64,000 bases of DNA from Longimicrobiales bacterium (GTDB taxonomy: Bacteria > Gemmatimonadota > Gemmatimonadetes > Longimicrobiales > Gaopeijiaceae), in contig CBDFIQ010000001.1 of NCBI GenBank assembly GCA_965248195.1, forward strand, positions 1,024,001 to 1,088,000, written 5' to 3'. The translations under genes were made by a program, and so were the position numbers. Shown one piece after another: positions 1-64,000 of this stretch; position 1 is the first letter of the stretch; each line of letters opens with the position of its first letter. The notes under the pieces were generated by a model. The model saw nothing but the letters and a program-made list of their open reading frames with translations. It had not been told where the DNA came from and searched no databases.

Positions 1-36
1 ATAATTGGTATTGCGCCGGTCTCGAAAACCGGCGTC
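1..36 (+). pseudogene. Partial tRNA-Ser(CGA)-like sequence (D-loop plus anticodon arm); 5' part lies outside the window, no T-arm follows
   Basis: ATAATTGGTATTGC-G-CCGGT-CTCGAAA-ACCGG-CG closely matches 49525-49558 of the intact tRNA-Ser(CGA), with a compensatory stem change; it abuts the ABC permease stop codon at 37. Confidence 0.7.
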
Positions 37-1158
37 CTACGCCACTTCTCGTCTAAACCGAAGAGTCGCTAGGGTCAGGAGGGCGAGCCCCAGGAGCAGG
101 AGCGCAACGAACTGAGGCCAAAGCACATCGAGACCCGTCCCCTTGAGGAAGATGGCCCGCACGATCTCGATGTAGTGCCGGATCGGGTTCAAGATCGTGA
201 TGTCCTGGAAGATCTCGGGCATGCTGGACACCGGGAACATGAATCCGGACAGGAGCAGGGCGGGCATGAACACGAGGAATGTGCTCATGAACGCCTCTTG
301 CTGCGTCTTCGAGACGGTGGAGATGAGCAGACCCATGCCCAGGCCAGCCATGACATATAGGAGGCTGGCCATGAACAGGAGGAGGAGGCTGCCCCGGAGC
401 GGCACATCGAACCAGAAGACCGCCACCGTCGTCACGAGCACCAAATCGCCCATTGCGATGATCCCGAACGGTACCGTCTTCCCGACGATGAGCTCCCCCG
501 CGGTGAGTGGGCTGACCTTGAGCTGCTCCAGCGTTCCGATCTCACGCTCTCGAACGATGGCGAGTGAGGTGAGCAGCAGACAGACGAGCATGATGAGGGT
601 CCCGACCACCCCGGGAACGTTGTAATTGCGGCTGGCCAGCTCGGGGTTGTACCAGGCCCTTTCGCGTAGATCCACGGGAAGCGGCACGCCTGTCAGAACC
701 TGCTCGGCGGCACGCCCCTCGATGATGCGAGTGACGTAGCCCTGCGCCACCGCGGCCGTGTTGGAGTTGGTGCCGTCGAGGAGCACCTGGACCTGCGCCC
801 CACCGCCACCCAGCCAGGCTTCCGCGTATCCCCGCGGGATCTCGATTCCCAGGACGGCATCCCCTCGGTCCAAGGCATCGACGAGGTCGGAGGGTGACCG
901 CGAACGACCCGTTACTTCGAAGTATCCGGAGGCCGTCATTGCCGACACCAAGTCCCGTGACTCGCGCGTGTTGTCGTGATCGACCACGAACATCGACGCG
1001 TCGTCGAGATCGGTGGAAACGGCGTATCCGAACGCCATGAGCTGAATGATGGGAGCCACGAAGATCACCTGGGCTATCCGTGGGTCCCGGAAGATCTGCC
1101 GGAACTCCTTGGCAAGGACGCCGAAGATCCGCTCGAATCCGCTTGTCACCCCGCTCAC
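37..1158 (-). CDS. ABC-2 type transporter permease (YbhR-like)
   Basis: KEFRQIFRD N-terminus, REREIGTLEQL motif, LLSGFMFPVSSMP, multiple TM segments. Confidence 0.92.
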   Translation of the reverse strand: MSGVTSGFERIFGVLAKEFRQIFRDPRIAQVIFVAPIIQLMAFGYAVSTDLDDASMFVVDHDNTRESRDLVSAMTASGYFEVTGRSRSPSDLVDALDRGDAVLGIEIPRGYAEAWLGGGGAQVQVLLDGTNSNTAAVAQGYVTRIIEGRAAEQVLTGVPLPVDLRERAWYNPELASRNYNVPGVVGTLIMLVCLLLTSLAIVREREIGTLEQLKVSPLTAGELIVGKTVPFGIIAMGDLVLVTTVAVFWFDVPLRGSLLLLFMASLLYVMAGLGMGLLISTVSKTQQEAFMSTFLVFMPALLLSGFMFPVSSMPEIFQDITILNPIRHYIEIVRAIFLKGTGLDVLWPQFVALLLLGLALLTLATLRFRREVA

Positions 1159-2279
1159 TGGATCTCCTTCCTGAACGCCCGGGTGGCACCGTAGAGGCCT
1201 AGAACGGCGAAGGCGATCATGAGTAGGCCCTCGGTGGCCAACACCTCAACGCCCACTCCCTTCAGGAACACACCTCGGGTGACCACGAGGAAGTAGCGGG
1301 CGGGAATCAGGTAGGTGATGGCCTGTAGGGCCGGAGGCATGACTTCGATGGCGAACATGAACCCGGAAAGCAGAAACGCCGGGAGAAACGTGAGGATCAT
1401 CGCCAGCTGGGTGGCCAAGAGCTGTGAGCGTGCCACCGCCGAGATGAACATCCCCAACCCAAGGGCCCCCACGATGAAGGCGAGCGAAAGGATCATCAGG
1501 AGGCTGGGGCTGCCCCGGAACGGAACGTCGAAGAGAAGAACACCGACGAGGCTCACCAGGACCACGTCGATGACTCCGATGGCCACATAGGGCAGGAGCT
1601 TTCCAAGGACCACCTCGACCCGATGGACCGGGGTGGACACGAGCTGCTCCATGGTACCCCGCTCCCACTCCCGGGCGATGGTCAGCGACGTGAGCATGGC
1701 GGCGATGATCATCATGATGACCGCCACGAGCCCCGGGACGATCATGTTCCTGCTCAGGAGCTCCTCGTTGTACCACACCCGGGTCTCTGCGCGGACCATC
1801 GGGGGCCGCTCGGCTCCCGCCAGCAGGATATCGCTGGAGAACGAACGGACGATGCCCTGGGCGTATCCCAACGCGATGGTCGCCGAATTGGCGTCGCTGC
1901 CGTCGACGAGGATCTGGAGCGCGGCGGACCGCCCTCCATCGAGATCCCGGGCGAAGTCGGGCGGCAGCACGATGACCACGAGGGCCTCGCCCCGGTCCAG
2001 GACGTCCTCCACCTGCCCCTGCCGGGCCAGCCGGCGCACCACCGTGAAGTAGCCCGATGCCTCGAAGGCGTCGATCAGCTCTCGACTACGACTGGATCCG
2101 TCCAGGTCCAGGACGGCGGTACGGATGTCCTCGACGTCCCACGTGATAGCGTACCCGAACAAGACGACGAGAAGGGTCGGTAGAAGGAACGCGAGCAAGA
2201 GGCTCCTGGAGTCACGACGCAAGTGGAGAACTTCTTTGCGTGCCATGGCCAAGAGCCGGGTCCAGCTGAGCGTGCTCAC
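1155..2279 (-). CDS. ABC-2 type transporter permease (YbhS-like)
   Basis: AREWERGTMEQL motif, paralog of the downstream permease, 4-nt overlaps. Confidence 0.92.
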   Translation of the reverse strand: MSTLSWTRLLAMARKEVLHLRRDSRSLLLAFLLPTLLVVLFGYAITWDVEDIRTAVLDLDGSSRSRELIDAFEASGYFTVVRRLARQGQVEDVLDRGEALVVIVLPPDFARDLDGGRSAALQILVDGSDANSATIALGYAQGIVRSFSSDILLAGAERPPMVRAETRVWYNEELLSRNMIVPGLVAVIMMIIAAMLTSLTIAREWERGTMEQLVSTPVHRVEVVLGKLLPYVAIGVIDVVLVSLVGVLLFDVPFRGSPSLLMILSLAFIVGALGLGMFISAVARSQLLATQLAMILTFLPAFLLSGFMFAIEVMPPALQAITYLIPARYFLVVTRGVFLKGVGVEVLATEGLLMIAFAVLGLYGATRAFRKEIQ

Positions 2280-3295
2280 CCGCTCCTGGCTCCGCCCTCG
2301 TCACGGACGAGAGCCACGAACACGTCCTCGAGAGAGGGTTTGATCGGCTTCACGGACGTCACCTCGATGTCCGCCCGGGCCAGATGGGATCGGATGCGGT
2401 CGTCGGCGCCCTCTACCGAGTCCGTGGTCACGTGGAGGGAGCGACCGTACATCGCGGCATCGACGATCCCCGAGGTATCGTCCAACGCCTGCACGGCCCG
2501 GGACGGATGCTCCGCCCGGACCTCGAAGAGGGGCAGTTTCATGTCGGCCCGGAGGCCTGCCGCCGTGTTCAGAGCGATGAGGCGTCCCCGATTCATCAGG
2601 GCGAGCCGGTGACAGTACTCGGCCTCCTCCATGTAGTGAGTCGTGACGAAGACCGTGGTCCCGCCGTCCCCCAGCTCATGGATCAGGTCCCAGAACGCTC
2701 TACGCGCGATCGGGTCCACCCCGGACGTGGGCTCGTCCAAGAAGAGGATCGGTGGCTCATGCAGGACGGCACAGCCCAGGGCGAGCCTCTGCTTCCAGCC
2801 CAGGGGCAGCTCGCCCGTCAGACGGCCCCGGTGTTCGGTGAGCCCCGCCATCTCCACTACCCAGTCCGCTCGCTCTCGCCGGCGGCTCCCGGGAACCCCG
2901 TATAGGCGTGCGAAGAAGCGGATGTTCTCGTCGACGGTCAGATCGGCGTAGAGGGAGAACGCCTGAGACATGTAGCCGATGCGGCGCTTGATAGCACGCC
3001 GCTCCGTCGCCACGTCGAGGCCCGCCACGCGGCCCCCGCCCGAGGTTGGAGGAAGGAGCCCGGCGAGCATCTTGATGGTGGTGGTCTTGCCGGCTCCGTT
3101 GGGTCCCAGGAAGCCGAAGATCTCCCCCGAACGCACCTGAAACGTGACCCCATCGACTGCGACGAAGTCCCCGAAGTGACGCGTAAGGTCGCGGGCCGTG
3201 ACGGCGTGCTCGAGGTCCTGGGCTGGGTCCGGCGGCTGGTCCGGCGCCGGGTCCGCTGGCTCGCCCGTCGGGCGGGACGCCTCAGTCGGTGTCAT
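2276..3295 (-). CDS. ABC transporter ATP-binding protein
   Basis: Walker A GPNGAGKTT, Walker B LFLDEPT; start placed at MTPTEAS (ORF track starts at 3328). Confidence 0.92.
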   Translation of the reverse strand: MTPTEASRPTGEPADPAPDQPPDPAQDLEHAVTARDLTRHFGDFVAVDGVTFQVRSGEIFGFLGPNGAGKTTTIKMLAGLLPPTSGGGRVAGLDVATERRAIKRRIGYMSQAFSLYADLTVDENIRFFARLYGVPGSRRRERADWVVEMAGLTEHRGRLTGELPLGWKQRLALGCAVLHEPPILFLDEPTSGVDPIARRAFWDLIHELGDGGTTVFVTTHYMEEAEYCHRLALMNRGRLIALNTAAGLRADMKLPLFEVRAEHPSRAVQALDDTSGIVDAAMYGRSLHVTTDSVEGADDRIRSHLARADIEVTSVKPIKPSLEDVFVALVRDEGGARSG

Positions 3296-4361
3296 GGCCT
3301 CCGTCTCCGCTCCCGTCGCCGCCCCCACTCCCGTCTCCGTCTCCGCTCCCGTCTCCGCCCTCGCTCCCGTCTCCGTCTCCTTTCCCGTCTCCGCCCCCGA
3401 CTTGGTCTATGAACACATCCTCCAGTGACGGATCTTCGACGGCCTCCACGTGCACGTCTGAAAATCCCTCCGACTCGAGAGCGGTTTGGACCAAGCCCGG
3501 GCCGCCCGTCGCGTCCTGCAGCACTACATGTAGCCGATCACCGAACACGGATGCGCTGGCGACGAGCGGGGTTTCTTTCAGGATGTCCCGAGCCGCCCTC
3601 GACCGATCCCCGACCCGTACCGAGAGCAGCCGGCCAGCCAGCCCCCTCCGAAGCGCGTCGGGAGTATCGACCGAGAGGCTTCTGCCCGCTTGAAGAAAAG
3701 CCAGCCGATCGAACCGCTCGGCTTCGTCCATGTAGGCCGTGCTCACCACCACGGTCACACCCTCGTCCACCATCTCGTGGATGATCAGCCAGAGATCCCG
3801 GCGCGATATCGGGTCCACTCCGAAGGTCGGCTCGTCCAGGAGCAAGAGGTCCGGCCGATGGATCAAAGCGCACGAAAGCCCGAGCTTCTGCTTCATTCCG
3901 CCGGAGAGCGCCTCCGCCCGGCGGTCCTTGTAGGGTCCGAGGCCGCTGAACTCGTAGAGTCGTGCGAGCCTTTCGGGGCGTTGGTCCCGGGGCACACCGA
4001 AGAGGTCGGCGTAGAAATCGAGGTTCTCGCTGACCGTGAGGTCGTGGTAGAGGCCGAAGCGTTGAGACATGTAGGCGATCCGCGCCTTTACCGCCTCGGG
4101 GTCCTCGCCGACATCGGTGCCGAACACCCAGGCGTGCCCGCTCGAGGGAGGGAGGACGCCGGCGAGCATTCTCAGCGTCGTCGTCTTGCCGGCTCCGTCC
4201 GGGCCCACGAGACCGAAGAGCTCACCCGTCGCGACCTCCAGGGACAAGCCGTCCACGGCCACCAGTGGACCGAACGCCCGGGTCAGGCCCTCGGTCCGGA
4301 CTGCGCTGGCCGACCCCTCCCCGGTCAGTGCCTCCGCCGTTGGCTTCAGTCGGACGCTCAC
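3282..4361 (-). CDS. ABC transporter ATP-binding protein with Gly/Asp-rich tail
   Basis: GPDGAGKTT, LSGGMKQ, LLLDEPT. Confidence 0.92.
   Translation of the reverse strand: MSVRLKPTAEALTGEGSASAVRTEGLTRAFGPLVAVDGLSLEVATGELFGLVGPDGAGKTTTLRMLAGVLPPSSGHAWVFGTDVGEDPEAVKARIAYMSQRFGLYHDLTVSENLDFYADLFGVPRDQRPERLARLYEFSGLGPYKDRRAEALSGGMKQKLGLSCALIHRPDLLLLDEPTFGVDPISRRDLWLIIHEMVDEGVTVVVSTAYMDEAERFDRLAFLQAGRSLSVDTPDALRRGLAGRLLSVRVGDRSRAARDILKETPLVASASVFGDRLHVVLQDATGGPGLVQTALESEGFSDVHVEAVEDPSLEDVFIDQVGGGDGKGDGDGSEGGDGSGDGDGSGGGDGSGDGGHDTD
3300..3398. repeat. Low-complexity 6/18-bp repeats (CCGTCTCCGCTC-like) encoding the GDGSG tail
   Basis: Repeated ccgtct/ccgctc units. Confidence 0.75.
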
Positions 4362-5368
4362 CGGGCCACGCCACCCGTATCCAAGCGCACGTCAGCGGGC
4401 ATGCCCGGTTTGAGCTCGAAGGCCGGATCGCCCACGACCTGGACCTTTACCGCGTAGACGAGCTTCACGCGCTCCTCGGGCGTCTGGACGTTCTTGGGCG
4501 TGAACTCAGCCTCCGAAGCGATGAAGGTTACGCGCCCCTCATAGGTGCGGTCGGGATAGCTGTCCGAGGTGATGGTGGCGCGTTGTCCCAGCGCGACCCT
4601 ACCGATGCGGTCTTCCTGTACATAGATCCGCACCCAACGGTCATCCGGGTTCATCAGCGTTAGAACGGGAGCACCCGGTGGGGCTGTCTCACCCGGCTCC
4701 CGGTGCCTGACGGTCACCACCCCGTCGAACGGGGCCGTGATCATCGCGAAGGACAGGGTGGCGTCGAGGACCTGGATCCCGGCTTCGGCCGCAGCCACTT
4801 GAGCGGCCTGGGCCGTCACCCTCTCCGGGCGGGGTCCCGCCTCCAGAAGCCCCAGCGCCTCGCGCCGCTCGTCGGCCTGGATGCGAGAGAGGCGCAGGGC
4901 GAGCTCGCTCTTCTCCAGGGCCTCCCTGCTCACGGCCCCGCCGTCATGCAGAAGTGCGGTTCGCTCCAGGTCACGCTCGGCATCGTCCACCTGCTCCTGG
5001 GCGGCCCGGAGGCCGGCACGCCCCTGAGCGATCTCCTCGGCCCGGAACCCGCTCTGAAGCTCCGCCAATCCAGCCCGCGCCGCGGCAAGCTGAGCCACCA
5101 GCTGAGCACGGCGTGCATTGAGCTCGGACCGGTCGAGGCTCGCCAACTCCTGGCCGGTGGTGACGCGGTCACCCTCGCGAGCGCCGATCGCTTGGATCCG
5201 GCCGGCCGCCTGGAAAGCGAGCTGACCCTCGGTCGCCTCCACCGTACCGAAAGCCGTGAGCCCGTCCTCGGCCTCGCCGTCCCGCAGGAATCCGAACCAC
5301 ACGATGGCACCGGCGACTGCCAACACGACCGCCGCCAGAACAGGTTTAGGGGGTCGACGTCCGCTCAT
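4358..5368 (-). CDS. HlyD-family periplasmic adaptor (YbhG-like)
   Basis: N-terminal TM, lipoyl-like halves, coiled coil, EAEFTPKNVQT and LKPGMPA motifs. Confidence 0.92.
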   Translation of the reverse strand: MSGRRPPKPVLAAVVLAVAGAIVWFGFLRDGEAEDGLTAFGTVEATEGQLAFQAAGRIQAIGAREGDRVTTGQELASLDRSELNARRAQLVAQLAAARAGLAELQSGFRAEEIAQGRAGLRAAQEQVDDAERDLERTALLHDGGAVSREALEKSELALRLSRIQADERREALGLLEAGPRPERVTAQAAQVAAAEAGIQVLDATLSFAMITAPFDGVVTVRHREPGETAPPGAPVLTLMNPDDRWVRIYVQEDRIGRVALGQRATITSDSYPDRTYEGRVTFIASEAEFTPKNVQTPEERVKLVYAVKVQVVGDPAFELKPGMPADVRLDTGGVAR

Positions 5369-6786
5369 GATGCACCTCCCAGATTTTCTTCGAGCCAGCC
5401 CTCGTCGAGCTCGCCCACTGCCTTGGCGAGCTGGATCCGCGCCAGCACGGCCCCGTGCTCCACCTCACTGAGCGTGGCTCGCAGGGAGAGAAGGGTAGCC
5501 TCGGCCTGTAAGTAGTCCGCCTGCACGCCGGTGCCGGTCTCGAGACGCAGCCGTTCGATGCGGGCCACTTCCTCGGAGCGGTCCACGGCCAGGCGAAGGC
5601 TCACCGCACGGGCTTCGGTCTCCTCTAGAGTCGCCAGCGCCCTGTCGACTGATGCTGCCGCTCCGAGCTCGGCGAGACGTACGTTCTCGCGTTGTGCCTC
5701 TCGGAGTGCCTCGGCGCGGGAAACGGTGTGTCCCAGGCGCCCACCGGTGAAAAGGGGCATCGAGATGCCAAGGCCCACGTTCCATTCGGCGGTGAAGTGT
5801 CCGTGGAAGCTACCCTGGTCCACGTAGGCCGCCTGAAGATCCACGCTGGGCCGGCGGGCGCCCCGAGCGACGCCCACCGCGGCCTCGGCGGAGGTAAGAT
5901 CGTCCCTGGCCCGCTGGACGCCCGGATTGCTGGCCAGCGACTCCGAGAACAGGCGCGTCCGATCGGCGGCGCTTCCTGCCTGGAGGGTGATCTCCCGCAA
6001 GGCACGCTCGCGAAGGGAGCCGTCGGACAGGCCCATGAGTCGACCCAGGTCTCCCTCGGCCACGCGGCGCAGGGTGACCGTCCGGACCCGGTTCGCACCT
6101 GCGTCGGCCAGGGCCGCCTCGGCCCGAAGGACCTCCAGACGCGGAGCGCGCCCGACGGCCAGAAGAACCTGGACCCGCTCGAGCTCCGACTGCAGGGCGG
6201 CAATGCGCTGGTCATGGGCGTCCAGCTGTTCCCGAGCCAAGAGGACGGCGAGATAACTTGCGGCGACCTGACCGATGAGCTCCTGCCTGGCCGATCGAAG
6301 ATCGGACCGGGCGCCCCTCGCCTGTGACTCCGACTGGGAGATACGGGCTCCCCTGGCACCGCCGTCGTAGACCGTGTAGCCGACCATGGCTCCGGCCTGA
6401 AAGAGTGTCTCGTCGAAGGGAGGGACGAGGGAAGGCTCGAAACCATGAATGGGCGTGACGACCATGGGCTCTTCGAACTGCGTGGCGGCGCCGCGCAGGC
6501 TCAGAGACGGGAAGCGCTCCCCCACGCTCACTCTACGGGCCTCCTCGGCGGCTCGCTGGCGAGCGACTCCGCCCAGCAGGAAGGGGTGGGTGTCCAACGT
6601 CATCACCACGGCCTGGGAGAGAGTCAGTGTGGCACCGGAGGACGGAGGGTCCTCGGCCTGGGCGGCTACGCTCCGTGCCTGCCCGCCCATCCACGACACC
6701 GTGAGGCCCGCCAGGGCCGCCAGAACCCTCCGGAACCCGAGGGAGTCGGCCCCCGCCACGCGCCACGTCCGAGTACCCGAATTCAT
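5365..6786 (-). CDS. TolC-family outer membrane efflux protein
   Basis: Signal peptide, duplicated OEP pattern (VYDGG / PLFTGG), operon context. Confidence 0.88.
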   Translation of the reverse strand: MNSGTRTWRVAGADSLGFRRVLAALAGLTVSWMGGQARSVAAQAEDPPSSGATLTLSQAVVMTLDTHPFLLGGVARQRAAEEARRVSVGERFPSLSLRGAATQFEEPMVVTPIHGFEPSLVPPFDETLFQAGAMVGYTVYDGGARGARISQSESQARGARSDLRSARQELIGQVAASYLAVLLAREQLDAHDQRIAALQSELERVQVLLAVGRAPRLEVLRAEAALADAGANRVRTVTLRRVAEGDLGRLMGLSDGSLRERALREITLQAGSAADRTRLFSESLASNPGVQRARDDLTSAEAAVGVARGARRPSVDLQAAYVDQGSFHGHFTAEWNVGLGISMPLFTGGRLGHTVSRAEALREAQRENVRLAELGAAASVDRALATLEETEARAVSLRLAVDRSEEVARIERLRLETGTGVQADYLQAEATLLSLRATLSEVEHGAVLARIQLAKAVGELDEGWLEENLGGAS

Positions 6787-7397
6787 GATGCCTCCTTGGC
6801 GATGAGGGCCCTTCCCACGAACCGAACCGCATGCTCCTCCGCTTGGCTGGTAGAGAGACTGCCGGGGAAGCCGCTCGCCCGAGACAACAGCTGGCCCACC
6901 AGAGTCAGGTGGACGGGGAGAGCAATGATCCCGATCACCGTAGGGAGCATGTCCGACTCGAGGATGCTCCCGTCCTTCTGTCCTTCGCGAAGAAGGGTCG
7001 ACAGCGTCCCGATGCCGTGCTGCATGGTCTGTAGGACCGGTGCGATCGGCTCGACTCCCGAGGTCACCTGCTGGAGCATGAAGTTTGGCATGTCCGGATT
7101 CTCGTTCAGGTGGGCAAAGAAGGCCCGGACGACACCCTCGATCCTCTGAAGCGGCGTTCCCGGAACGGAGGCAGCCTCGGTGACTCGGTTTCTGAGGGGA
7201 GCGAGGGCGCTGTCCACCACGGCCTCGTACAGGCCTTCCTTACTCCCAAAGTGATACGTCACCGCCCCCAGGTTGGCGCGAGCTTCTCGTGTGATGGCCC
7301 GAAGGGAGGCCCCCTCGTATCCCTGGCGCGCGAAGATCCGTCGTCCGGCCGTCCGTAGCCGGGTGACTGTGTCGGTGTTCCGGGAGGACTTGGTCAT
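6783..7397 (-). CDS. TetR/AcrR-family regulator
   Basis: FARQGYEGASLRAIT...AVTYHFGSKEGLY HTH. Confidence 0.93.
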   Translation of the reverse strand: MTKSSRNTDTVTRLRTAGRRIFARQGYEGASLRAITREARANLGAVTYHFGSKEGLYEAVVDSALAPLRNRVTEAASVPGTPLQRIEGVVRAFFAHLNENPDMPNFMLQQVTSGVEPIAPVLQTMQHGIGTLSTLLREGQKDGSILESDMLPTVIGIIALPVHLTLVGQLLSRASGFPGSLSTSQAEEHAVRFVGRALIAKEAS

Positions 7398-7415
7398 ATC
7401 TATCCTTGGATTAAG

Positions 7416-7515
7416 TCATACGTTCGTATCAATTTAACCGGTAAGGAATGCGAGTCAAGTAGGGCACACCCGAAAATCCCTCTTGATCGGATCCAAGAGT
7501 AAAACGATTGTATGA
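7416..7515 (-). promoter_or_regulatory. Putative sigma70 promoter and TetR operators for the efflux operon
   Basis: Minus-strand TTGACT (7453-7458), 16 bp, TAAATT (7431-7436); palindrome ATACG-TT-CGTAT at 7418-7429 and a related site at 7501-7515. Confidence 0.55.
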
Positions 7516-7761
7516 GTGTCCGTACCGTTCCCCAGCAAGCCCCGCGGGGAAGAAGTCAGCGGCTGGGTAGCTGCTGGATACAACTCGGGGTTGGGCGACA
7601 ACAGTGGGACGACCTACATCGGCGTATATGCCGGCTTGACCTTTGCCGTCGGCGGTGAGTGACCACCCGGGCCGACCGCTCGGCGACCTGACGTCATCCG
7701 GGGGGGAGGTCCTACGCGGGCCTCCCCCTCTTCCTCTCTAAGGGCGGCCCACGCGCGCTGG

Positions 7762-8262
7762 CTACATGCCGGCCGATTGCTCTCCGGTGTGCTGGTCCGC
7801 GGCCGGCGGCGGTGGTGGTGGTGGTGCGCTAGTGTAGGCTGGCGCGGCGGCGGCGCTGCCCATGCCCAGAACCGCGCCGATAACCGCACCAGTGATGCCA
7901 GTCTGGATCACGACAATGATCGGATCGACGAGGGTGGCCGTGAGATTCGCGATGTTTGAGGTGCCGTAGTATGTGAAGTTCAGGCTGAGCCCCAACACCA
8001 GCCCAACGAGTGCGCCGGTCTTGATGCCGGCCCCCGCCGAAGAGTCCCCTCGCCAGACCATGATCATGGTGAGAAATCCTGCGAAGAGGACTTGTCCCAG
8101 GATCAGCGACCACCAGATTGGCACCTCTTTGAAGACGCCGGTAGCCGAGCCAACGTTGGTGGCATAGAAGTCCAACATCAGCATGCCGTAGAAAAGGTAT
8201 CCCACGACCATTGCAGCGATCCCGCCGGCCAGAGTGGCCATGGTGAGTTTCTTGAGAGCCAT
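7762..8262 (-). CDS. Four-TM membrane protein with Pro-rich tail, function unknown
   Basis: Hydrophobic segments, RBS GGAGG upstream. Confidence 0.75.
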   Translation of the reverse strand: MALKKLTMATLAGGIAAMVVGYLFYGMLMLDFYATNVGSATGVFKEVPIWWSLILGQVLFAGFLTMIMVWRGDSSAGAGIKTGALVGLVLGLSLNFTYYGTSNIANLTATLVDPIIVVIQTGITGAVIGAVLGMGSAAAAPAYTSAPPPPPPPAADQHTGEQSAGM

Positions 8263-8397
8263 CTCCCCCTCCTAATCCAATGGGTTCAGCTGTTCGGCCT
8301 CGGCCCGGCCAGCCCCTTGGTTATGCGCGGCAAAAGCACGGTTGAGGGAATCTATGGGGAGGGCAGGGTTTTCGCTAAGGGATTCACGGGCACAGCT

Positions 8398-8790
8398 TCA
8401 AGAAATCAGCACGTCCCTGACCAGGTCGAGCGCCTGCTCGGTCCGCTCGGTGGAGAGCGCCACCAGACCGTATCCCTCGCGCCGGCGAATGATGCGCACA
8501 CTGCGCAAGCGGATTCCTGCGTCGTGAAACCTTCGGGAGATTTTGGCCAGCGCCCCCGGCTCGTCCGCGAGCCGGATGACAATCGCATCCTCGCTCACCG
8601 CGGGAACACCCGCATCCCGCAGCGCCACCAGGGCCTCGTCATAGCGGTCGACGGTGAGGATCATGACGCCGTGGTCCTCGACCGTCTCCGCGTCCAGGGT
8701 CTCGATGTTGATTTCGCGCGCGGCCAGAACATCGGAGACGCGGGCCAGGAGACCCTCGGTAGTCTCGGCGACGATGGTGATCTGTTTCAT
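8398..8790 (-). CDS. Tandem ACT-domain protein
   Basis: GLLARVSDVLAAREINIE and DEPGALAKISRRFHDAGIRL are ACT-like repeats. Confidence 0.85.
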   Translation of the reverse strand: MKQITIVAETTEGLLARVSDVLAAREINIETLDAETVEDHGVMILTVDRYDEALVALRDAGVPAVSEDAIVIRLADEPGALAKISRRFHDAGIRLRSVRIIRRREGYGLVALSTERTEQALDLVRDVLIS

Positions 8791-8873
8791 GGCCTGGTGA
8801 TCTGTTTCATGGCCTGGTGATCTGTTTCATGGCCTGGTGATCTGTTTCATGGCCTGGTGATCTGCTTCATGGC
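8775..8873. repeat. Five tandem copies of a 20-bp unit TGGTGATCTGTTTCATGGCC
   Basis: Copies start at 8775, 8795, 8815, 8835 and 8855; the last has one substitution and is 19 bp. Confidence 0.97.
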
Positions 8874-10006
8874 TCCGTACCCGCGACGTCTCTAACGAGC
8901 TCGTCGACCAGTTCCCGAGTCACATGGGGCATGGTGATCATGTGCGCGATGTCGTGAGAGACTGCGATCTGCCACTTCTTCAGCACCGACGGCGCCGGAC
9001 GGGGAAAGACGACGGTGACGGAATTGTTGTTGCGCCAGGCGTCGACGCCCTCCTCGCGGAAGCGCTCGATCGCGTAATCGGCCATCTTCAGGCACCGGAC
9101 GACCATCTCACGTAATCCCGATCGCCCGAGCTTGCGGATGGCGGACCAGAGGAATAGAGGGCTCAACCCGTTCCGTGATCCCGAGATCGTCGTGTCGAGA
9201 GTCCCGACGTACTCCACGGACCGGGCGATGCGATCGACGTTGTTCTTTTTGGCCAGTACCACTCCGCACGGCATCGGAGAGCCCACCATCTTGTGGCCGC
9301 TCACCGAAATGGAATCGATCCCGGACGCGAAATCGTACGGCTCGGGGTCCTTCACGAAGGGCAGGATCAGCCCGCTCAGGGCCGCGTCACAATGGATATA
9401 GAAGCTCGGCAAGGCGAAGTCGTGCAGGATCTCGCGGATCGTGTCGACGTCATCCACCGCGCCCTTCATGGTCGTACCGATGTTCGCGAGGATGATCGGC
9501 GGGACATCGCGGTGGATCCGTATCGTCTCGCGCAGGTCTTCGTAGTCGATCTCGCCGTTCGCCTGAGCTTTGATCATGATGTTGCGCAGGGCCAGGACGC
9601 GTAGGACCTTGCTGACGCTGTAGTGGGTCTCCTCCGAGTAGTACACGATCCCTTCGAGTAGAAGCTCCCGCGCCAGGTACAGCCCGTACATGTTGCCCTC
9701 GGTCCCGCCGCTCGTGACGTAGCCCCAGTAGTTGTTCTCCGGAGCGCGGTACAACTTCGCGAAAAAACGGAGGACGTCCCGCTCGAACGACCGAGAGTGT
9801 ACCCGGTACGTGCTTTCTTCCACGAACGGGTCGCCGATATTGTTCAGAGGGAAGCGAAGGAATCGGTAGAGATCCGAGTAGTCGAACACGCCGTTGCTCG
9901 GATAACCGACGAAGCTGCTCGACTCCTTCTCCATCTCCCTGTAGAAGTCGTCCAGGCGCCCCTCGTCCTCGGCGGACAGGGGCGTGTTTTCGTTCATGGC
10001 TTCCAT
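8867..10006 (-). CDS. Group II PLP-dependent decarboxylase (histidine/serine decarboxylase-like)
   Basis: NNIGDPF, WGYVTSGGTEGN, HCDAAL, SGHK PLP lysine; start at 10006 or 9997. Confidence 0.88.
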   Translation of the reverse strand: MEAMNENTPLSAEDEGRLDDFYREMEKESSSFVGYPSNGVFDYSDLYRFLRFPLNNIGDPFVEESTYRVHSRSFERDVLRFFAKLYRAPENNYWGYVTSGGTEGNMYGLYLARELLLEGIVYYSEETHYSVSKVLRVLALRNIMIKAQANGEIDYEDLRETIRIHRDVPPIILANIGTTMKGAVDDVDTIREILHDFALPSFYIHCDAALSGLILPFVKDPEPYDFASGIDSISVSGHKMVGSPMPCGVVLAKKNNVDRIARSVEYVGTLDTTISGSRNGLSPLFLWSAIRKLGRSGLREMVVRCLKMADYAIERFREEGVDAWRNNNSVTVVFPRPAPSVLKKWQIAVSHDIAHMITMPHVTRELVDELVRDVAGTEP

Positions 10007-10022
10007 GCTCTCAACTTTCCGG

Positions 10023-11657
10023 TCACACCTGAAAGACCCCCACACGCATTCCCTGCTCGGGCGCGACACGACACGCCACACGCAGGAGGTGCTTCAGGAC
10101 GTCGCGTGTTGCCCGCGGATCGATGATCGCATCCACCCAGAGGTGCGCCGCCGCGTGGTACGGACTCACGGTGGCCTCGTAAGTCCGACGGATCCGGTCC
10201 AGGATTGCCTGCGCTTCCTTCTCGGGCAGTCCCTCCGGCATCTTCGCAGACTCGATGCTGAGAATCGTGTCCGCGGCCTGGTCGCCTCCCATCACGGCGA
10301 TCTGGGCCGACGGCCACGCGATCATGAAGCGGGGGCCGAAAGCCCGTCCGCAGAGCGCGTAGTTGCCGGCGCCGTAGCTGTTCCCGATCACGAGCGTGAT
10401 CTTGGGGACCTCGGAGTTGCTCACTGCGTTCACGAGCTTCGCACCGTCCTTGATGATGCCTCCCTGCTCGGCGCGGGTGCCGACCATGAATCCCGTCACG
10501 TCTTGCACGAAGATGAGCGGGACCATCTTCTGGTTGCAGTTGAGGACGAAACGGGCCGCCTTGTCGGCGGAGTCCGAGTAGAGCACTCCCCCGATCCGTA
10601 TCTCCCCTTTGGCGGTCTTCGTGTTGAGACGCTGGCTCGCGACAATCCCTACAACGCGCCCTCCGATGCGAGCCGTGCCCGTGACGAGGGACTTGCCGTA
10701 CTCCTCCTTGTACTCTTCCCAGCTTCCCGCATCGATAATCGCGCCAAGGATATCGTGCGTGTCGTAGGCGGACCGCCGATCCGCGGGGAGAAGATCGAGA
10801 AGGCGCTCGGAATCCTCCGCGGAAGCCCGTGTCTCGGATTCACGGTAGGTCGAGGGTCCCGAATCCGGCCACTGGGCTGCCAGACGCCTTGTGCGCGCGA
10901 GACAGCTCGCGTCGTCCTCGTCCTCGAAATCCGCCATGCCGCTCAGGCGAGTGTGAGTCGAGCTTCCTCCGAGCGCCTCGATGTCCGCGTCCTCGCCGAT
11001 CGCCGCCTTGACGAGGTACGGGCCGCCCAGGAAGATGCCGCTCGTTCCTTTGACCATGAGGATCTCGTCACAAAGAGCCGGAACGTATGCCCCTCCCGCC
11101 ACGCAGGGGCCCATTACAGCTGCGATCTGCGGCACTCCCATCGCCGAAAGGCGCGCATTGTTATAGAAGATGCGTCCGGCGTGGTCGTGGTCCGGAAACG
11201 AATCGTGCTGGAGAGGTAGAAAAAGCCCGCCCGAGTCCACCAGATAGATGAGGGGCAGGCGGTTCTCCATGCCGATCTGCTGCGCCCTCAAGATCTTCTT
11301 GATCGTCAGTGGAAACCATGTCCCACTCTTCACCATCGAGTCGTTGGCGATCACGATGCAGTCGTGGTCGCTCACCTGGCCCAGCACGGTGCGCACCCCG
11401 GCGGACTCGATCTGTCCGTGCTCTGGATAGTCCCCCTGCGCGGCGAACGCCCCCACCTCGAAGCGCGGCGCCTCGGGGTCGAACAGCAGATCGAGCCGCT
11501 CCGGGATCGTGAGCTTACTCTTCGAGTGCTGCTTGGCAATCGCCTCGTCCGAGCCGGCCCGCGCGTTCTCTTCAAGACGTCGGTGCAGCTCCTCGATCGC
11601 CTCCAGATTCGCCTCGCGGTTGGAGGTGGGCTTCGGCTTCGAGGTGGAGTCCGCCAT
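10023..11657 (-). CDS. Acyl-CoA carboxylase carboxyltransferase beta subunit (methylcrotonyl-CoA carboxylase type)
   Basis: YLVDSGG, GPCVAGGAY, GFMVG, SYGAGNY, WVDAIIDP; start MADSTSK overlaps the upstream stop (TGATG). Confidence 0.92.
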   Translation of the reverse strand: MADSTSKPKPTSNREANLEAIEELHRRLEENARAGSDEAIAKQHSKSKLTIPERLDLLFDPEAPRFEVGAFAAQGDYPEHGQIESAGVRTVLGQVSDHDCIVIANDSMVKSGTWFPLTIKKILRAQQIGMENRLPLIYLVDSGGLFLPLQHDSFPDHDHAGRIFYNNARLSAMGVPQIAAVMGPCVAGGAYVPALCDEILMVKGTSGIFLGGPYLVKAAIGEDADIEALGGSSTHTRLSGMADFEDEDDASCLARTRRLAAQWPDSGPSTYRESETRASAEDSERLLDLLPADRRSAYDTHDILGAIIDAGSWEEYKEEYGKSLVTGTARIGGRVVGIVASQRLNTKTAKGEIRIGGVLYSDSADKAARFVLNCNQKMVPLIFVQDVTGFMVGTRAEQGGIIKDGAKLVNAVSNSEVPKITLVIGNSYGAGNYALCGRAFGPRFMIAWPSAQIAVMGGDQAADTILSIESAKMPEGLPEKEAQAILDRIRRTYEATVSPYHAAAHLWVDAIIDPRATRDVLKHLLRVACRVAPEQGMRVGVFQV

Positions 11658-12427
11658 CAGTCGCTCCACGTGAGCGGCAGCTTGCCACGAAACGCCTCGA
11701 GGCCTCGCCGGGCTTCCGGTGAAGTCACCGCTCGGCGGAACTCCATCTGAGCGGCGCGCAGCTCTTCGGCGAGATCCCCTTGTGACTGCGTGATCAGGTA
11801 CTCCTTGGTCCGGCGCATGGCTACTCCCGAGTTCTCCTGCAGCAACTTCAGGGCGCACGCCTCCGCTTCGACGGTCGCCGATTCGGACGCCAGAAAGTCC
11901 GCCAGGCCTACGCGGACCGAGCGCTCGGCGTTGCAGGTGATTCCCGTGGTCACGATGCCCGAGAGCGTGAGTGGAGAGACCCGACGGCGCACGACGACCG
12001 AGACGAGCGCCGGCACCACTCCGATCCGTGTCTCCGGAAAGGCGAACAGGGCCTTAGGGCCGGCCCAGACCAGGTCGGCCGCGAGCACGAGGCCTCCCCC
12101 GCCGCCCATGACGGGTCCGTCGACCCCGCACAGAAGCGGGATGGGAAGCGTAAGGAGCTTACCGTACACTTCGGCCAGAAGAGTCCCGAACCGGCCAGCC
12201 TCGTCCGGATCGTCTAGTGGCACGGCGGACAGATCCATGCCCGAGCAGAACGCCTTGCCGCGTGCGGTCACGAGGACGACGTGCGTCGAGGCGTCGTCCC
12301 TCACGGTGTCGATGGCTCGAGACAACTCCTCGATCATCTCGAGTGAGAGGGCATTTCGCTTCTCGGGACGGTTCAGAGTGATGCGCGCGAGCCCTCCGGC
12401 GACTTCGTGCAGGATCGAATCGCTCAA
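11657..12427 (-). CDS. Enoyl-CoA hydratase/isomerase family protein
   Basis: ITLNRPEKRNALS, AFCSGMDL, FAFPETRIG; TTG start overlaps the upstream stop. Confidence 0.9.
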   Translation of the reverse strand: MSDSILHEVAGGLARITLNRPEKRNALSLEMIEELSRAIDTVRDDASTHVVLVTARGKAFCSGMDLSAVPLDDPDEAGRFGTLLAEVYGKLLTLPIPLLCGVDGPVMGGGGGLVLAADLVWAGPKALFAFPETRIGVVPALVSVVVRRRVSPLTLSGIVTTGITCNAERSVRVGLADFLASESATVEAEACALKLLQENSGVAMRRTKEYLITQSQGDLAEELRAAQMEFRRAVTSPEARRGLEAFRGKLPLTWSD

Positions 12428-12858
12428 GGACCTTCCTCCCCCAGAGCTTCGAGGCGGGCTTTCAACTTTTCCGGAGCGTCGTCGATGATAAAATCTGCCG
12501 GGAGCCGCTCCCCCCAATGGGCCTGGACCTCCCCAGCCAGATCCGGCGGCACCTCCAGCGGCATGCGAAAGAGTGCCTGGGCGTACGTCTTCCCCTGGGC
12601 GTCGAGCCTCAGAGAGACCGAACCCCCACCCCCGAGCGCCTCGTGAACGAGGAAGTTGAGGGCGCTCAGATTGGGAAGCTCGTAGCGCTCGACCTCGCCT
12701 TGGGCGAGCGTCCCCAGAAATCCTCGGACGTGCTCCGCAGTCAACTCCCGGGAAAGGAACTCGTACCATTCGTCGCGGCGTGCAATGACGCCGATGTTCA
12801 CCATATCGCCTTTGTCTCCCGAGCGGCCGTGGGCGAGCAGAAAAAGTCTAGCTCGCAT
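12424..12858 (-). CDS. AtuA-related small protein (ferredoxin-like C-terminal domain)
   Basis: AHGRSGDKGD, VERYELPNL, SLRLDAQGK motifs. Confidence 0.85.
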   Translation of the reverse strand: MRARLFLLAHGRSGDKGDMVNIGVIARRDEWYEFLSRELTAEHVRGFLGTLAQGEVERYELPNLSALNFLVHEALGGGGSVSLRLDAQGKTYAQALFRMPLEVPPDLAGEVQAHWGERLPADFIIDDAPEKLKARLEALGEEGP

Positions 12859-14215
12859 TCGTCAACACCTCGGCCCGCGGATGAATTTGACTTCTCGGTA
12901 CGAGACCCGACCAGATGGCCCTGAGCTGCGAGGCCCGTGGACGACCGCCTGCGTATCCGGTGGCTCCCGGCGGCCCGGTCAGGACAAGGCCGATCAACTC
13001 CCGGCCCAGGTAATCGCACGCGGCGCGGTCACTCGAACGTGCGGAAACGCGTAGCACGACCTCCGGAGGGTCTCCCGGTGGCGGTCCAACCGCTCCCAGA
13101 CAAGCGCCCGCACCGACCGTCTCGATCAACCACTCGTCGAACTTGTCGCACCCCAGGCGATCCTCCGTCCGGCGTCTGACCAGATTACCGGCGGCGCGTG
13201 CCTTCTCGATAGCCTCGGGCCAGCAGTAGGTCATCTGCCCACTCACCTTCCAACCCGCATCGTAAACACAGGACACCTTGAGTGTGTCCGGGGCGGCGCG
13301 TCCTTTGACGCCACTGATACCCACACGGTCCTTTTCGAGCTGCTCGAGCTCTATGGTCGTGAAGTCCGCAATACAATCGGCGGTCATGTACGCACGTGGG
13401 TCGCCGATCTCGTAGAGCAACTGTTCCTTCACGGAGGCCAGGGTCACGAGTCCGCCCAGGGTCTCATGTTTGGTGATGACCGCGCGATCGCACGCGCTGA
13501 TCTCCACGATGGGGAATCCGATTCGCTCCGGGTCGGGAACGGCACGCCAGTTCTCCAGGTAGTTGCCCCCGGTCGACTGCGCGCCGCATTCGATGATGTG
13601 GCCACAGATCGTGCCGAGCGCCAATACGTCCCAGTCGTCCGGGGCGATGTCGAATTCGTGAATCATGGGTGCCAGAGCGAGCGCGGTGTCGGTGCAGCGT
13701 CCCGTGACCACGATTTGTGCTTCCTCCCCCAACGCCTCGACAATAGCTTGCGCGCCGAGATACACGTGAGCGCTCGTCAGTTTCGGGGCGACCTCGAGAA
13801 AGGGCGCCTCTGTTCGATCCAGCGGCGTGATCGGAATCTGTGGACCCCCCTCGGCCGTGAGCGGCCCGAGGATCTCGTCTCCTTCCACGATGCCCACCCG
13901 GAGCCCAGCGATTCCTTGCTCCTTCGCTCGAGCGAGGAGCGCTTGAGCACAGGCGCGCGGGTTAACCCCCCCGGCGCTCGCGATCACCTTGATATTCCGA
14001 TCGACGATCTCCGGCAGGAGGTCGCCGATGTCGTCCACGAAGTCGCGGGCGTATCCGGCCTGCGGGTCGCGCCGGTGCTGCTTGTCGAGGATCGCGATCG
14101 TCACCTCGGCGAGGTAGTCCAAGACGAGGTAATCGATCGGACCCGAACGCACTTGAAGGAGCGGCGCCTGGGGCCAGTCGCCCCAGAAGGCCTGTCCACT
14201 GGCGATCCGAATCAT
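12848..14215 (-). CDS. AtuA/DUF1446 acyclic terpene utilisation family protein
   Basis: IRIASGQAFWGD, DYLAEVT, GHIIECGAQSTGGN, EQLLYEIGDP. Confidence 0.9.
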   Translation of the reverse strand: MIRIASGQAFWGDWPQAPLLQVRSGPIDYLVLDYLAEVTIAILDKQHRRDPQAGYARDFVDDIGDLLPEIVDRNIKVIASAGGVNPRACAQALLARAKEQGIAGLRVGIVEGDEILGPLTAEGGPQIPITPLDRTEAPFLEVAPKLTSAHVYLGAQAIVEALGEEAQIVVTGRCTDTALALAPMIHEFDIAPDDWDVLALGTICGHIIECGAQSTGGNYLENWRAVPDPERIGFPIVEISACDRAVITKHETLGGLVTLASVKEQLLYEIGDPRAYMTADCIADFTTIELEQLEKDRVGISGVKGRAAPDTLKVSCVYDAGWKVSGQMTYCWPEAIEKARAAGNLVRRRTEDRLGCDKFDEWLIETVGAGACLGAVGPPPGDPPEVVLRVSARSSDRAACDYLGRELIGLVLTGPPGATGYAGGRPRASQLRAIWSGLVPRSQIHPRAEVLTNAS

Positions 14216-14275
14216 GAGATCACCGGCCCCCCGCATCGGTACCGCGGGCCTTCGCTCTCCTTGCCGGACTTTCCT

Positions 14276-15442
14276 TCACGGTGAGTCCGGGCCTTCGCCG
14301 AGGCCGCGTGCGACGCCCCGCGCGATGATGACGCGCAGGATCTCGCTCGTTCCCTCGCCGATCTCACAGAGCTTCGCATCTCGCAGGTACCGCTCGACAT
14401 TGTACTCACGCAGGTAGCCGTATCCGCCGTGCACCTGAATCGCCTCCAGGCACGCCTTCGTCGCCATCTCCGAGATGAAGAGCTTGGTGATGGCGGCGTC
14501 CTGTGTCGTCGCCTTGCCGTCGTCCAGCAGTTGAACGGCTCGGTAGAGAAGAGCCCGAGCCGCCTCGCTCTGCGTCACCATGTCGGCCAGCTTCGCCTGG
14601 ATGAGCTGCCGTCGGGCGATGGGCTTTCCGAATGTCTCCCGCTCGTTCGCGTAGCGGACACTGTCCTCGAGCGCGCCCCGGGCCAACCCCAGCGCCAGGG
14701 CGGAGATCATGATGCGGCCTCCGAGGAGAACCAGCTCGACATCCCGGAACGCCTTGTCGAGGACGCCTAGCAGTTGGTCCCCGGGCACTCGCACATCCTC
14801 CATGTTCAACGACACGGTGTCGGAGGAGCGCATTCCGAGCTTGTCCTCGGGCTTACCGGTGCTGAGGCCCGGGGTGTCCCGGTCCACCACGAATGCGCTG
14901 ATGCCGCGCTTACCCTTCGACGGGTCCGTCACGGCCATGACGACGTACGTGCCGGCTCGGACGCCGTTGGTGACGAACTGCTTTGCGCCATTCAGTACCC
15001 ACGAGTCACCGTCCCTGACAGCAAGGGTCCTCAGGGCGGCCGCGTCGGTGCCTGATCCGGGCTCGCTCAGACACCAACTGCCGATCCGCTCTCCCGACGC
15101 GAGCGCGGGGAGCCAGCGCTTCTTCTGCTCTGGCGTCGCGGCGACCAGGATGTGTCGACAGCACAGCCCGTTGTGGGCTTCCACGGCGAGGGCGAGGCCA
15201 CCGTCATGGCGGGCAATCTCCTCGAGCACGATGGCGAACTGCATGTGGTCGCCGTCGGCGCCACCGTACTCCTCGGGCACCAGGATACCCATGAATCCTT
15301 GCTGTCCAAGGACTTGGGGCATCTCATCCGGATAACCTTCGGCGCGATCCCAGGCCTGTGCATGAGGCGCGACCTGCTCCTTCGCGAAGCGAGCTACCGC
15401 CGCTCGCAGAGCCATCAGCTCTTCGGAAAGGTCGAAGTCCAT
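14276..15442 (-). CDS. Acyl-CoA dehydrogenase
   Basis: LSEPGSGTD, KLGMRSSDT, QVHGGYGY, EIGEGTSEI. Confidence 0.95.
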   Translation of the reverse strand: MDFDLSEELMALRAAVARFAKEQVAPHAQAWDRAEGYPDEMPQVLGQQGFMGILVPEEYGGADGDHMQFAIVLEEIARHDGGLALAVEAHNGLCCRHILVAATPEQKKRWLPALASGERIGSWCLSEPGSGTDAAALRTLAVRDGDSWVLNGAKQFVTNGVRAGTYVVMAVTDPSKGKRGISAFVVDRDTPGLSTGKPEDKLGMRSSDTVSLNMEDVRVPGDQLLGVLDKAFRDVELVLLGGRIMISALALGLARGALEDSVRYANERETFGKPIARRQLIQAKLADMVTQSEAARALLYRAVQLLDDGKATTQDAAITKLFISEMATKACLEAIQVHGGYGYLREYNVERYLRDAKLCEIGEGTSEILRVIIARGVARGLGEGPDSP

Positions 15443-15661
15443 GTTTCTCTCACCCCCAGGTTGGGCTGCGTCGCCTGAATTGTCTGAATGCCCGCTCAGT
15501 GGCCAGGGGAGAGGCGCACGACGCGAAACTCATCCGCACCCATCAAAAACTATAGCATCATCAAGCGAGCTGCGACGGCACAGCACTCGCCTTGCACCCG
15601 CGGCTCTACATCGCATGTTACGTGACCGACCCGAGCACGAACCTCAGACGGAGAACGTCCC

Positions 15662-16564
15662 ATGCGCCGCACCCTCTCATTTTTCGCGCTGTTCGCGCTG
15701 GCCTCGCCGGGCCTTGCCTCATCGCAGAACTTCGACGCGGTCGAGATCCAGACCCAGCGGGTCTCCTCGGGTGTGTACATGCTGCTCGGCCAGGGCGGTA
15801 ACATCGGAGTGTTCGTCGGCGAGGACGGCGTCTTCGTCATCGACGACCAGTACGCGCCGCTGACCGACAAGATTCTGGCCGCCATCGGGGCGATCACGTC
15901 CGAGCCCGTCCGCTTCGTGTTCAACACGCACTGGCATGGGGACCACACCGGGGGCAACGAGAACCTCGGAAGGACAGGGGCCCTCATCGTGGCGCACGAA
16001 AACGTCCGAGAGCGCCTCAGCATGGACCAATTGCTGGAGCGGGTGGGCAGGGAGCCCGCGTCGGAACCGGCGCGTCCGGACGGCGCGCTGCCCGTCATCA
16101 CGTTCGCGGAGGACGTGACGTTCCACCTGAACGGGGATGAGCTGCACGCGTTCCACGTGTCGAATGCTCACACGGACGGCGACGCCATCGTACACTTCCG
16201 GCGTGCGAACGTGGTCCACATGGGCGACACGTTTTTCCGGGACCGCTTCCCCTTCATCGATACGGCCACGGGCGGCTCGATCGATGGGATGATCGCCGCG
16301 GCGGGTGCGGCGCTCGCTGTCATGGACGGTTCCACAAGGGTCATCCCGGGCCACGGCGCGCTTTCGACGCGCGAGGACCTGAGAGCCTACCGGGACGCGC
16401 TCAAGTCGATGCGCGACGGGGTCGCGGCGCTCATGGAGCAAGGCCACTCGCTAGAGCGCATTCAGGGTTTTCGTCCGATCCAGGCCCAGGCCCGGGCGTG
16501 GGGTCAGGACGAGGCCGCCGAGCGCAATTTCGTGGCTACGATCCACCACGGATTGGCGCGTTAG
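15662..16564 (+). CDS. Secreted MBL-fold metallo-hydrolase (cyclase-like)
   Basis: Signal peptide, NTHWHGDH, AHTDGD, HMGD, IPGHG. Confidence 0.9.
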   Translation: MRRTLSFFALFALASPGLASSQNFDAVEIQTQRVSSGVYMLLGQGGNIGVFVGEDGVFVIDDQYAPLTDKILAAIGAITSEPVRFVFNTHWHGDHTGGNENLGRTGALIVAHENVRERLSMDQLLERVGREPASEPARPDGALPVITFAEDVTFHLNGDELHAFHVSNAHTDGDAIVHFRRANVVHMGDTFFRDRFPFIDTATGGSIDGMIAAAGAALAVMDGSTRVIPGHGALSTREDLRAYRDALKSMRDGVAALMEQGHSLERIQGFRPIQAQARAWGQDEAAERNFVATIHHGLAR

Positions 16565-16568
16565 GGGC

Positions 16569-17108
16569 CTACCTGGATGACGGCGGCACGATTCCCTTGA
16601 TCCGCATGTAGGTCACCAAGTTGCCGTAGTGCTCGTAGTTGTGAACGGAGTTGAAGGCGAGCACACCGGCGACGGTGTTTGGAGAGCCGAACAGGTCGGT
16701 CGCCGCCACCGCCCGCTCGTCGGTCGTCTGCGCGAAGACCCGCTCGCAATAGGCGAAGCCCAGCTCGAGCGCATCGATGATCTCCGCCTTGTGCGTCCGT
16801 GTTTCCTCGAAGTTCTCGGCTCTGGGGTTGGTCTCGCCCGCCGCAGTCGCGCAGAGATTGAACTGCCAGTCGGCGATGTGGGCTAGGATCTTGCCGGTGC
16901 TCCGGACTTCGTCCGTCGGTCGGAACGCGTACACCTCGTCGTTCAGCATCTCGGCCGTCACCATGATGTTGGTCTTGGTGACATCAAAGACGCTCTTCAA
17001 CGACTGGACGAGGGGGTTCTGGGCCGACAGCGAGGGCGGCGAGGCGAGTATCACCGTCACGGCGGCAATGAGATAGCGCTTGGTCATGGGTTTCATCGTA
17101 GACGCCAT
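16569..17108 (-). CDS. Secreted DinB-family protein
   Basis: AFRPTDEVRS...LAHIA and HNYEHYGNLVTYMR. Confidence 0.85.
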   Translation of the reverse strand: MASTMKPMTKRYLIAAVTVILASPPSLSAQNPLVQSLKSVFDVTKTNIMVTAEMLNDEVYAFRPTDEVRSTGKILAHIADWQFNLCATAAGETNPRAENFEETRTHKAEIIDALELGFAYCERVFAQTTDERAVAATDLFGSPNTVAGVLAFNSVHNYEHYGNLVTYMRIKGIVPPSSR

Positions 17109-17892
17109 TCGCCCCCTTGTCGATAGCGCGGGGCCGGGGGGGAGGCGGAACGCCTCTCTGGTGGTGGTGCCCCGAAAGCCGCATTCTCAGCGGCGAGGGC
17201 TATTCGTGCTCACCACAGGAAGGCATCATGGCGATCGACACCCAGAAGGTCATGGTCGGCGGCGTCGCAGCGGGCGTTGCGGAATGGACATCCCGAACCG
17301 CCAGGACTGATAGACCGACACTGGTGAAGACGATGTGTCTCTCGGTACTCGTCGTGCTCCTGACGGGCGCCAGCGCCCGTGCCCAGGACGCGCCGATCAC
17401 CATTCGGGCGGGCCGGCTCCTGGACGGTGTCGGCGGGGTGGCGGAGAACGTCACTATCACGGTCGAAGGGTCGCGCATCACCGGGCTGGGCACGTCATCC
17501 GGCCCGGTCACCCACGACCTGTCGGATCTGACGGTGATGCCCGGCTGGATCGACACACATGTGCACCTGGCCAACCACTTCGACGCCGACGGACGCAACC
17601 ACAGTGACCCGGACGAGACTCCGGCGCAGGCGATCCTCTACGCGGCCGAGAACGCCTATCTCACGTTGATGGCCGGCTTCACCACGGTCCAGAGCCTGGG
17701 AAGCCCTGGAGACCGGGACCTACGCGAGGCGGTCGCGCGTGGCAGCCTGCCGGGACCGCGCGTGCTCACGTCTCTCCGGGCCGTTAACGCGCGCACCGGC
17801 ACCCCGGATGAGATCAGAGCATTCGTGCGTCAGCTGGAGACAGACGGCGCGGACGTCGTGAAGGTCTTTGCGTCTGCGAGCATCCGGGAAGG

Positions 17893-19268
17893 GGTAGTGT
17901 CCCTAGATTTGTGTAAAAGCGGATAAGCTGGACAGGAGGGAAAGAAAAACGGAAGCTCCTCTGTTGTTGTTCACTGTCACATGAACCCGGGAGTCCGGGT
18001 CTGCAGAGCAGGCTCGGAACCGGAGAGGAGCTTCCGATGCAAGAGATTGTGGAGATCGGTCGGGCCACGCAAGACGAGCTACGCGATGATTTGCGCGAGC
18101 TGTTTCAAGGCGCGATCCGGCTGACGCTCGAGATGGTGCTGGAAGAGGAGCTGAAGGCCATGGTAGGTGCACGCCGCTTCGAGCGGGTGGGAAGCCGGAA
18201 GGACCATAGGAACGGCACATACCTGAGGCGGCTGCTGACGAGCCTGGGGCAGATCGAGGTCGCCATGCCCCGGAGCCGGGACAACGGTTCGCCGGCCGAC
18301 GTGATCGGCCGCTACCAGCGCAGGAGCCCCGAGCTCGACGAGATGATGGTCGAGGCGTATGTGAGCGGCGTGTCACAGCGCAAGATGGGCGACGTCACCG
18401 AGGCGCTGATGGGCGAGCGTGTTGGGCGCTCGACGGTGAGTCGTGTGGCAAAACGGCTCGACGAGGCCGTGGAAGGGCTGCGCCGTGCGCCGATCGAGGG
18501 GCCTCACCCCTATCTGTACCTGGACGCCACGTTCTTGGACGCCCGCTGGGCCCGCAAAGTCGAGAACGTGAGTGCGCTCGTGGCGTATGCAGTGGGCCCT
18601 GAGGGTCACCGACGGCTCCTGGCCGTCACGCTGGGCGCTGAGGAGTCGCAGCAGAGCTGGTCGGAGCTCCTCGAGCAACTCCAGGACCGCGGCCTCGGCG
18701 GTGTCGAGCTCGTGATCGCCGATGAGCACGCAGGCCTGGCAGCTGCGGTCCGCCGCTTCCTGCCCGAGGCACGCCGTCAGAGGTGTACGGTCCATCTGCA
18801 GCGTAATGTGGGGGCGAGGGTCCCCCACCGCCTACGCAAGCGCGTGGCGCGTGAGGTCTCGGTGATCTTCCAGACATCCGGACTCGCCGAGGCGAAGAAG
18901 CTCCTGGGCGAGTTCGGCGCACGCTGGAAGAAGGAGCTGCCCGAGGCCGTGGAGGTCCTGGAGCGGGGCTTCGGGGCAGCGACGCAGTTCTACGCGTTCC
19001 CCGAGGCGCACTGGCCCCGGCTGCGTACCACCAACAGCCTCGAGCGGCTGCACGGCGAGATCAAACGCAGGATCAAGGCCGCCGGCGCCTTCCCGGACCG
19101 GGCCAGCGCCCTCAGGCTCATCACGGCCGTCGCACTCAGGACCACACACGTCTGGGGCGACCGGCGTTACCTCGACCTCTCACTCCTCCAGAAACAGGAG
19201 GTCGCCCAAGCAGCCTAGCCGAAGGCGAGGAGCTTCCTCCGCTTTTACACACAAATCGGGACTTGACC
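17893..19268 (+). mobile_element. IS256-family element, copy 1 (1376 bp)
   Basis: Imperfect terminal IRs GGTAGTGTCC.../GGTCAAGTCC...; 9-bp TSD CCGGGAAGG at 17884-17892 and 19269-19277. Confidence 0.95.
18037..19218 (+). CDS. IS256-family transposase
   Basis: RNG, YLYLDA, IADEHAGL, QRCTVH, RTTNSLER motifs. Confidence 0.96.
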   Translation: MQEIVEIGRATQDELRDDLRELFQGAIRLTLEMVLEEELKAMVGARRFERVGSRKDHRNGTYLRRLLTSLGQIEVAMPRSRDNGSPADVIGRYQRRSPELDEMMVEAYVSGVSQRKMGDVTEALMGERVGRSTVSRVAKRLDEAVEGLRRAPIEGPHPYLYLDATFLDARWARKVENVSALVAYAVGPEGHRRLLAVTLGAEESQQSWSELLEQLQDRGLGGVELVIADEHAGLAAAVRRFLPEARRQRCTVHLQRNVGARVPHRLRKRVAREVSVIFQTSGLAEAKKLLGEFGARWKKELPEAVEVLERGFGAATQFYAFPEAHWPRLRTTNSLERLHGEIKRRIKAAGAFPDRASALRLITAVALRTTHVWGDRRYLDLSLLQKQEVAQAA

Positions 19269-19984
19269 CCGGGAAGGCGGCGTGCAGGTCATGACCGACG
19301 AGCAGATCCAGGCGGTCTGTGCCGAGGTACGTGCGGTCGGGCTGCGTACCGTCGTGCACGCCTACGGGACCCCGAGCCTGACGGCGACCATCCAGGCGGG
19401 GTGCGGTGGGATTGAGCACGGAAACCGGTACAGCGACGCGGTGATCGATCTGATGGTCGAGCGCGGCACTTATCTGGACCCGCACCTAGGGTTGATCTAT
19501 GCCAACTACTTCGACAACAAGGAGCGCTTCCTGGGCCGCGGCAACTACACCGAGGAAGGGTTCACGTTGATGGAGGAGGCGCGGGGCATCGGGTATGGGA
19601 CGTTCCAGCGGACCCTCGCGCGCGGCGGTGTGCGGGTAGTCTACGGCACCGACGCAGTGGCGGGGGCCCACGGACACAACGCCGAAGAGTTCATCTATCG
19701 GGTCCGCGACGGCGAGCAGGACCCAATGGACGCGATCATCTCGGCGACCTCCCGTGCCGCCCAGTCACTCGGGCTCGGCGACCAGGTCGGAACGGTCCGG
19801 CCTGGTCACGAGGCGGATCTCGTCGCGGTCGTCGGTGACCCGCTCGATGACATCACCGCGGTCCGCGACGTCCGGTTCGTAATGAAGGGCGGAGTCGTCT
19901 ACAAGAACCTCGCACGGTAACTGGGAGCTTCTCTAGACTCTCCCGGCCGAGTCGCCGCCTGAAGGTGCCGGCACCTCAGGTAAA

Positions 19985-20386
19985 CTACTTGCTGGTGAGC
20001 CACTCCATGGCTGAGCGTCGCGTTCCGAAGTAGGCCGTCGGGTATGTCGCGGGACCCTCCGTAGCCGGGGGTGCACCGATCGCTGGCATGCCCGCCGGCA
20101 TGAGAAACGCGAAGCGTTCCACGCCCGCGGCATTGTAGCGGGGGATGATGTTCGCGTCCCTCCAGCCCGCGTCCATTCGTTGCATCGGCATGAGGAAAGT
20201 AAGACCGTCGACGAGCACCCTGGATCTGCCCGTCCGCTCGACCTCGGCTGCGAACCGGGACAACCAGTCGTTGAACTCGTCGCCGCTCATGGTTGCCGTG
20301 GAATCGAACCAGCGTATCTCGATGGTGTCGTGCTCGGGTCGCTCGATGACCTCCCCCCAGTCGTCTGTGAACGCGATGCTCGCCAT
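19985..20386 (-). CDS. Hypothetical protein, STAS/SEC14-like
   Basis: MASIAFTDDW start just after DinB; WRDANIIPRYNAAGVERFAF and FGTRRSAMEWL resemble SpoIIAA-like proteins. Confidence 0.6.
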   Translation of the reverse strand: MASIAFTDDWGEVIERPEHDTIEIRWFDSTATMSGDEFNDWLSRFAAEVERTGRSRVLVDGLTFLMPMQRMDAGWRDANIIPRYNAAGVERFAFLMPAGMPAIGAPPATEGPATYPTAYFGTRRSAMEWLTSK

Positions 20387-20388
20387 GC

Positions 20389-20898
20389 TCAGCCCGTTGC
20401 CTTCATGGCCGCCATGATTTTCTCGGAAGGGCTGCTCTGACCGAGCACCTTCTGGAGAGCCGCGATGGACCCCAGATGGTATCCCTCGTGGAATGCGAGG
20501 AACGCGAGCTTGTCTCGCACGCACTCTTCCGCGTGCGGGCCGCCGCTTACGGGCGCGGCGAGGGCCTCCTCGGTCGCGGACGCAAGCGCGCTCATGAATC
20601 GCTCGCTCACGCTGCTCCACTGCTCGCTCAGTTCGGCGGTGGTGGGATAGTCTCGGCCATCGGTCGCCGGGCTGCTCGCGAACATGGTCTCGTACGGATT
20701 GTCGTCGGCCTGACTCAGCATCTGAAGGCCCACGTGCCGGTAGGACAGGAGGTGGCCCAGGTGCCAGGCGATAGACGGCCCCTCTTCGTTCCGTGCCCGA
20801 GTGCGGGCGACGGCATCGGACAGGTCGTCCAGAATCAAGGGAATGAGGTGATCGGTGGTGCCGAAGATATTCATGAGGGGTGCTGCGCTGTTCGCCAT
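20389..20898 (-). CDS. DinB-family protein
   Basis: SIAWHLGHL and FHEGYHLG His triad; RBS AGGAG. Confidence 0.85.
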   Translation of the reverse strand: MANSAAPLMNIFGTTDHLIPLILDDLSDAVARTRARNEEGPSIAWHLGHLLSYRHVGLQMLSQADDNPYETMFASSPATDGRDYPTTAELSEQWSSVSERFMSALASATEEALAAPVSGGPHAEECVRDKLAFLAFHEGYHLGSIAALQKVLGQSSPSEKIMAAMKATG

Positions 20899-21086
20899 GA
20901 TTTGCTCCTGAGGATTGAATTCGCGATGTCTCTAGTCTCTCGACGAACGACCCTTGCGAAAAGATGCGGCTCGACGCCGGAAGGACGGATGGAGGAGTCG
21001 TGGCGATCCTTTTCGGGGGTTCGATCGTCACTCTTTGTAGGAACGTCTTCGACGTAGGGAGAGGCGTCATCGGCCCCGGAGAGCGC

Positions 21087-21956
21087 GTGGAGACCGAAAT
21101 ACAGGCGGCGGCACGAAAGGCTTTCGACGACTTTGTGTGCGACGTACGCACCGACCTCCACCGGTACTGCTCGCGGATGGTGGGGTCGTCGATCGAGGGC
21201 GAGGACGTCGTTCAGGACGTGCTCGCGAAAGCGTTCTATCAGCTCTCCGAGCTGGGCGGCGTGGCGAACCTCCGTGGTTGGCTCTTCAGAGTCGCTCACA
21301 ACAAGTCGCTTGATCATCTGCGGCGTTATGACCTGAAACACGGGGAGGCGCTCGAATCCGAGATGGCGGCTCCGGACCCGATCGATGCGCTCGAGCAGGC
21401 GGAGTTGACGAAATTGGGGTTGTCCTACTTCGCGAAGCTGACCCCTATGCAACGCAGCTGCGTCATTCTGAAGGACGTGCTCGACTATTCGCTCGCCGAG
21501 ATCTCGGAAGTTCTCGACTCCAGCCTCCCAGCCACGAAGGGTGCCCTGCACAGGGGCCGAGCGAGTCTCCGGCGCACGGCGGCTTCGGTCGAGGGCAGGA
21601 CGCCGGCCGTTCTGACGGAGGCCGAACAGGGGTTGCTCTCGCGCTACGCCGAGCGATTCAACGCCCACGATTTCGAGGGTCTGCGCGATATGCTGGCCGA
21701 GGACGTCCGACTCGAGGTCGTGGGCCGGTTCCAGGCTCGAGGGACCCAGCCGACCGGTCGGTATTACACCAACTACAGAAAGGCTCCGGAGTGCCGACTC
21801 CGCCCCGGGGTGGTCGAGGGGCGTCCAGCATTGCTCGCCTCAGACGCGCCGGACGAAGTTCCGGGCTACTTCATTCTGCTAGAGTGGACTGGAGAGCGCA
21901 TCTCGGCGATACGTGACTATCGCTATGCCAGGCACGTGATGGTCGAAGCCGACTAG
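21087..21956 (+). CDS. ECF sigma factor with SnoaL-like C-terminal extension
   Basis: EDVVQD, GWLFRVAHN, region 4 YSLAEISE...KGALHRGR, C-terminal YAERFNAHDF; start uncertain. Confidence 0.88.
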   Translation: METEIQAAARKAFDDFVCDVRTDLHRYCSRMVGSSIEGEDVVQDVLAKAFYQLSELGGVANLRGWLFRVAHNKSLDHLRRYDLKHGEALESEMAAPDPIDALEQAELTKLGLSYFAKLTPMQRSCVILKDVLDYSLAEISEVLDSSLPATKGALHRGRASLRRTAASVEGRTPAVLTEAEQGLLSRYAERFNAHDFEGLRDMLAEDVRLEVVGRFQARGTQPTGRYYTNYRKAPECRLRPGVVEGRPALLASDAPDEVPGYFILLEWTGERISAIRDYRYARHVMVEAD

Positions 21957-22447
21957 CCGCTTCGAGCTTCGTCCCGCTCGTTCAGCGCCACCATCATCCC
22001 ATTAAAGGCCGTCTCGAGTTCCCGAAGATGTTTATCGCTCCGTCGGAATGCCACACGTCGATCCATGTCGCCGCCCTCGACATCATTGAAGGCCCGTTTC
22101 AGGTGTACCATCGGCCCCGCCACTCGTGCGGTCGTGACGATCGCGAGCCCAATGCCCACCAAGGCGATTATGGACGATCGGGTAAGAAGGAAGAACCAGA
22201 CCGCTCCGTGCAACGATGCCGGCACAATGCCGCTCATCATCATGGAGACCATGAGGACCGGTGCTGACAGCACCAGCACGACGACCCAGACGCCAGCGAC
22301 CGGGATCACGGCTGGCAGAGTGTGCTTGAACCCGCTTCCGCGGATTTCATTTTCATCGCCATGTCTTTTCCGCCTGTAAGTGCGATCTCGTTGTGACGCC
22401 GCTGGGCTGCGACGCACGGTCCCCATCCTGTGCCTCGGGTCCGCCAA
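21953..22447 (-). CDS. Small membrane protein with HAMP-like domain
   Basis: Two TM helices then RVAGPMVHL...GDMDRRVAFRRSD...LETAFNGM; start uncertain. Confidence 0.6.
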   Translation of the reverse strand: MADPRHRMGTVRRSPAASQRDRTYRRKRHGDENEIRGSGFKHTLPAVIPVAGVWVVVLVLSAPVLMVSMMMSGIVPASLHGAVWFFLLTRSSIIALVGIGLAIVTTARVAGPMVHLKRAFNDVEGGDMDRRVAFRRSDKHLRELETAFNGMMVALNERDEARSG

Positions 22448-22573
22448 CGGCGAAAATTGAGGCTATTTCCACCTTAACAGGTGCGGTAGGGCTTTTCTAC
22501 GAAATTCTTGGGGGCGGTCTCTATCGGCCCTGGATCGCTTGCCAACGAGCCGCGCCGCGGCGAAGCTCAACAC

Positions 22574-24837
22574 ATGTCGATCGTCCGTTCGGTGGCCGCC
22601 GCAGCGGCTCTCGCCGCCAGCCTGGTCGCTGGGCCCATCCAGGGCCAAATCCCGGGCGTCTCACCGTTGTGCGCGGACCGGGGGCCAGCGGTAGGTGCAT
22701 CCCCCTTCGATGCGGGGGTCGCCCAGCCCTCCGGTCGGGGGGTCGGCCCGATCGCCCCGCGTCGGACCTCTACTGCATCGATCTCCTTTCGACTCGGCGC
22801 GGAGGTGACGCCACCGGGATCGTGGAACTGACTCGCCCCTGGTCGCCCTTCGGGGTCACGGTCACGGCTGAGGGGCGCCATCGCCACGAGCTGACGGCGT
22901 GGATCGCGGGACTCCCCGATCCCGCAACGCTCGGGCCCTACACGACGTACGTCGCGTGGGCCACCCCGCTGGTCCTCGACCCCGTGGTCAAGCTCGGGGA
23001 GATCCGGAACGGCCGGAACGACCTGGGCGAAGTCACCTTCAACAAGTATCTGGTGCTCGTCACTGCGGAGGCGTCAGCGGAGGTCTCGGAGCGCACGGGC
23101 CCTCTCGTGATCCGCGGACGCTCACCGTCTAGCCGGATGGAGTCTCACGACCTCTTGGCGATGGCCCCCTCCGCGGAATCGGGGGGGGAGCTGGCCGTCC
23201 ACGAATTTGCCGACCAGTGGTCTCTCCCGCCGATGTACGATGGCGTGCCCAGGCTCCCGGGAATCATGGGCGCGCGTCCCCGCGCCCAGCCGCTGCTCCC
23301 GACCATGGACCTCGCTGTGGACCTCGCTGATGTCCCGGAAGCGGAGCCGAGCGGAGTCGTGACGCTCCCGAATGGCGGAACGCTCGACCTGACCGCTGCT
23401 CTCGTCAAACGCGAGATCGGGGGCCGTGAGCTCCTGATGTTCGGCTTCAACGGGCAGATTCCGGGCCCGCTCATCTCGGTTGGGCAACGGTCTACCATCT
23501 TCGTGAACTTCACGAACGACACACCCTTTCCGAGCACCGTGCACTGGCACGGAGTGCGCCTCGACAACCGATACGACGGCGTGCCTAGAGTCACCCAGGA
23601 CCCGGTGCAGCCCGGCGAGACGTTCCGCTACCAGATCTACTTCCGTGACGCCGGTATCTACTGGTATCACCCGCATCATCGGGAGGACGTTCAGCAGGAG
23701 CTCGGGCTCGCCGGCAACGTGCTCGTCGAGCCGCTTGCCGCCGACTATTACGGCCCAGTGAACCGCGAGGAGGTGGTCATGCTCGACGACCTACTCCTGA
23801 CCGAGAGCGACGTGGTCACCGAGAGCGGCGTCGTGCCGTTCGGGAACGAGTCGGCCAACTACATGCTCATGGGCCGCTTCGGCAACGTCTTCCTCACGAA
23901 TGGCGAGCCCGAATGGGGGCTGGAGGTCGACGCCGGCGAGGTCGTGCGCTTCTTCTTCACCAACGTCTCGAACACCCGGACGTTCAACGTTTCGTTCCGC
24001 CCGACGGCCGAAGCGTCGGCACCTCCCCTCCCGATCAAGGTGATCGGCTCAGACGTCGGCAAGTTCGAGCGAGAGACCATGGTCGAGAGCGTCGTGCTCG
24101 CTCCTGCCGAGCGGTACGTGGTCGAAGTCCTCTTCAGCGAGCCGGGAGCGTACGCCTTCACGAACCACGTCCAGGGCATCAACCACCGGATGGGCGTATT
24201 CCTCGAGGAGGTCGCCCAACTGGGGACGGTTGATGTGTCTGGGGCCCCCACCGCCGAGGACCACGCCCCCGCCTTCGAGACCGTCCGGGCGAACGAAGAG
24301 GTCATCTCGGACATCGACCGGTACCGCTCCGAGTTCGACCGACCGCCGGATCACGAGCTCACGCTCACGCTCGAGGTCGACGGTCTTCCCATGGCTATCG
24401 AGCAGTCGATGAACCTCGATTGGATCTACTTCAACCCTGTGGAGTGGACCGGCACCATGCCGGTGATGAACTGGGCGACCACGGGCGCCGAAGTGGGCTG
24501 GATTCTCCGGGATGCCGCGTCCGGCGCCGAGAACATGGACATCACATGGAGCTTCCGCGCCGGTGACGTGGTCAAGATCCGGCTCCACAATGACCGGAGC
24601 GCCTTCCACGCGATGCAGCACCCGTTGCACATCCACGGGCAGCGCTTTCTGGTTCTGGCTCAGAACGGCGAGCCGAACCTGAATCTGGTTTGGAAAGACA
24701 CCGTGCTTTTGCCGACCGGCTCCACGACCGATATCCTCCTTGAGCTGTCTAACCCCGGTCGCTGGATGGTCCACTGTCACATCGCGGAGCACCTCGAATC
24801 CGGCATGAAGTTCGTCTTCGACGTTGAAGGAAACTGA
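22574..24837 (+). CDS. Multicopper oxidase with N-terminal extension; apparent frameshift near 22737-22758
   Basis: HWHG, WYHPH, HPLHIHG, HCHIAEHLESGM; the signal peptide (MSIVRSVAAAAALAA) lies in a different frame. Confidence 0.88.
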
Positions 24838-26281
24838 GATGAAGACCTTAGCTGCATCCGGGGTGGGATCCGTCGCTGCATCAGTAGTTGCATCCGTCGC
24901 CATGGCCGCCGCGGCCCTCGCATCCGCGGCCCCGGCTTCCGCGCAGAACTTCCAGGAGTTCATTGCGGTCGACGGGCCCCTCATCGCGCTCACGAACGCG
25001 AAGGTGATCGACGGCACGGGTGCCCCGGCCGTCACCGGCCAGACGATCCTCATCCGGGGTGAACGGATCGTCGAGGTCGGGCCGTCGAGGAGCGTGGATG
25101 TCCCGGCGGACGCCGAGGTCCTCGACCTGACGGGCCACACGGTGATCCCCGGGCTGATCGGGCTGCACGATCACAGTTACTACACCGGCGGTCGCGGTCG
25201 GGCCGCACAGATCTCGTTCTCGGGCTCGCGGCTCTACCTCGCGTCCGGCGTGACGACCATTCGCACGACGGGTGCGCGGTACCCGTATGAGGAGATCAAC
25301 CTCGCGAGGGAGATCGAGGCCGGCCGAGTGATCGGACCGACGATGTTCACGACCGGCCCCTATCTGACCGGTGAGCAAGGCTCGCAGACCATGATTCACC
25401 TCCAGGGGCCCGAACACGCACGACGCGTCGTGCGCTATTGGGCCGAGGAGGGAGTGAGCTGGTTCAAGGCGTACACCTGGATCTCACGGGCAGAGCTGGG
25501 CGCGGCGATCGAAGAAGCGCATGCTCACGGTGTCAAGGTCACGGCCCACCTCTGCTCCGTCGGCTACCGGGAGGCCGTAGCCCTGGGCATCGACAACCTC
25601 GAGCACGGGTTGTTCGCAAACAGCGAGTACACGCCGGGCAAACGACCCGACGAGTGCCCCGCCGGCTTCCGGAGCTCGTTGGTCGACCTCGACGTGAACG
25701 GGCCGGAGGTTCAAGCGACCTTCCGCGACATGATCGACAACGGCGTGGCGATGACCTCCACGCTCGTCGTCTACGAAATCTCCGTCTCCGAGCGCCCGCC
25801 CATCGACGAGCGCGTCTTCGATATGCTCGCGCCAGAGATCGCGGCAGAGGTACGGGAGATCTCGATCCAGCGCCGTGAGGGACGGGGCGCGATCGATCCT
25901 GCGCTCTTTGCGAAAGCGATGGAGTACGAGCGGGCGTTCGTGGACGCAGGAGGACTCCTGGGCGCGGGTGTCGACCCGACCGGATACGGTGCCGCGCCTC
26001 CCGGGCTCGGCGACCAGCGCAACTACGAGCTCCTGCTCGAGGCGGGGTTCACGGCTCCCGAGGTCGTCGAGATCATGAGCGCCAACGGCGCCAAGGTGCT
26101 CGGGATCGACGATGATGTGGGCACGGTCGAGGCCGGCAAACTAGCCGACCTGGTCGTGATCGAGGGAGACCTCGAGGCCGTTGGGAACCTGCACGGGACG
26201 AGTATCGTCTTCCGGCATGGGATCGGGTGGGACTCGGCAAAGCTGATCGACTCGATCCGGGGGATCGTCGGGATCCGCTGA
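24824..26281 (+). CDS. Secreted amidohydrolase
   Basis: PGLIGLHDH, VTAHL, LEHG, GVD, GKLADLV. Confidence 0.9.
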   Translation: MKETEMKTLAASGVGSVAASVVASVAMAAAALASAAPASAQNFQEFIAVDGPLIALTNAKVIDGTGAPAVTGQTILIRGERIVEVGPSRSVDVPADAEVLDLTGHTVIPGLIGLHDHSYYTGGRGRAAQISFSGSRLYLASGVTTIRTTGARYPYEEINLAREIEAGRVIGPTMFTTGPYLTGEQGSQTMIHLQGPEHARRVVRYWAEEGVSWFKAYTWISRAELGAAIEEAHAHGVKVTAHLCSVGYREAVALGIDNLEHGLFANSEYTPGKRPDECPAGFRSSLVDLDVNGPEVQATFRDMIDNGVAMTSTLVVYEISVSERPPIDERVFDMLAPEIAAEVREISIQRREGRGAIDPALFAKAMEYERAFVDAGGLLGAGVDPTGYGAAPPGLGDQRNYELLLEAGFTAPEVVEIMSANGAKVLGIDDDVGTVEAGKLADLVVIEGDLEAVGNLHGTSIVFRHGIGWDSAKLIDSIRGIVGIR

Positions 26282-26425
26282 GGCTTGGAGATGTTCGCGG
26301 AGTGGGGAGCCGCGGCCGTCGCGATATTGAAGTCGCAGCGCCAGCTTCGACATTTCGTGGCCCGCTGCGCGAGGGCGGCGTTCAGGCGGGCGAGGGAATC
26401 GGACGTGGCGGACAAGATGCGGCGT

Positions 26426-27469
26426 TTACGGGCACACTCCGCCCAAATATCCCCCACCCCCGCAGTACGCCACGTCCTGAAGCTGGATCGACAGGCCGTC
26501 GGGGTCGCTGAAGTAGAGCTCCGGCGTTCCATCCGCCGCGCCGCCGCGATTCGGCATGCGCATGGATATCCGGTGCAGTAGTGGACCCGATCGGCCCGGT
26601 TCGGTGCCTCTCGGCGTGATGCCGTGCTCCTCCAAGGCGCTCTGAATACGCTCGACGTCGAAATTCTCGAGGGTAAGACAGGCGTGATTGATGCGTGCCG
26701 GACCGGTCCCCCCCCCGCCACCGCCGGTGAACATCAGGAAGTGCACGCCGGGACCGACACCCATCAGGGGCGAGGCGGCCTGGTAGGTCTGGGTGTCCAT
26801 ACCGAACGTCTGCTGGTAAAACGCGTTTGTGCGCCCGGGATCGGGCACGTTGATCGTGAGGTGGCTCAGACCGCGGAGCGCGATCGATCCGCTTCGCGGA
26901 GCGGGCTCTAGGGCGGCGCAGCGGTCGCCGAGCAGACCGCCTCCTCCACAGTACCGCGGATCCTGCAACTGAATGACCAGACCGTTGGGATCGCCGATGT
27001 GGAGCTCGGGTGTGTCTCCCCGCGTGGTCGCGCGCAGCCGCCCCGGACCACCGCTCAAGCCCTGGCCTCGTCCGCCTGGTATCACGTCGTGACCCGCCAA
27101 GGTCCGCACGGCACGATCGATATCGAAGTTCTCCACGGCCAGGCCGAAGTGGTCGATGTGCGGGGGCTCGGAGCCCGCCTCTCTGAGTGCCAGGAAGTGC
27201 GGCCCGTCGCCGATACGGAGAAGGATCCTCTCCCCCTGGCGCGCCTGCACGGACATGCCGAAGAGCCCCTGGTAGAAATCCAACGAGCGCTCCAGATCCG
27301 AGACGGCGAGCGTTACCTGGTGCAGCCCGCGAACACCGAGCGGAGCGGCTTGCCCGTGCGCGAGCAGACGGCGGGCGAGGGTCAGCGCCGGCAGGGAGAG
27401 AAGCAAGCTCCGGCGAGTCATCACGCCCGCGGTGCCGGCGGTCTTGGGGTCGTTGATGTGATCGCTCAT
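26426..27469 (-). CDS. Two-domain VOC/glyoxalase-family protein with Tat-like signal
   Basis: TRRSLL; LHQVTLAVSDLERSLDFY and LSHLTINV...FY; internal duplication ending DP(N/D)GL.IQLQD..YCGGGG. Confidence 0.85.
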   Translation of the reverse strand: MSDHINDPKTAGTAGVMTRRSLLLSLPALTLARRLLAHGQAAPLGVRGLHQVTLAVSDLERSLDFYQGLFGMSVQARQGERILLRIGDGPHFLALREAGSEPPHIDHFGLAVENFDIDRAVRTLAGHDVIPGGRGQGLSGGPGRLRATTRGDTPELHIGDPNGLVIQLQDPRYCGGGGLLGDRCAALEPAPRSGSIALRGLSHLTINVPDPGRTNAFYQQTFGMDTQTYQAASPLMGVGPGVHFLMFTGGGGGGTGPARINHACLTLENFDVERIQSALEEHGITPRGTEPGRSGPLLHRISMRMPNRGGAADGTPELYFSDPDGLSIQLQDVAYCGGGGYLGGVCP

Positions 27470-27558
27470 GTCTCGGTCACTCCTCTCGCGCTCAAATCCT
27501 ACGCACTTCCGGGGCAACAAGATGACATAGGCGCCTTGGGTGGCACAAGAAAAGTCGC

Positions 27559-28605
27559 TCAGGCGCCCTCGAGCAGCGTCTCTACGTGGGCGGCGGCGGC
27601 AAGTGCCGTCCCATCGACGTTGTATCCGCCTTCGAGCAGCGACACGACCCGCCCTCCGCAATAGTCGTCCGCAAGATCAAGCGAGATGCGGGTCATACGG
27701 CGGAACACGTCGTCGGTGAGATCGAAGCAACCCAGCAAGTCGTCCTGACGGCTGTCGAAGCCGGCCGACAGGATGATGAAGTCGGGGCGAAATCGGCTCA
27801 CGGCCGGGAGAAGCTGAGTGTCCCATGGTCTCAGCATGTCAGCGTCCCTCGAACCGCAGTCGAGGTGCACGTTGATGTTGAGCCCCGAGCCCTCACCCTC
27901 CCCTGTCAGCGTGGGATGGCCCGTGCCCGGGTATGCGTAAAAATCGTGGGCTGAGAAAAACAGCACCGAAGGATCGTTGTAGAACGCGTTCTGGGTGCCA
28001 TTCCCGTGGTGGTAGTCCCAGTCGAGGATGAGGATCTTCTCGAAGCCGTGTACCTCCTGGGCATACCGAGCGGCTATCGCAGCGGTGCTGTAGAAGCAGA
28101 AGCCCTCCTCTCGGCCAGTGTTGTTCGCGTGGTGGCCGGGGGGTCGGATGGCGCAGAAGACGTTACGTACCTCCCCCCGCGCCACGGCGTCGACGCCCCC
28201 GAGCGCGCCCGCTACGGTCAGCTCGGCCACGGGACCGGTGATCGGGATCGCCTGGACTGACTCGACGTGCTCTGGGGTGTGGTGTCCCCGAATCGAGGGG
28301 ACGGGATCCGACATGACGGGAATGGGTGTGAGCTCCCGGTCGAGGCCTCGTGCCGCGAACATCTCACGGATCCTCCGCAACCGGAGCGGCCTCTCGGGGT
28401 GTGGCGCCCCGCCCCTTGCCGGCAGAACGTGATCGAGGTAGCGCTCGTCGTACACCAGCCCGGTGCCTCGTGCTTGAGCCGTTGACGGGCTCGTGCGCGC
28501 GGATGACGTCCGGGCAGACGATGCACCCATTCTGATAGCCGGGATCGCACCCAGTCCCAGGAGGCCTTGGGAGGTCCGAGCCAGAAATTCCCTCCGCGTC
28601 TTCAT
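27559..28605 (-). CDS. Histone deacetylase-family amidohydrolase with Tat-like signal
   Basis: TRREFL, HPERP, RPPGHHA, GFC, DWDYHHGNGT, SAGFD, LEGGY. Confidence 0.92.
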   Translation of the reverse strand: MKTRREFLARTSQGLLGLGAIPAIRMGASSARTSSARTSPSTAQARGTGLVYDERYLDHVLPARGGAPHPERPLRLRRIREMFAARGLDRELTPIPVMSDPVPSIRGHHTPEHVESVQAIPITGPVAELTVAGALGGVDAVARGEVRNVFCAIRPPGHHANNTGREEGFCFYSTAAIAARYAQEVHGFEKILILDWDYHHGNGTQNAFYNDPSVLFFSAHDFYAYPGTGHPTLTGEGEGSGLNINVHLDCGSRDADMLRPWDTQLLPAVSRFRPDFIILSAGFDSRQDDLLGCFDLTDDVFRRMTRISLDLADDYCGGRVVSLLEGGYNVDGTALAAAAHVETLLEGA

Positions 28606-28736
28606 GGCGTTCGCTCGTGTGCTCGCGTGATGGGCGGGTGAATTCTGAGCTTCCCGCCGTTCCTTCGTCCGTGCATTACCATGCGTGTCCATGGGGTCGG
28701 ATGCAAACTGGCCCGCTCGGCTGTATCCTTGGGTTC

Positions 28737-29333
28737 ATGAGTGACGCCGATCGATTTCAGCGGGTGATCCGGAGCATCGACGAGGCCAACGGCGAAGACC
28801 CGAATTCCGAGGTCGTCGACGGGGTGGCGCAGCCCAAAGAACTGGTTTACGGAATGAGGATGCAGAGATGGGTCGAGGAGCTGGACCCGCGGGCTCCCGA
28901 AGCACTGCGCATCGCCGCCCGGAGCCAGCACATCCGCAGGTGGGAGATTCCGCGTAGCGATTATCCCATGGACAGGAAGGGGTACCTCCGTTGGCGTACA
29001 ACGCTTTATGCGTTCCATGCGGACAGGGCGTCAGAGCTTCTTCGGGCCCGGGGTTATGACGATGAGACGATCGAGCGCGTCAGGACGCTACTCCAGAAGA
29101 GAAATCTCCGCACCGACCCCGACGTCCAGACCCTCGAGGACGCCGCGGCGCTCGTCTTCCTGGTCCATCATCTCGATGATTTCCTGAAACGTGACGACAT
29201 CGGAGAGGAAAAGGCCATCGCCATCATCCGCAAGACGTGGAAGAAGATGACCGAGCGTGGCCACGAAGCGGCATCGGCCTTGGAGCTTTCGGCGGAGTCG
29301 AGCGCGTTGCTGAAGAAGGCGTTGGCGGGCTAG
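28737..29333 (+). CDS. DUF4202-family protein
   Basis: EDPN, AARSQHIRRWEIPRSDYP, GYLRWR, QTLED, KTWKKM. Confidence 0.85.
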   Translation: MSDADRFQRVIRSIDEANGEDPNSEVVDGVAQPKELVYGMRMQRWVEELDPRAPEALRIAARSQHIRRWEIPRSDYPMDRKGYLRWRTTLYAFHADRASELLRARGYDDETIERVRTLLQKRNLRTDPDVQTLEDAAALVFLVHHLDDFLKRDDIGEEKAIAIIRKTWKKMTERGHEAASALELSAESSALLKKALAG

Positions 29334-29842
29334 CCGTCGGAGCGACCCGCGCCCACCGGCCTCTCGGCCTCCAACTCCCGGACGGACCTTTGCACCAGCT
29401 CCACCAGAGATGTGCTGAAATCCGCCTCGTTTTCCTCGAACCAGGCCCGCCACGAGGGTGTGCGCAGATGTCTCTTGAGCGTGTCTCTGTACGAATGCCA
29501 CATCTGCCGGTCCAGAACTCCCACACGGTACTGGTACACGAGGTTTCCGAAATGCCGGTAAACGGCGGTCATGTAAGCGTCCCAACGGACCACCTCCATC
29601 GGCGACAGGCTCGATGGATCCCGCTCCGCACGGTGGAGGAACTCGGCGAAATCGGCATCCCTGAAGGAGTGCTCCAGGATCCGGATGCTGTTCTCGGTCA
29701 TGGAGTTGAAAGATGCGGCCCGGACGGAGATCGTATTCTGGCTCATCTGGCGGGCCAGGTAGACAAGGGAAATGACCACGCCCAGGGCGCCCACGAACTC
29801 GCCCAGGCTGCCGAGGTCCTGGAAGGTGAATTGACTGAGCAC
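29330..29842 (-). CDS. Hypothetical membrane-anchored protein
   Basis: LGSLGEFVGALGVVISLVYLARQ N-terminal TM. Confidence 0.7.
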   Translation of the reverse strand: MLSQFTFQDLGSLGEFVGALGVVISLVYLARQMSQNTISVRAASFNSMTENSIRILEHSFRDADFAEFLHRAERDPSSLSPMEVVRWDAYMTAVYRHFGNLVYQYRVGVLDRQMWHSYRDTLKRHLRTPSWRAWFEENEADFSTSLVELVQRSVRELEAERPVGAGRSDG

Positions 29843-30049
29843 TTGAGACTATCGTCCTTATTCCAATAGTGATCGGCTCGCGCGGCGTTCGGAGGGCGAG
29901 CTCCCGAAGAAGATACCGATGTCATCCGTTGTTCCCCAACCCTGCCTTGCGGGTTTGCTTGCGCGGGGGAACTCTTCAGGCGGGGTACGAGTTCGGCAAC
30001 AGATCGTCGCTGTAGGCATCCGCACGCCGGGCGATGGGCTTGAAGGAGC

Positions 30050-31219
30050 GTGTCGTCTGGGCGGCTCCGGGGGTCGAAACATGGAAAAAAAAGGTTCGAA
30101 AGAGTTTCCTTCCTTTGCTTCGGCCTGGCTTTGGCCACGGTAGCCGTAGCGGCGTGCTCAGATGCGGTGCGACCGTCTGGGGATGGGGGTGGCGGAGGAG
30201 TGGCCCAGCTTACCGCGCTGTGCCAAGAGCTTCAGCTGAGTCTCAAGTCTGGGGCTCCGAAGGACGCAATTCCTGCGCTTTCGAACCCTGATTTTATCCC
30301 GCCGGATCATAGGGATGCCGCATACCTGCTCCCCACCGACCGTGTGATCGGGATCGAAATCAACGACGAGTACTTGGCCTTTCCGCATAACATCCTCTGG
30401 TGGCATGAGATCGCTAACATGGACGAGCTCGGTCTGGCGGTCACCTACTGCCCGCTCACCGGGTCCAGCATGGTCTTTCATCGCGAGGTGGTAGCCGGTG
30501 ACGAATTCGGGGTATCCGGGCTGCTCTTCAAGAACAATCTGGTGATGTACGACCGCGCCGGTCCGAGCCTAGAGGAGTCCCTGTGGCCCCAGATGCTGGC
30601 AGGAGCGCGCTGCGGCCCCTCGGAGGGTGATGACTTGGCGATGTACCCGGCTCTGGAGATCGAGTGGGCCGACTGGGTGGCGCTCCATCCGGACACGCGG
30701 GTCCTGAGCGGGGCCACCGGGTTCGAGAGGAACTACACACGCTATCCGTATGGGGACTATGAAGTGGAGGACAACAGGTCCCTCTTAGACCCCATCGATG
30801 AGCTCGATGACCGCAGACCTCCGAAGGAGCGGGTGCTGGGGATCCTGTTCAGGGATGGGGGCGGGATCGCCTTCCCCTTCGGCGCCCTCCGTAGTGTGGG
30901 CGACCTCGCGGCGATCCACGCGACCGCTGGCAGCGCCGATGAGGACAGCGCTATAAGCCTGCCGATCGTCGTGTTCTGGGATAACGAAGCGGCTGCGGCG
31001 ATGGCGTATGGGACTACGATCGCCGGCCAGTCACTGACCTTCGAGGTAAGGGACGGCGCCTTCGTGGATCGAGAGACGGGGAGTCGGTGGAGCATCGAGG
31101 GGACGGCGGTCTCCGGCCAGTTGGTCGGTAATAGCCTTTATAAGGTTCCCGAGGCTTATGTGTCGTTCTGGTTCGCCTTCTCGACGTTCTTCCCGAATCC
31201 CACTCTGTGGCTTCCGTGA
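30050..31219 (+). CDS. DUF3179-family putative lipoprotein
   Basis: VAAC lipobox, KDAIPAL, HEIAN, TYCPL, FGVSGLL, MYDR, FWFAF; start uncertain. Confidence 0.85.
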   Translation: MSSGRLRGSKHGKKRFERVSFLCFGLALATVAVAACSDAVRPSGDGGGGGVAQLTALCQELQLSLKSGAPKDAIPALSNPDFIPPDHRDAAYLLPTDRVIGIEINDEYLAFPHNILWWHEIANMDELGLAVTYCPLTGSSMVFHREVVAGDEFGVSGLLFKNNLVMYDRAGPSLEESLWPQMLAGARCGPSEGDDLAMYPALEIEWADWVALHPDTRVLSGATGFERNYTRYPYGDYEVEDNRSLLDPIDELDDRRPPKERVLGILFRDGGGIAFPFGALRSVGDLAAIHATAGSADEDSAISLPIVVFWDNEAAAAMAYGTTIAGQSLTFEVRDGAFVDRETGSRWSIEGTAVSGQLVGNSLYKVPEAYVSFWFAFSTFFPNPTLWLP

Positions 31220-31228
31220 GAATCCGAA

Positions 31229-31816
31229 ATGCTTGAAACAGTCGAGGAGTTCGCGGGCCGGCATATCGACGGCCTCTATCACGACGCGCTTTTTCTCCAC
31301 GCGGGCGACGAACCACTCGCGGAGGATCTCGTTCTGTGGACTCTGACCGGGGCATTCGAGGCGTTCCGGCATTTTGAGGAGGAGAGCCCGCCCGAGCACT
31401 GGCTCGAGGAGAAGCTGATTGAGATCTTCTTGGCTCGCACGGCGTCCGGCTCGACCGATGATGGGTCCACCGACACTTTCTCGGGCGATGAACTTTCGAC
31501 CGACGATGTGTCGGCCGGTGATGTTTCAATGGACGACGTCCGGCGGGATGTCATGTCGAGCCACGAGCTTTCTTCGGGTGCGGTGGAGATCGACCCCGAG
31601 GCTCTTCTCCAGGCAGCGGAGAACATGCCCCCTTTGGCTCGCACGGCGATCTGGCTCGTGGTGTTCCGTCGCTGGTCCTACGGGGATGCCTCCAGCCTGT
31701 TGAAGACGGATTTGTATGGACTGAAGGATCTACTGCGGTACCGGCGAATGTTACTCACAGCGGTCGTACGGGGATCGGTGGACAGGAACGGTACCGACCA
31801 CGACGGAAGGCATTAG
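31229..31816 (+). CDS. Divergent ECF sigma factor-like protein
   Basis: AEDLV...AF (region 2-like) and MPPLARTAIWL...WSYGDA (region 4-like); immediately upstream of an anti-sigma. Confidence 0.6.
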   Translation: MLETVEEFAGRHIDGLYHDALFLHAGDEPLAEDLVLWTLTGAFEAFRHFEEESPPEHWLEEKLIEIFLARTASGSTDDGSTDTFSGDELSTDDVSAGDVSMDDVRRDVMSSHELSSGAVEIDPEALLQAAENMPPLARTAIWLVVFRRWSYGDASSLLKTDLYGLKDLLRYRRMLLTAVVRGSVDRNGTDHDGRH

Positions 31817-31820
31817 AAGA

Positions 31821-32648
31821 ATGGAAGGCATGAACTGCTCCGAAGCGAGGTACGCGCTCTGGCCTCCTGAACGGCCGCGGCTCGCCGAGGCCGAGGTACT
31901 CGAGGCTCGTCGGCACGTGCAGGGGTGTCCGGCCTGCGAGTCCTACCTGGCGCAAGACCGCAGCCTACTCGACGCATACCAGCGTGCGGGCAAGGAGCGA
32001 GCGCCCCAGATCCTTCGCGAGCGTGTCTTCGATGCACTGGCTAGGGAGAGGGCAAAGGGTCTCGGTCTCACGCCATCAGGCGGCGCGTCAGCGGTGGCCG
32101 AGGCACCGCCCGGCGTCGAGGGGCCGCCCAGGAAGAACGTCTCCCGTCGGTGGATTCTTGCCGCGGCGGCGTCGGTCGTCGGCCTCATCGCCGGTGGGTC
32201 CGTCGTGTTTCTCCAGAGTGCGACCGAGTCGCGGAACCGCGGCGGGCTGTTTGCGGAGGATTACCTCCGTCGGGCCGTCGCACAGGAGAGGATCGTCAGT
32301 TCCGACGCCGCTGAAATCAGCCGTTTCCTGACCCGGGAGCTGGGGCGTGCCATCAGGCCGCTACAGGTTGCCGGGCTCCGTCTGACCGGCGCCGAGATCT
32401 GTCTGATAGAGGGTCGGCGCGGAGCGATGATCCAGTACGTCGAGGACGGGCGCGAGATCTCCCACTACCTGATTCCCCGGGAGGGAACTGAACCGCGCGA
32501 CCCGGAACCCGCCGCTGCGTGGAGCTCGAGCGGCAGCGCCGGTGGGCCGTCGCTCATCACGTGGGCGACGGGCGAGATCGAGCAGGCGCTCGTCGGTGAC
32601 ATTCCCGAGGCCCACTTGATGGAGTTGGCCAGGAACGCTTCGCTGTAA
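31821..32648 (+). CDS. Transmembrane anti-sigma factor (zf-HC2)
   Basis: C...HVQGCPAC zinc motif, central TM. Confidence 0.8.
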   Translation: MEGMNCSEARYALWPPERPRLAEAEVLEARRHVQGCPACESYLAQDRSLLDAYQRAGKERAPQILRERVFDALARERAKGLGLTPSGGASAVAEAPPGVEGPPRKNVSRRWILAAAASVVGLIAGGSVVFLQSATESRNRGGLFAEDYLRRAVAQERIVSSDAAEISRFLTRELGRAIRPLQVAGLRLTGAEICLIEGRRGAMIQYVEDGREISHYLIPREGTEPRDPEPAAAWSSSGSAGGPSLITWATGEIEQALVGDIPEAHLMELARNASL

Positions 32649-32685
32649 GTGGGTAGGGGCGCTGTAAGTGGTCAGGGGCCGTCGC

Positions 32686-33042
32686 TCACCCATCCACCTC
32701 CTGTAGCACCGCCTCTATGATCGGGTCGATGGAAGATCCGAATCCATAAAAGCTCTTCACCACGCGTAGATCACGGTCCAGGACGATCGTGTACGGGAGG
32801 CCCCGGTAGTTGTATCGGCTTCTCAAGCGTCCCCCACCGGTGCCGCTCTCATAGCCGACGCCCCCCACCTCCTCGATGAACGCCAGTCCGGCGCCGGGAG
32901 CGACGTCCTCGTTCAACCCCACGATGATAGCCCGCTCGGGATCCAGCTCACGTGCGAAGGCGTCCAGGAGCGGCATCTCCCTGCGACACGGGCCGCACCA
33001 ACTCGCCCAGAAGTTTACGACGACAACCTTGCCGCGATGCTC
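32686..33042 (-). pseudogene. TlpA/ResA-like thioredoxin-fold domain lacking its own start codon
   Basis: In frame with ORF 32686..32976: [24 protein letters not shown]...GLPYTIVLD; overlaps the tkt 3' end. Confidence 0.8.
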
Positions 33043-35081
33043 CGTGCGCCGGCCACTTTTGCGAGCGAAGCCCGGGTGGCTGCCACCACCTCGTCGGTCG
33101 TCACGCCGAAGCGCTCGTAGAGCGTCTCGGCAGGGGCCGAGGCCCCGAAGTGGTCGACGCCCACCGCGGTGCCGGTCTCACCGACCCAGCGCGCCCATCC
33201 GAACGTGGATCCTGCCTCGACCGCCACGCGGGCGTGCACCTCGGAAGGAAGCACGGCGTCGTGGTATGCCTGGTCCTGCTGCGCGAAGAGGTACCAACTC
33301 GGCATGCTGACCACGCGAGTGGCGATCCCGTCGGCTTCCAGGGCCTCTTTGGCATCCAGCGCGATCCCGACCTCGGATCCGCTCGCGATGAGGACGACCT
33401 GGGGTGTGGAGCCCGAGGCCTCGGCCAGCAGGTAGGCGCCCTTGCGGGCCCCATCAGCCGAGGCGAGTACCGTTCGGTCCAGGGAGGGGACGCCCTGCCG
33501 GGTGAGTGACAGCCAGGTGGGCCCGTCTGTCCGTTCCATCGCGATCCGCCACGCAACCGCGGTTTCGGCCGCGTCCGCGGGCCGTAGGTCCAACAGATCC
33601 GGCATGCTCCGGAGGCTCATGAGCTGTTCGATCGGCTGGTGGGTGGGGCCGTCCTCTCCGAGCCCGATCGAGTCGTGCGTGAACACATAGGTGACCGGCA
33701 GGCCCATGAGGGCCGCCAACCGGATGGAGGGCCGCATGTAGTCCGAGAAGATCAGGAACGTCCCGCCGAACGGGCGGATACCGCCGTGGAGCGCCAGGCC
33801 GTTTAAGACGCCGCCCATCCCGTGCTCACGGACCCCGAAGTGGATCACGCGGCCCCCCGGGTTGTCCGCCGACAGATCCCCCCCGCCGTCGATGTCGGTC
33901 TTGTTCGACGATCCGAGGTCTGCCGATCCGCCGATCAGATTGGGAACGCCTGCCGCGACGGTCTGAAGCACCTTGCCGGACCAGGACCGGGTGGCGTCGG
34001 CTTTGTCGACGTTCTCGTATCCGGGAATCTCGGCGTCCCAGCCCGGCGCCAGCTCCCCGGCCATCATCCGGTTGAACTCCTCGGCCAACTCGGGGTGCTC
34101 CACCCGATACGCCTCGAAGCGTGTGTTCCATTCGGCCTGGAGTTCACCGCCACGGTCCGTGGTGGCCCGCCACGCGGCGAGCCCGTCCGGGTCGACGTGG
34201 AACGGTTCGTATGAAGGGTACGCGAGGTTCGTCTTGGTTTCGGAGATCTCGTCCTCGCCGAGCGGAGCCCCATGCGTCGAGTGATGGCCCGCTTTGTTGG
34301 GGCTGCCCTCGGCGATCCGGGTCGTCATGACGATCAGCGAGGGGCGAGCGGAGTCGGCGCGGGCGGCCGTGAGTGCCTGGTCGAGCGCGGCGAGATCGGT
34401 GCCGTCGTCGACGTGCTGAACATGCCACTGATATCCGCGGAAGCGATCGGCCTGATCCGTCGACGTGCTCAGGTCGGTGGCGCCCTCGATGGTGATGCGG
34501 TTGTCGTCGAAGATCCAGATGAGCTTGCCGAGCCTCTGGTGCCCTGCCAGCGCGGCCACCTCGTGGGAGATGCCCTCCATGAGATCTCCGTCCGAGCAGA
34601 ACGCATACGTGTTGTGGTCCACCACGTCGTGGCCGGGCCGGTTGAAGCGTGCGGCCAGCCATCGCTCGGCGAGCGCCATCCCCACGGAGTTCGCGACGCC
34701 CTGGCCGAGAGGCCCGGTGGTCGTCTCGACCCCCGGCGTGTGCGTCAGCTCGGGATGCCCCGGTGTGAGTGATCCCCACTGCCGGAAATTCACGATCTCC
34801 TCCATCGGGAGGTCGTAGCCCGTCAGATGAAGCAGCGAGTAGATGAGCATCGACGCATGGCCCACCGACAGCACGAAACGGTCCCGGTCGGCCCACCCCG
34901 GGTCGGCCGGGTTGTGCCTCAGGTGCTGGGTCCAGAGCAGATACCCCATCGGAGCGAGCGCCATGGGCGTGCCCGGATGGCCGGAGTTGGCCTTCTGAAC
35001 CGCGTCCATCGAGAGCACGCGGACCGCGTCGATACAGAGGCGGTCGAGCTCGGGTGAGAGGCGGGTGGGGGACTCGGGCAT
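33015..35081 (-). CDS. tkt: Transketolase
   Basis: [46 protein letters not shown]. Confidence 0.98.
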
Positions 35082-35110
35082 TAGGCTTGCTCCACTTAGG
35101 CTTGCTCCAC
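35081..35110. repeat. Exact 15-bp tandem duplication TTAGGCTTGCTCCAC at the leuS-tkt junction
   Basis: 35081-35095 is identical to 35096-35110. Confidence 0.95.
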
Positions 35111-37654
35111 TACGAAGTTCAGGAGGCGGTCGGGTACGTAGATGACACGCTTCAGCGTGGCGCCGTCGAGGTAGCGTACGACGTTCTCATCGGATCGCGC
35201 TGCGGCTTCGGCCGCGTCCTGATCCATCCCGGCTGGTCCCTCGACGGTGGCACGGAGCTTCCCGTTCACCTGGACGGCCAGCTTCACGGAGGTCTCACGC
35301 GTCTTGGCCTCGTCGAAAGTGGGCCAGTTGGCCCCGTCGAAGATGCCACCGTCGTGGCCCAGACGCTCCCACAGCTCTTCCGCCAGGTGCGGAGCGAAGG
35401 GCGCGATCATCACGACCAGGGGCTCGACCTCGCTACGGGTGGTCGTGCGGCCACCCGCGCGCACCGCGTTCAGATACTCCATCATGGCGGCGATCGATGT
35501 GTTGAAGCCGAGCTCGGGCATCTGCCGGGTCACTTGGCGAATGGTCTGATGGAGCTTGCGCTCGACGTCCGGGTCGGCCGCGGCCCCGCCGCCGGAGTTC
35601 CCGTCGCTACCGGGGCCGACGTCGTTCTTCAGCGCGGTGGCGACCGTCTCATACAGGCGATGCAGGAACCCATGGGGTCCCTGGAGGCCCTCGTGCTGAT
35701 AGTCTCCGCCCTCTTCGTACGGGCCCAGAAACATGAGGTACGTGCGGAACGTGTCGGCTCCGTACTGTTCGATGATCTCGTCCGGAATGATCACGTTTCC
35801 CCTGCTCTTGGACATCTTGGCGCCCCCCCGGATGATCATCCCGTGAGCGCGAAAGCGGCTGAACGGCTCCTCGAATTCGAGGTGGCCCAGGTCATGGAGG
35901 GCCATCGTGATGAAGCGGGCGTAGAGGAGGTGCAGGACGGCGTGTTCGTTTCCGCCGATGTAGCAGTCGACCGGCAGCCACCTGCTCATGAGCTCACGGT
36001 CGAAGGCCACGTCATCGTGATCCGTCGAAGGGTAGCGCAGGAAATACCAGGCGCTGTCCAGGAACGTGTCCGAGACGTCGGTCTCTCGGCGAGCGGGGGC
36101 ACCGCACTGGGGACACTCGATCCGGTACCACTCCTCGACTCGCGCCAGTGGGCTCACGCCGGAATCGTCCGGCTTGAAGTCCTCGACCCTGGGCAACAGC
36201 ACCGGCAGATCCGCCTCCGGCACGGCCACCGGTCCGCACGCCTCACAGTGGATGATGGGGATGGGTGGCCCCCAGTAGCGTTGCCGCGAGATGCACCAGT
36301 CGTGAAGGCGGTAGTTCACCTTGGTCTCGCCGCGTCCGTCCTCGGCCAACCAAGCCGCGATGGCCGGCTTGGCGTCGGCAACGGCCATTCCGTCGAAACG
36401 CCCGGAGTTCACCATCACGCCGTCGCCCGCGTACGCCTCGGAAAGCGGCGTGTCCGCTCCGTCACCCTCGCCTGCCACGACGCGCACGATGGGCAACCCC
36501 ATGGCTTCGGCGAAGTCGAAGTCGCGCTCGTCGTGACCGGGAACCGCCATGATGGCTCCGGTTCCGTACTCCATGAGCACGTAGTCGGCGACCCAGATGG
36601 GAATCGGCTGCCCGGTGGCCGGGTTCAGGCAAGACCCGCCCGTATACACGCCCGTCTTGGTCTTCTCGACCTTCTGGCGCGCCACGAGGTCCTTGGCGGC
36701 CGCCTGCTCCCGGTAGGCCGCCACGGCTTCCGCCTGCTCCTCGCCCGTGACCTCGTCCACCAAGGGGTGCTCGGGTGAAAGCACCATATAGGATGCGCCG
36801 AACACCGTGTCGGGCCGTGTGGTGAAGACCTCGATCTGGGGGCGGTCCGCAAAAACCTCTCCATCCGCCACGGACCGGGTCGGGGAGCCCACGCCACCCC
36901 CTTCTTCCACTTGTCCCGGAGTCAGGATCGGGAAGTGCAGGACGGCTCCCTCGCTTCGGCCGATCCAGTTTTGCTGCGCCTTCTTGGTGGTCTCGGACCA
37001 GTCGAGCCGCCCTAGATTGTCGAGCAGCCGCTGAGCGTACTCCGTGATCCGGAAGAACCACTGTGCGATGCGCCGCTGCTCGACGGGCGTCTGGCAGCGT
37101 TCACACCGTCCCGAGATGACCTGCTCGTTCGCCAGGACCGTCATGCACGAGGGGCACCAGTTGACCGGCGCCTCCTTGCGCACAGCCAGCCCCGCGTTGA
37201 ACAGCTGGAGGAAGATCCACTGCGTCCAGCGGTAGTAGTCGGGGTCGGTGGTGTCGAGCGAATGGTCCCAGTCGAACATCCCACCGATGCGCCGTAGCTG
37301 CCGCGTGAAGTTGGCCACGTTCGACGGGATGAGGTCCATCGGGTGAACGCCCCGCTTGAGGGCGAAGTTCTCCGAGTGGATACCGAACGCGTCGAAGCCG
37401 ATCGGCTCGAAGACCCGCTTACCCGTGAGGCGTTGAAAGCGTCCGTGGACGTCCGCGCCCGTAAACGCATAGATGTTGCCCACGTGGAGCCCCTCGGCCG
37501 AGGGGTAGGGGAACATCATCAATTGGTAGTAACGGTCTTCGGCGGTCCGTAGGGTGTCGCCGGGGAAGCCGTTGGTGCCCAGCTCATCCCATCGACCCTG
37601 CCACCTGGCCTCTACTTCGGACGGGTTATAACCGCCGGTTCCGTCGCTGCTCAT
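35096..37654 (-). CDS. leuS: Leucine--tRNA ligase
   Basis: MFPYPS, HVGN (HIGH), [26 protein letters not shown]. Confidence 0.98.
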
Positions 37655-37660
37655 CTATAT

Positions 37661-37717
37661 CTGAAAGAAGGCCGTGCCGCGCCTCAAAGAGGGCCATACC
37701 GCGCCTGAAAGAGGGCC
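37661..37717. repeat. 22-bp period repeat (CCGCGCCTSAAAGAGGGCC, two near-identical copies plus one degenerate) upstream of leuS
   Basis: AAAG cores at 37664, 37686 and 37708. Confidence 0.75.
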
Positions 37718-37973
37718 CTGCCGCAGGAAGTGCGAAAAAATCATCCCAAGCAAATTTCGCCCCTAACCTATACCGGGGGCGGGGGCATCACAACGCGTCG
37801 AAGCCCGCATATTACGCGGCTAGGGTTCGGACCGGCGTCCCTCGGCTTAGACAAGCGCGTCCGCGGAGCGTGACAGGTGGTTCGTCACCCCACGGCGGGC
37901 CGGAGTGATGCGTCCCATGCCGCCATGGCCAGGCCCCAGGCTCGGGGGCTCCGTTGGGGCATGGTGACCCGCG

Positions 37974-38561
37974 TTGTCGCAGCTATCCGTAGACTGCTGG
38001 AAGAGGACCGCATCGAGATCACGCTCCAGCCCGGGTTCACGCCGGCGGAGCTCGACGTGGTGCGAGCGCTACCGCAACCCCAAGCACCGCGCGCTACTCA
38101 TGCTTCTCTACTCCGCCGGACTCCGCGTGGGCGAGGTCGTTCGCCTGAAGTCTCCCGATCTGGATGTGGAGCGCGGACTCATTCGGGTCCGGCGGGGCAA
38201 GGGGGGCAAGGATCGCTACACCCTTCTCGCACAGCGCGCCGTAGAGGCCGTGCGCATCTACCGGGACGCATACCGCACCGACCGGTGGCTATTTCCCGGT
38301 GACCGTAGCGGTCGGCATCTTACGACGCGGTCGGTTCAACGTGTCGTAAAGAACGCCGCAAAGGCCGCCGGGATCGAAAAGGACGTCACAACCCACACCC
38401 TCCGGCACAGCTTCGCGACCCACCTGCTCGAGGGCGGCACGAACCTCCGTGTCATCCAGGAGCTCCTGGGTCACCAAAGTGCGCGCACCACCCAGATCTA
38501 CACGCACGTGGCTCAGTCGACGATCGGGGCCGTGCGGAGTCCGTTGGACAACCTCGAGTGA
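37974..38561 (+). pseudogene. Tyrosine recombinase catalytic domain, N-terminally truncated
   Basis: LYSAGLR, GKGGKDR, HTLRHSFATHLL, LLGH, TTQIY; no N-terminal SAM/core-binding domain. Confidence 0.85.
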
Positions 38562-38892
38562 GAGTCGCCTGCGCGTAACTTGCGTGTGGCGCTGGCCGGG
38601 TGAACGTTACGGTTGCGTTGTGGACCCCACGGCGGGTGGCGTCGCCTACTGGAGCACGCGTAGCCGGTCCCGGTGGGTGACCCAGAACGTGACATCACCG
38701 TCGCGAACCCTCCCGCGAGGGGAGTGGGAGGCGACAGAGGGCTACGCAAACAACGAGTTGAACTAAACCGCTACGCGGTGGGTGGTGAGGGCTCGCGGTG
38801 GGTGGTGATTCCGGTGTCTGAGTAGGGCCGAGGTTCCGAGGACTGGGCGAGTAGGTTGCGTGCCCCAACGCAACCCAGTCGAGGAGGGACCG

Positions 38893-38982
38893 ATGAGCGA
38901 GCTACGGCAGAAGATGCTGACGGATCTGAGGGTCCGGAACTACGCAGAGCGCACGCAGGCGATCTACATCAGACGTGTCGCC
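38893..38982 (+). pseudogene. First 30 codons of a site-specific integrase (SAM-like N-terminus), cut by IS256
   Basis: RBS GAGGAGG then MSELRQKMLTDLRVRNYAERTQAIYIRRVA. Confidence 0.75.
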
Positions 38983-40358
38983 GGTCAAGTCCCGATTTGT
39001 GTGTAAAAGCGGAGGAAGCTCCTCGCCTTCGGCTAGGCTGCTTGGGCGACCTCCTGTTTCTGGAGGAGTGAGAGGTCGAGGTAACGCCGGTCGCCCCAGA
39101 CGTGTGTGGTCCTGAGTGCGACGGCCGTGATGAGCCTGAGGGCGCTGGCCCGGTCCGGGAAGGCGCCGGCGGCCTTGATCCTGCGTTTGATCTCGCCGTG
39201 CAGCCGCTCGAGGCTGTTGGTGGTACGCAGCCGGGGCCAGTGCGCCTCGGGGAACGCGTAGAACTGCGTCGCTGCCCCGAAGCCCCGCTCCAGGACCTCC
39301 ACGGCCTCGGGCAGCTCCTTCTTCCAGCGTGCGCCGAACTCGCCCAGGAGCTTCTTCGCCTCGGCGAGTCCGGATGTCTGGAAGATCACCGAGACCTCAC
39401 GCGCCACGCGCTTGCGTAGGCGGTGGGGGACCCTCGCCCCCACATTACGCTGCAGATGGACCGTACACCTCTGACGGCGTGCCTCGGGCAGGAAGCGGCG
39501 GACCGCAGCTGCCAGGCCTGCGTGCTCATCGGCGATCACGAGCTCGACACCGCCGAGGCCGCGGTCCTGGAGTTGCTCGAGGAGCTCCGACCAGCTCTGC
39601 TGCGACTCCTCAGCGCCCAGCGTGACGGCCAGGAGCCGTCGGTGACCCTCAGGGCCCACTGCATACGCCACGAGCGCACTCACGTTCTCGACTTTGCGGG
39701 CCCAGCGGGCGTCCAAGAACGTGGCGTCCAGGTACAGATAGGGGTGAGGCCCCTCGATCGGCGCACGGCGCAGCCCTTCCACGGCCTCGTCGAGCCGTTT
39801 TGCCACACGACTCACCGTCGAGCGCCCAACACGCTCGCCCATCAGCGCCTCGGTGACGTCGCCCATCTTGCGCTGTGACACGCCGCTCACATACGCCTCG
39901 ACCATCATCTCGTCGAGCTCGGGGCTCCTGCGCTGGTAGCGGCCGATCACGTCGGCCGGCGAACCGTTGTCCCGGCTCCGGGGCATGGCGACCTCGATCT
40001 GCCCCAGGCTCGTCAGCAGCCGCCTCAGGTATGTGCCGTTCCTATGGTCCTTCCGGCTTCCCACCCGCTCGAAGCGGCGTGCACCTACCATGGCCTTCAG
40101 CTCCTCTTCCAGCACCATCTCGAGCGTCAGCCGGATCGCGCCTTGAAACAGCTCGCGCAAATCATCGCGTAGCTCGTCTTGCGTGGCCCGACCGATCTCC
40201 ACAATCTCTTGCATCGGAAGCTCCTCTCCGGTTCCGAGCCTGCTCTGCAGACCCGGACTCCCGGGTTCATGTGACAGTGAACAACAACAGAGGAGCTTCC
40301 GTTTTTCTTTCCCTCCTGTCCAGCTTATCCGCTTTTACACAAATCTAGGGACACTACC
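38983..40358 (-). mobile_element. IS256-family element, copy 2 (no TSD)
   Basis: Reverse complement of copy 1; flanks GTGTCGCC and CTTACGAC differ. Confidence 0.95.
39033..40214 (-). CDS. IS256-family transposase
   Basis: Same protein as 18037..19218. Confidence 0.96.
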   Translation of the reverse strand: MQEIVEIGRATQDELRDDLRELFQGAIRLTLEMVLEEELKAMVGARRFERVGSRKDHRNGTYLRRLLTSLGQIEVAMPRSRDNGSPADVIGRYQRRSPELDEMMVEAYVSGVSQRKMGDVTEALMGERVGRSTVSRVAKRLDEAVEGLRRAPIEGPHPYLYLDATFLDARWARKVENVSALVAYAVGPEGHRRLLAVTLGAEESQQSWSELLEQLQDRGLGGVELVIADEHAGLAAAVRRFLPEARRQRCTVHLQRNVGARVPHRLRKRVAREVSVIFQTSGLAEAKKLLGEFGARWKKELPEAVEVLERGFGAATQFYAFPEAHWPRLRTTNSLERLHGEIKRRIKAAGAFPDRASALRLITAVALRTTHVWGDRRYLDLSLLQKQEVAQAA

Positions 40359-40551
40359 CTTACGACTGGTCCTCGTCGAACATGACTCGCCGCCGTATGA
40401 AGAACGCTGCCTGAAATGTTTACACACCTGTTGACCCAACCTCCTGCACGGTCACTGTACCTGTGTACTTCCCCACAAGTGGCTCAGGACCGTCAAAGAA
40501 CTGAATCACCCCGGGTTTGCCGGAGACTCCATCAGTTGAGAGGATGGAGTC

Positions 40552-40872
40552 ATGAAAAGGAAAGGACAGTACTCCCCAGAGGTACGGGAGCGAGCCGTTC
40601 GGATGGTTTTCGAGCACGAGCCTGAGTACAGCTCACAGTGGGCGGCGATCTGCTCGATCTCGGAGAAGATCGGGTGCACGGCGGAGACGCTACGTAAATG
40701 GGTTCGACGAGCGGAGCGAGACACGGGGCAACGGCCCGGTCTCAAGACAGAAGAGCGTGAGCGACTGAAGGTGCTGGAGCGTGAGAATCGTGAGCTGAAG
40801 CGGGCGAACGAGATTCTGCGTAAGGCATCGGCGTATTTCGCACAGGCGGAGCTCGACCGCCGAGTTCGGTGA
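40552..40872 (+). CDS. IS3-family OrfA
   Basis: [31 protein letters not shown]. Confidence 0.92.
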
Positions 40873-41804
40873 TGGTGGCCTTCATCGACGATTACCGGCC
40901 CACGTACGGAGTCGAGCCGATCTGCGAGGTACTGCCGATCGCTCCGTCGACCTACTACACGCACAAGGCGATGCAGGCAGATCCGACGCTACGATCGGTC
41001 CGGGCTCAGCGCGACGAGATGCTGAAGCCGGAGATCCGTCGAGTGTGGATGCAGAACTTCCAGGTCTACGGGGCGAAGAAGGTGTGGAAGCAGCTGAACC
41101 GGGAAGGCATCACCGTGGCTCGATGCACGGTGGCTCGGCTCATGAAGGAACTGGAGCTTTGTGGGGTTACGCGAGGGCGGCGCTTCAAGGTGACAACGCA
41201 CACGGCGGAGGGCGACGAGCGCCCGCTGGACCTCGTGAACCGAGACTTCAGCGCGGCACGTCCCAACGAGCTGTGGGTCTCGGACCTCACGTACGTGCGG
41301 ACGGGCCATGCGTTTGTCTTCGTGGCGTTCGTGATCGATGCGTTCAGCCGTCGCATCGTCGGATGGCGGGTCTCGAACTCATTACGCAGTGACTTAGCGC
41401 TCGACGCTCTCGAGCAGGCGATCTGTGAACGCGAGGACGACGCAGACAAGCGCCTGGTGCATCACAGCGACCGCGGGGGGCAGTACCTGTCTATCCGCTA
41501 CACCGAGCGCCTGGCGTTGGCAGGCATCGAGCCGTCCGTAGGCAGCCGGGGGGATTCGTATGACAACGCCCTGGCCGAGACGATCATCGGACTCTACAAG
41601 ACCGAGCTCATTCGTCCACGCGGTCCGTGGCGCACCCTCGAAGACATCGAGCTCGCCACCCTCGAATGGGTCTGGTGGTTCAATCACCATCGCCTCTTCG
41701 AGCCCCACGGCCATATCCCGCCGGCCGAGTACGAAGAGTTGTATTATTCGCGTCAGGACGCTCCAGGTGAGCCTCTGACACTCAAGTCAAACAGTCTCCG
41801 ATGA
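40869..41804 (+). CDS. IS3-family OrfB (DDE)
   Basis: [22 protein letters not shown]. Confidence 0.93.
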
Positions 41805-41819
41805 ACCCGGGGCGATTCA

Positions 41820-42102
41820 CTTTCTTGCGAAGGTGCAAGGCTATGGGTCTGCTTCCCGTGCCGGCTATGCTCATGATGAGATGCGCAGTTGGGCGGCCTA
41901 TGAGACGTCGTGGGTACGACGTTTCGAGCGCGTCTATGACATGAACGACGATGAGGTAGAGGTCCTTCGCCGCGCGGATGTGGAGCAACGGCCGTTGGTA
42001 TCCGCGGAAACGGTTCGGTTCGTCATCGAGTTGCCTGACACCCTGGGTGGGGACAACCCCCAATCTGATGTTCCCGGGTTCGCCGCCGACATGCTACGAT
42101 GA
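41820..42102 (+). pseudogene. 3' remnant of an unknown gene truncated by IS3, directly upstream of vsr
   Basis: Open frame running from the IS end to TGA at 42102. Confidence 0.4.
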
Positions 42103-42124
42103 CTGGGCGCGGGAGAATCTGGAG

Positions 42125-42589
42125 ATGAGCCCGGGGCAAATCCGGACACCCCAGTTCGAGGGGCGCAGTTCATCTTCGCCGCGGGCCTCGCGGACGATGT
42201 CTGCGAACCGCTCGACAGGCACGAAGCCCGAACTCGCTCTGAGAAGTGCCGTCTGGCGCTTGGGCCTCCGCTACCGGGTCAGTCCTGTCGATGTTCGGGG
42301 AAAGCCCGACATGGTATTTCGGTCCGCGCGCGTCGCCGTGTTCTGCGATGGCGACTTTTGGCACGGAAAGGACTGGCTAGCCCGAAAGGCCCGGCTCGCT
42401 CAGGGATCAAACGCCGAGTATTGGGTGGCGAAGATTGAGGCTAACCGCGCCCGGGACCGGGAACACGCCGATGCGCTAAGAGCACAGGGGTGGCGGGTGC
42501 TACGCTTCTGGGAATCCGATATCCATCGCGATGTTGACAAGTTGGCTTCCAAGGTGGTTAGCGCTGTGAAGTCGGCACGTCCGGATTGA
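42125..42589 (+). CDS. vsr: Very-short-patch repair endonuclease
   Basis: TKPE, GKPD, FCDGDFWHG, YWVAKIEANRARD, GWRVLRFWE. Confidence 0.92.
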   Translation: MSPGQIRTPQFEGRSSSSPRASRTMSANRSTGTKPELALRSAVWRLGLRYRVSPVDVRGKPDMVFRSARVAVFCDGDFWHGKDWLARKARLAQGSNAEYWVAKIEANRARDREHADALRAQGWRVLRFWESDIHRDVDKLASKVVSAVKSARPD

Positions 42590-42806
42590 GCTCCGGGCGC
42601 CTTCGGCGCCCTCCGCTCGTCTCGCGGAGGACATCTGGATCTATCGAAAACTTTGCCGACGCTCGGCTCGAACCTACGGTTCTGTCGTGCGACTCCGTCG
42701 CCCGACGCGTGCTCGCCTGCGGCGACCCCGCTGAATCCGGCCGCCCCGCCTGAGTCTCCGCAATGACGAAAGGCCCCACAGCGAACAAAGTGCTGCGGAG
42801 CCTCAG

Positions 42807-42880
42807 TCGGGACGGCCGGATTCGAACCGGCGACCCCCTGAACCCCATTCAGGTGCGCTACCGAGCTGCGCCACGTCCCG
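42807..42880 (-). tRNA. tRNA-Pro(GGG)
   Basis: Cloverleaf CGGGACG...CGTCCCG-A, anticodon arm CCTGA-ATGGGGT-TCAGG; no encoded CCA. Confidence 0.95.
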
Positions 42881-42890
42881 TGAGGGAGGG

Positions 42891-42919
42891 AATATAGAGG
42901 GAGGGTAGGGGGGGCTCAA
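42891..42919 (-). promoter_or_regulatory. Sigma70 promoter for tRNA-Pro
   Basis: TTGAGC-17bp-TATATT. Confidence 0.7.
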
Positions 42920-43066
42920 CTGGATGGGTGGGGTTTGTCCATGGCCTGATGGTGATGGTGGTGGCTGGGATGGGTACGGTCGTGAGGGTTGTGTCCGGAT
43001 CCCCAGGAGGAGTGTCATGAGCGCGAGCAAAAGAACGATGGATCTCGGTGAGTCCAGCTTGTCCGG

Positions 43067-44293
43067 TCACGGGCTCGTCGGGTCCATGATTCGCCCCATG
43101 AACAGCACGGCGCCGGTCTCGTCGTCCCGAATCAGGAACACGAAAGGCCTGTCGACGTGGAACGGGATGGGCTCGGGTGGCTCTTCTTCCCGCAAAGCTT
43201 CACCCAGGAAGTCCATCATGGTGGCTGCCGCCGCTTCGGTCCCCTTCTCATCCACCTTCACCCAAGCGTCGTGCATGACGTCGGAGATGCTCAGCCCCTC
43301 GGGATCATCGGTCACGCCGGAGAAGTCGGACCGAGTCGCATCGAAGCCCGCCTCGATGCCTAATCCCCGGAGCGCTTCACCGAGCCGGGACGTAGAGCGC
43401 ACCTCGAAGCGAGGAAGCTTGAGATCGACGAGGGTGGACTGCAATCCGGCAACGACGCGATCGAGGAATGCAGCGTCCAGCGCGTCCTCCAACGCCGCCA
43501 ACCGACCCGCGCCGGGAAGCAGGACCACCATCGACATGGCCTCGTAGGGAATCGACACGGCTTCCACGCCGAGCGCCTCGTCGGCCCAGTATCGGAGGTT
43601 CAGCTCTTGCTTCATCATCCTGACCTCCACCGTATCCGCTCCCCCCGATTCGGACGACAGGAAGAACGGCTCCGGGGAAGTGGAGGATGCGCTGAAGGGG
43701 TTGCTCCACGCCGCCTTGAAGTAGACGGCGTTCGCCAGCACGAGGCGGGTCAGAGGGTCCAGGCCCCCGGACGAGACCAGGGTCGGGATCTTGCCTTGGG
43801 TCTGCTCCGAGACCCATCCGTTGATGAGCCCCGCGGCCTCGGCGGCCGCGTTGAAGTCCAAAGAGAAGAGCTCGGCCCTGAAGTGGTCTGTCACCGTGTC
43901 ACGGTAGGACGCCAGGATCGGGTACGCTTCCTGGACGAACAAGGCGGTGGCGATGTTGAGGGTGAAGAGGTCCCTCGCGACTTGTCGGGGCTCGCCGTTT
44001 TCGTACTCCCACGATGTCTCCTTGCGATTAAACAGACTCTGGAGGAGCGCAGAAGCGCTCTCTTGCGCCGGTCCGTTCAGTCCGTGGAGGCCTAACACCG
44101 CTTCGATCTCCTCCCGGGTGGCCCCCCCCGCGCCGGGGACCAGCGCCGAAATGGCCATGGAGATGCTCAGGGGGGAAAAGAAGGAGTTGCCGCCGTCACC
44201 CAACTCACCATACAGGCGAAGGCCGAAGGCGTTGAAGCCCCTGGCGAGATCCTGTGCCCCGGACAAGGTCGCGGGAGACTCGGCGTCGTGCAT
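43067..44293 (-). CDS. Serpin-family protein
   Basis: FFSPLSI, INGWVSEQTQGKI, LVLANAVYFKAAW, VDEKGTEAAAAT, FHVDRPFVFLI, LFMGRI. Confidence 0.95.
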   Translation of the reverse strand: MHDAESPATLSGAQDLARGFNAFGLRLYGELGDGGNSFFSPLSISMAISALVPGAGGATREEIEAVLGLHGLNGPAQESASALLQSLFNRKETSWEYENGEPRQVARDLFTLNIATALFVQEAYPILASYRDTVTDHFRAELFSLDFNAAAEAAGLINGWVSEQTQGKIPTLVSSGGLDPLTRLVLANAVYFKAAWSNPFSASSTSPEPFFLSSESGGADTVEVRMMKQELNLRYWADEALGVEAVSIPYEAMSMVVLLPGAGRLAALEDALDAAFLDRVVAGLQSTLVDLKLPRFEVRSTSRLGEALRGLGIEAGFDATRSDFSGVTDDPEGLSISDVMHDAWVKVDEKGTEAAAATMMDFLGEALREEEPPEPIPFHVDRPFVFLIRDDETGAVLFMGRIMDPTSP

Positions 44294-44389
44294 AGCTCAA
44301 AGTAGCCTCAAACTTCTTGCGGTCCACTCCCGAGCCGGGAAGCTTTGAATCATGCGGATCAGCGATCTTTTGGGAGAAAGGAAACGAGC

Positions 44390-44974
44390 ATGTCCGACGA
44401 GATCTCGCCCGCCGACGCGGCGCGGCACGATGAGATCGTCGATGAGGGCTGGTCCCTCGTAGAGGGCGAAGTCTTCCTCGACGGGAGCGGCCCCTCCGGA
44501 AGGCCGGGGATGTTCGCACGGCGCAAGCTGCAGAAAGCGATCGAGCGCTTCCAGAGGGCCTTGGAGATCAACCCCAAGGGGTGGCAGTCCATGTGGATTC
44601 TGGGAAAGATCCACCAACGGCTGGAAAGCGAGGCGGAATCCCTCTTCTGGTTCAAGAAGGCGATGGCGCTCGCCCCGGATCAACCCGACGTGGCTCGGGA
44701 GACCGGGCTCGCTGCCTTCGCGGCCGGGAACACGGAGCTCGCGCTCCAGTGCTGTCAGGCCGCCCTGGACGCCCGCCCCGACGACGCTGGACTCATGGCG
44801 AACCTGGCTTTGGCCCACCTTCTGCGCGGCGGCCTAGCCCAGGCCGAGGGCTTCGTGAGCAAGGCGCTGGAGCTGGTCCCTCACGACCCGGTCTCCGAAC
44901 ACCTGTCGCAGATCATCCGAGAAGTTACGGAGGGAACGAGGCCGCAGCCCGCGAGCATCCACGACATTAGCTAG
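44390..44974 (+). CDS. Tetratricopeptide repeat protein
   Basis: Repeated A...F..AL.L.P motifs. Confidence 0.85.
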   Translation: MSDEISPADAARHDEIVDEGWSLVEGEVFLDGSGPSGRPGMFARRKLQKAIERFQRALEINPKGWQSMWILGKIHQRLESEAESLFWFKKAMALAPDQPDVARETGLAAFAAGNTELALQCCQAALDARPDDAGLMANLALAHLLRGGLAQAEGFVSKALELVPHDPVSEHLSQIIREVTEGTRPQPASIHDIS

Positions 44975-44998
44975 GCCTCGAGGGTGGCGAGACCATGG

Positions 44999-45025
44999 TG
45001 AACTCATTATCATGGGTTCATGAAC
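44999..45025. promoter_or_regulatory. Overlapping palindromes, likely TA operator
   Basis: TGAACTCAT-N4-ATGGGTTCA and perfect GTTCATGAAC at the antitoxin start. Confidence 0.5.
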
Positions 45026-45346
45026 TACGATCATGAAGACAACAAACGCCAAACAAAACGTGTGCGGGAGCCCGCGCAAGTTTATTTGGATTCCCCCGAG
45101 CAGGAGCGCCTCGAGCGTTTGACTGCGGAGTTGGACACCACCAAGTCCGACGTGCTCCGCCGCGGTCTGGAGGCGTTGGAGCGGGAGCTGTTCGATCCGG
45201 AGCACCATCCGGCCCTTCAGATCATCGGGATCGCGGGAGTGGAGCGAGGTGGGGAGGGCGACTTCGACGTAGCGCGGGAGCACGACCGATTCCTCGCCGG
45301 CCTCGAGGACCGACGGCTCTCGGACGAGGGGTCCGGTGGCGGCTGA
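45020..45346 (+). CDS. RHH/CopG-type antitoxin
   Basis: QVYL...L...TKSDVLRRGL, C-terminal AREHDRFL; overlaps the toxin. Confidence 0.8.
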   Translation: MNYDHEDNKRQTKRVREPAQVYLDSPEQERLERLTAELDTTKSDVLRRGLEALERELFDPEHHPALQIIGIAGVERGGEGDFDVAREHDRFLAGLEDRRLSDEGSGGG

Positions 45347-45752
45347 GTTGTTTGTGGACACCAGCGCTTGGTATCCGATCGCAGTGCCGGATCATCCCGA
45401 CCACAGGGCCCTGGCGGACGCACTGACGGCGGCGGTCCGTGGTAGCCGGCGGGTTGTGACGACCAACTTGATTGTGGCCGAGACGTACGCGCTGCTGTTG
45501 TGCCGCGCGCGGCGGCGGGCGGCTTTGGGCTTCCTCCATGCGGTACGACGATCACCGAACGAAGTGGTGAGCGCGACGCCCGATCTAGAGAACCGCGCGA
45601 TCACCCATTGGCTCGAGCGCTACGAAGATCAGGACTTCTCTCTCGCCGATGCCGTCAGCTTCGAGGTGATGGCTGGGCGGGGGATCCGCGAAGTGCTGAC
45701 GCTGGATCATCACTTCTCCGCGGCGGGATTCGTGATGGTTCCGGCGCCGTGA
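45336..45752 (+). CDS. PIN-domain VapC-family toxin
   Basis: FVDTSAW, IVAET, SLADAVSF, TLDHHF. Confidence 0.9.
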   Translation: MAAELFVDTSAWYPIAVPDHPDHRALADALTAAVRGSRRVVTTNLIVAETYALLLCRARRRAALGFLHAVRRSPNEVVSATPDLENRAITHWLERYEDQDFSLADAVSFEVMAGRGIREVLTLDHHFSAAGFVMVPAP

Positions 45753-45774
45753 GCGCGCCCCGCATGCCGGGCGG

Positions 45775-46677
45775 CTAGAACTTCAAGGAGAACGTGAGCT
45801 CCGTCAGTTTCTGCTGTCGGAAACCACGTTTTCGACTCTCACCGTTGGTGTGTTTGAGAGACACGCCAGCCCTCGTCCCGGCATCCGTTTTCAAGAACCA
45901 CACGTTCGCGTCCGCCGTCACCAACTGATGACCACGGTCCAGCTGATCGGGATCGGCAGTTTCCTGCAAGTCGTAGACGTAGGAGTACTCGACGGTCAGT
46001 TCGAGCCGTTTTGATAAATGCGAAGGCAGCGGAATCAGCTCCGCCCGCACCCCACTGACTGCCCGGACAACGGAGTTTAAGCGGGACTCGTCCGCCGCGC
46101 TCACCACGCTCTCGTGCTCGAGACCGATGGACGGGCTGTAGGTGAACTCCACAGCCGAGCCAAATTGGCTTGCGACATTCGGGAGAAAGAGATTCGCGAG
46201 ACCGCCGCCCCGGTCCTCCGCCACCGGCGTGAAGAGCAGGTCCGTCACCACCGACCTGGTGGAGCGCTCGAAATCGTTCTTATAGAAGACGCGTGCAGCC
46301 AGGACCGCGCTCCATTTTCCCCCTTCCCCCTCCGCCTCGCGAGTCTGCCAGTTCGTCGACAGCCCGACCGTAAAGACGTTTTGCGGCTTCTTGATGTTCG
46401 ACAGCAGTCGGTATTCGACGAACGGGCCGATATCGATCTTCTGGCCCAGACTCTCGAAACCGAAGCCGACCCGCATGGCTGACCGGATGCTGTACGAAGC
46501 GGTGGTATCATCGGGTAGGAGGACGCTGAACGATGCTGGCTTAACTTTTTTCGCCTTGCCCGAGAACTTGCCCGAGAACGAGTCTTGGAAGGTGATACGG
46601 TCCAAGATCTGGCCCACGGCCTCCGTGCTGGAGCCCAGTAGCAGGGCCAGGACGATGAGTAGCGTGGGTCTCGTCAT
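45775..46677 (-). CDS. Secreted beta-rich protein, possible outer membrane beta-barrel
   Basis: Signal peptide, alternating beta patterns, C-terminal Phe (LTFSLKF). Confidence 0.6.
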   Translation of the reverse strand: MTRPTLLIVLALLLGSSTEAVGQILDRITFQDSFSGKFSGKAKKVKPASFSVLLPDDTTASYSIRSAMRVGFGFESLGQKIDIGPFVEYRLLSNIKKPQNVFTVGLSTNWQTREAEGEGGKWSAVLAARVFYKNDFERSTRSVVTDLLFTPVAEDRGGGLANLFLPNVASQFGSAVEFTYSPSIGLEHESVVSAADESRLNSVVRAVSGVRAELIPLPSHLSKRLELTVEYSYVYDLQETADPDQLDRGHQLVTADANVWFLKTDAGTRAGVSLKHTNGESRKRGFRQQKLTELTFSLKF

Positions 46678-46693
46678 AGGACGCGCCGGGTCC

Positions 46694-47242
46694 CTACCGG
46701 CTCCAGGGCGGCACGATCTGGTTCATGCGCGCGTAGGCGATCGACTGGCCTAGGTGCTCGTGCATGTCCCCGACCGCGAGGCCGACGACGCCGGCTGCGT
46801 TCGTCGCTTGTCCGAACCACGCGGCGTCGGCGCCAAGATCGGCCGCCGTCATGTTCCGGCACGAGTCGATCATATAGTTCCACGCACGCTCGATCTCCCC
46901 GATGACGTCTGCCTTCGACATGGCGGCCACTCTGGCGGTCTCGGGGCCGAAACCCGAGGCGGCACCCATCGGAGGATCCGCTCCCCACATGCCGGGGAAG
47001 ATGTGGCCTTCGGCCACCATGAGGACCATGACGTCGCGCACCGAGCGCACACCCTCCATTGGCGCCCAATCCCACGTGTCTTCGGGAAACGCCTCGGCCA
47101 GGGAGAGGAATTTGTCCCGCATCTGCTCGAGGTCGGCTACCGTCTGGTCCTGCCACGCCTGCATTCCGCCCCCCTGGGCGGCACCAGCCGTGGGCAGCAG
47201 AAACAGCGCTCCCGCGATCAACCACATGCAACGTTTTGTCAT
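46694..47242 (-). CDS. Secreted DinB-family protein
   Basis: WAPMEGVRSV and HEHLGQSIAYARMNQIVPPWS. Confidence 0.82.
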   Translation of the reverse strand: MTKRCMWLIAGALFLLPTAGAAQGGGMQAWQDQTVADLEQMRDKFLSLAEAFPEDTWDWAPMEGVRSVRDVMVLMVAEGHIFPGMWGADPPMGAASGFGPETARVAAMSKADVIGEIERAWNYMIDSCRNMTAADLGADAAWFGQATNAAGVVGLAVGDMHEHLGQSIAYARMNQIVPPWSR

Positions 47243-47337
47243 CGTCGACTCTCCCCCGGTGGAGGACAAGAGTGCGTAAGCCAATGTACTACGTAATCGT
47301 GTGCTGCGCCGCCCCCCGGAGGGCATGAGGGCCAGGG

Positions 47338-47366
47338 TTGAACCTTTGTCTTCTCTCGAATACCTT
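47338..47366 (+). promoter_or_regulatory. Sigma70 promoter for tRNA-fMet
   Basis: TTGAAC-17bp-TACCTT, 11 nt before the tRNA. Confidence 0.65.
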
Positions 47367-47377
47367 TCGATCTTCAC

Positions 47378-47451
<74 letters not shown>

Positions 47452-47456
47452 CTTTG

Positions 47457-47483
47457 AAACACGCCGCCTTCGGGCGGCGTTTG
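47457..47483 (+). terminator. Hairpin after tRNA-fMet
   Basis: ACGCCGCC-TTCG-GGCGGCGT followed by TTG. Confidence 0.6.
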
Positions 47484-47675
47484 TATGTTCATACTTTCGG
47501 GATCCAGGGAGTCGTCGATGTTCAGGACCGACGCGCAGCAGGCCCGCGGATGGACGATGGCGGACACGTGGTCTAGCCCGGGCGGGTGGGCCGTCGAGGG
47601 GCGCCTCTAGCAAGCCCGGAGTGCGCACCCCTCGCCGAGCCGCCCGTCGCCGAAAGGCCGGGCGGATTTTTTTTG

Positions 47676-47748
47676 GGCCAGGTAGCTCAGTTGGTAGAGC
47701 ACGCGACTGAAAATCGTGGTGTCGGTGGTTCGATTCCGCCCCTGGCCA
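47676..47748 (+). tRNA. tRNA-Phe(GAA)
   Basis: Cloverleaf; anticodon loop CTGAAAA. Confidence 0.95.
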
Positions 47749-47800
47749 CTGAAAGATTGAAATGGTGTAGACCGATGGGATGGCAAGGATCGGATGTCAG

Positions 47801-47873
47801 AGGTCCGTAGCTCAACTGGTAGAGCACCGGTCTCCAAAACCGGGGGTTGGGGGTTCGAGTCCCTCCGGGCCTG
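47801..47873 (+). tRNA. tRNA-Trp(CCA)
   Basis: CCGGT-CTCCAAA-ACCGG. Confidence 0.95.
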
Positions 47874-47895
47874 TTCGAAAATTGGTAAGGGAGTC

Positions 47896-47967
47896 GCCCT
47901 CATCGTCTAATGGTTAGGACGCCAGGTTTTCAACCTGGTAATCGGGGTTCGATTCCCCGTGAGGGTA
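47896..47967 (+). tRNA. tRNA-Glu(TTC)
   Basis: CCAGG-TTTTCAA-CCTGG. Confidence 0.93.
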
Positions 47968-47985
47968 TAATTGATGAAGTGCGTA

Positions 47986-48060
47986 GGGGCTGTAGCTCAG
48001 CTTGGTTAGAGTGCCGGTCTGTCACACCGGAGGTCGCGGGTTCAAGTCCCGTCAGCCCCG
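47986..48060 (+). tRNA. tRNA-Asp(GTC)
   Basis: CCGGT-CTGTCAC-ACCGG. Confidence 0.95.
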
Positions 48061-48099
48061 CTCGAGACGCTGTTTGACAGAGATCAGGTTGATTGTGTT

Positions 48100-48172
<73 letters not shown>

Positions 48173-48210
48173 CTGGTGCGCCCGAACAGGGGTGCCCTAG
48201 GCACGAAGTC

Positions 48211-48295
48211 GCTCGGGTGGCGGAATTGGTAGACGCGCAGGGTTCAGGACCCTGTGGGGGTTAACCTCGTGAGGGTTCGAGTCCCTCCCCGAGCA
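48211..48295 (+). tRNA. tRNA-Leu(CAG)
   Basis: CAGGG-TTCAGGA-CCCTG, long variable arm. Confidence 0.95.
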
Positions 48296-48328
48296 TGATT
48301 GGTGTGTAGGCCGGATGACATGGTTTGG

Positions 48329-48412
48329 GCCCACGTGCTGGAATTGGTAGACAGGCTGGTTTGAGGGACCAGTGTCGGAAACGGCGTACAGGTTCGAGTC
48401 CTGTCGTGGGCA
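48329..48412 (+). tRNA. tRNA-Leu(GAG)
   Basis: CTGGT-TTGAGGG-ACCAG, long variable arm. Confidence 0.95.
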
Positions 48413-48640
48413 CTTTTTCGCGGACGCTTTTGGCGTAGGGCGGTGTCGGGACTGCGGACGGCCCTCGGTCGGCGTACGAATGTACGCCTCGGTCGGACCG
48501 CCTTGCCCTCCTACCCCTACACCAAAATCGCCTCGCGAAAAAGCGATGATCGGAAAGATACTTGGCGTGTTGATTGACGACGTCATTGTGATTCCTCGAG
48601 GACTTGGTCCTCTTGGATGACATTTTTTCATTGTGGTTTT

Positions 48641-48714
48641 GCGCCCGTAGCTCAGCTGGATAGAGTGCCTGGCTACGGACCAGGAGGTCGGGGGTTCGAA
48701 TCCCTCCGGGCGCG
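48641..48714 (+). tRNA. tRNA-Arg(ACG)
   Basis: CCTGG-CTACGGA-CCAGG. Confidence 0.95.
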
Positions 48715-48736
48715 TTTTGATGATGGTGAGAGGATC

Positions 48737-48810
48737 GGGCGCGTAGCTCAGTTGGTTAGAGCGCTACGTTGACATCGTAGAGGTCAGAGGTTCGAGTCCT
48801 CTCGCGCCCA
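48737..48810 (+). tRNA. tRNA-Val(GAC)
   Basis: CTACG-TTGACAT-CGTAG. Confidence 0.95.
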
Positions 48811-48817
48811 TTGGGCC

Positions 48818-48890
48818 GGGGCCGTAGCTCAGTTGGGAGAGCGCAGCGTTCGCAACGCTGAGGTCAGGGGTTCGATTCCCCTCGGCTCCA
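48818..48890 (+). tRNA. tRNA-Ala(CGC)
   Basis: G3:U70; CAGCG-TTCGCAA-CGCTG. Confidence 0.95.
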
Positions 48891-48896
48891 CTGGTG

Positions 48897-48969
48897 GCCA
48901 CCTTAGCTCAGCTGGTAGAGCACGTCACTCGTAATGACGGGGTCGTCGGTTCAAGTCCGACAGGTGGCT
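48897..48969 (+). tRNA. tRNA-Thr(CGT)
   Basis: CGTCA-CTCGTAA-TGACG. Confidence 0.95.
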
Positions 48970-48975
48970 CTGTCT

Positions 48976-49048
48976 TGCCCCTTGGTGTAACTGGCAACAC
49001 GCCGGATTCTGGTTCCGGAGAGTCTAGGTTCGAGCCCTAGAGGGGCAA
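48976..49048 (+). tRNA. tRNA-Gln(CTG)
   Basis: CCGGA-TTCTGGT-TCCGG; U1-A72. Confidence 0.93.
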
Positions 49049-49057
49049 CTGTTCATG

Positions 49058-49141
49058 GGAGGGATGGCCGAGTGGCTTAAGGCGACGCCCTGCTAAGGCG
49101 TTGGACGCAAGTCCGCGTGGGTTCGAATCCCACTCCCTCCG
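49058..49141 (+). tRNA. tRNA-Ser(GCT)
   Basis: ACGCC-CTGCTAA-GGCGT, long variable arm, G73. Confidence 0.95.
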
Positions 49142-49210
49142 TTTTCGATAGATCGGCAGGGTGTCGTGGGATTCGTTCGAGCCTCCCAGTCCCCCGTTTG
49201 GTCTGAATTT

Positions 49211-49294
49211 GGATGGGTGGCCGAGCGGCTTAAGGCGCACGATTGGAAATCGTGTGGGTTAATACCCTCGTGGGTTCGAATCCCACCCCATCCG
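49211..49294 (+). tRNA. tRNA-Ser(GGA)
   Basis: CACGA-TTGGAAA-TCGTG, long variable arm, G73. Confidence 0.95.
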
Positions 49295-49423
49295 CTTGGA
49301 GTTGCCGCAAGGCAACCAAGGGTGATTTGGGTCGTTGGGAACTCGGTCCCGCTCACTTTCCTGGGTGTTCGATGGCCCACGCGTCCCGTAGGAACGCGGT
49401 TTTGGGCGGTTGATGGTTGATTT

Positions 49424-49497
49424 CGGGGCGTGGCTCAGTCCGGTAGAGCGCTGCGTTCGGGACGCAGAGGTCCCCGGTTCAAATCCGGGCGCCCCGA
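49424..49497 (+). tRNA. tRNA-Pro(CGG)
   Basis: CTGCG-TTCGGGA-CGCAG. Confidence 0.95.
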
Positions 49498-49513
49498 CTA
49501 GATTGCGACGTTT

Positions 49514-49596
49514 GGAGCCGTCGCATAATTGGTATTGCACCAGTCTCGAAAACTGGCGCCCGTGAGGGTGTGTGGGTTCGAGTCCCACCGGCTCCG
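49514..49596 (+). tRNA. tRNA-Ser(CGA), atypical D-arm
   Basis: GGAGCCG/CGGCTCC-G, D-arm GCA-TAATTGGTAT-TGC, CCAGT-CTCGAAA-ACTGG, variable arm. Confidence 0.9.
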
Positions 49597-49599
49597 CTT

Positions 49600-49633
49600 G
49601 GCCCTCCAGGTCCGTCACCTGGGGGGTCTTTTT
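49600..49633 (+). terminator. Intrinsic terminator of the tRNA array
   Basis: GGCCCTCCAGGT-loop-ACCTGGGGGGTC followed by TTTTT. Confidence 0.75.
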
Positions 49634-49687
49634 CGTTCTCTGAGAGGGCTGAGAGCTAGGCCGAGACGGGGTCTTGGGAGGGGGGTG

Positions 49688-51063
49688 GGTAGTGTCCCTA
49701 GATTTGTGTAAAAGCGGATAAGCCGGACAGGAGGGAAAGAAAAACGGAAGCTCCTCTGTTGTTGTTCACTGTCACATGAACCCGGGAGTCCGGGTCTGCA
49801 GAGCAGGCTCGGAACCGGAGAGGAGCTTCCGATGCAAGAGATTGTGGAGATCGGTCGGGCCACGCAAGACGAGCTACGCGATGATTTGCGCGAGCTGTTT
49901 CAAGGCGCGATCCGGCTGACGCTCGAGATGGTGCTGGAAGAGGAGCTGAAGGCCATGGTAGGTGCACGCCGCTTCGAGCGGGTGGGAAGCCGGAAGGACC
50001 ATAGGAACGGCACATACCTGAGGCGGCTGCTGACGAGCCTGGGGCAGATCGAGGTCGCCATGCCCCGGAGCCGGGACAACGGTTCGCCGGCCGACGTGAT
50101 CGGCCGCTACCAGCGCAGGAGCCCCGAGCTCGACGAGATGATGGTCGAGGCGTATGTGAGCGGCGTGTCACAGCGCAAGATGGGCGACGTCACCGAGGCG
50201 CTGATGGGCGAGCGTGTTGGGCGCTCGACGGTGAGTCGTGTGGCAAAACGGCTCGACGAGGCCGTGGAAGGGCTGCGCCGTGCGCCGATCGAGGGGCCTC
50301 ACCCCTATCTGTACCTGGACGCCACGTTCTTGGACGCCCGCTGGGCCCGCAAAGTCGAGAACGTGAGTGCGCTCGTGGCGTATGCAGTGGGCCCTGAGGG
50401 TCACCGACGGCTCCTGGCCGTCACGCTGGGCGCTGAGGAGTCGCAGCAGAGCTGGTCGGAGCTCCTCGAGCAACTCCAGGACCGCGGCCTCGGCGGTGTC
50501 GAGCTCGTGATCGCCGATGAGCACGCAGGCCTGGCAGCTGCGGTCCGCCGCTTCCTGCCCGAGGCACGCCGTCAGAGGTGTACGGTCCATCTGCAGCGTA
50601 ATGTGGGGGCGAGGGTCCCCCACCGCCTACGCAAGCGCGTGGCGCGTGAGGTCTCGGTGATCTTCCAGACATCCGGACTCGCCGAGGCGAAGAAGCTCCT
50701 GGGCGAGTTCGGCGCACGCTGGAAGAAGGAGCTGCCCGAGGCCGTGGAGGTCCTGGAGCGGGGCTTCGGGGCAGCGACGCAGTTCTACGCGTTCCCCGAG
50801 GCGCACTGGCCCCGGCTGCGTACCACCAACAGCCTCGAGCGGCTGCACGGCGAGATCAAACGCAGGATCAAGGCCGCCGGCGCCTTCCCGGACCGGGCCA
50901 GCGCCCTCAGGCTCATCACGGCCGTCGCACTCAGGACCACACACGTCTGGGGCGACCGGCGTTACCTCGACCTCTCACTCCTCCAGAAACAGGAGGTCGC
51001 CCAAGCAGCCTAGCCGAAGGCGAGGAGCTTCCTCCGCTTTTACACACAAATCGGGACTTGACC
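49688..51063 (+). mobile_element. IS256-family element, copy 3
   Basis: Same element with one SNP in the left non-coding end; 8-bp TSD GGGGGGTG at 49680-49687 and 51064-51071. Confidence 0.95.
49832..51013 (+). CDS. IS256-family transposase
   Basis: Same protein as the other two copies. Confidence 0.96.
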   Translation: MQEIVEIGRATQDELRDDLRELFQGAIRLTLEMVLEEELKAMVGARRFERVGSRKDHRNGTYLRRLLTSLGQIEVAMPRSRDNGSPADVIGRYQRRSPELDEMMVEAYVSGVSQRKMGDVTEALMGERVGRSTVSRVAKRLDEAVEGLRRAPIEGPHPYLYLDATFLDARWARKVENVSALVAYAVGPEGHRRLLAVTLGAEESQQSWSELLEQLQDRGLGGVELVIADEHAGLAAAVRRFLPEARRQRCTVHLQRNVGARVPHRLRKRVAREVSVIFQTSGLAEAKKLLGEFGARWKKELPEAVEVLERGFGAATQFYAFPEAHWPRLRTTNSLERLHGEIKRRIKAAGAFPDRASALRLITAVALRTTHVWGDRRYLDLSLLQKQEVAQAA

Positions 51064-51365
51064 GGGGGGTGTTGTAACGAGTGTTGTAGCGCTCTCACCT
51101 TCCAAGACCATATCCGATAGGCCACGATCGTAATCTGTACTCACCCTCTCGGGGTTGCCGATCTCGCTGCTGCCGCAGCATCACGAATTGGGTTCGTCAC
51201 CACGCTATCGAGCCAAGGCTATTCTTCATACCTCATGCTGCATGAGCAAGGGCGTGTCATGTTAGGGGTATCAGTGAACCTGATAGTGCTTCAGTGGGTC
51301 GCTGCGGGGTGTCAGCTCCCCACCTCTTCGGCACGACTGGGGAGGTCGGTGCTCCCCGGAGTCTA

Positions 51366-52178
51366 GGGCCTGTTAACACTATCTGAGGGCTTCGACGATG
51401 AGCGCGAAGTGGATGAAGGCGGTAAACATCACGTCGAGCTTGTCAAAGCGGGAGAAGATTCTTCTGAAGCCTTTGAGTCGCCGAAATAACCGCTCTATTT
51501 CGTTACGACGGCGATACATGACTCGGTCATACTGCCACGGGTTAACACGGCCCTGCTTGGGTGGCACGACCGGCGTAAACCCCAGCTCCAACACCAATTG
51601 CCGTGTTTCGCCCCCCTCGTACGCCCGGTCCATGATCATGGACACTGTGGAATGTACCGGCTTCAACGTGCGTAGCAGTTCCCGTCCTTCCGGCGCGTCG
51701 TGCTTGTGGCCTGGCGATAGCGAGAAGGTTATCGCGGTTCGAGCATCTGCGGCAACCATATGAATCTTGGTGGTCCAGCCTCCACGCGACTTGCCGATGG
51801 CCTGCGGGCCGTTTTTTTTAGAGCGCCGGTGCCATCAGGGTGCACCTTGACGATGGTACTGTCGATCGACAGAGCTTGGATCTTGATCCGGATAATTTGC
51901 TCGTCTTGCAGGGCCGCAAAGACACGATCCAGCACACCTGCCCTGGCCCAGCGATTCATTCGGGTGTAGATCGTATGCCAGTTACCGAAACGCGGAGGCA
52001 ACCCCCGCCATTTGCAGCCGTGTTCGGCCACATACAGGATCGCGTTAAGCACTTCGAGATTGGAGATGCTCACATTGCCGCGCTGATGCGGAAAGCAAGC
52101 CTCTATCCGACGATATTGGGACTCTGTGATTTTCATAGCCCCAATATACTACAAATTGCCCTTAGTGTTAACAGACCC
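51366..52178 (-). mobile_element. IS5-family (IS427 group-like) element with two-ORF transposase (51729..52136 and 51379..~51820)
   Basis: IRs GGGCCTGTTAACACT / GGGTCTGTTAACACT, TA duplicated in CTAG context; WRGLP..FG.W, IDST, DRAY, YRRRNEIERLF; A8 run at 51812-51819 (minus strand) as the likely frameshift site. Confidence 0.92.
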
Positions 52179-54237
52179 TAGTTGCCTGCCGCCGTTGCCC
52201 CCGAGACGACGCGTGCAACTTCCTCCACCCAATTCGTGATGACGTGGATGCGATCGGCCGACGGCTCTGATGGGACATCGATCACCAGGAAGCGCCTTCC
52301 GTCGGGGTGGAGATCATACGAGCGCTCCCCCACGTTGAGGTAGGCCCCCTCGAAGATCAGCCTCGGTTGGCCGACCGTCAGTTCCGGCTCCGTCTCGATC
52401 CGGAACCTGTCAACGACAATGGGACACTCTACGGGATTAATTAGAGAGCAATATCCTGTGTGGTGAGGGAAGGGATGGGAGGATTGATGTAGACGGCCTC
52501 CGGGAGCGGTTTGGGCTTCGGCACACCTGTGACGAAGCGTTCGGGATGAGCGGCCCATGCTTCGCGGAGCACGGATTTCCTGCCGGCAATGACCTGATCG
52601 GCGTTCCCGAAGTGGACCTGCTCGGGGGTTAGCATCGAGATACCGCCATGGCGGTGCTCGGCATTGTACCAGCGGAAGAACGATCGACACAACGTCTTGG
52701 CCTGGCCCTGATCCCCGAACCGCCCGGGAAACGAGGGATGGTACTTCAAGGTTTTGAACTGAGCCTCGGAAAACGGGTTGTCATCCGACACCTGAGGCCG
52801 GCTCAACGAGCGAGTCACGCCGAGGTCAGCGAGAAGTTGAGCGGTGCATTGGCTCGTCATTGGAGCTCCCCGATCCGAGTGCAGGGTCAGGACCCGGGGC
52901 TGGACGCCATGCTTCAGGCAGCTCTGCTGGATCAACCGGCCGGCCAGGGCCGAGTTCTCCCGGTCCGCCACCATCCAGCCCACGACGTAGCGGCTGTAGA
53001 TGTCCATGATGACGTAGAGGTAGTAATAGCTCCACTTCTTCGGCCCGAGTAGCCGCGTGATATCCCAGGACCACACCTGGTTCGGCGCCGTGGCCATCAA
53101 CTCGGGCTTCTTGTACTCGGGATGGGTGCGCTGCGCCCGGCGTTCCTGAACCGGCACCTCGGAGGCCAGAACACGATACATCGTGCGTTCGCTGCACAGG
53201 TAGACCTCTTCGTCGAGCAGCGTGGCCACCACCTCGGCGGGTGAGCGGTCCACGAACCGCTCCGAACACAGCGTGTCGAAGACCTCGCCTCGTTCCGTCT
53301 CGCTCAATGCCCGGGCGGGCGTCGGGCGGGGCTGCCGTTGCCCGGTCGATGGGCCTCGACGACGGTAGAACGTCGATCGGGAGACCTCGAGAGCCGCGCA
53401 CGCCGGTTTTACACCGACGTGCTTAGCCAGCTCATCGGCCGCCTTCAAGAGTTCGTCCCGTCGTCGAGGCTTATCCCCAGCAGCCCCGCAACTTTTCCCT
53501 GCACGTCGATGATCAGGTGTGCCTTCCTGAGCTCATTCTCGAGCCGTGCGTTTTGCCGCTCCAGCTTGCGTACCTTCTCATCCAGCGGATTCCGCTCCGG
53601 CTTGCGGCCGCGTTTCTTCGACAGGGCCTTCAGCGACCCGCTATGCGCCGCCTTGCGCCACGTCGTCAGGTGCGACGAGTACAGGCCCTCGCGCCGCAGG
53701 AGCTGACCCACCTCGCCGGGCTCGGTGCACCGGTCCGCTTCTTCGACGATCCGCAGCTTGTACGATGGACTGAACCGCCGGCGTAGCGGCCTATCTACTA
53801 CCTCCGGGTCCGCAGGAGCTGCCGCGCTTCGCTTGGCCTCCCCGATTCCAGGGGCACTACCATTCTCTTCCATTCTCTCTCGCAGTCCCAACATGTTCGT
53901 TTTCTCTGCCTTCGCCCTACTCTAATTCTTTGCGTGCTCCGTGTCTCACGTACGTTGGCAGAGAGGGATCGGGACCGCCCACCAACGGTTGCTACTTCGG
54001 TAGTAGATCTCGCTGCCGTCGCTCGACCACAGGGGCTCTTCCGCGTTGTCGTGCACCGAGACTTTCTCCCGTGACGCTCCGGTGCGAGGGAAGGGTTCGA
54101 CATAGACCTGATACTGGCCAGAGATATCCGAAGTATAGGCAACCCAGTCCCCGTTCGGCTCGAGAACAGCTCCCCACTCGTTCGCGTCAGTAGCGAGGTA
54201 GACCTCTGCTTGACTCAACGTATCGACCATCCACAGG
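52178..54237 (-). pseudogene. C-terminal PD40/TolB-like beta-propeller remnant, of the kind found on Ser/Thr kinases, split by an IS3 element and 5'-truncated
   Basis: PNGDWVAYTSDISGQYQVYV...PLWSSDGSEIYY...WAVPI|ETEP...SYDLHPDGRRFL...VITNW rejoins in frame across the TSD. Confidence 0.8.
52401..53967 (-). mobile_element. IS3-family element type B, copy 1 (1567 bp); orfA 53445..53894, orfB 52441..53448
   Basis: DDE motifs WSWDIT, LHSDRG, DDNPFSEAQF; TSD (G)ATC; subterminal IRs TGTCAACG/TGCCAACG. Confidence 0.92.
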
Positions 54238-55436
54238 TGAATCGCCCCGGGTTCATCGGAGACTGTTTGACTTGAGTGTCAGAGGCTCACCTGGAGCGTC
54301 CTGACGCGAATAATACAACTCTTCGTACTCGGCCGGCGGGATATGGCCGTGGGGCTCGAAGAGGCGATGGTGATTGAACCACCAGACCCATTCGAGGGTG
54401 GCGAGCTCGATGTCTTCGAGGGTGCGCCACGGACCGCGTGGACGAATGAGCTCGGTCTTGTAGAGTCCGATGATCGTCTCGGCCAGGGCGTTGTCATACG
54501 AATCCCCCCGGCTGCCTACGGACGGCTCGATGCCTGCCAACGCCAGGCGCTCGGTGTAGCGGATAGACAGGTACTGCCCCCCGCGGTCGCTGTGATGCAC
54601 CAGGCGCTTGTCTGCGTCGTCCTCGCGTTCACAGATCGCCTGCTCGAGAGCGTCGAGCGCTAAGTCACTGCGTAATGAGTTCGAGACCCGCCATCCGACG
54701 ATGCGACGGCTGAACGCATCGATCACGAACGCCACGAAGACAAACGCATGGCCCGTCCGCACGTACGTGAGGTCCGAGACCCACAGCTCGTTGGGACGTG
54801 CCGCGCTGAAGTCTCGGTTCACGAGGTCCAGCGGGCGCTCGTCGCCCTCCGCCGTGTGCGTTGTCACCTTGAAGCGCCGCCCTCGCGTAACCCCACAAAG
54901 CTCCAGTTCCTTCATGAGCCGAGCCACCGTGCATCGAGCCACGGTGATGCCTTCCCGGTTCAGCTGCTTCCACACCTTCTTCGCCCCGTAGACCTGGAAG
55001 TTCTGCATCCACACTCGACGGATCTCCGGCTTCAGCATCTCGTCGCGCTGAGCCCGGACCGATCGTAGCGTCGGATCTGCCTGCATCGCCTTGTGCGTGT
55101 AGTAGGTCGACGGAGCGATCGGCAGTACCTCGCAGATCGGCTCGACTCCGTACGTGGGCCGGTAATCGTCGATGAAGGCCACCATCACCGAACTCGGCGG
55201 TCGAGCTCCGCCTGTGCGAAATACGCCGATGCCTTACGCAGAATCTCGTTCGCCCGCTTCAGCTCACGATTCTCACGCTCCAGCACCTTCAGTCGCTCAC
55301 GCTCTTCTGTCTTGAGACCGGGCCGTTGCCCCGTGTCTCGCTCCGCTCGTCGAACCCATTTACGTAGCGTCTCCGCCGTGCACCCGATCTTCTCCGAGAT
55401 CGAGCAGATCGCCGCCCACTGTGAGCTGTACTCAGG
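54238..55436 (-). mobile_element. IS3 (IS51 group-like) copy 2, left end deleted; orfB 54253..55188 intact, orfA truncated
   Basis: Matches ~40621-41819 in reverse; ends at the type B element. Confidence 0.92.
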
Positions 55437-57003
55437 CCCTCTCTGCCAACGTACGTGAGACACGGAGCACGCAAAGAATTAGAGTAGGGCGAAGGCAGAG
55501 AAAACGAACATGTTGGGACTGCGAGAGAGAATGGAAGAGAATGGTAGTGCCCCTGGAATCGGGGAGGCCAAGCGAAGCGCGGCAGCTCCTGCGGACCCGG
55601 AGGTAGTAGATAGGCCGCTACGCCGGCGGTTCAGTCCATCGTACAAGCTGCGGATCGTCGAAGAAGCGGACCGGTGCACCGAGCCCGGCGAGGTGGGTCA
55701 GCTCCTGCGGCGCGAGGGCCTGTACTCGTCGCACCTGACGACGTGGCGCAAGGCGGCGCATAGCGGGTCGCTGAAGGCCCTGTCGAAGAAACGCGGCCGC
55801 AAGCCGGAGCGGAATCCGCTGGATGAGAAGGTACGCAAGCTGGAGCGGCAAAACGCACGGCTCGAGAATGAGCTCAGGAAGGCACACCTGATCATCGACG
55901 TGCAGGGAAAAGTTGCGGGGCTGCTGGGGATAAGCCTCGACGACGGGACGAACTCTTGAAGGCGGCCGATGAGCTGGCTAAGCACGTCGGTGTAAAACCG
56001 GCGTGCGCGGCTCTCGAGGTCTCCCGATCGACGTTCTACCGTCGTCGAGGCCCATCGACCGGGCAACGGCAGCCCCGCCCGACGCCCGCCCGGGCATTGA
56101 GCGAGACGGAACGAGGCGAGGTCTTCGACACGCTGTGTTCGGAGCGGTTCGTGGACCGCTCACCCGCCGAGGTGGTGGCCACGCTGCTCGACGAAGAGGT
56201 CTACCTGTGCAGCGAACGCACGATGTATCGTGTTCTGGCCTCCGAGGTGCCGGTTCAGGAACGCCGGGCGCAGCGCACCCATCCCGAGTACAAGAAGCCC
56301 GAGTTGATGGCCACGGCGCCGAACCAGGTGTGGTCCTGGGATATCACGCGGCTACTCGGGCCGAAGAAGTGGAGCTATTACTACCTCTACGTCATCATGG
56401 ACATCTACAGCCGCTACGTCGTGGGCTGGATGGTGGCGGACCGGGAGAACTCGGCCCTGGCCGGCCGGTTGATCCAGCAGAGCTGCCTGAAGCATGGCGT
56501 CCAGCCCCGGGTCCTGACCCTGCACTCGGATCGGGGAGCTCCAATGACGAGCCAATGCACCGCTCAACTTCTCGCTGACCTCGGCGTGACTCGCTCGTTG
56601 AGCCGGCCTCAGGTGTCGGATGACAACCCGTTTTCCGAGGCTCAGTTCAAAACCTTGAAGTACCATCCCTCGTTTCCCGGGCGGTTCGGGGATCAGGGCC
56701 AGGCCAAGACGTTGTGTCGATCGTTCTTCCGCTGGTACAATGCCGAGCACCGCCATGGCGGTATCTCGATGCTAACCCCCGAGCAGGTCCACTTCGGGAA
56801 CGCCGATCAGGTCATTGCCGGCAGGAAATCCGTGCTCCGCGAAGCATGGGCCGCTCATCCCGAACGCTTCGTCACAGGTGTGCCGAAGCCCAAACCGCTC
56901 CCGGAGGCCGTCTACATCAATCCTCCCATCCCTTCCCTCACCACACAGGATATTGCTCTCTAATTAATCCCGTAGAGTGTCCCATTGTCGTTGACAGGTT
57001 CCG
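55437..57003 (+). mobile_element. IS3-family element type B, copy 2; orfA 55510..55959, orfB 55956..56963
   Basis: Reverse complement of 52401-53967; no TSD (AGG vs GAC). Confidence 0.92.
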
Positions 57004-57388
57004 GACCGGACCCGAGGTCGTCGCGTTCCTCTTCGCCCCAATCGTCCTCTTCGCGCTCGCGAGTCTCGTATTTCCTCGGGACAACCGTGAGGTCGATTTG
57101 AACACGTACTTCATTGAGAATCGACGGCCTTTCTTTGGCCTCTTGGCGTTCCTCTCTGTGGCCGTCCTCGGTGGGCCGTTCGTGTTCTATGACGTTGAAG
57201 CATTCGGCGCGGTAATCGGGGTGGAGCTAGACGCCACGGGAGCTGCTCTGAGGGTCCTCATCTTTGTTTCGATCTGCGGGCTTCTGGCGTGGTCATCGAA
57301 CGCCAAGGTCCATCTCGCGTTCGCTGTCATCTCACTCGTCCTAGCCCTCAGCCTGGTCGGTACTCCTTTATTGGTACTGTCCGGATAG
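57004..57388 (+). pseudogene. 3' part of a multi-TM membrane protein gene (probable gene cassette), truncated by IS
   Basis: Open hydrophobic frame (...LVFP...DLNTYFIENRRPFF...) ending 25 bp before attC. Confidence 0.7.
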
Positions 57389-57494
57389 CGGGTCTTGCGG
57401 CGGATGCGGTACCATCTAACAAGCGATTGCTGCGGTCGCGGTAAGCATCAGGCTCGCGCGCTCCGCTTGCGGAGGGCATCTTAGCCGCGCAGCA

Positions 57495-57821
57495 TCTATA
57501 AGGTGAAGGGAGTCAACAGGGCGTAGCCCTCCCTTACCCGTCCGGGGTCCCGGAGGGGTGGCTCGGTCCACTGGTCTGTAGCTCAAGGCCTGCGTGATCA
57601 TCTTCCGTTTTTCATCCTTCAGTACCAACGTCGCGTCCGATCTTGGGTGAGTCTCCTCTCACGAGGAACTCAGGCATCTATTCAGGTTTCATCCCAGCGC
57701 GGGGATGTCCGAAGATCTGCTATGCGAGCGGGGGGCTCAATCAGAATCTGAGGGTCGTCGTGCGACATGCTGCGCGCGGAGCTCACCCCTGTCGTGGTAC
57801 GGTCCATCATCGTGTGTCATC
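57495..57821 (-). ncRNA. Predicted bridge/seekRNA region
   Basis: Target matches at 57768-57776 and 57742-57748; donor-junction matches at 57675-57681 and 57639-57644. Confidence 0.7.
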
Positions 57822-58859
57822 TCAGTTTGATCGAGCCACGGGTTCATCGTGCCAGACCTCACCCGTACGGAGCATCGCGTGCACAGCACGAGCGAGGCGC
57901 CGAGCGGTAGCGACCCGAGCGACCTGCCACCCGAGCCGTTGCCTGATCAGTTCGTACGACTGTGATAGCCAGCTGTCGGGCGCGTGAGTGACGTGGCTCA
58001 CGACGGTCCGGACGAAGGTGCCCCTCAGCCAACGGTTGGCCCCGGCGGGGATCGATCCGTGGCGGATGGGCCGGAGCCCTGACTGTGAGGAGCGAGGGGC
58101 TAGACCGGCGTAGCTGACCAGGTGCCCCGGTGTACGAAATCGTTTGATGGGCAACGTCTCGGTGGCGATGAGCAATGCCCGATAGGAACCGACGCCCGGG
58201 ATGGTCTCGAGCAGAGCTACAGCGGGGACCTTGCGGCCTACGTGCTCAACCCTGCGATCAAGCGTTTTGATCATCGGCACGATCTGGTCGATGAGTTCCC
58301 ACTGCATGTCGATGAACAGACGCCGCTCGGCTCCGAGCAGCGGCCACGCCACGTCATGCACCCACTGGCGTCCATCCTGGGTGAGCAGACGCCCACGCTC
58401 CAGATGAAGCCCGACGTTGTGGATCTGGGCATGGATGCGGTTCACCATGCGTGTGCGTTCGCGTACGAGTCGTGCCCGGTTGCGTAGCAGTACCGCCTGC
58501 TCCCGCTGCTCGACGCACTTCGGATGGACCTCGGGGATGAGGCCCGCGAGTCGCATACGCGCCAACAACTCGGCGTCGATGTCGTCACTCTTGTAGTTGG
58601 ACTCGGCGATGACTCGGAGCCGCTTGGCGTGAGCGAGCACGAAGTCGATCCCCCGCTCTTGGAGTCGATCGAAGAGCCACGGCCAGGCCGGACTCGTCTC
58701 GACGACCACCTCCAGGGGCTGATACTGCTCCAGTAGATCATTGAGCCGATCCTCTTGCGTGTTCTTGATCCGGATGGGTCCGGCAACGAGCTGACCTGTG
58801 TTGCTCACGATGGCGATCACCGAATACGTTGCGTGAGCATCGATTCCTGCGACAAACAT
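57822..58859 (-). CDS. IS110-family DEDD transposase/recombinase
   Basis: GIDAH, VVET, KSDDIDA, IPGVG, SYAGLAP..SQSG. Confidence 0.95.
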   Translation of the reverse strand: MFVAGIDAHATYSVIAIVSNTGQLVAGPIRIKNTQEDRLNDLLEQYQPLEVVVETSPAWPWLFDRLQERGIDFVLAHAKRLRVIAESNYKSDDIDAELLARMRLAGLIPEVHPKCVEQREQAVLLRNRARLVRERTRMVNRIHAQIHNVGLHLERGRLLTQDGRQWVHDVAWPLLGAERRLFIDMQWELIDQIVPMIKTLDRRVEHVGRKVPAVALLETIPGVGSYRALLIATETLPIKRFRTPGHLVSYAGLAPRSSQSGLRPIRHGSIPAGANRWLRGTFVRTVVSHVTHAPDSWLSQSYELIRQRLGWQVARVATARRLARAVHAMLRTGEVWHDEPVARSN

Positions 58860-59009
58860 GGCTGGCCTCCTTGGGTTGGGTGCCGCAGGCCTTTGAGCAA
58901 GATCAGCGTAACGCCACGCTCGAGTGAGGTCAGCCTTTCGCCTTATAAGATCAGAATCGCAGAGACGTTAGAACGCGCCAAGAGGTTCAGGACAGGAGAG
59001 GCACAACCC

Positions 59010-60107
59010 ATGACTATGTCCGGCCAAGCCCGCTCCAAAACCGAGCAGCCCTTCTCGCCAGGTCGACTCGCCGATCCTAACAGAGTCTTGAAGACCGATC
59101 CTCGCGCCGACCCTCGAATGGTGGCTGCCCTCGCCGAATTTGGCTTCGACGAGGCCCCACCGCCCGCACCGGTCACCGCCGAATCGCCACTCGACGAAAT
59201 ACTCGAGTTCATTGCCGTTGCGGAGCCGGGCTACGAAGACCTCTTCACAGCCTGGCTAGCGGACTTACCTCCGATTGAGAGTGTGGAGAGGCGTACCGAG
59301 GTGATAAGGGGAGTGGACGACAACGACATCAGCCTCTTTATCCACAAGCCCCAGAATGCTTCTGGCCCCTTACCCTGTGTGTATCATATCCACGGAGGTG
59401 CCATGGTCATTCTGGAGGCCGCCGGCTCTCTCGCCACGCGCTGGCGCGACGAGCTTTCCGCTGTCGGAATGGTGGTGGTGGGCGTGGAGTTTCGGAACGG
59501 CGCAGGGAAGCTCGGCAACCACCCGTTCCCTGCAGGACTCAACGATTGCATGAGCGGGCTACAGTGGACGTTCGATAACAAGGCCGCGCTTGGGATTTCC
59601 ACGATTGTGGTGTCCGGTGAGTCAGGCGGCGGAAACCTCAGTCTTGCCGTGAGTCTAAAGGCCAAGAGGGATGACAAGCTGAAGCAGATCGATGGCACGT
59701 ATGCGCTCTGTCCGTACATCTCGAACGCCTGGGCCAACAAAATCCAAGAGCTTCCATCCCTCTACGAGAACGACGACTACTTCATGAGCTGCAGCACGTT
59801 GGGCGCGTGTGCTGTCGCGTACGACCCTGCACACGAGAACGATCACAATCCGCTTTGCTGGCCCTATTTCGCCGAGACTGAGGAGCTGCAGGGTCTGCCC
59901 CCACATGCCATATCGGTCAATGAGCTAGACCCTTTGCGGGACGAGGGGCTGCAGTACTACCAGATGCTCATGGCGGCCGGCGTGAGTGTCTACGGCCGGA
60001 CCGTCAACGGCACCTGCCACGCTGGCGATATGATTTTTCGAAAAGTGCTCCCGGAAGTATCAGCGGCCACGATTCGAGACATCAAGGGGTTCGCGGACTC
60101 GTTGTAG
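59010..60107 (+). CDS. HSL-family alpha/beta hydrolase (esterase)
   Basis: HIHGGA, GESGGGNL, DPLRDEG, GTCH; RBS AGGAG just after attC R'. Confidence 0.92.
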   Translation: MTMSGQARSKTEQPFSPGRLADPNRVLKTDPRADPRMVAALAEFGFDEAPPPAPVTAESPLDEILEFIAVAEPGYEDLFTAWLADLPPIESVERRTEVIRGVDDNDISLFIHKPQNASGPLPCVYHIHGGAMVILEAAGSLATRWRDELSAVGMVVVGVEFRNGAGKLGNHPFPAGLNDCMSGLQWTFDNKAALGISTIVVSGESGGGNLSLAVSLKAKRDDKLKQIDGTYALCPYISNAWANKIQELPSLYENDDYFMSCSTLGACAVAYDPAHENDHNPLCWPYFAETEELQGLPPHAISVNELDPLRDEGLQYYQMLMAAGVSVYGRTVNGTCHAGDMIFRKVLPEVSAATIRDIKGFADSL

Positions 60108-60395
60108 TCGGGCTCGGCCAAACCGCGGTGCCGGGCCGTCGTGACGGCGGTCGGTTGACGCGCGTATGTCTCTCCACGGTAGCGGGCAAGACCCCTGTGC
60201 TTAAACTGATTGAAGGGGAACTCGAGCTGCCAGCCGTCATGCGCGATCGGCGTCCTGGGAGGGGTCGGGCGTCAGGACCGAGCCCCAGTTCACGGAACAT
60301 CCTAGCGCTCAACGTCCCCACCACCCTACAATTCCCCCCCCGGGTCCTCCTTCCTCGGACTCGGTTCGGTTTCCCCGGGCCTGAGAGGCAATCCC

Positions 60396-61865
60396 ATGCG
60401 CGCACCGAACCTGATGGCGATCCGGTCGACCTTGTTCGTCGCTCTCACGACAGCTGCCCTCACCACCCTCGCGCTCGCGGCCGCACCGACCCACGCGGGC
60501 GCCCAGGCGACCGCCTCGGAGTCCGAGGTCCTGGCTCAGATCGACCTCTTCTCCGCGTGGCTCGAAGGTCAGATCGAGATCCGTGGACTACCGGGCGCCG
60601 TCGTCGGCGTCGTTTCGGGTGATGAGCTGGTGTGGGCTGAGGGCTTCGGACGTGCGGTCGTCGATGCGGATCGGCCCATGGAGACCGATACGCGCTTCCG
60701 CATGGCTTCGCACAGCAAGCTCTTCACCGCAACCGCGATCATGCAGCTCCGGGAACAAGGCAAGGTTCGGCTTGATGATCCCGTCACCGATTACCTGCCA
60801 TGGTTCACGTTCCAGAGCGCCGCTCCTGACGATCCCCCGGTCACCATCGAGCACCTGCTAACGCACAGCTCCGGGCTCCCGCACGAGGCCGGTTCGCACT
60901 GGACCGACTTCGACTTCCCAACCGCCGAGGAGGTCCTCGAGTTGATTCCCGATCGTAAGGCCCCCTTCTCACCCGAAGTCCACTGGAAGTACTCGAACCT
61001 CGCCTACACCATCGCCGGCATGATCGTGGAGGAGATCAGCGGGATGCGCTGGGCGGACTACCTGCAGCAGAACATCTTTGACCCGCTCGGCATGAGTTCG
61101 TCTAGCGTCGATCTGCCGGACGCGAAGATGGCTACTGGGTACGGTCGTCGGATGCCGGACGGCTCTCGGCAGGTCTTTCCGTTCGTCGACGCGTGCGGGA
61201 TGGCCGCCGCGACGGGACTTACGTCGACGGTCGAAGACATGGCCCGCTTCGTGTCTGCCCAGTTTCGGACGGGGGCCCGCGGCGGTGATCGGCTTCTGAG
61301 GACGGCATCGCTTCGGGAGATGCATCGTGTGCGCATGCTCGAAAACACGTGGACGAGCGGCCAAGGCATTGGATTCAGCGTGCGACGGATCGACGGGAAG
61401 CTCTATGTCGGCCACGGCGGCGGATACCCGGGCTACACGACGAATACGACGATACAGCTCGACTCGAAGGTTGGTGTAATCGTTCTAACGAACTCGAATG
61501 ACTCGAACCCTTCCCAGATCGCGGAGCAGCTCATGGGCACGGTCGGCGAAGCTGTCGCCTCCGCGACATCGGTCGAGCCGGAGCCCGTCGCGTGGGATCC
61601 CGCGTGGGAGCGCTTCGCCGGTGTGTACCGGAGCCGCGGCGGCGAGACGCGAGTCCTCGTCATGAACGAACGGCTGGTGACGATGAATCCGTGGGGCACG
61701 AGTATCGGGGACCCGACCCAACTCGAACCGATCGGCGACGGTACGTTTCGCATGGTGGCGCCCACAGGTGGTGGCCCGGTCGGCGAGATCGTACGGTTCG
61801 TCGAGGAGAACGGCGAGGTCGTACGGATGATTACAGGAGATTCGTACTCGGTACGCGTGCGCTAA
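60396..61865 (+). CDS. Secreted serine hydrolase, beta-lactamase (class C-like) family
   Basis: SHSK (SxxK), LLTHSSGL, YSN, HGG. Confidence 0.92.
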   Translation: MRAPNLMAIRSTLFVALTTAALTTLALAAAPTHAGAQATASESEVLAQIDLFSAWLEGQIEIRGLPGAVVGVVSGDELVWAEGFGRAVVDADRPMETDTRFRMASHSKLFTATAIMQLREQGKVRLDDPVTDYLPWFTFQSAAPDDPPVTIEHLLTHSSGLPHEAGSHWTDFDFPTAEEVLELIPDRKAPFSPEVHWKYSNLAYTIAGMIVEEISGMRWADYLQQNIFDPLGMSSSSVDLPDAKMATGYGRRMPDGSRQVFPFVDACGMAAATGLTSTVEDMARFVSAQFRTGARGGDRLLRTASLREMHRVRMLENTWTSGQGIGFSVRRIDGKLYVGHGGGYPGYTTNTTIQLDSKVGVIVLTNSNDSNPSQIAEQLMGTVGEAVASATSVEPEPVAWDPAWERFAGVYRSRGGETRVLVMNERLVTMNPWGTSIGDPTQLEPIGDGTFRMVAPTGGGPVGEIVRFVEENGEVVRMITGDSYSVRVR

Positions 61866-61952
61866 AAGCGGCTCGACCCGCCGCGCCCGGGACAAGGACC
61901 GAACTACCCGCCCCTCCCCGCCGCGCGCGGGAGGAGATCGGCTTGACGCCGC

Positions 61953-62495
61953 TCAGTTCATCGATGGGTCGTACGGCATCCGGGACAGTTGCCGGTACTC
62001 CGGTCCCTTCCGCTCGAGCACCCTACTCCAGAGCAAGTCGGGCGCATCAGTGAACACGTCATCCTCGCGCGCAGGCTCGATGATCCAACTGCCGGCGGCC
62101 ATCTCCGCCTCGAGCTGGCCCGGCCCCCATCCTGAGTAGCCCGCAAACACCCGCGCCCTGAGAATGCTCGGCTCGATGTTCGGCGAGACCGCGCCCACGA
62201 GAAAGCCCACGGACCCGAATACCAGGATATCCGCTAACTTGGGGTCCGCGAACTCGGCGAGGAGCACGGCGCTGGCCGGCTGGACCGGACCGCCCTGGAA
62301 GAGCGGCTCGCCGGGCGGCACCAAGTCGCTCAGGGGCGGAAGCCGCTCCTGGACCGTGACGTTCAAAGCGTGGTTCAAGACAACGCCCAGCGCCCCGTCG
62401 GCGTTGTGCTCCCCGACCAGGACCACTGTGTGGCGGAAGTTCGGATCGTACAGGCCACCGCTGGAGATCAGCAGACGGCCGCGCAGACTCTCCAA
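61953..62495 (-). CDS. YqgE/AlgH (DUF179) family protein
   Basis: DPNF, GALGVVLN, QGGPV, GYSGWGPGQLEAE. Confidence 0.93.
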   Translation of the reverse strand: MESLRGRLLISSGGLYDPNFRHTVVLVGEHNADGALGVVLNHALNVTVQERLPPLSDLVPPGEPLFQGGPVQPASAVLLAEFADPKLADILVFGSVGFLVGAVSPNIEPSILRARVFAGYSGWGPGQLEAEMAAGSWIIEPAREDDVFTDAPDLLWSRVLERKGPEYRQLSRMPYDPSMN

Positions 62496-62694
62496 TTCGT
62501 TACCTCGTCTCGACGGTCAAGGGTCGCCTGCCTCCTCATAGTAACGTAGGCGGCGCTGGAGTGCAGCGCTACGACCGGCAGTGTGCCTGGCCAAGGCCCG
62601 GGAGACCGTTGCGAGGCGAGAGGGCTCGAGATTACGTCCCTCATTGACTCTGAGCTTGAGGTAGCGGGATAGCCCGAACTCCGACCCGGCGGCG

Positions 62695-62795
62695 TTCTAA
62701 CCAGCGATTGCTACTGTCGCGGTAGGCATCAGGCTCGCGCGCTCCGCTTGCGATCACCACATTAGCCGCGCAGAGGATTCGCAGAGACGTTAGGT
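62695..62795 (+). other. attC site 2 (uninterrupted, 101 bp)
   Basis: TTCTAAC...GTTAGGT; shares GCATCAGGCTCGCGCGCTCCGCTTGCG and TTAGCCGCGCAG with attC 1. Confidence 0.8.
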
Positions 62796-62908
62796 CGCTA
62801 TGGACTGGGATTGAGCAGTAGCGGCTCGAGAGGAGCCTGGGGAATTCGGACATTTCGATGTTAGTCTAACCCCCAAGATCCACCCCGCTCCTAGGGAGCA
62901 CCAAGACC

Positions 62909-64000
62909 ATGAGAAATCGGGTGAAATTTTTCGGCGTCGCGCCGTTGCTCTTCAGTGCCCTCGCTTGCGGCTCTCAGACTTCTGAGCAGGCACCGGAGCC
63001 GACATCGGCCACGCTGCCAGAGTGGAAAGTGGACCCGACGTGGCCACCGACCTTGCCCAACGACTGGATCCTCGGCGACATCAGAGGGCTCTTCGTTGAC
63101 GAAGACGACCACCTCTGGGTAGTTCACATGCCGTCGAGCCTGACCTCTCAGGAGATCGGGGCCGCACAGGATCCACCGATTGCCGATTGTTGTCTTCCCG
63201 CTCCGCCGGTTCTCGAACTGGATCCCGAGGGCAATGTCCTGCAAGCCTGGGGCGGTCCGGGCGAGGGCTATACCTGGTTTGAACAGGAGCACGGGATCTA
63301 TATCGATCACAACGGGTTCGTCTGGCTCGGCACGAGCAATGGATTCCACGTGATGAAGTTCACGAAGGACGGTAACCACGTTCTCACCATCGGTGAGCCT
63401 GGCGTGAACGGGGGCAGCAACGATCCGACTCATCTGGGCGGCCCGGCGAATTTTTTCGTGGAGCCCAGTACGAATGAACTCTTCATCGCGGATGGATACC
63501 GCAACCGGCGCGTGGTGGTCTTCGAGGCGGCGACCGGTGAATACCGCCGTCATTGGGGTGCGTACGGCAGGCCACCGGACGACACCTACACGTATGATTA
63601 TCCAGTAGTGCTCGACAACCCGCCGCAGCAGTACTCCACGGTCCATGGCATCATCGGCTCGAAGGACGGCCTGGTCTATGTGTCCGACCGCCGCGGAAAC
63701 CGCATTCAGGCCTTCCGCCAAAACGGCGAGTATCTCATGGAGCGTTTCGTCCTTCCAGAGACCCGCGGATCGGGGACTGGATTCAGCCTTGGGCTGTCAC
63801 AGGATCCTGAACAGACCCTCCTCTACCTCATCGATGGTACCAACCAACGTGTGTGGATGCTGCGACGGAGCGACCTGGAGATCCTGGGCAGGTTTGGCAG
63901 GCCCGGTCGCCAGGCGGGCGAATTCATCCGGGCACACATGGTGGTGCTCGACTCCCGAGGCTACCTGTATACCGGAGAGGCCGGGAATGGTAGACGGATG
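62909..64000 (+). CDS. NHL-repeat beta-propeller lipoprotein (PAL-like); runs off the window end and is absent from the ORF track
   Basis: MRNRVKFFGVAPLLFSALAC lipobox, VDPTWP, EHGIYID, IADGYRNRRVVVF, VYVSDRRGNRIQ; RBS GGAG. Confidence 0.85.
   Translation, partial: MRNRVKFFGVAPLLFSALACGSQTSEQAPEPTSATLPEWKVDPTWPPTLPNDWILGDIRGLFVDEDDHLWVVHMPSSLTSQEIGAAQDPPIADCCLPAPPVLELDPEGNVLQAWGGPGEGYTWFEQEHGIYIDHNGFVWLGTSNGFHVMKFTKDGNHVLTIGEPGVNGGSNDPTHLGGPANFFVEPSTNELFIADGYRNRRVVVFEAATGEYRRHWGAYGRPPDDTYTYDYPVVLDNPPQQYSTVHGIIGSKDGLVYVSDRRGNRIQAFRQNGEYLMERFVLPETRGSGTGFSLGLSQDPEQTLLYLIDGTNQRVWMLRRSDLEILGRFGRPGRQAGEFIRAHMVVLDSRGYLYTGEAGNGRRM

Follow-up and report, generated by a model that had tools for sequence, protein, structure and literature searches.

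An insertion sequence of the IS1111 type, 1457 bp long, occupies positions 57495..58951 on the minus strand of the window (the whole 64,000-nucleotide stretch of DNA that was analysed) and splits an attC-type site in two. The left part of the split site (57414..57494, plus strand) comprises an R'' box, an L'' arm, a variable centre, the start of L' and the dinucleotide CA that is the core of the insertion; the right part (58952..58973, plus strand) comprises a second core CA, the remainder of L' and an R' box. Between them lie a transposase gene (57822..58859, minus strand; ORF 58859..57822) and two non-coding stretches of unequal length, 327 nt downstream of the gene (57495-57821) and 92 nt upstream of it (58860-58951). 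In having the longer of its two non-coding stretches on the downstream side of the gene, the element conforms to the IS1111 group.

The element, its ends and its copies

The genome, that of an uncultured sediment bacterium, holds seven full-length copies of the element, which are 99-100% identical, and ten partial ones (95-100% identity over the whole set), with the same flanks at both ends. All seven full-length copies lie in one shared site and in one orientation, and the boundaries of the element are exact. The core CA (TG in the orientation of the element) is found at both junctions, at 57493-57494 and 58952-58953, and uninterrupted sites with a single TG also exist, two of them perfect (C1:489075 and C1:1100250) and two with one mismatch (C1:47825 and C2:2522109). 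Among the genome copies, 12 left flanks read GCGATTC-TG and ten right flanks start with TG-CTGCGC (eight of the ten with the full TG-CTGCGCG), in each case in one orientation.

The left end (58934..58951, minus strand) consists of a 4-nt extension, ATCT, and a sub-terminal inverted repeat; at the right end (57495..57510, minus strand), the inverted counterpart of 58934-58951, the repeat is followed by a 2-nt extension (...CCTTATA-GA in element orientation). The repeat is 14 nt long with 12 matches (58934-58947 against 57497-57510), sub-terminal repeats of about 11-13 bp being a trait of IS1111 elements. With the TG core counted in, the left extension measures 6 bp and the right one 2 bp; the IS1111 norm is described as 7 (or 6) bp on the left and 3 bp on the right (PMC11187229). 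The sequence TTGACT stands 16 nt from the right end (57511..57516, minus strand), and TTGA(C/T) is kept at the same distance in the parsed relatives that are introduced below. It is possibly the -35 element of a promoter that would form at the circle junction; junction promoters have been described for ISEc11 (PMC11187229). No circle-junction joint was seen in contigs from three RNA libraries. Both the element and the non-coding region within it are spanned by these contigs at 90-99% likeness; DNA can occur in RNA libraries, and such contigs show neither transcription nor strand. The summed contig depth over the attC part is high, and uninformative.

The transposase

The 345-aa protein has both domains of the IS110 family: an N-terminal DEDD/RuvC-like domain (PF01548, 3.2e-16, 59.9 bits) and a C-terminal IS116/IS110/IS902 domain (PF02371, 2.5e-15, 57.1 bits). 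It scores 194.2 bits against NF033542, 'IS110 family RNA-guided transposase', for which the cut-off is 140. The IS1111 motif GL-P----S(T)G is present as GLAPRSSQSG, the length falls within the 330-350 aa range of the group, and D7, E54, D92, D95, S260 and G261 are invariant in the alignment of the family (A1). A search of the PDB with the single protein gave no match; the family profile yields weak matches, over the C-terminal domain, to the transposases of IS621 (E 3.9e-5) and ISCro4 (E 2.8e-6). A tblastn search of plasmids returned distant relatives alone, IS110-family proteins at no more than 35.9% identity and one Klebsiella match at 24.8%, so that the element was matched to no named IS.

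The interrupted attC-type site

Cassettes in an array end, on the 3' side, in an attC: an imperfect palindrome between an R'' box (consensus RYYYAAC) and an R' box (consensus GTTRRRY). In the split site the R'' box is ATCTAAC, from 57414 onward, and the R' box is GTTAGAA, with its last base at 58973; that base departs from the consensus Y. There are 37 nhmmer matches to this attC family in the genome, clustered in arrays, and the split site, with its two boxes, is an arrayed site of this type. The right end of the element adjoins nine of the 37. As in the IS1111-attC group, insertion is at one fixed position of the attC and in one orientation. When the two parts are rejoined, the site is predicted to fold as an R-box/spacer/L-box hairpin, in which the spacer is asymmetric and the L box has a bulge of 2 nt. 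An IntI-like gene some 25 kb from the end of the window is truncated and has two in-frame TAG codons; its score against TIGR02249, 238.7 bits over positions 120-307, lies below the cut-off of 265.

The original prediction, made from the letters of the window, had read the locus as an IS1111-type element inserted in an attC site at a CA/TG core, and both parts of that reading are borne out: the first by the IS110-family domains, the GL-P----SG motif, the sub-terminal inverted repeats and the long 3' non-coding region, the second by the boxes, the CA at both junctions and the empty sites with their single TG.

The target module of the 3' non-coding region

It was further claimed that the 3' non-coding region holds four short matches, two to the target and two to the joined ends of a circular form, which can be read directly as a set of guides. 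The four matches are indeed there, with gaps of 19 and 30 nt within the pairs. Most of them are not above chance when a single sequence is considered, and those of 6-7 nt are at chance level: among 5000 random 327-nt windows of the same genome, a target match of at least 9 nt occurs in 324 and one of at least 7 nt in 2682, and a circle-junction match of at least 7 nt occurs in 1330 and one of at least 6 nt in 3517. What raises three of the four above chance is their covariation in relatives of the element. For that comparison 157 loci, mostly from Gemmatimonadota, were fetched, and 88 RNA/flank records were parsed from these and the window.

The target module (57730..57789, minus strand), which is defined by RNAalifold, by pair counts and by compensatory changes, consists of a basal stem (57779-57789 with 57730-57741), an internal loop that bears the guides and a distal hairpin (57753-57767). 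Target guide 1, CGCGCAGCA (57768..57776, minus strand), is complementary to the core and 7 nt of the right flank, on the top strand in element orientation; target guide 2, GAUUCUG (57742..57748, minus strand), has the same sense as the left flank and core and pairs with the other strand. Both guides covary with the flanks. For guide 1 the agreement with the right flank is 0.85-0.98 at each position of the core and the first 6 nt, 0.67 at the seventh nucleotide and about 0.2 thereafter; among 48 distinct guides the mean number of matching non-core positions is 6.33 of 9, compared with 2.73 for permuted flanks (maximum 3.46 in 2000 permutations). The guides fall into 34 classes. The right flank is present for 26 of these and is matched at 8 or more of 9 positions in 21; some of the five exceptions are offsets or parse errors. 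For guide 2 the agreement with the left flank is 0.80-1.0 over the last 4 flank nucleotides and the core, and 41 distinct guides match a mean of 4.49 of 7 positions (2.10 for permuted flanks, with a maximum of 2.66).

Most relatives have non-attC targets, and three use the same attC family in other registers: at L022/L023 and L088 the TG lies 3 bp further on, at L108 the TG precedes CGATTC, and in each case both guides are shifted to fit. The 34 guide classes on one scaffold already give a minimum number of retargeting events. Guides that read opposite strands, share the core and vary together with the target are the hallmarks of a seekRNA or bridge RNA, and by these marks the region would encode one.

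The fold that presents the guides is conserved. In an alignment of 57 sequences (A2), 31 pairs in six helices are 91.8% paired, as against 29-43% when slid; 16 of the 31 pairs have changes on both sides, and none of 500 shuffles reaches the observed values. RNAalifold independently recovers three of the helices. Pairing within the target module reaches 99.5% in the basal stem and 96.9% in the distal hairpin, with compensatory changes in both, and the target guides are unpaired in the loop. Folds of the single sequence are not better than those of shuffles (z = -0.53 for the whole non-coding region, -0.42 for the target module and -1.54 for the donor module), and the target module, when folded to minimum energy, has guide 1 partly self-paired. 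A search of Rfam at E values up to 10 gave chance matches alone.

The donor module and the reading of the element's ends

The donor module (57629..57728, minus strand), drawn from alignment A2, pair counts and the centroid fold, is made up of an outer stem, an internal loop, helix A, hairpin 1, a single-stranded guide and hairpin 2. The guide, AUAGAUG (57675..57681, minus strand), lies unpaired between the two hairpins and corresponds to the last 5 nt of the element plus the core. It covaries with the right end through six states (ATAGA, ATAGG, ATAGC, ATGGC, AGAGG and AGACG), with one exception (L038, in which the RNA has AUAGG and the end ATAGC). The junction of the ends has two further matches in the non-coding region that the original prediction had passed over, one of 8 nt at 57596-57603 and one of 6 nt at 57712-57717. 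The 8-nt match, which spans the junction, is lost in relatives with other ends and is treated as a chance occurrence.

A comparable guide for the left end was not found. Bases 1-4 of the left end are other than ATCT in 27 of 52 distinct combinations, and the RNA follows in two of these (L151 and L157), at one position. A mutual-information scan of RNA positions against left-end positions gave clade markers as its strongest signals, in the basal stem and in hairpin 2, and comparison of both strands of helix A with the left end, by eye and by table, discerned no tracking.

It is nevertheless conceivable, if doubtful, that the left end is read by the 5' strand of helix A, the segment AGAUC(A/U) before hairpin 1, pairing with the core and ATCT. 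The segment is the positional analogue of target guide 1, which likewise ends in CA-U before a hairpin; in most relatives it reads AGAUCA-U, the exact complement of TG and ATCT; and the two combinations just referred to, with a left end of ACCC and an RNA of GGAUCA, have changed in the right direction. Against this, the segment is constant in the other 25 of the 27 combinations, the element in the window reads AGAUCU (leaving the core T unpaired), and variants with GAUAC lose complementarity to the left end and keep the RNA helix.

The assignment of the left-end guide to the other strand of helix A, as originally predicted, is unlikely. AAGAUC (57639-57644) would pair with the core G and the left-end ATCTT. 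It is part of the donor module, with 30 nt between it and the right-end guide, and in the element and close relatives that share its left end AAGAUCG is complementary to TGATCTT with one G·T pair; a junction match of at least 6 nt is, as already mentioned, found in most random windows. The segment belongs, moreover, to the 3' strand of helix A, AAGAUCGG (57637..57644, minus strand), which in the centroid fold pairs with 57712-57717. The helix is a conserved GAUC(UU)/(AA)GAUC, 44-51 of the 57 rows of A2 being paired at each of the four GAUC/GAUC positions. In L045, L145, L114 and L048, whose left end is still ATCTT, the two strands have changed together (GAUAC with GUAUC), and the two bases before GAUC follow their RNA partner instead of the left end (U-A in 14 rows, A-U in 11). 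Left-end bases vary, for their part, with no matching change in this segment. Of the supposedly readable set, then, both target guides and the right-end donor guide stand, each covarying with the DNA that it matches and each unpaired (the former in an internal loop), and the left-end guide, which lies in a helix and does not covary, is not supported.

A tentative reading, rather less likely than not, is that this Gemmatimonadota IS1111 lineage uses a device of three guides, two for the target and one for the donor. The donor guide would read only the right end (5 nt and core) from a three-way junction, and the protein and the long inverted repeat would deal with the left end; retargeting would be free, and would include shifts within one attC from a TG core to the next. 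On that reading IS1111 elements would depart in principle from the four-guide model of IS621 in the way they recognize the donor, and the 34 natural guide-target classes on one scaffold would be a ready-made map of specificity.

Proposed mechanism and alternatives

The locus is very probably an intact insertion sequence of the IS1111 group, in which an RNA from the 3' non-coding region, with a target module and a donor module, guides the DEDD transposase. We infer that the region is transcribed into this RNA and that the transposase binds it and is directed by it in recombination, by way of a circular intermediate. The 5' strand of the target loop, guide 1, would pair with one DNA strand at the core and 7 nt of the right half-site, and the 3' strand, guide 2, with the other DNA strand at 4-5 nt of the left half-site and the core, so that the guides would meet at the TG. 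Strand exchange there would insert the element with no duplication beyond the core. The order of the guides, that complementary to the top strand coming first, is the IS1111 order. The donor module would offer AUAGAUG to the last 5 nt of the right end and the core. The target lies in the L' arm of the attC-type site, next to the predicted 2-nt bulge, and insertion thus parts R' from the remaining site. That the element is complete and reprogrammable, as originally proposed, is plausible because its ORF is intact, its seven full-length copies are nearly identical and its relatives have been retargeted in nature.

That the element is, instead, a dead relic whose copies arose by duplication of the arrays and not by transposition is highly improbable. 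The copies do lie within repeated cassette arrays, ten of them are partial and the nearby integron integrase gene is truncated; yet the attC sequences and cassettes that surround the near-identical full-length copies differ, copies are spread over both contigs and at least four array regions, and the ORF retains all the family-invariant residues. It is scarcely credible that the protein picks its target by recognizing the folded attC hairpin, the RNA matches being incidental: the target is a structured site and insertion adjoins its predicted bulge, but relatives with the same RNA scaffold sit in very different non-attC sequences matched by both guides, the partial copies C2:1909506 and C2:1762105 have flanks that are not attC-like and yet share 8 nt with the guides, and guides that read opposite strands fit a duplex target.

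What the element adds is a well-documented natural instance of IS1111 targeting by a probable guide RNA, from Gemmatimonadota, on an attC family outside the clinical Proteobacteria from which the described elements come. Natural guide-target pairs, dozens of them on a single RNA scaffold, reveal which positions are read: in the target, the core with 7 nt to one side and with 4-5 nt to the other, and at the right end the core with 5 nt. These pairs offer useful background for the engineering of seekRNAs and bridge RNAs, and for work on how integron arrays are frozen by elements of this kind (as at the nine of 37 sites that adjoin a right end).

Comparison with known systems

Elements of the IS1111 type that home to integron attC sites were reportedly grouped as IS1111-attC by Tetu and Holmes in 2008 and by Post and Hall in 2009, and the present element shares that habit; it looks likely that it acquired attC targeting independently of that group. 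Three attC-targeting members of IS1111, ISKpn4, ISPst6 and ISPa25, have seekRNAs that co-purify with the transposase and in which the match to the top strand precedes, on the 5' side, that to the bottom strand (Siddiquee et al. 2024, PMC11187229). The likenesses to these elements, taken from the published description, are extensive: the DEDD transposase has 330-350 aa and the GL-P----S/TG motif, the inverted repeats are sub-terminal, the non-coding region at the 3' end is long, and the target, which is matched by two short segments on opposite strands, the one for the top strand first, is at one end of attC and is entered in a fixed orientation (PMC11187229). By the same description the differences lie in the lineage, which here is one of Gemmatimonadota MAGs, in the attC family and target sequence, and in the RNA, which here is predicted from sequence.

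With the bridge RNA of IS621 (Durrant et al. 2024, PMC11208160; structures 8wt6 and others) the RNA has in common the division into target and donor modules and the internal-loop guides, which between them read the two DNA strands and share a core of 2 nt, and with the transposases of IS621 and ISCro4 the protein family shares the C-terminal likeness given above. In contrast to IS621, as that account presents it, the RNA here lies at the 3' end of the element and not the 5' end, the order of the guides is reversed, the inverted repeats are long, and the drawing of the donor module has a three-way junction, where a single guide (for the right end) covaries, in place of a two-guide loop (PMC11208160). 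The natural retargeting pair ISEc11/ISXne4, as described, likewise has related transposases and a conserved RNA stem with altered guide bases and target (PMC11187229); the series here is far larger, with its 34 guide classes on one scaffold and three registers on one attC family. The mechanism is that described in 2024 (PMC11187229, PMC11208160), and the element is a clear new example of it, not a new system.

The element and its boundaries

The element occupies 57495-58951 (1457 bp), and its sole long ORF, on the minus strand from 58859 to 57822, encodes a transposase of 345 aa. The protein carries both IS110-family domains (PF01548, 3.2e-16; PF02371, 2.5e-15) and, with 194 bits, passes the 140-bit cut-off of the NCBIfam model NF033542 ('IS110 family RNA-guided transposase'); D7, E54, D92, D95, S260 and G261 are invariant in its alignment with 16 relatives. 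The sequence GLAPRSSQSG in the ORF conforms to GL-P----S/TG, the motif that Siddiquee et al. (PMC11187229) give for IS1111 transposases. At the ends lies a sub-terminal inverted repeat of 14 nt with 12 matches, preceded on the left by ATCT and followed on the right by GA in the element orientation (the minus strand of the window), and the non-coding DNA around the transposase gene amounts to 327 nt downstream as against 92 nt upstream. Domains, motif, inverted repeats and non-coding layout are shared with the IS1111 group; the sole departure is in the terminal extensions, 6 bp (core counted) and 2 bp, for which the same authors state a norm of 7 or 6, and 3. By the features testable here, the element reads as an intact member of that group.

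Its genome (4.86 Mb, two contigs, 63% G+C) holds seven full-length copies (99-100% identity) and ten partial ones. Twelve left flanks read …GCGATTC-TG, in one orientation throughout, and ten right flanks begin TG-CTGCGC, always in the same orientation and in eight of the ten as the full TG-CTGCGCG; one additional right flank has a single mismatch. Empty sites with one TG are also present, two of them perfect guide matches (at 489075 and 1100250 of contig C1) and two with one mismatch. Since the copies share their flanks and uninterrupted one-TG sites exist, the original prediction of a split at CCGCGCAG|CA|GAATCGC with a CA/TG core (CA on the plus strand, TG in the element orientation) is correct.

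Several partial copies are interrupted by another mobile element. At G000:C1:489611-490010, 1106415-1107575, C2:1143765-1144260 and elsewhere in the same assembly (G000, with contigs C1 and C2), copies are ended at differing internal points by one terminal sequence, and this mobile element seems to insert into the IS1111-type element repeatedly. Two other partial copies (G000:C2:1909506-1910027 and C2:1762105-1762333) have non-attC-like flanks with about 8 nt in common with the guides, which suggests that a guide match alone is occasionally enough for insertion outside the arrays.

Target guides

The four short matches read as guides in the non-coding region are all present where the original prediction placed them. 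Four matches in a single sequence are little proof: among 5000 random 327-nt windows of this genome, 324 have a target match of at least 9 nt and 2682 one of at least 7 nt, and 1330 and 3517 have circle-junction matches of at least 7 and at least 6 nt, respectively. Single-sequence RNA folds of the non-coding region were no better than shuffles, and an Rfam search of the element's RNA gave no match. An 8-nt circle-junction match at 57596-57603 (AGAUGAUC, RNA sense), absent from the predicted set, was rejected as a guide, being lost in relatives with differing ends.

The case for guides is comparative. Public data hold 963 transposase homologues at E < 1e-20; the loci fetched were 80 from metagenomes and 77 from genomes, almost all of the latter Gemmatimonadota MAGs, and 88 records were parsed for RNA anchors and flanks. 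Across these relatives the RNA scaffold is kept and the segments named as guides vary. Guide 1, the 11 nt past the basal stem, ending CA, matches the right flank as its reverse complement: for 48 distinct guides the mean agreement is 6.33 of the 9 non-core positions, compared with 2.73 for permuted flanks (highest value of 2000 permutations, 3.46). Position by position, agreement is 0.85-0.98 over the core plus the six bases that follow, 0.67 at the seventh and about 0.2 beyond; the effective guide 1 is therefore 9 nt long, exactly 57768-57776 as predicted. Guide 2, the bases directly 5' of AYUGAGCC, has the same sense as the left flank, with 4.49 of 7 positions agreeing (permuted 2.10, maximum 2.66) and per-position agreement of 0.80-1.0 over the core and the four flank bases next to it; it coincides with 57742-57748. 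Both proposed target matches thus covary with their flanks in homologues, beyond permuted controls, as guides should.

Grouping guide 1 sequences at no more than two differences yields 34 classes, with a right flank for 26, of which 21 agree with that flank at no fewer than 8 of the 9 positions. The majority of classes aim at sequences unrelated to attC. Three target the same attC family in shifted registers, and both guides move to fit: in the relatives L022/L023 and L088 the TG lies three bases further on, and in L108 it precedes CGATTC. Where the right junction is CG (L031, L148), the RNA likewise has CG. In another relative, L025 (OZ250165.1, a Longimicrobiales MAG; 2535-3000), the right end and TG are followed immediately by a second copy's non-coding region, which begins just past its guide 2; guide 2 resembles the left half of the target, so the joint may record an insertion into the guide gene of another copy, or recombination with it.

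RNA fold and donor module

On an alignment of 57 sequences RNAalifold returns three helices, namely the basal stem and distal hairpin of the target module (57730-57789) and hairpin 2 of the donor module (57629-57728), with double changes in 10 of 17 pairs. A 31-pair structure drawn from comparisons is 91.8% paired, as against 29-43% with partners slid by 1-3 columns, has both-side changes in 16 pairs and is reached by none of 500 shuffles on any of five measures, figures that somewhat favour it in that it was derived from the same 57 sequences. The four matches had been expected to lie in two internal loops. Both target guides do lie in one, bounded on one side by the basal stem (99.5% paired) and on the other by the distal hairpin (96.9%); AUAGAUG (57675-57681) is unpaired, between hairpins 1 and 2; 57639-57644 is in a helix.

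AUAGAUG consists of the right end's last five bases and the core. RNA and right end co-vary, as ATAGA in 17 records, ATAGG in 51, ATGGC in L031, ATAGC in L121, AGAGG in L151 and AGACG in L157, with L038 as an exception (end ATAGC, RNA AUAGG). Because the two change together in relatives, the proposal that this match (CATCTAT in the window) is a donor guide is supported.

The remaining match, AAGAUC (57639-57644), proposed as the left-end guide, did not survive. The centroid fold pairs it with GAUCUU (57712-57717). Each of the four positions of GAUC/GAUC forms a pair in 44-51 of the 57 aligned rows, and the two bases 5' of GAUC track their RNA partner where paired (U-A in 14 rows, A-U in 11). 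In L045, L145, L114 and L048 both strands have changed jointly, to GAUAC and GUAUC, and the left end is still ATCTT. Among the 52 distinct combinations, 27 depart from ATCT at left-end bases 1-4 (ATTC, ATCC, ACCT, ACCC and others), and no RNA segment in the relatives tracks them save at one position in L151 and L157, which is on the other helix strand, not that of AAGAUC. Judged from these alignments, 57639-57644 is to be read as one strand of a conserved helix, and the left end varies independently of it. The predicted four-guide set is in this way reduced to three, the two target guides and the right-end donor guide. The 5' helix strand, AGAUC(A/U), corresponds in position to target guide 1 and is a candidate left-end reader, if a rather doubtful one.

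The parsed relatives retain TTGA(C/T) at a distance of 16 nt from the right end (window 57511-57516). With TG and the left end joined on, as in a circle, its partner at 19-nt spacing would be TGATCTTAT; a junction promoter with an extended -10 is possible, although the spacing is long.

Traces in RNA libraries

In three marine-sediment metatranscriptome libraries, contigs of 90-99% likeness extend over both the element and its non-coding region, only a hint of expression because contigs do not reveal transcription, strand or ends. One contig carries the uninterrupted attC, seen as a loose end at 57494, and no circle-junction joint was seen in the contigs of the three libraries. Over window 57400-57507 the summed contig depth of the attC part is 20-100 times the element's in two RNA libraries (runs X15 and X16), which may reflect nothing more than many attC-bearing contigs of many organisms.

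The attC-type site and its array

Rejoined, the site runs on the plus strand from ATCTAAC (57414) to GTTAGAA (58973) and lies between two ORFs, like cassette sites. A profile built on three empty sites detects 37 members genome-wide; they cluster in arrays, and nine of them start exactly at the element's right end. In the predicted DNA fold the R box has 6 bp, the spacer is asymmetric, the L box contains a 2-nt bulge directly followed by the TG core, and the centre is branched; the strand of the cassette array in the element orientation is the bottom strand. The sole integron-integrase-like gene (G000:C1:1112697-1113260; minus strand, 1501-2064 of L168, a locus of the window's genome) is truncated, with two in-frame TAG codons. 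It scores 238.7 bits against TIGR02249 (positions 120-307), below the cut-off of 265 and far above the genome's other tyrosine recombinases (no more than 122 bits). Because the only such gene is truncated, the site is called attC-type and the integron itself decayed.

The frame of the truncated gene continues into an aldo-keto-reductase-like frame upstream, and an IS256-type transposase gene (L168:141-1370) abuts it. Two IS3-family elements (rve, HTH_21) stand head to head at 54253-55463 and 55510-56963, immediately upstream of the cassette whose end is the split attC; short ORF fragments on the flanks of these elements (53798-54142 and 55421-55606) duplicate each other. Between the split attC and the next (62692-62801), 59010-62495 belongs to a 3.7-kb stretch, large for a single cassette, whose three genes encode an alpha/beta hydrolase (PF07859), a serine hydrolase of the beta-lactamase family (PF00144) and, on the opposite strand, an AlgH-like protein (PF02622).

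Comparison with known systems

The element is real and well supported, and its kind is already known. Siddiquee et al. (PMC11187229) describe ISKpn4 and ISPst6 as targeting one end of attC sites, and ISPa25 as doing so by prediction; the seekRNAs of these three, 82-86 nt from the 3' region, are reported there to co-purify with the transposase and to carry the match to the top strand 5' of that to the bottom strand. For 93% of IS1111 elements, Durrant et al. (PMC11208160) report a bridge RNA predicted in the right end. Because the plasmid-borne relatives of the transposase all have 35.9% identity or less, attC targeting was probably acquired in this lineage separately from the ISKpn4/ISPa21 clade. 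To judge by its RNA and its flanks, the present element would work like ISKpn4, ISPst6 and ISPa25 and like the IS1111 elements with bridge RNAs.
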